Below, piece after piece: positions 1 to 14,007 of a DNA stretch of 14,007 nt; the stretch's first letter is position 1; each line of letters begins with the position of its first letter. The stretch spans positions 1 through 14,007 of the forward strand of contig JBEQLE010000092.1 of assembly GCA_040326155.1 (NCBI GenBank), given 5' to 3'. The position numbers and the translations under genes are program-made. Under the pieces are notes generated by a model that saw only the letters and a list, made by a program, of their open reading frames with translations, ran no database searches and was not told the DNA's origin. The stretch comes from Leptospirales bacterium (GTDB taxonomy: Bacteria; Spirochaetota; Leptospiria; Turneriellales; JAOUFE01).

Positions 1-2
1 AA

Positions 3-527
3 CTTTATCGTTTAAGGATACATGAACTTTACGATCTAAGAGATTGGAATGGTTTATTGGGTTATTTGAAAAAACTTGATAAGCATGGTATATTGAATAC
101 GCAATGGAAGTGGCAGGTGGGGCAGGCATATATTTTGAACGGGCAATCTGAAGAAGCCGTAGATTACCTGTTTCATTTACATTCGTTTTATCCTGACCAG
201 CCGGATATACAGTCCGCTTTGCTGGAGGCTTTACAAAAAGCGGGTAAAAAAATTGAGGATTTTTCGTGGCTATCTCGCCCCGAGGTTTCACCGGTTGATG
301 TTCTTTTTCTGGGTAAAAGTATTGATTTTATTCGAAAGTCGAAAAAGGCGATACCGATCTATTTTTTATATACGGCAGTTACGTGTGAGCATAAGGTCTT
401 GTTCGATGAGTTTGATCTTTTGCAGGCACTTAAGGCGGATGATCGATTTCAGGTTTTAAACGAGACTCCTTTCTTTCGATATTCAAAAATCGCAATTGCG
501 CCGAAAGGTTACCAGAATACAGCTTGA
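3..527 (+). CDS. Hypothetical protein, 5'-partial, with a TPR-like helical segment
   Basis: The frame of the 57..527 ORF has no stop back to base 3 (LYRLRIHELYDLRDWNGLLGYLKK...), so the true start is probably left of the window. The segment VGQAYILNGQSEEAVDYLFHLHSFYPDQ resembles a TPR helix pair. Confidence 0.6.
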   Translation, partial: LYRLRIHELYDLRDWNGLLGYLKKLDKHGILNTQWKWQVGQAYILNGQSEEAVDYLFHLHSFYPDQPDIQSALLEALQKAGKKIEDFSWLSRPEVSPVDVLFLGKSIDFIRKSKKAIPIYFLYTAVTCEHKVLFDEFDLLQALKADDRFQVLNETPFFRYSKIAIAPKGYQNTA

Positions 528-568
528 GAATATTCTCGCTGGACTTGATAACCTGTCGGCGTATTAAT

Positions 569-2104
569 TTACTTACCTAAATACCATCGGTGCATAGGAG
601 AGTTTAAAATTTCACTCAACATTCGTTCGGCTTGCAGGGCCGAGGTTCTTTTGGAGCCACCTTTACGTTTGTTCTTTTCGATAATTTCGCGAAGCTCAGG
701 AACAAACTCCTGGTAGAAACGTTCGGCGACTTCATACATTCCGTGCCACTGGGCATAATCGGGGCCCATCATGGAGGCCCCGTGTCGGGCGCGTCGTCCT
801 TCGTGGTGCCATAGGTAGAAATAGGTAAATTCAATTTTATCGTCGAAGGTAACTAAAGAAGTAATTAGCCCTTTTTCGCGAATAAACTTATATAGTTTGG
901 TGGCTGGTGTTCCAAATTTGTCATTATATAGACCAATGAAATTATCAAACTGAATGTACCAGTTGCCTACCCACTGCTCGCTATGGCAATTTCGACAGAC
1001 GCTTTTCATGTCATCTCGACGATCTTTCCAGGGTTTAATTTCGCCACCTTCATCGCCTTTTTTAGGGTAGGTGTCAATTTTTGCAGAAACCGGAGGTCTT
1101 AGATTCCAGGATATGCGGGCCCCTACATCGTGGGTAGCATCCATTTTGTCCGTTGCGCCCATGTGACAGGTGGAACAGGTTGGGCCGGATTCAAAATCTG
1201 TGCCAGGCCACCATTGTTTCTCTTTCATTTGCTCGACCATCTTGGTACGATTTGCGACAAAAGCAATACCGTGTTTTGATTCCATGTAGATTTCAATGTG
1301 TGGATGGTCCGGACCCATGTGACATTTACCACAACTCTCGGGTTGTCTGGCCTGGGCGATTGAAAATTTATGACGCATATGGCAAGAGGAACAGGCTCCT
1401 TTTGAACCGTCGGGATTAATTCTTCCAATACCTGTGTTTGGCCAGGTCGCGGGGTCAAGTTGACCGTTTTCCAGAACTTTTACTTCTGAGCCGTGGCACT
1501 GCATACAACCGGAAACCGCCACCGGAGACTCTGATGTTTTATTGCCATTGGCGTCTCGTGTAACATGGCCTTCTACTACTTCGGCCAGAACATTATCGAG
1601 ACTGCCCAATATAGTACCCGCCTGAGCATGATGACTCGCTGCAAATTGATCTGCCGCAGTTTTATGACAGGTCGCGCAGTCTTTTGGCGATACAATTGTT
1701 GAAATCCAACTTCCATTATGATTATAGGCGTCAGATTCACCTTCTTCCGCCCTGTGGCAGTTGTAACAACCAATACCCTCGCCCGCGTGAGCCGACTCTT
1801 TCCATTGGCGAACAACACCAGGCGTATTAACATTATGACAGTCTACGCATCCTTTGTTTTCTGAAGTTATTGTAATATCGGGAAATTCCAACACCCGTTT
1901 ACGGCCCCCTTCTATCCAGGCTACAATTAGAAGCGAGATAAAAAAGGTTACAGATAGAAATGCTACAATTACTTTTTTAATATTCAACGATACTTCCGTA
2001 TCTCCTTTTAGTGTATTGATAATTTCAGATATAAAATTCGAAAATTTCCCTTTCGAATTATTATGCCAATTTTCACTATCACCCTTCTTTTTTTTAGCTG
2101 CCAT
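569..2104 (-). CDS. Octaheme cytochrome c, hydroxylamine oxidoreductase (HAO) family, N-terminally membrane anchored
   Basis: Eight CxxCH motifs: CVDCH, CYNCH, CATCH, CMQCH, CSSCH, CGKCH, CSTCH, CRNCH. HAO-family signatures CHMGPDHPHIEIYMESKHG (Asp-His pair after the 6th motif) and WHHEGRRARHGASMMGPDYAQWHG. Hydrophobic helix VIVAFLSVTFFISLLIVAWI follows a charged N-terminus. RBS GGAGG upstream of the ATG. Confidence 0.9.
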   Translation of the reverse strand: MAAKKKKGDSENWHNNSKGKFSNFISEIINTLKGDTEVSLNIKKVIVAFLSVTFFISLLIVAWIEGGRKRVLEFPDITITSENKGCVDCHNVNTPGVVRQWKESAHAGEGIGCYNCHRAEEGESDAYNHNGSWISTIVSPKDCATCHKTAADQFAASHHAQAGTILGSLDNVLAEVVEGHVTRDANGNKTSESPVAVSGCMQCHGSEVKVLENGQLDPATWPNTGIGRINPDGSKGACSSCHMRHKFSIAQARQPESCGKCHMGPDHPHIEIYMESKHGIAFVANRTKMVEQMKEKQWWPGTDFESGPTCSTCHMGATDKMDATHDVGARISWNLRPPVSAKIDTYPKKGDEGGEIKPWKDRRDDMKSVCRNCHSEQWVGNWYIQFDNFIGLYNDKFGTPATKLYKFIREKGLITSLVTFDDKIEFTYFYLWHHEGRRARHGASMMGPDYAQWHGMYEVAERFYQEFVPELREIIEKNKRKGGSKRTSALQAERMLSEILNSPMHRWYLGK

Positions 2105-2150
2105 TTTCTTCCTCCGTTATAATTTCGCAATAACCAATGTAAATAATACT

Positions 2151-3206
2151 TTAGTGACCTAATAACATTTCCAGCGCTTCCCAAATTGTAAGAAACACTA
2201 ATATTAATACCATAAATATGCCAATAAGAATGCTTAATTCACTTACCGGTTTTTTTCGTCTAATTGCCGCGTCAATTAGAGGCCAGAACATTAAGAGCAT
2301 AAAACCAAACCCCATAATTAAAACAGCGCCGGTATCCGAGGTGAGTTTCAGAATTCTAAAAGCAAAATAGAAATACCATTCTGGTTTAATATGATCCGGA
2401 GTAACCTGGGGGTTCGCTTCAGACCCCATGTGCATTGGAAAAATAATTGCAAAGCAGGTAATAACCAACATGAGAGTGAGGGCAATTATCATCTCCGTTA
2501 TAAGATGGTCGGGAACAAAAGGGAAGCTTTTCTTCGGTTTGTCGCCGGCAAATTTGAACTTTGTTATACCCTGTGTATGCATGAATGCTATGTGAATCGT
2601 TAGCAATACAATTAGCAACCCGGGCAATATGGCAGCGTGAAAAATAAACATCCGACTTAATGTCCCTTGGCTGATTGATTTTCCGCCTCGGAAGAAATCT
2701 CCGACAATTTCACCTATTAGTGGAATTGCATCGAGCAGTTGAGTAACCACGGTAATCCCCCAGTAGGAGAGTTGCTCGTAGATTAAAGAGTAACCGGTGA
2801 AACCGAGAAGTAGAGTACACGCCAGGATAATCGTTCCAACCATCCAGTTGACTTCTCTGGGTTTACGATAACTACCTGTAAAAAAGACCCGAAATACATG
2901 TAGAATTACGGCCATAATCATAAAATTTGCAGACCAGTAATGTACGCTTCGTATGTACCATCCATACGATATGTTCTCAGTGATGTTTTTTACGCTGTTA
3001 TAGGCGGCGTCTTCGGCTGGTATATAGTAAAATACCAGCAGTATGCCGGTAAGAATCTGAATCATAAAAAGGTAAGCGGGAGTTCCACCCAGAGCCCACC
3101 ACCAGTGTTTTAAATGGTTGGGAACAGGTTCACTACCAAACGATTTAAACGATTCAAACGTAAAAGGTATACGTTCTACAAACCACTTCTTTATATTCTC
3201 TCTCAT
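2151..3206 (-). CDS. qcrB: Cytochrome b of a Rieske/cytb complex (b6-like domain fused to subunit IV-like domain)
   Basis: Heme b His pairs RSVH-x13-H and IFH-x14-H; GSYRKPREVNW; GFTGYSL; Qo-site motif IKPEWYF; about 7 hydrophobic helices in 351 aa. Confidence 0.95.
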   Translation of the reverse strand: MRENIKKWFVERIPFTFESFKSFGSEPVPNHLKHWWWALGGTPAYLFMIQILTGILLVFYYIPAEDAAYNSVKNITENISYGWYIRSVHYWSANFMIMAVILHVFRVFFTGSYRKPREVNWMVGTIILACTLLLGFTGYSLIYEQLSYWGITVVTQLLDAIPLIGEIVGDFFRGGKSISQGTLSRMFIFHAAILPGLLIVLLTIHIAFMHTQGITKFKFAGDKPKKSFPFVPDHLITEMIIALTLMLVITCFAIIFPMHMGSEANPQVTPDHIKPEWYFYFAFRILKLTSDTGAVLIMGFGFMLLMFWPLIDAAIRRKKPVSELSILIGIFMVLILVFLTIWEALEMLLGH

Positions 3207-3223
3207 GTTTTGTCGCTTCGCCT

Positions 3224-3712
3224 TTATACTAACTCATAAAGGGCATAAATTACCCCATCTTTAATTTCCAGCTTACACTTTTTTAAGTTTTTGCCTTCTT
3301 TAGCAGGAGGCCCTTCGATGGATTTACCTTCTGGGTTAAAAACGCCATTATGACAAGGGCAGTAGTATTGGTTTTTTTGCCCTTGCCAAATTACTTTACA
3401 TCCGAGGTGGGGACAGGTGCTTGAAAAAGCTACATACCTTTCTTCTCCTGCGTCTTCACCCAGATCGGTTAAAAGATACGACTCTCCGTCCGGTGTCTGA
3501 AAATTTTTACCTTCTGGTGACAGGTAGGCGGTTCGAACAACAAACAGACGTCTGGTTACCGGATCTCTCTGGTAACCAGTCAGGTAGCGCAAAACAAATC
3601 CGGCAAATGTGCCGTAACTTACAAGCAGGCCCGCCCACATAAAAGAGTTTCGAATGAAACCCTTACGGCTTAAGCCTTTGTCTTCCTCTTTCTTTTGCTT
3701 TTGCTTTGCCAC
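3224..3712 (-). CDS. qcrA: Rieske [2Fe-2S] subunit of a Rieske/cytb complex
   Basis: Box I CPHLGC and box II CPCHNGVF, followed by GPP. Tat-like SRKGFI motif plus a hydrophobic anchor. GTG start; directly upstream of cytochrome b. Confidence 0.95.
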   Translation of the reverse strand: MAKQKQKKEEDKGLSRKGFIRNSFMWAGLLVSYGTFAGFVLRYLTGYQRDPVTRRLFVVRTAYLSPEGKNFQTPDGESYLLTDLGEDAGEERYVAFSSTCPHLGCKVIWQGQKNQYYCPCHNGVFNPEGKSIEGPPAKEGKNLKKCKLEIKDGVIYALYELV

Positions 3713-3720
3713 AATTATCG

Positions 3721-4086
3721 TTATTTCAATGCCGCAGTAATATCATCAATTTCAGATGGTGTCAACCGAACACTTGGCATTTTCATATTGTATTTGCCTT
3801 TAATCTCTTTGTCATAAATGGCTTTAAAATCCTTTCTGCCTTGCTCAGGGTTTACCATATAAATTCGTGTAAATGGTTCACCGCGTTCGGTTGCAATGCC
3901 GGTCAAGTCAGGTCCACTTGTGGCGCTGGAGATTTTTTTGCCATTTGCAGAAAATGCATGACAATATCCACATTTTGCTTTAATCAGTTTAACGCCATTC
4001 TTGGAGTTACCTTCTCCTGCAAAGATGGTGCTTAATCCTATGGTCAGTCCGAGAACTGCAATAATTGCTATAATTTTTTTCATCAT
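3721..4086 (-). CDS. Periplasmic monoheme class I cytochrome c
   Basis: Sec-type signal peptide (MMKKIIAIIAVLGLTIGLSTIFA), single CGYCH, GPDLTG motif, distal Met in MKMP. RBS GGGAG. Confidence 0.92.
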   Translation of the reverse strand: MMKKIIAIIAVLGLTIGLSTIFAGEGNSKNGVKLIKAKCGYCHAFSANGKKISSATSGPDLTGIATERGEPFTRIYMVNPEQGRKDFKAIYDKEIKGKYNMKMPSVRLTPSEIDDITAALK

Positions 4087-4110
4087 TTTCTCCCTGATCT
4101 ACGCACGGAT

Positions 4111-4138
4111 ACATTACCGAACGTAGAATTTGTGTCAA
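4111..4138 (-). promoter_or_regulatory. Putative sigma70-type promoter of the cyt c-Rieske-cyt b-HAO operon
   Basis: On the minus strand: TTGACA (4138-4133), 16-nt spacer, TAATGT (4116-4111), 24 nt upstream of the cytochrome c ATG. Confidence 0.6.
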
Positions 4139-4200
4139 TCCATAATTGGACTTCTTCTCTGTATATAATAACACAAAATTACTCTATACGGCTATATTAG

Positions 4201-4216
4201 TGATAAAATATTGTCA
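4201..4216. promoter_or_regulatory. Imperfect palindrome, candidate regulator site in the divergent operon/nth intergenic region
   Basis: TGATAA-AATA-TTGTCA; 12 of 16 positions are self-complementary; half-sites resemble Fur-family boxes. Confidence 0.3.
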
Positions 4217-4224
4217 ACAACTAT

Positions 4225-4875
4225 ATGAATAATAATGATCGAACCCAGGAAAAGTTTGTAGATGAGCTTTTTACCCGTCTGAAAAATCATTTTGGAGAAC
4301 CTGTAACCCCGCTGTTTCACAAAAATCCAGAACAACTAACAGTAGCGGTAGTTTTATCGGCGCAGACCACGGATGATAACGTGAATAAAGTTACTCCCGG
4401 CCTCTTTGAGGCGTATCCCGACCTGGAAAGTCTTGCCAAAGCGGAAATCTCCGATGTAGAAAAATTGATTTTCTCCACCGGCTTTTATAAAAACAAAGCA
4501 AAGCATATAGTAAGGTTGGCCCAGATGGTTGTGGAAAAACACCATGGTAAAATTCCAGCCAATTTTGATTCCTTATTGGAACTTCCGGGGGTGGGCAGAA
4601 AAACAGCGAACGTAGTCATGGATTGTGCTTTTCACACTTCCGTCGGTGTCGTTGTCGATACCCATGTAAAACGCCTGTCGAACCGGTTTGCTTTGACCGG
4701 GAATTCTGACCCGATAAAAATTGAAAAAGACCTGATGAAAGTGTTGCCGCAAAAATACTGGAAAGATATAACTTTATATATGATCTACCTGGGTCGCAAA
4801 TATTGCGTAGCCAGAAAACCAAATTGCCCCGACTGTTTTTTAAATGACATCTGCCCTTCTGCAATAATGGGATGA
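4225..4875 (+). CDS. nth: Endonuclease III (DNA glycosylase/AP lyase)
   Basis: LSAQTTD, HhH motif LPGVGRKTANVV with catalytic Lys, VDTHV, and C-terminal [4Fe-4S] motif C-x6-C-x2-C-x5-C (CVARKPNCPDCFLNDIC). Confidence 0.97.
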   Translation: MNNNDRTQEKFVDELFTRLKNHFGEPVTPLFHKNPEQLTVAVVLSAQTTDDNVNKVTPGLFEAYPDLESLAKAEISDVEKLIFSTGFYKNKAKHIVRLAQMVVEKHHGKIPANFDSLLELPGVGRKTANVVMDCAFHTSVGVVVDTHVKRLSNRFALTGNSDPIKIEKDLMKVLPQKYWKDITLYMIYLGRKYCVARKPNCPDCFLNDICPSAIMG

Positions 4876-4977
4876 CATATTAATTGCCTGCTTTATAGAG
4901 ATCAAAGGGGCCGTAGGTGATGCCGGTAAGACAATTGTGGAAGAATGGAATTTGTTGGAGTAAAAACATTCTGCCCT

Positions 4978-5427
4978 TTATTTTGCAAATCGCTGGTTCA
5001 GGTTTACTCCGATCATGAACAATACGGGAATTAAAAACAGAACGATCAGGGTTGAAAACAGTAAACCGTATCCGAGAAAAAGACACATCTGAGAAATAAA
5101 TGGATCCATTCCCCCGAGTCCATAGGCGGTGGGGGAAACTCCGAGTATGGTTGTTACGGTGGTCAGTAGTATTGGCCTCAACCTGCCTACCGCGCCGTTT
5201 AATATTGCATCGTGATTTAATATACCTTTCGATTTTTCTTTAATCGTATGTACCATGACTATGGCGCCGGGGTAAATTACCGTAATGTAAACTTGCTTGA
5301 AAGTTATATTGGGGAATCCCTCTTTTTGCATATGAACAATGCTGTTTATTCCCAAAACGGTGACGGCAAAAATCACCAATTTTACAACCAGGGGGCGATC
5401 TAAAAAAAATGCGACGAGTCGGGTCAT
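4978..5427 (-). pseudogene. RND (AcrB/CzcA-type) permease remnant with a large in-frame internal deletion
   Basis: Residues 1-55 match an RND N-terminus (FFLDRP, TM1, EGFPNI, ITVIYPGA). They join directly to an RND C-terminus (IVMV, RLRPILLTT, TM12 GLLFSTLIVLFLIPVLF). The ORF is 149 aa, against roughly 1000 aa for intact permeases. Confidence 0.85.
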
Positions 5428-5591
5428 TATTATAATTATCCTTATTAAAATGTCTAATTCGAATTTACCTTTTCGGTTTTTAGCTCCGTATCGAATTGTT
5501 GAAGATATAGTCTTACAGTAAAGGTATTAAATGTAATTGAGGCTGCGTATTTGCCTTATGTGCAATTTACTTCCATACATACTATATGTAA

Positions 5592-5933
5592 TTAATTGAC
5601 ATGGCTAAATTGCAAAAGATTATATTTTTCCGGTAACGATTTATCTTTTTCAAGCAATGACAACATTCTTTGGGCTGTACCATTTGGTTCATTCCGGCCG
5701 GATTCCCAAGCCTCTACGGTCTTTATGGAAACTCCCATCAGCATTGCAAAAGATCGTTGCGATAAATTTTGTGTGTTTCTGATTTTTTTTACCTCTTTCC
5801 CTTTAAAGTGAGAGAGAGGGCTTATGGTTACTTGCTTAGATTTTGCCTTAATTGCTTTATTGCCTTTTTCGAACTCAATGGCTTCATTTAGACCTTTTAT
5901 GATACTCTCTGCTACTTTACTTTTTGTTGCCAT
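5592..5933 (-). CDS. Xre/Cro HTH protein, HigA-like type II antitoxin
   Basis: Start refined to ATG at 5933 (MATKSKVAESIIKGLNEAIEF...). HTH segment VKKIRNTQNLSQRSFAMLMGVSIKTVEAWESGRNEP. Lies downstream of a toxin remnant, giving toxin-first (higBA) order. Confidence 0.88.
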   Translation of the reverse strand: MATKSKVAESIIKGLNEAIEFEKGNKAIKAKSKQVTISPLSHFKGKEVKKIRNTQNLSQRSFAMLMGVSIKTVEAWESGRNEPNGTAQRMLSLLEKDKSLPEKYNLLQFSHVN

Positions 5934-6069
5934 TCGTACCTGCAATCACATCTCCGAAATCGGGGTTGTTTGTTAAAAATATTTCTAACTCATTCAAGTC
6001 ATCATCATTTAAACCTAATGCACTCCATTTCTTTTGAAATTCAGGAAGTTCTATAAAAACTCTTGTCAC
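5917..6069 (-). pseudogene. Truncated HigB-2/RelE-family toxin, N-terminal half only (not in the ORF track)
   Basis: GTG at 6069 translates as MTRVFIELPEFQKKWSALGLNDDDLNELEIFLTNNPDFGDVIAGTNGNKK* (50 aa). The NP-x-x-GDVI-x-GT-x-G motif is typical of HigB-2-like toxins, but the following RKxR...RVIY half is absent. Confidence 0.82.
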
Positions 6070-6074
6070 AATAC

Positions 6075-6103
6075 AATATAAACCCTACTGAGTAGGGTGT
6101 CAA
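6075..6103 (-). promoter_or_regulatory. TA promoter with an operator palindrome in the spacer
   Basis: TTGACA (6103-6098), 17 nt, TATATT (6080-6075). A perfect 8-1-8 inverted repeat ACCCTACT-G-AGTAGGGT (6082-6098) fills the spacer. The toxin GTG begins 6 nt after the -10 box. Confidence 0.85.
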
Positions 6104-6246
6104 TAAATTATTATGAAACGGTGCTAAAGAAGCGCTCTTTCCTTCGCATTACATATGTTGATCTGTTCGTGGCAGACTGCGGTGACCTATAAAGTGTTGT
6201 TTAAAAAAAGGTGGCGGCCCTGTTAAACCTGAAGTAGATTGAATAC

Positions 6247-7800
6247 ATGTTTTTAAAGAAAACCTTCGTTGTAGTTGGAATACTTTTATTCTTATCCTTC
6301 ACAAACTCAACTGTTTTTGCGACAACGAAAGCGCAATACCATAAAGAATGGACGGCCATTTCGGCCGCAAAGGAATACGACAAATGCAATACTTATTACA
6401 AACAAGCGATTAAAGATTACCCCAATGAGGCCTGGTTTTATATCTTCGTTGGGCATTGCAAAAAAATGCAAAAGCAATATAAAGAGGCTTTGTTTTACTA
6501 TGACAAAGCTTTAAAACTAGCCCCAAAAGATCAGCAAATAATCGACAACGTCTACTACGGTTACACGGCGTATGCTACATATGTTATGTATACTTTGCGC
6601 GAATACAAGGCCGGATTAGCCTGGCACAAAAAAGCCATTGCCATAGATGAAAAAAATGCCTGGGGTTACAACCTGACAGGCAACGCTTACCGTAACCTCA
6701 TGCAATACGACGCATCGTATCCATATTATGCAAAAAGTTATGAGCTTAATCCAAAGTTAATGGAAAATCAAGGCTTTCGTAATAATTTTCGAGCCGGCGT
6801 TAAAGACGGAATGACTCAGGCGACATCGACATTAAAAATAGAATGGGCAAAGTTGACTTTAAAAATTTTTGGTGATGATAGAGAACTAACCATGCTCGCG
6901 CTCACCGCCTTAGTCCTTACCGATGAAAAGAAAGGCCGCGCTGAAAACGGTCGCAAGGAAACTCAAAAAGATAATTACATTAATACAAAAGAAATTATTG
7001 AAAATTTTCTACGTAAAAACAAAGACGCAAATCTTAATGTATTTGCCAACGCTTTGATGAAACTACGAAACGGGCAAGAAGAAGATGCTTTCAAAGATTT
7101 TGATAGCGTGAGCAATAAGATGAATGACTATAAAGTCGATCAATCGATAGCTGAAATTTACAAACAGAAAATGCAGTCTTTAAACTACTACGAAATGATG
7201 AAAAGTAAATATCTTGATAAACAGCTCATTTTCAACAAAAGATCGGTCGATCGATATTTTACGAAAAATCCCTTTCGATTAAAAGAAGCATTACTACCCC
7301 CCTTAAGAGGGAAATTTTGCTCAAGCCAAACCGAAGGCGGCAGGTCGTACCACAATGGACTTTACGGTCACTACAATTATGACCTCTACCTCTGTAGCGG
7401 TGATTCTATGGGAACGCCAATATACGCTGTTTCTGTCGGTGTTGTTATTGAAGTAGTGGATGGGAATACCGATCACCCCGTAGGCGCAAAAGTCAATTTA
7501 GAAGCCAAACCCAATTTTATTAAAATACAGCACTCAAACTATATTTCATTTTACGTCCACAACAAGCAAAACTCAGCAAGGGTAAAAGTGGGGCAAGAGG
7601 TAATAGCCGGCCAGCAAATAGCCCAAATCGGCAACTCCGGCGTAAGTACCGGCCCTCATCTACATTTTCAAATCATGAACAAAGACCACATTGCGTTACC
7701 AACGTATTTTAAACAGCTGAAAGGCCGCCCCATGAAGAATATCGGGCCATTGCAGCTCTTGAAGCGGTTGTGGCCTTATTATCAGTTTGAGGGTAGCTGA
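6247..7800 (+). CDS. Secreted TPR-repeat / M23-family peptidase
   Basis: Signal peptide. N-terminal TPR repeats (EAWFYIFVGHCK...YKEALFYYDKALKLAP; AWGYNLTGNAYRNL...YAKSYELNP). C-terminal M23 motifs HYNYD (HxxxD), GTPIYAV and GNSGVSTGPHLHF (HxH). Confidence 0.9.
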   Translation: MFLKKTFVVVGILLFLSFTNSTVFATTKAQYHKEWTAISAAKEYDKCNTYYKQAIKDYPNEAWFYIFVGHCKKMQKQYKEALFYYDKALKLAPKDQQIIDNVYYGYTAYATYVMYTLREYKAGLAWHKKAIAIDEKNAWGYNLTGNAYRNLMQYDASYPYYAKSYELNPKLMENQGFRNNFRAGVKDGMTQATSTLKIEWAKLTLKIFGDDRELTMLALTALVLTDEKKGRAENGRKETQKDNYINTKEIIENFLRKNKDANLNVFANALMKLRNGQEEDAFKDFDSVSNKMNDYKVDQSIAEIYKQKMQSLNYYEMMKSKYLDKQLIFNKRSVDRYFTKNPFRLKEALLPPLRGKFCSSQTEGGRSYHNGLYGHYNYDLYLCSGDSMGTPIYAVSVGVVIEVVDGNTDHPVGAKVNLEAKPNFIKIQHSNYISFYVHNKQNSARVKVGQEVIAGQQIAQIGNSGVSTGPHLHFQIMNKDHIALPTYFKQLKGRPMKNIGPLQLLKRLWPYYQFEGS

Positions 7801-8235
7801 TGGAGAAACGCGGTCTGGTTTTTTATTGCACGCGCGCTTGAATATATAGCTAACCACAATATAAAAGGGGGAGCGGAAAACCGCGTCGCAGGCGCGGGTT
7901 GAAGCGGGGGGAAAATTGATAATCGGGGATGAGAATGTACAACTTTTCCCCGCAATAAATAGACGATTATTGATATGGGGAATACCTGTGCCGATTGCTG
8001 ATTCCCGAATGGACGCTGAACTTGAAATTTATCAAGAATGGCAATACCTAAATTTAAATGACAACGCATAGTTTATGTTATATTAATATATGTGTGGACC
8101 GTCACAAACATGTTGTTGTAGATCCGAACATCTGTCATTAAATATGCCGCTCCGTTCGATATACGTTTAAAGTTTTTCCAAAAAAAAATGTTCTTTTTTT
8201 CGACAGCTTCGTAGTACAATCTTCACTACATTCGT

Positions 8236-10377
8236 TTACAACAATTTTTTTTCTTCTACGATCTGCTCTAACCGTTCATAGTTGCGCACTAACGGCACAT
8301 CCGGCAGGTTTGCAAGTAATATTTTCCCATAAAACTTTTCCATGATGCGTGTGTCTAAAATGGCGATTACGCCGGAGTCGGCTTCGTTGCGGATGAGGCG
8401 GCCAAAGGCCTGGCGGAGCATCATGGCGGAGTTGGGGAGGGAGAGTTGCATGAAGGGGTTTTCGCCTTTTTCTTCGAGTATTTTGGAGCGGGCGCTGAAG
8501 ACGGGGTCGTCGGGTGGGGTGAACATCATTTTGGTGATGATGACCATGCGCAAATGTCGGCCTGAAATGTCGATGCCCTGCCAGTATGTATTTGTCCCGA
8601 GAAGAACTGAGTCGGGGGTGTTGCGAAAATGGTCCAGTGCGCCGGCGGCTCCGTATTCGGATTGGCTGAATACAGGTAGCTCAGTTTTTTCGATAAGTTC
8701 TTCGGCGGCTCTTCGTACCATATAATGGGATGTGAATAAAACTAAAACGCCTCCGCCTGCAAGGTTGGTCAGTCTGGCGATTTCGTCGAACAAATCTTGC
8801 TCGTATGCTTCTTGCATACCACCCGAACTGCCCCAGGCGGGAACTTTAATATGGTCGGGAATATATACCAGTGACTTTTCTTTGTAGTCAAACGGGGAGG
8901 GGTAGTAGTCATACTTGACTCCGCTTTGTGCTTCGCTGCCGAAGGCATCTCGAATAAACGATTGAAAATAACCTTGTTCCACAAGTTGGTTTTTCGATAC
9001 CGGGCGTCTTCCCTGGGGCCAATACCCGAGCGTTGCGGAAGTCCACACGGCGGGTTCAACCATGGCGGGGGCCAGCTCTTCGCCAAGACCGAGGTTACAC
9101 GAAAACAGATGAAGACGACCGGCTCGTTTTTCACCCCAATAGACTTTTTTTTCGGTGTCGAATTCCTTGTATGCCTCCAGAAATGAGAGAACATTTATAA
9201 AGTTTTTTTTCGCGGCGTTAATGGCGTTTAACTCACCGGAGTCTTCGGCCTTCTCATGCATAATGATTAGTTTTTCAATGACTTCCCCGATCAGGGAAAT
9301 CAAGTTTTCTGTATCGATACCCGTTTTCTCGGTTATAATTTTAACGGCGTCTTGTTCGAAAGAGAGACCGAGTTCCACATCCCAGGAGGAATAAAAAATA
9401 TCCCAGTTCGACTCTATGCGTTGGTAGGTTTCGTCCCACTCCATCCTGGCTTCTCCGTCAAGAAATTTTCCAGCGGTTCGTTCGAATTTCTTTTGTACCT
9501 CGCGAACGTTTTCAGCGTGAAATGTTTTAGTGAAAATGGATTGGCCGGTTTTTAAGAGACCATGGGCCTCGTCGAGTATCACCGCCCCATATTGCGGCAG
9601 AGTTCTTTTCTCATTTAAAATATTATACAAAAACAGGTGGTGGTTGGCTATTAACACCCTCGATTCATTCCAAAGCTCTTTTACACGAAAATAGTTACAG
9701 CCGGAAAAAAACATGCATCGGTTACCCGGACACCCGTCGGGGTCTCTGGAAACCAGGCTCCAGAAATCGGAAGGAATTTGGTTTTTCGTTTCGAAGATAT
9801 GACCCTGGGCGCGGCCAGACGCAATTTCTTCTACCCACGCTTTATAATTTTTTTCTTGTTCGTCATCGATTAAGTCACGATGGGAACCAATATGATATGT
9901 CTCTTCATGACGCAATTTGCAAAAGTAGTTACTCGAACCAAGAGCAAGTTCATAGCGCAAACCGTTGTCGAGAATATTTTGTATTTTAGCTACATCTTTT
10001 TCAAAAAGCTGCATTTGCAGACTTTTAGTTTCTGTTGTTATAACAACTCGTTCCCCGCAAATATACGAAAAAGCAATAGCCGGTATAATGTACCCAAACG
10101 ATTTACCGACTCCGGTACCCGCTTCGACAATAAAAGTGTGTGAAAAAACAAGTGACTTTAAAATGCGAACAGCCATTTTCACCTGGGACTCTCTAGGCTG
10201 GTAGCCGGTAAAACTTTCCGATAAAAGATCGAAGGCTTTTTTTATAATGGAGTGAATGGTCTCATCGTCGAGTTGATCTAAATTAATATCTTCTTCAACC
10301 CAGGGAGGTTTGGAAGGTACAAAAGTTATATCTTCGCCCGAAGAAGACGGAGCCGGGGGGAACATATTCTCATCCAT
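8236..10377 (-). CDS. dinG: DinG/YoaA-family Fe-S ATP-dependent helicase
   Basis: Q motif YQPRESQ, Walker A EAGTGVGKS, Fe-S cysteines (YFCK...GCPGNRCMFFSGC), ANHH, DEAH, TSATL, LFTS, WQGID, RQAFGRLIR. Start refined to ATG 10377 (MDENM), overlapping the upstream stop. Confidence 0.93.
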   Translation of the reverse strand: MDENMFPPAPSSSGEDITFVPSKPPWVEEDINLDQLDDETIHSIIKKAFDLLSESFTGYQPRESQVKMAVRILKSLVFSHTFIVEAGTGVGKSFGYIIPAIAFSYICGERVVITTETKSLQMQLFEKDVAKIQNILDNGLRYELALGSSNYFCKLRHEETYHIGSHRDLIDDEQEKNYKAWVEEIASGRAQGHIFETKNQIPSDFWSLVSRDPDGCPGNRCMFFSGCNYFRVKELWNESRVLIANHHLFLYNILNEKRTLPQYGAVILDEAHGLLKTGQSIFTKTFHAENVREVQKKFERTAGKFLDGEARMEWDETYQRIESNWDIFYSSWDVELGLSFEQDAVKIITEKTGIDTENLISLIGEVIEKLIIMHEKAEDSGELNAINAAKKNFINVLSFLEAYKEFDTEKKVYWGEKRAGRLHLFSCNLGLGEELAPAMVEPAVWTSATLGYWPQGRRPVSKNQLVEQGYFQSFIRDAFGSEAQSGVKYDYYPSPFDYKEKSLVYIPDHIKVPAWGSSGGMQEAYEQDLFDEIARLTNLAGGGVLVLFTSHYMVRRAAEELIEKTELPVFSQSEYGAAGALDHFRNTPDSVLLGTNTYWQGIDISGRHLRMVIITKMMFTPPDDPVFSARSKILEEKGENPFMQLSLPNSAMMLRQAFGRLIRNEADSGVIAILDTRIMEKFYGKILLANLPDVPLVRNYERLEQIVEEKKLL

Positions 10378-10798
10378 TTTTAAAAGCCAGGTTTGCCAGA
10401 TAATCGGCAATAGTATTTTTCTCTCTTTTCACATGTAGAAATTGATATTTACTTCCTCTAATAAGGAGTTTTACTTTTTCATAATAAGGATAAAGGGTTT
10501 TACTTTTTACTTTGTATTGTCCGTTAATCTGTCGAATAACCAGTTCGGAATCCATATAAATAGTGGCCTCATCAATGCCTTGTTCTTTCAACTTTTCAAT
10601 GGCTTTTGTAACAGAGGTATACTCCGCTTCGTTGTTTGTTTTTTTTCCGATTTTTTCACTCAGGGTAAAAACAATATTTGGATGACCCGATTCCATTTCA
10701 GCCAATTCACAAGGGGACCCGGTAAAACAAACCGCCCCGATCGAAGCGGGACCGGGGTTTCCTTTAGAAGCCCCATCGGTAAAAACAAGATAACTCAT
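10370..10798 (-). CDS. rnhA: Ribonuclease HI-family protein (short type without a basic protrusion)
   Basis: Catalytic motifs FTDGASKGNPG, TNNEAEY, MDSELV and NTIADYLAN. Start refined to ATG 10798, in an ATGA overlap with the upstream ATPase stop. Confidence 0.9.
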   Translation of the reverse strand: MSYLVFTDGASKGNPGPASIGAVCFTGSPCELAEMESGHPNIVFTLSEKIGKKTNNEAEYTSVTKAIEKLKEQGIDEATIYMDSELVIRQINGQYKVKSKTLYPYYEKVKLLIRGSKYQFLHVKREKNTIADYLANLAFKNG

Positions 10799-11775
10799 CG
10801 AATGCACCTGTACATAGAATCTTTGGTTTTTTTAAATTCAATTTCATGTTCACAACGGCTTTCAGCATACTCGCAACGGTTTCGAAATGCGCACCCTTTT
10901 GGTATATTTCCAAGCGAGGGAACCTGGCCGGGTATAGCGTGAAGTTTTTTCGTTTTTTTATTCTTATGAGAATCATAATCAGGAATGGAATTTATAAGTC
11001 CCTGTGTGTACGGATGTTTACTTTTTGTCAAAATTTTATCGGCAGGTCCGTACTCAATAATCTGTCCGGCGTACATAATGGCAACGTTGTCGGCCATTTG
11101 TGAAACAATTCCGAGGTCGTGAGTAATCAACAAAATCGCCATCTGGGTTCGGTCACGCAACTCTTTTAAAAGCGAAAGTATCTGCGCTTGAATCGTAACA
11201 TCCAGAGCCGTAGTTGGTTCATCTGCAATTAAGAGAGAGGGAGAGACCGCGAGGGCCATGGCGATCATTGCTCGCTGGCGCATTCCTCCAGAAAGTTCAT
11301 AAGGGTAAGAGTAAACACGGTTTTCGGGTTCGGGTATTCCAACGGTTCTTAAAAGTTCAACGGCCTTTTCTCTAGCGGCTTTTTTGTTCATATCACTATG
11401 GGTCAGAATTGACTCTACAATCTGGTAACCAATTGTAAAAACGGGATTCAGGGCAGTCATGGGTTCTTGAAAGATCATGGAGATTTTAGCGCCGCGAATG
11501 GAGTTCATTTCGGTCTCGGTCAAGTCGACCAGGTTTTTACCTTCGAACTCAATTTTACCGGTTTCAATAAAAGCGGGGGGGTCCAACAGTTGTAAAATAC
11601 TGAGCGCTGTAAGGGTTTTTCCGCTACCAGATTCACCGACCACGGCTAAAATTTCCCCTTCTTTAATCTGTAAATCTATGCCGCGTATAGCATAAAGAGA
11701 TTCAGTTTCCGTTTTAAACCCGGCTTTCAGGTTTTCAATTTTCAACAGGACTTTTTTATCTTGGATTTTTGGCAC
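10795..11775 (-). CDS. oppD: Peptide/nickel ABC transporter ATP-binding subunit (OppD/DppD type)
   Basis: Walker [20 protein letters not shown], signature LSGGMRQR, Walker [17 protein letters not shown], and C-terminal HPYT plus Cys cluster (GCAFRNRC...RC...RC). Confidence 0.93.
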
Positions 11776-11834
11776 GTATCAATTTCCAGTTCAGATGCGG
11801 TTTGTAAAGCAATTCGTAATTTATTGCCAAAACT

Positions 11835-12440
11835 TTATTGCCACTTCAGGCGAAACCTTTTATTAGCCCAGGCCTTCCAACTGAGGTGGGGGCGTGTTCC
11901 CTGGGGCAATTTTTGTTGTTCAATTTTTTCGTAAAGTCCGGTCTGGGTATATTGCTGGTAAAGATTGGGATAATAACGGGTTTCCAGGCTGAGGTCTCCT
12001 TTGAACAAAAGTGCCACTGAATTTAAAACTTTTTTCTCTTCTCGGGAAAAAACATAGGGTGGCTCCACATGAGCGCGGTAGACCATTCCTTTCAAAACCA
12101 TCATCGGGCCGTGCTTGGTTTTTTTAGTTACAACCTGGGGAAATATCTCAATTTCTTTTTTGGTAACCATTTCGTGCATAATCTCGTTAAATAACAGAGG
12201 CTGGGGGCTGCCTTCAATGTGAAGGTAATCCAGTTCGGTTATAGTTTTTTCGTATTTTTGATAATAATGGCCATCCGAATAGTAAAGGTGCTTACAAAGC
12301 GTCACCCGATTCAATTTTTCGGGAATTTTATGTATAAAAAACAATATGGCAGAACGAAGTTTGGGAGCCTGGCGATACAACGGCAAAGCCTGGAGATCTT
12401 CTTCGGGGGGACTTTTTTTTTCCTTTTCAGTGTTACTCAT
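11835..12440 (-). CDS. Panacea/DUF4065 (SocA-like) domain protein
   Basis: KLRSAILFFI...LCKHLYYSDGHYYQKYEKTITELDYLHIEGSPQP follows the Panacea pattern KL.KLLYY.D......IT...Y.....GPVP, with SPQP in place of GPVP; FSREEKKVL follows. Start moved to ATG 12440 to avoid overlap with lipB. Confidence 0.7.
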   Translation of the reverse strand: MSNTEKEKKSPPEEDLQALPLYRQAPKLRSAILFFIHKIPEKLNRVTLCKHLYYSDGHYYQKYEKTITELDYLHIEGSPQPLLFNEIMHEMVTKKEIEIFPQVVTKKTKHGPMMVLKGMVYRAHVEPPYVFSREEKKVLNSVALLFKGDLSLETRYYPNLYQQYTQTGLYEKIEQQKLPQGTRPHLSWKAWANKRFRLKWQ

Positions 12441-12457
12441 AAGTCTATCTAAACTCC

Positions 12458-13069
12458 ATGGAAATCGCATCAGACTATAAAGGTCTAATCGAGTTTGCCG
12501 AGAGTCTCAAGTTGATGGAAGAAAAATTTAATGAGGCTGTACAGCAAAAAAAAACATATTTAACGGGATGCCAACACCCCCTCGTATACACAGCCGGTCT
12601 AAAAAGCGAACCCGCCCATATTTTAGAAAAAATTCCAGTCATAAAAGTACGCAGAGGTGGTTCCGTAACCGTCCACAACCCCGGCCAACTCATGTTCTAC
12701 ACCGTATTGGCAATAGACGACTCCAACGGAGGTCTGGTCGGCCATATTCGCAAGCTCGAGAAAGCAATCATTCAAACATTAGCCAACTACGGCGTCCGGG
12801 CCTTCCAACACAAAAAATACACAGGTGTCTGGACCATGCACGGTAAAATCGCCTTTATAGGCCTCGGCCTCAAAAAAAAATGCATCTACCACGGCGCCGC
12901 CATCAACATAACCAACAACCTGAACGACTACAACCCCATCAAAAGCTGCGGCCTCCCCGAACCCATCACAAGACTAATCGACGAAATACCAGTTGTGGAA
13001 AACCCCACCATACCAAGCCCCGAAACCTTCTTCCACGAAATGGTAAAAATCTGGCGCCACGATCGGTAA
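12458..13069 (+). CDS. lipB: Lipoyl(octanoyl) transferase
   Basis: QHPLVYTAG, RRGGSVTVHNPGQL, GVW, KIAFIG, HGAAIN and IKSCG (catalytic Lys and Cys). Confidence 0.93.
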   Translation: MEIASDYKGLIEFAESLKLMEEKFNEAVQQKKTYLTGCQHPLVYTAGLKSEPAHILEKIPVIKVRRGGSVTVHNPGQLMFYTVLAIDDSNGGLVGHIRKLEKAIIQTLANYGVRAFQHKKYTGVWTMHGKIAFIGLGLKKKCIYHGAAINITNNLNDYNPIKSCGLPEPITRLIDEIPVVENPTIPSPETFFHEMVKIWRHDR

Positions 13070-13071
13070 GT

Positions 13072-13316
13072 GCCAGGTGAAGTTTGGTTGTGGAAATCCA
13101 CAAGAGGAGGCCCACGGTTGGGGAAATCCCTAGGAGAAATCTCATATGGGGAAAGTGGAGATTATACACCTCGCGTTTTCTCGTCTTTCCCCTGGCTTTG
13201 GCCCGCAAGCGGTCCGCCGCCACCCCATACGATATTTTTCGGGGGTGTGGTGGTGGGTGTGGCCAATTATTAGTAGTTGATAAAGGGTACAGACCCAAAT
13301 ATCTTGTTTTATCAGC
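13072..13316 (+). ncRNA. Candidate structured RNA or dispersed palindromic repeat element (family unknown)
   Basis: Six stem-loops identified by eye: three with a G-AAAU-C loop, GGGGAAAG/CTTTCCCC, a long G.U-rich stem closed by TTGGCC/GGCCAA, and GTTGATAAA/TTTATCAGC. The overlapping ORFs do not look like proteins. Confidence 0.4.
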
Positions 13317-13423
13317 CAATCTATTGATAAATCACATTATACGAAGGATTTGTTTTTGCCGGTTTCAATTTGAGTTATCTATACTCTACTGACATCAGCT
13401 TTTTCCGCCATTTGAATTTGTGA

Positions 13424-13663
13424 AAAACCGAGACTCTTTCAAAAAATTCATCTTGCACATTGCGTCGAATTGCCTGGGCTTTAGGTATGCCAATGACCAA
13501 GACATCAGAGTCGCTTATGGGTTTACTACCCTATTTTCTGAACAAAAGAAAAGTTCGTGCAAAATATCGTGATAAAACGAAATGTCATGAATGTGCTTTT
13601 AAGAATTTCGAACCTGAAAATCTGGCGAAATGCAAAGGGATATTGAAAAAATCTAAAATATAA
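13424..13663 (+). pseudogene. Small Cys-containing protein, probably degenerate
   Basis: The frame reads KTETLSKNSSCTLRRIAWALGMPMTKT...KVRAKYRDKTKCHECAF with no clear start or RBS. One CxxC is intact; a second position RAKY (CGT..TAT) is one base per codon away from CAKC. Confidence 0.4.
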
Positions 13664-13746
13664 ACAGAACATGGATCGCTGTGTATTAAAGAGAATTTTT
13701 ATGAAAAAGACTTTACTCCAAAGGTTAAATTGATATATTATCAATT

Positions 13747-13956
13747 ATGGTATTCAAGGAAATCCTAAAAATAATTTTGATTTTTGCCAAAGGTCTATTT
13801 AATGGATTTTCTATATATAAACATTCAAGTTTATTAAGATTATTCACAGCTATTTCAACTTATACAGCATTATTTGCTATCATATTACCACTAAGCACAA
13901 ACCCATTTACCAATGAGGTAAAAAAGTATATTAATGAAGTCTTTCCGGGACATTGA
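13747..13956 (+). CDS. Hypothetical small membrane protein in an AT-rich region
   Basis: ATG-started 69-aa ORF with hydrophobic segment LFTAISTYTALFAIILPL. The frame stays open after the TGA to the window end, so it may be an interrupted longer gene. Confidence 0.3.
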   Translation: MVFKEILKIILIFAKGLFNGFSIYKHSSLLRLFTAISTYTALFAIILPLSTNPFTNEVKKYINEVFPGH

Positions 13957-14007
13957 TATGACCCCGAAAAAACGGACACACCTACGCAATTAATTTTACA
14001 GCATATT

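Follow-up and report, generated by a model that had tools for sequence, protein, structure and literature searches.

What does an octaheme cytochrome c do when it is encoded directly behind a Rieske protein and a cytochrome b, and what reduces it? Four genes in the window, by which we mean the whole 14,007-nucleotide stretch of DNA analyzed here, raise this question. Open-reading frames, domain searches and coordinates bear out the preliminary description of four co-oriented genes, which run along the minus strand in the order monoheme cytochrome c, Rieske, cytochrome b, octaheme, with intergenic gaps of 8, 17 and 46 bp:

4133..4138, minus strand: TTGACA hexamer, a possible -35 box, 52 bp upstream of the cluster, with no consensus -10 found
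3721..4086, minus strand: monoheme class I cytochrome c, 121 aa (PF00034, one CxxCH)
3224..3712, minus strand: Rieske [2Fe-2S] protein, 162 aa, GTG start (PF00355, Tat-like SRKGF motif)
2151..3206, minus strand: unsplit, 7-helix cytochrome b, 351 aa (PF00033 and PF00032; b6-like N-terminal half)
569..2104, minus strand: HAO-fold octaheme cytochrome c, 511 aa, of the IhOCC / Nitrospira-ONR subfamily (PF13447, exactly 8 CxxCH)

From these sequences we consider it reasonably probable that the four proteins form a menaquinol:nitrite oxidoreductase: menaquinol would be oxidized by a Q-cycle and electrons would pass to the octaheme, with nitrite most likely reduced to ammonium.

The preliminary description had made its case depend on conservation of the neighborhood in relatives. 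An identical four-gene order is present in all three of the other same-family genomes (3/3), which also rules out chance adjacency. The statement that the genes lie behind one promoter was not confirmed: the TTGACA hexamer is present, and recurs 57-83 bp upstream of the cluster in 3/4 relatives, but a consensus promoter scan of positions 400-4400 returned 11 sites against 9.1 expected by chance and no full promoter upstream of the cluster. No FNR or CRP box with two or fewer mismatches was found upstream of the cluster within the window. The end of the cytochrome b gene holds a weak terminator-like hairpin (2171-2201).

The first half of the proposed reaction can be read from the Rieske and cytochrome b proteins, in which two motif readings are central:

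3338..3415, minus strand: Rieske boxes, C100-C105 and C118-H121
2373..2384, minus strand: PEWY quinol-oxidation (Qo) motif, cytochrome b residues 275-278

The motifs needed for the Q-cycle that had been suggested for this locus are intact. Cytochrome b retains all four histidine ligands of its b hemes (H89/H103/H190/H205), with the b6-like 15-residue spacing, and the Rieske boxes retain their disulfide cysteines. At the putative Qi site we find His210 and Glu238, and Ala38 replaces the heme ci cysteine, a position that is Cys in 6/15 rows. A structure model of cytochrome b (pLDDT 72) confirmed the fold and nothing further. In the Rieske protein, Gly123 and Phe125 stand where high-potential Rieskes carry Ser and Tyr, and Gly/Phe is found in 15/15 rows. 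The Ser/Tyr pair raises Rieske potential, according to the available text of PMC12954380. The cluster is thus predicted to be of low potential, and a Rieske protein with neither potential-raising residue suits menaquinol. Menaquinone use, as initially suggested, also agrees with a host MqnC match at 60% identity.

This Rieske/cytochrome b pair is the sole one in the host genome, and its Rieske protein is the only complex-III-type Rieske found there. A search for the separate c1-containing bc complex whose presence had been left to check gave no match in the genome (94.7% complete) to the cytochrome c1 family, the only one of the c1/f pair searched with its own model. A canonical cytochrome bc1 complex is ruled out by the missing cytochrome c1 and by the Rieske protein without high-potential residues. 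Features of cytochrome b6f/b6c complexes are likewise absent, since cytochrome b is unsplit and has Ala38 in place of the heme ci cysteine.

The octaheme is, as first described, an eight-CxxCH protein with its own N-terminal membrane helix. Four of its features bear on function:

1913..1969, minus strand: transmembrane helix, residues 46-64, the only hydrophobic segment, with heme motif 1 about 20 residues later
1493..1507, minus strand: heme motif 4, C200-H204, putative catalytic heme (motif reading and alignment)
1304..1309, minus strand: D266-H267, aligned with D267-H268 of N. europaea HAO (1fgj); D in 92/93 and H in 93/93 rows
746..748, minus strand: W453, invariant (93/93 rows), at the presumed site of the tyrosine cross-link

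Its HAO fold with C-terminal helices and eight CxxCH motifs place it in the HAO/HDH/IhOCC clade. IhOCC (4qo5) is the best PDB match by sequence (1e-45; 8e-74 by profile) and by structure (Z 27.9, rmsd 3.3 Å, 398 residues aligned; next best Z 22.7). Structural scores against IhOCC and HAO proteins span Z 19-28, versus Z 9-11 for ONR and NrfA. All eight heme motifs end in His and none is CxxCK, and we reject a CxxCK-type ONR/NrfA identity on these motifs and on Z scores of ~10 versus 28 for IhOCC. The oxidative HAO and hydrazine dehydrogenase structures (1fgj, 4n4j, 6hif) share the fold (Z 19-23), eight hemes and D/H distal pair; the host protein differs from them in its membrane anchor and in Trp at the inferred cross-link position. 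Its score of 76.9 bits is far below the 900-bit cut-off of the hydrazine dehydrogenase equivalog, and we reject an oxidative HAO/HDH identity.

We take heme 4 to be the catalytic heme, and D266-H267 is presumably the distal-pocket pair. Likewise, we assume the register that places W453 at the cross-link position of N. europaea HAO; both a direct alignment with that protein and a C-terminal profile stopped short of the cross-link region of oxidative HAOs, which counts against our reading. W453 aligns with a Trp of Tyr-less 6h5l, in a non-significant stretch, and with a Phe of 4qo5. Tyr-less HAOs reduce nitrite and barely oxidize, and heme 4 without a tyrosine cross-link would favor reduction. 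In IhOCC, from Ignicoccus hospitalis, the residue matching M445 is also Met and the one matching W453 is not Tyr; the protein is termed an octaheme nitrite reductase without P460 (PMC9250108). It differs in being archaeal, in its 31% identity in the structural alignment, and in that the available texts mention no Rieske/cytochrome b partner for it.

The genes that surround related octahemes point in the same direction. Among 54 informative metagenome loci, those with at least 1.5 kb of upstream sequence, Rieske and cytochrome b genes lie directly upstream of the octaheme in 11 and are absent in 43. Other quinol dehydrogenases found beside related octahemes are NrfD (directly upstream at 7 loci), NapC and nonaheme-cytochrome b561 fusions. 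Further neighbors include napA, narG, narK, amt and nirA. These neighbors and the closeness to IhOCC support the reductive N-oxide role that had been suggested. Rieske/cytochrome b-linked octahemes do not form one clade, requiring 6 changes for 18/93 rows in a quick-search tree (93 rows of this subfamily only, rooted on four distant rows, no one-clade test), which counts against our reading, as do the 43 loci that lack the pair. An anchor motif occurs in 7/12 linked octahemes versus 0/50 others, although it was made by hand from the same sequences that were counted; mean peak hydropathy is 2.19 in linked octahemes and 1.64 in others.

We do not regard the module as newly recognized, as the preliminary description had suggested, because it has two precedents in which this electron transfer was already proposed. 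In Nitrospira, the octaheme is assigned to nitrite reduction fed by the adjacent petBC, and a quarter of the genomes with ONR have NapC in place of petBC (PMC6311188, PMC6606698, PMC12342949, PMC5767232). As far as the available text of these papers describes it, petBC-ONR shares with our cluster the order Rieske, cytochrome b, octaheme, a membrane helix and a proposed quinol-driven nitrite reduction, and the NapC-for-petBC swap is likewise seen among our metagenome loci; that text reports no biochemical test of quinol-coupled nitrite reduction. Identity to the host proteins is 47% for the octaheme and 34% for cytochrome b and Rieske. The 47% holds over ~470 residues for the octahemes of L087 and L100, from clusters named Nitrospira, which sit in amt-Rieske-cytb-octaheme-amt/nirA gene runs. 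The host cluster adds a leading monoheme cytochrome c, a link to NapA, and a spirochaete with dsr genes. The homologous octaheme and gene order make it a member of the petBC-ONR type; what it lacks is the location among the nitrogen-assimilation genes amt and glnA, which bears on physiological role and not on the identity of the module.

In the nap cluster of Caldithrix abyssi, the Rieske/cytochrome b pair Cabys_2558/2557 adjoins the epsilon-Hao Cabys_2556, and both direct Rieske-to-octaheme transfer and proton-motive force have been proposed (PMC5317091). In the parts of that paper available to us, the likeness extends to a Rieske/cytochrome b without c1 beside a Tyr-less HAO-like octaheme, no NrfA, no NapC, and an additional alternative complex III. 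Compared by gene content only, the two differ in that the Caldithrix genes form a single locus together with napGH and the genome encodes no soluble monoheme cytochrome c, whereas in the host the nap genes lie apart from the module, the monoheme cytochrome is co-encoded and a NapH was not found.

The cluster had also been described as a minimal version of an anammox cluster, and this comparison fails. In Kuenenia, the Rieske/cytochrome b cluster Kuste4569-4574 does include an HAO-like octaheme, for which conversion of nitrite to NO has been proposed (PMC12954380). However, as described in the available text, its cytochrome b is split into a four-helix b6 and subunit IV, it has heme cN, an NAD(P) oxidoreductase and a separate octaheme cytochrome, and its Rieske protein carries Ser and Tyr and has a potential of +303 mV. 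All of these features are absent from the host cluster. Without subunit IV, the oxidoreductase or a second multiheme protein, the host cluster is not a reduced anammox complex.

In the mechanism we favor, menaquinol would be oxidized at the PEWY site, with one electron passing to the low-potential Rieske cluster and the other via hemes bL and bH to the Qi site (His210/Glu238, without heme ci). The Rieske head would then reduce heme 1 of the octaheme. Because heme 1 directly follows the membrane anchor, the octaheme would in this way take the role of cytochrome c1, and electrons would pass along its heme chain to heme 4. HAO-family proteins are trimers and cytochromes b are dimers, and this mismatch in symmetry counts against a complex of the two.

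What would such a module do in its host? The preliminary suggestion of a spirochaete is supported by three FlaA matches over the cut-off and by close homologues named Spirochaetia/Leptospiraceae; a LipL32 search gave no match anywhere, controls included. The module is found in 7/190 genomes of the host's class, with the octaheme type and the cytochrome b type in the same 7. NapA is present in 7/7 of these and in 2/183 others (9/190 overall), a link overstated by kinship, as the 7 genomes fall in only 4 families. NrfA occurs in 0/7 module genomes and 27/183 others, which does not amount to a significant difference (Fisher p 0.6). The octaheme gene is followed by napA in three other genomes of the class, and in the host family napD-napA-tetraheme napB is located away from the module. 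NapH and NapC were not found in any of the five module genomes checked (5/5). Searches of the host genome gave no match over the cut-off for NrfA, NirK, NirS or NosZ.

The same quinol outlet may also feed NapA, and in the host family, where NapC and NapH were not found, the monoheme cytochrome c would be the likely shuttle. This protein is basic, with an N-terminal hydrophobic stretch (residues 5-23) that is likely a signal peptide. Close homologues were found only within the host family, in one further genome and at one metagenome locus, and we read the protein as a family-specific addition to the module. It has no close solved structure (best match E 0.007), and weak class-level matches include heme domains at the N terminus of cytochrome cd1 proteins (2 checked), which are too weak to assign it a partner. 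Electrons could plausibly come from sulfur oxidation as well as organics, as the host carries oxidative-type dsr genes (dsrABL, dsrEFH, dsrC, dsrMKJOP) and SQR. We tentatively extend our reading to a possible, though doubtful, larger scheme: in the host family, the Rieske/cytochrome b-octaheme module could serve as the sole quinol outlet for all steps from nitrate to ammonium, reducing nitrite and feeding NapA via the monoheme cytochrome c without NapC, NapGH or NrfAH. Against our reading stand napGH beside the module in one genome (G009), other possible nitrite sinks in the host (AsrABC with NirC, a NirA/Sir-family protein and Hcp), and an alternative complex III in the host as another quinol outlet.

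The wiring could be as proposed and the chemistry different. The octaheme might reduce nitrite only to NO, or mainly remove hydroxylamine and NO as a detoxifying sink, which we consider rather unlikely. Of the Tyr-less anammox HAOs tested, the closest one forms NO rather than ammonium when given a mild donor; Kustc0458/7 yields NO from nitrite with ascorbate and phenazine ethosulfate, and epsilon-HAOs reduce hydroxylamine as well. The Rieske cluster is also a mild donor, which we count against ammonium as the product. In addition, relatives adjoin hcp and a qNor-like gene at three loci (L012, L014, L104), and the host encodes a heme-copper subunit, unclassified and accompanied by a monoheme partner, that could be an NO reductase. 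However, NosZ was not found, the Nitrospira homologue lies with amt and glnA and is highly expressed on nitrite as sole N source, and the Caldithrix homologue was proposed for ammonification in the absence of NrfA (PMC5317091), both as given in the available text of those papers.

Alternatively, the octaheme may be mainly a wire that replaces cytochrome c1 in a general complex III, reducing the co-encoded cytochrome c for NapA and oxygen reductases. That the genome has no other Rieske/cytochrome b, that a soluble cytochrome c is co-encoded in 4/4 family genomes, that the module tracks NapA closely and that the host has two CuA-type oxidases all fit such a role. We nevertheless judge it unlikely: conservation reaches 92-93/93 rows for D266/H267, W453 and the entire C-terminal helical domain, the same octaheme is partnered elsewhere by N-cycle genes and by quinol dehydrogenases of several unrelated kinds, and the oxidases can be served by the alternative complex III that the host has.

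Assimilation, in which periplasmic nitrite would be reduced to ammonium for uptake and not for energy, is the role proposed in print for the 47%-identical system of Nitrospira, which is read as assimilatory from its amt/glnA neighbors in the available text. The host does have two Amt genes and GlnA, but in the window and in genomes G001-G003 no amt or glnA gene is found close to the module, and in the class the module is linked to respiratory NapA; we regard this role as very unlikely. Least probable is a role in sulfur metabolism or in the oxidative direction, for example reducing sulfite, or oxidizing hydroxylamine and passing the electrons to the quinone pool: DsrA is found in 5/7 module genomes versus 3/183 others, the wider family includes several sulfite- or tetrathionate-reducing octahemes, and a Tyr lies three residues before W453 in 88/93 rows, but 4/5 of the DsrA-positive module genomes are one family, the structure groups with IhOCC/HAO and not with ONR/NrfA, the hydrazine dehydrogenase score is far below its cut-off, and the neighbors across 80 loci are nitrate/nitrite genes.

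The three-gene core has already been proposed in print for Nitrospira and Caldithrix, and its presence here is only a modest surprise. New are the class-level NapA link (7/7), the family-specific monoheme cytochrome c and the spirochaete host with oxidative-type dsr genes; we found no published description of a spirochaete with Q-cycle nitrate ammonification on sulfur oxidation. The module is widespread, with Nitrospira, Nitrospinota, Acidobacteriota, Planctomycetota, Myxococcota and spirochaete names among the matches, and this locus offers a compact, single-copy case with a clean NapA link. Surveys of nitrate ammonification count nrfA, and would miss the module or misname it 'hydroxylamine dehydrogenase'. 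If the Q-cycle runs, menaquinol-driven nitrite reduction by this module would be accompanied by charge movement across the membrane, unlike electron transfer through NrfH or NapC. Should the larger scheme for the host family be true, nitrate ammonification would conserve energy by a Q-cycle and could run on reverse-Dsr sulfur oxidation.

Four co-oriented genes lie on the minus strand in the order monoheme cytochrome c, Rieske, cytochrome b and octaheme, with intergenic gaps of 8, 17 and 46 bp, just as the preliminary description had them. Each was identified by ORF call and domain match:

3721-4086, minus strand, monoheme cytochrome c
3224-3712, minus strand, Rieske protein
2151-3206, minus strand, cytochrome b
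569-2104, minus strand, octaheme

The octaheme has the eight CxxCH motifs and the single membrane helix (residues 46-64) claimed for it. In line with the claimed absence of cytochrome c1, the host genome (94.7% complete) gave no match to it, nor to any further Rieske or cytochrome b of the complex-III type. Next to the cluster lie a divergent endonuclease III gene on one side and a convergent, uncharacterised ORF on the other, and the four-gene order is retained in all three same-family genomes (G001-G003). The proposed single promoter was not confirmed: a TTGACA hexamer is present at 4133-4138, with a comparable hexamer upstream of the cluster in 3/4 relatives, but a consensus scan gave sites at chance level and none upstream of the cluster. 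The convergent ORF (57-527, plus strand) encodes 156 aa without a Pfam match; homologues (40-43%) occupy the corresponding position in G001 and G002. In G003 only, the cluster is directly preceded by the gene for a five-heme protein of 477 aa that weakly resembles NapC/NrfH (locus L018:4100-5533). Other minus-strand genes in the window encode a 149-aa AcrB-family fragment (4978-5427), an HTH antitoxin-like protein (5592-5945) and a SocA/Panacea-domain protein (11835-12470).

The cytochrome b sequence contains seven hydrophobic segments, H89/H103/H190/H205 and a PEWY motif, and among PDB sequences it matches cytochromes b6 best. The Rieske protein has Gly and Phe at the Ser and Tyr positions of high-potential proteins in 15/15 rows. 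Substituting the Ser and the Tyr in yeast Rieske lowers the potential by 130 and 65 mV, and potentials below 200 mV are tied to low-potential quinones, with one exception noted (PMC12954380). Given these motifs and published effects, a Q-cycle oxidising menaquinol is structurally possible; the host encodes MqnC (60% identity), in support of menaquinone use. The heme ci cysteine position is Ala in the window and Cys in 6/15 aligned relatives, and His210, found in four host-family rows, is Arg in the other 11 of the 15-row alignment. Within the family the cysteine position varies (the window and G001 have Ala, G002 and G003 Cys), unlike His210, which all four share. Many genomes of the class encode cytochrome b fusions of about 700-750 aa (L182:2534-9428 in G028; L184:1127-4926 and 12614-14584 in G066); the G028 fusion, with ferredoxin and FlpD-like domains, adjoins a heme-copper subunit and a two-heme-c cytochrome cd1.

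It is somewhat better than an even bet that the module is a menaquinol:nitrite oxidoreductase that also supplies NapA. The octaheme would take the place of cytochrome c1, accept electrons from the menaquinol-fed Rieske/cytochrome b pair and reduce nitrite, and the same complex would also feed NapA. Against this, the host has further sinks for nitrite and a gene run for an alternative complex III.

The best solved relative of the octaheme, by sequence and by structure, is IhOCC of Ignicoccus hospitalis (PDB 4qo5; Z 27.9, rmsd 3.3 Å over 398 residues, using an AlphaFold2 model of pLDDT 86.9); HAO/HDH score Z 19-23 and NrfA/ONR Z 9-11. D266/H267 align to D267/H268 of N. europaea HAO. W453 is unchanged in 93/93 rows and lies opposite non-Tyr residues in the Tyr-less proteins 4qo5 and 6h5l; as the alignments end short of that region in oxidative HAOs, W453 is a putative occupant of the cross-link position. 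Tyr-less HAOs are described as reducing nitrite with scarcely any oxidation, and the product of Kustc0458/7, the nearest tested anammox analogue, is NO (PMC8042395), which also counts against the menaquinol:nitrite reading. That the octaheme makes NO, or serves detoxification, is doubtful. A role as a wire within a general complex III is rather improbable. Most close relatives of the window octaheme run on for about 22 residues beyond its end (569-600); a few further homologues are short as well.

Octaheme matches occur in 9/190 genomes of the class, seven with E <1e-200, and the identical seven carry a module-type cytochrome b (E <1e-160). NapA exceeds the cut-off in 9/190 genomes, including 7/7 module genomes. 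The NrfA family occurs in 27/190 and in 0/7 (p 0.6, not significant), and DsrA in 8/190, five of the seven among them; the seven span four families and so are not independent genomes. In the five of seven module genomes checked, no NapH match reached the cut-off, and hits to the NapC family were weak or to the octaheme itself. Close relatives of the monoheme cytochrome are confined to the host family and a single genome outside it. The cytochrome occurs where nap genes lie apart from the module, which may point to a shuttle role. Distant octahemes (about 34% identity; L164:7563-8804 and L165:4227-5504 in G068 and G077) have no Rieske/cytochrome b neighbours, and neither genome has a NapA match.

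Rieske-cytochrome b-octaheme synteny, found in 3/3 family genomes, recurs in two of ten named genome loci (five have a NapC/NrfH-like tetraheme, two neither, and one is not a true relative). Of the loci of the best 80 of 586 metagenome relatives, 54 extend 1.5 kb or more upstream; in 11 of these, two of them with the same octaheme sequence, the cytochrome b and Rieske genes are immediately upstream. Matches to napA occur in 9/80 loci and the monoheme cytochrome in 1/80. Gene runs read Rieske-cytb-octaheme-napA-napG-napH in G009 and Rieske-cytb-octaheme-napD-napA-tetraheme in G117; in G082 napD-napA follows the octaheme on its contig, and the Rieske/cytb pair stands at the end of a second contig. 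Among 72/101 further neighbouring ORFs scanned, NrfD was immediately upstream in seven loci, with NapC, nonaheme-cytochrome b561 fusions, NarK, NarG and Amt elsewhere. The octaheme thus exchanges quinol dehydrogenases yet stays among nitrate/nitrite genes. That the module serves assimilation is quite improbable. By eye, the N-terminal segment is an uncleaved anchor in octahemes linked to Rieske/cytochrome b and a cleavable signal peptide in the rest. Peak hydropathy is higher in linked members, and an anchor motif, circular in being derived from them, occurs in 7/12 against 0/50 (three short rows dropped) and in 81/120 closest homologues. The 18 linked rows clustered in a quick tree but required six changes, so a single origin is not established.

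Three FlaA matches over cut-off and homologues named Spirochaetia and Leptospiraceae indicate that the host is a spirochaete, as had been suspected, probably of the Leptospira-containing class. Its NapA lies in a napD-napA-tetraheme NapB-like cluster (host contig G000:C159:2503-5761, L021) with no napC, napG or napH; napA and the tetraheme also occur in G001-G003 and G117. NrfA, NirS, NirK and NosZ gave no match over cut-off. The host encodes two CuA-type oxidases and Hcp, and asrA-asrB-nirC-asrC (G000:C99, L122:5471-9271) places the nitrite transporter NirC within an anaerobic sulfite reductase cluster, which may act as a cytoplasmic sink for nitrite. Two unclassified heme-copper clusters (G000:C83, L120:3394-6654; G000:C44, L119:5048-6714), one including a CuA subunit and SCO, the other a monoheme partner, could each be an NO reductase. 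The host also has DsrAB, a DsrL-like protein, DsrEFH, DsrE2, DsrC, DsrMKJOP and an SQR homologue.

Dsr/SQR loci in the host genome
G000:C164:1505-5621 and 11813-13387 (L117)
G000:C101:288-6210 (L118)
G000:C22:51741-53003

The dsrB and dsrL-like genes lie 13 bp apart, too close for a dsrD between them; dsrL without dsrD is read as oxidative (PMC10591310). DsrA occurs in 4/4 family genomes, and rDsr in Leptospirae has been reported (PMC12687941). A sulfur or oxidative role for the module itself is most improbable. Several large multiheme cytochromes (18, 16, 12, 9 and 8 CxxCH), some encoded next to candidate porins, may function in extracellular electron transfer.

Large multiheme cytochrome loci in the host genome
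G000:C55:51499-56471
G000:C167:6055-10280
G000:C105:1596-2486

The module was first likened to a minimal anammox Rieske/cytochrome b cluster, which was not borne out: several subunits set the anammox complex apart. Loci L087 and L100, in clusters named Nitrospira, have amt-Rieske-cytb-octaheme-amt/nirA runs with octahemes 47% identical to that of the window. Co-localisation of this octaheme gene with a Rieske/cytochrome b pair in Nitrospira, with direct quinone-pool coupling suggested (PMC6311188), matching high expression (PMC6606698) and RT-PCR confirmation of expression (PMC5767232) are described; petBC adjoins most such genes and NapC a quarter (PMC12342949). Electron transfer straight from Rieske to octaheme, with proton-motive force, was proposed for Caldithrix (PMC5317091). 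Titles and abstract openings of openly accessible papers yielded no biochemical test of such a complex and no spirochaete example. The module is real and conserved, and its kind has already been proposed in print for Nitrospira and Caldithrix. What this lineage adds is a family-specific cytochrome, a tight link to NapA without NapC or NapGH, and a spirochaete host that probably oxidises sulfur.
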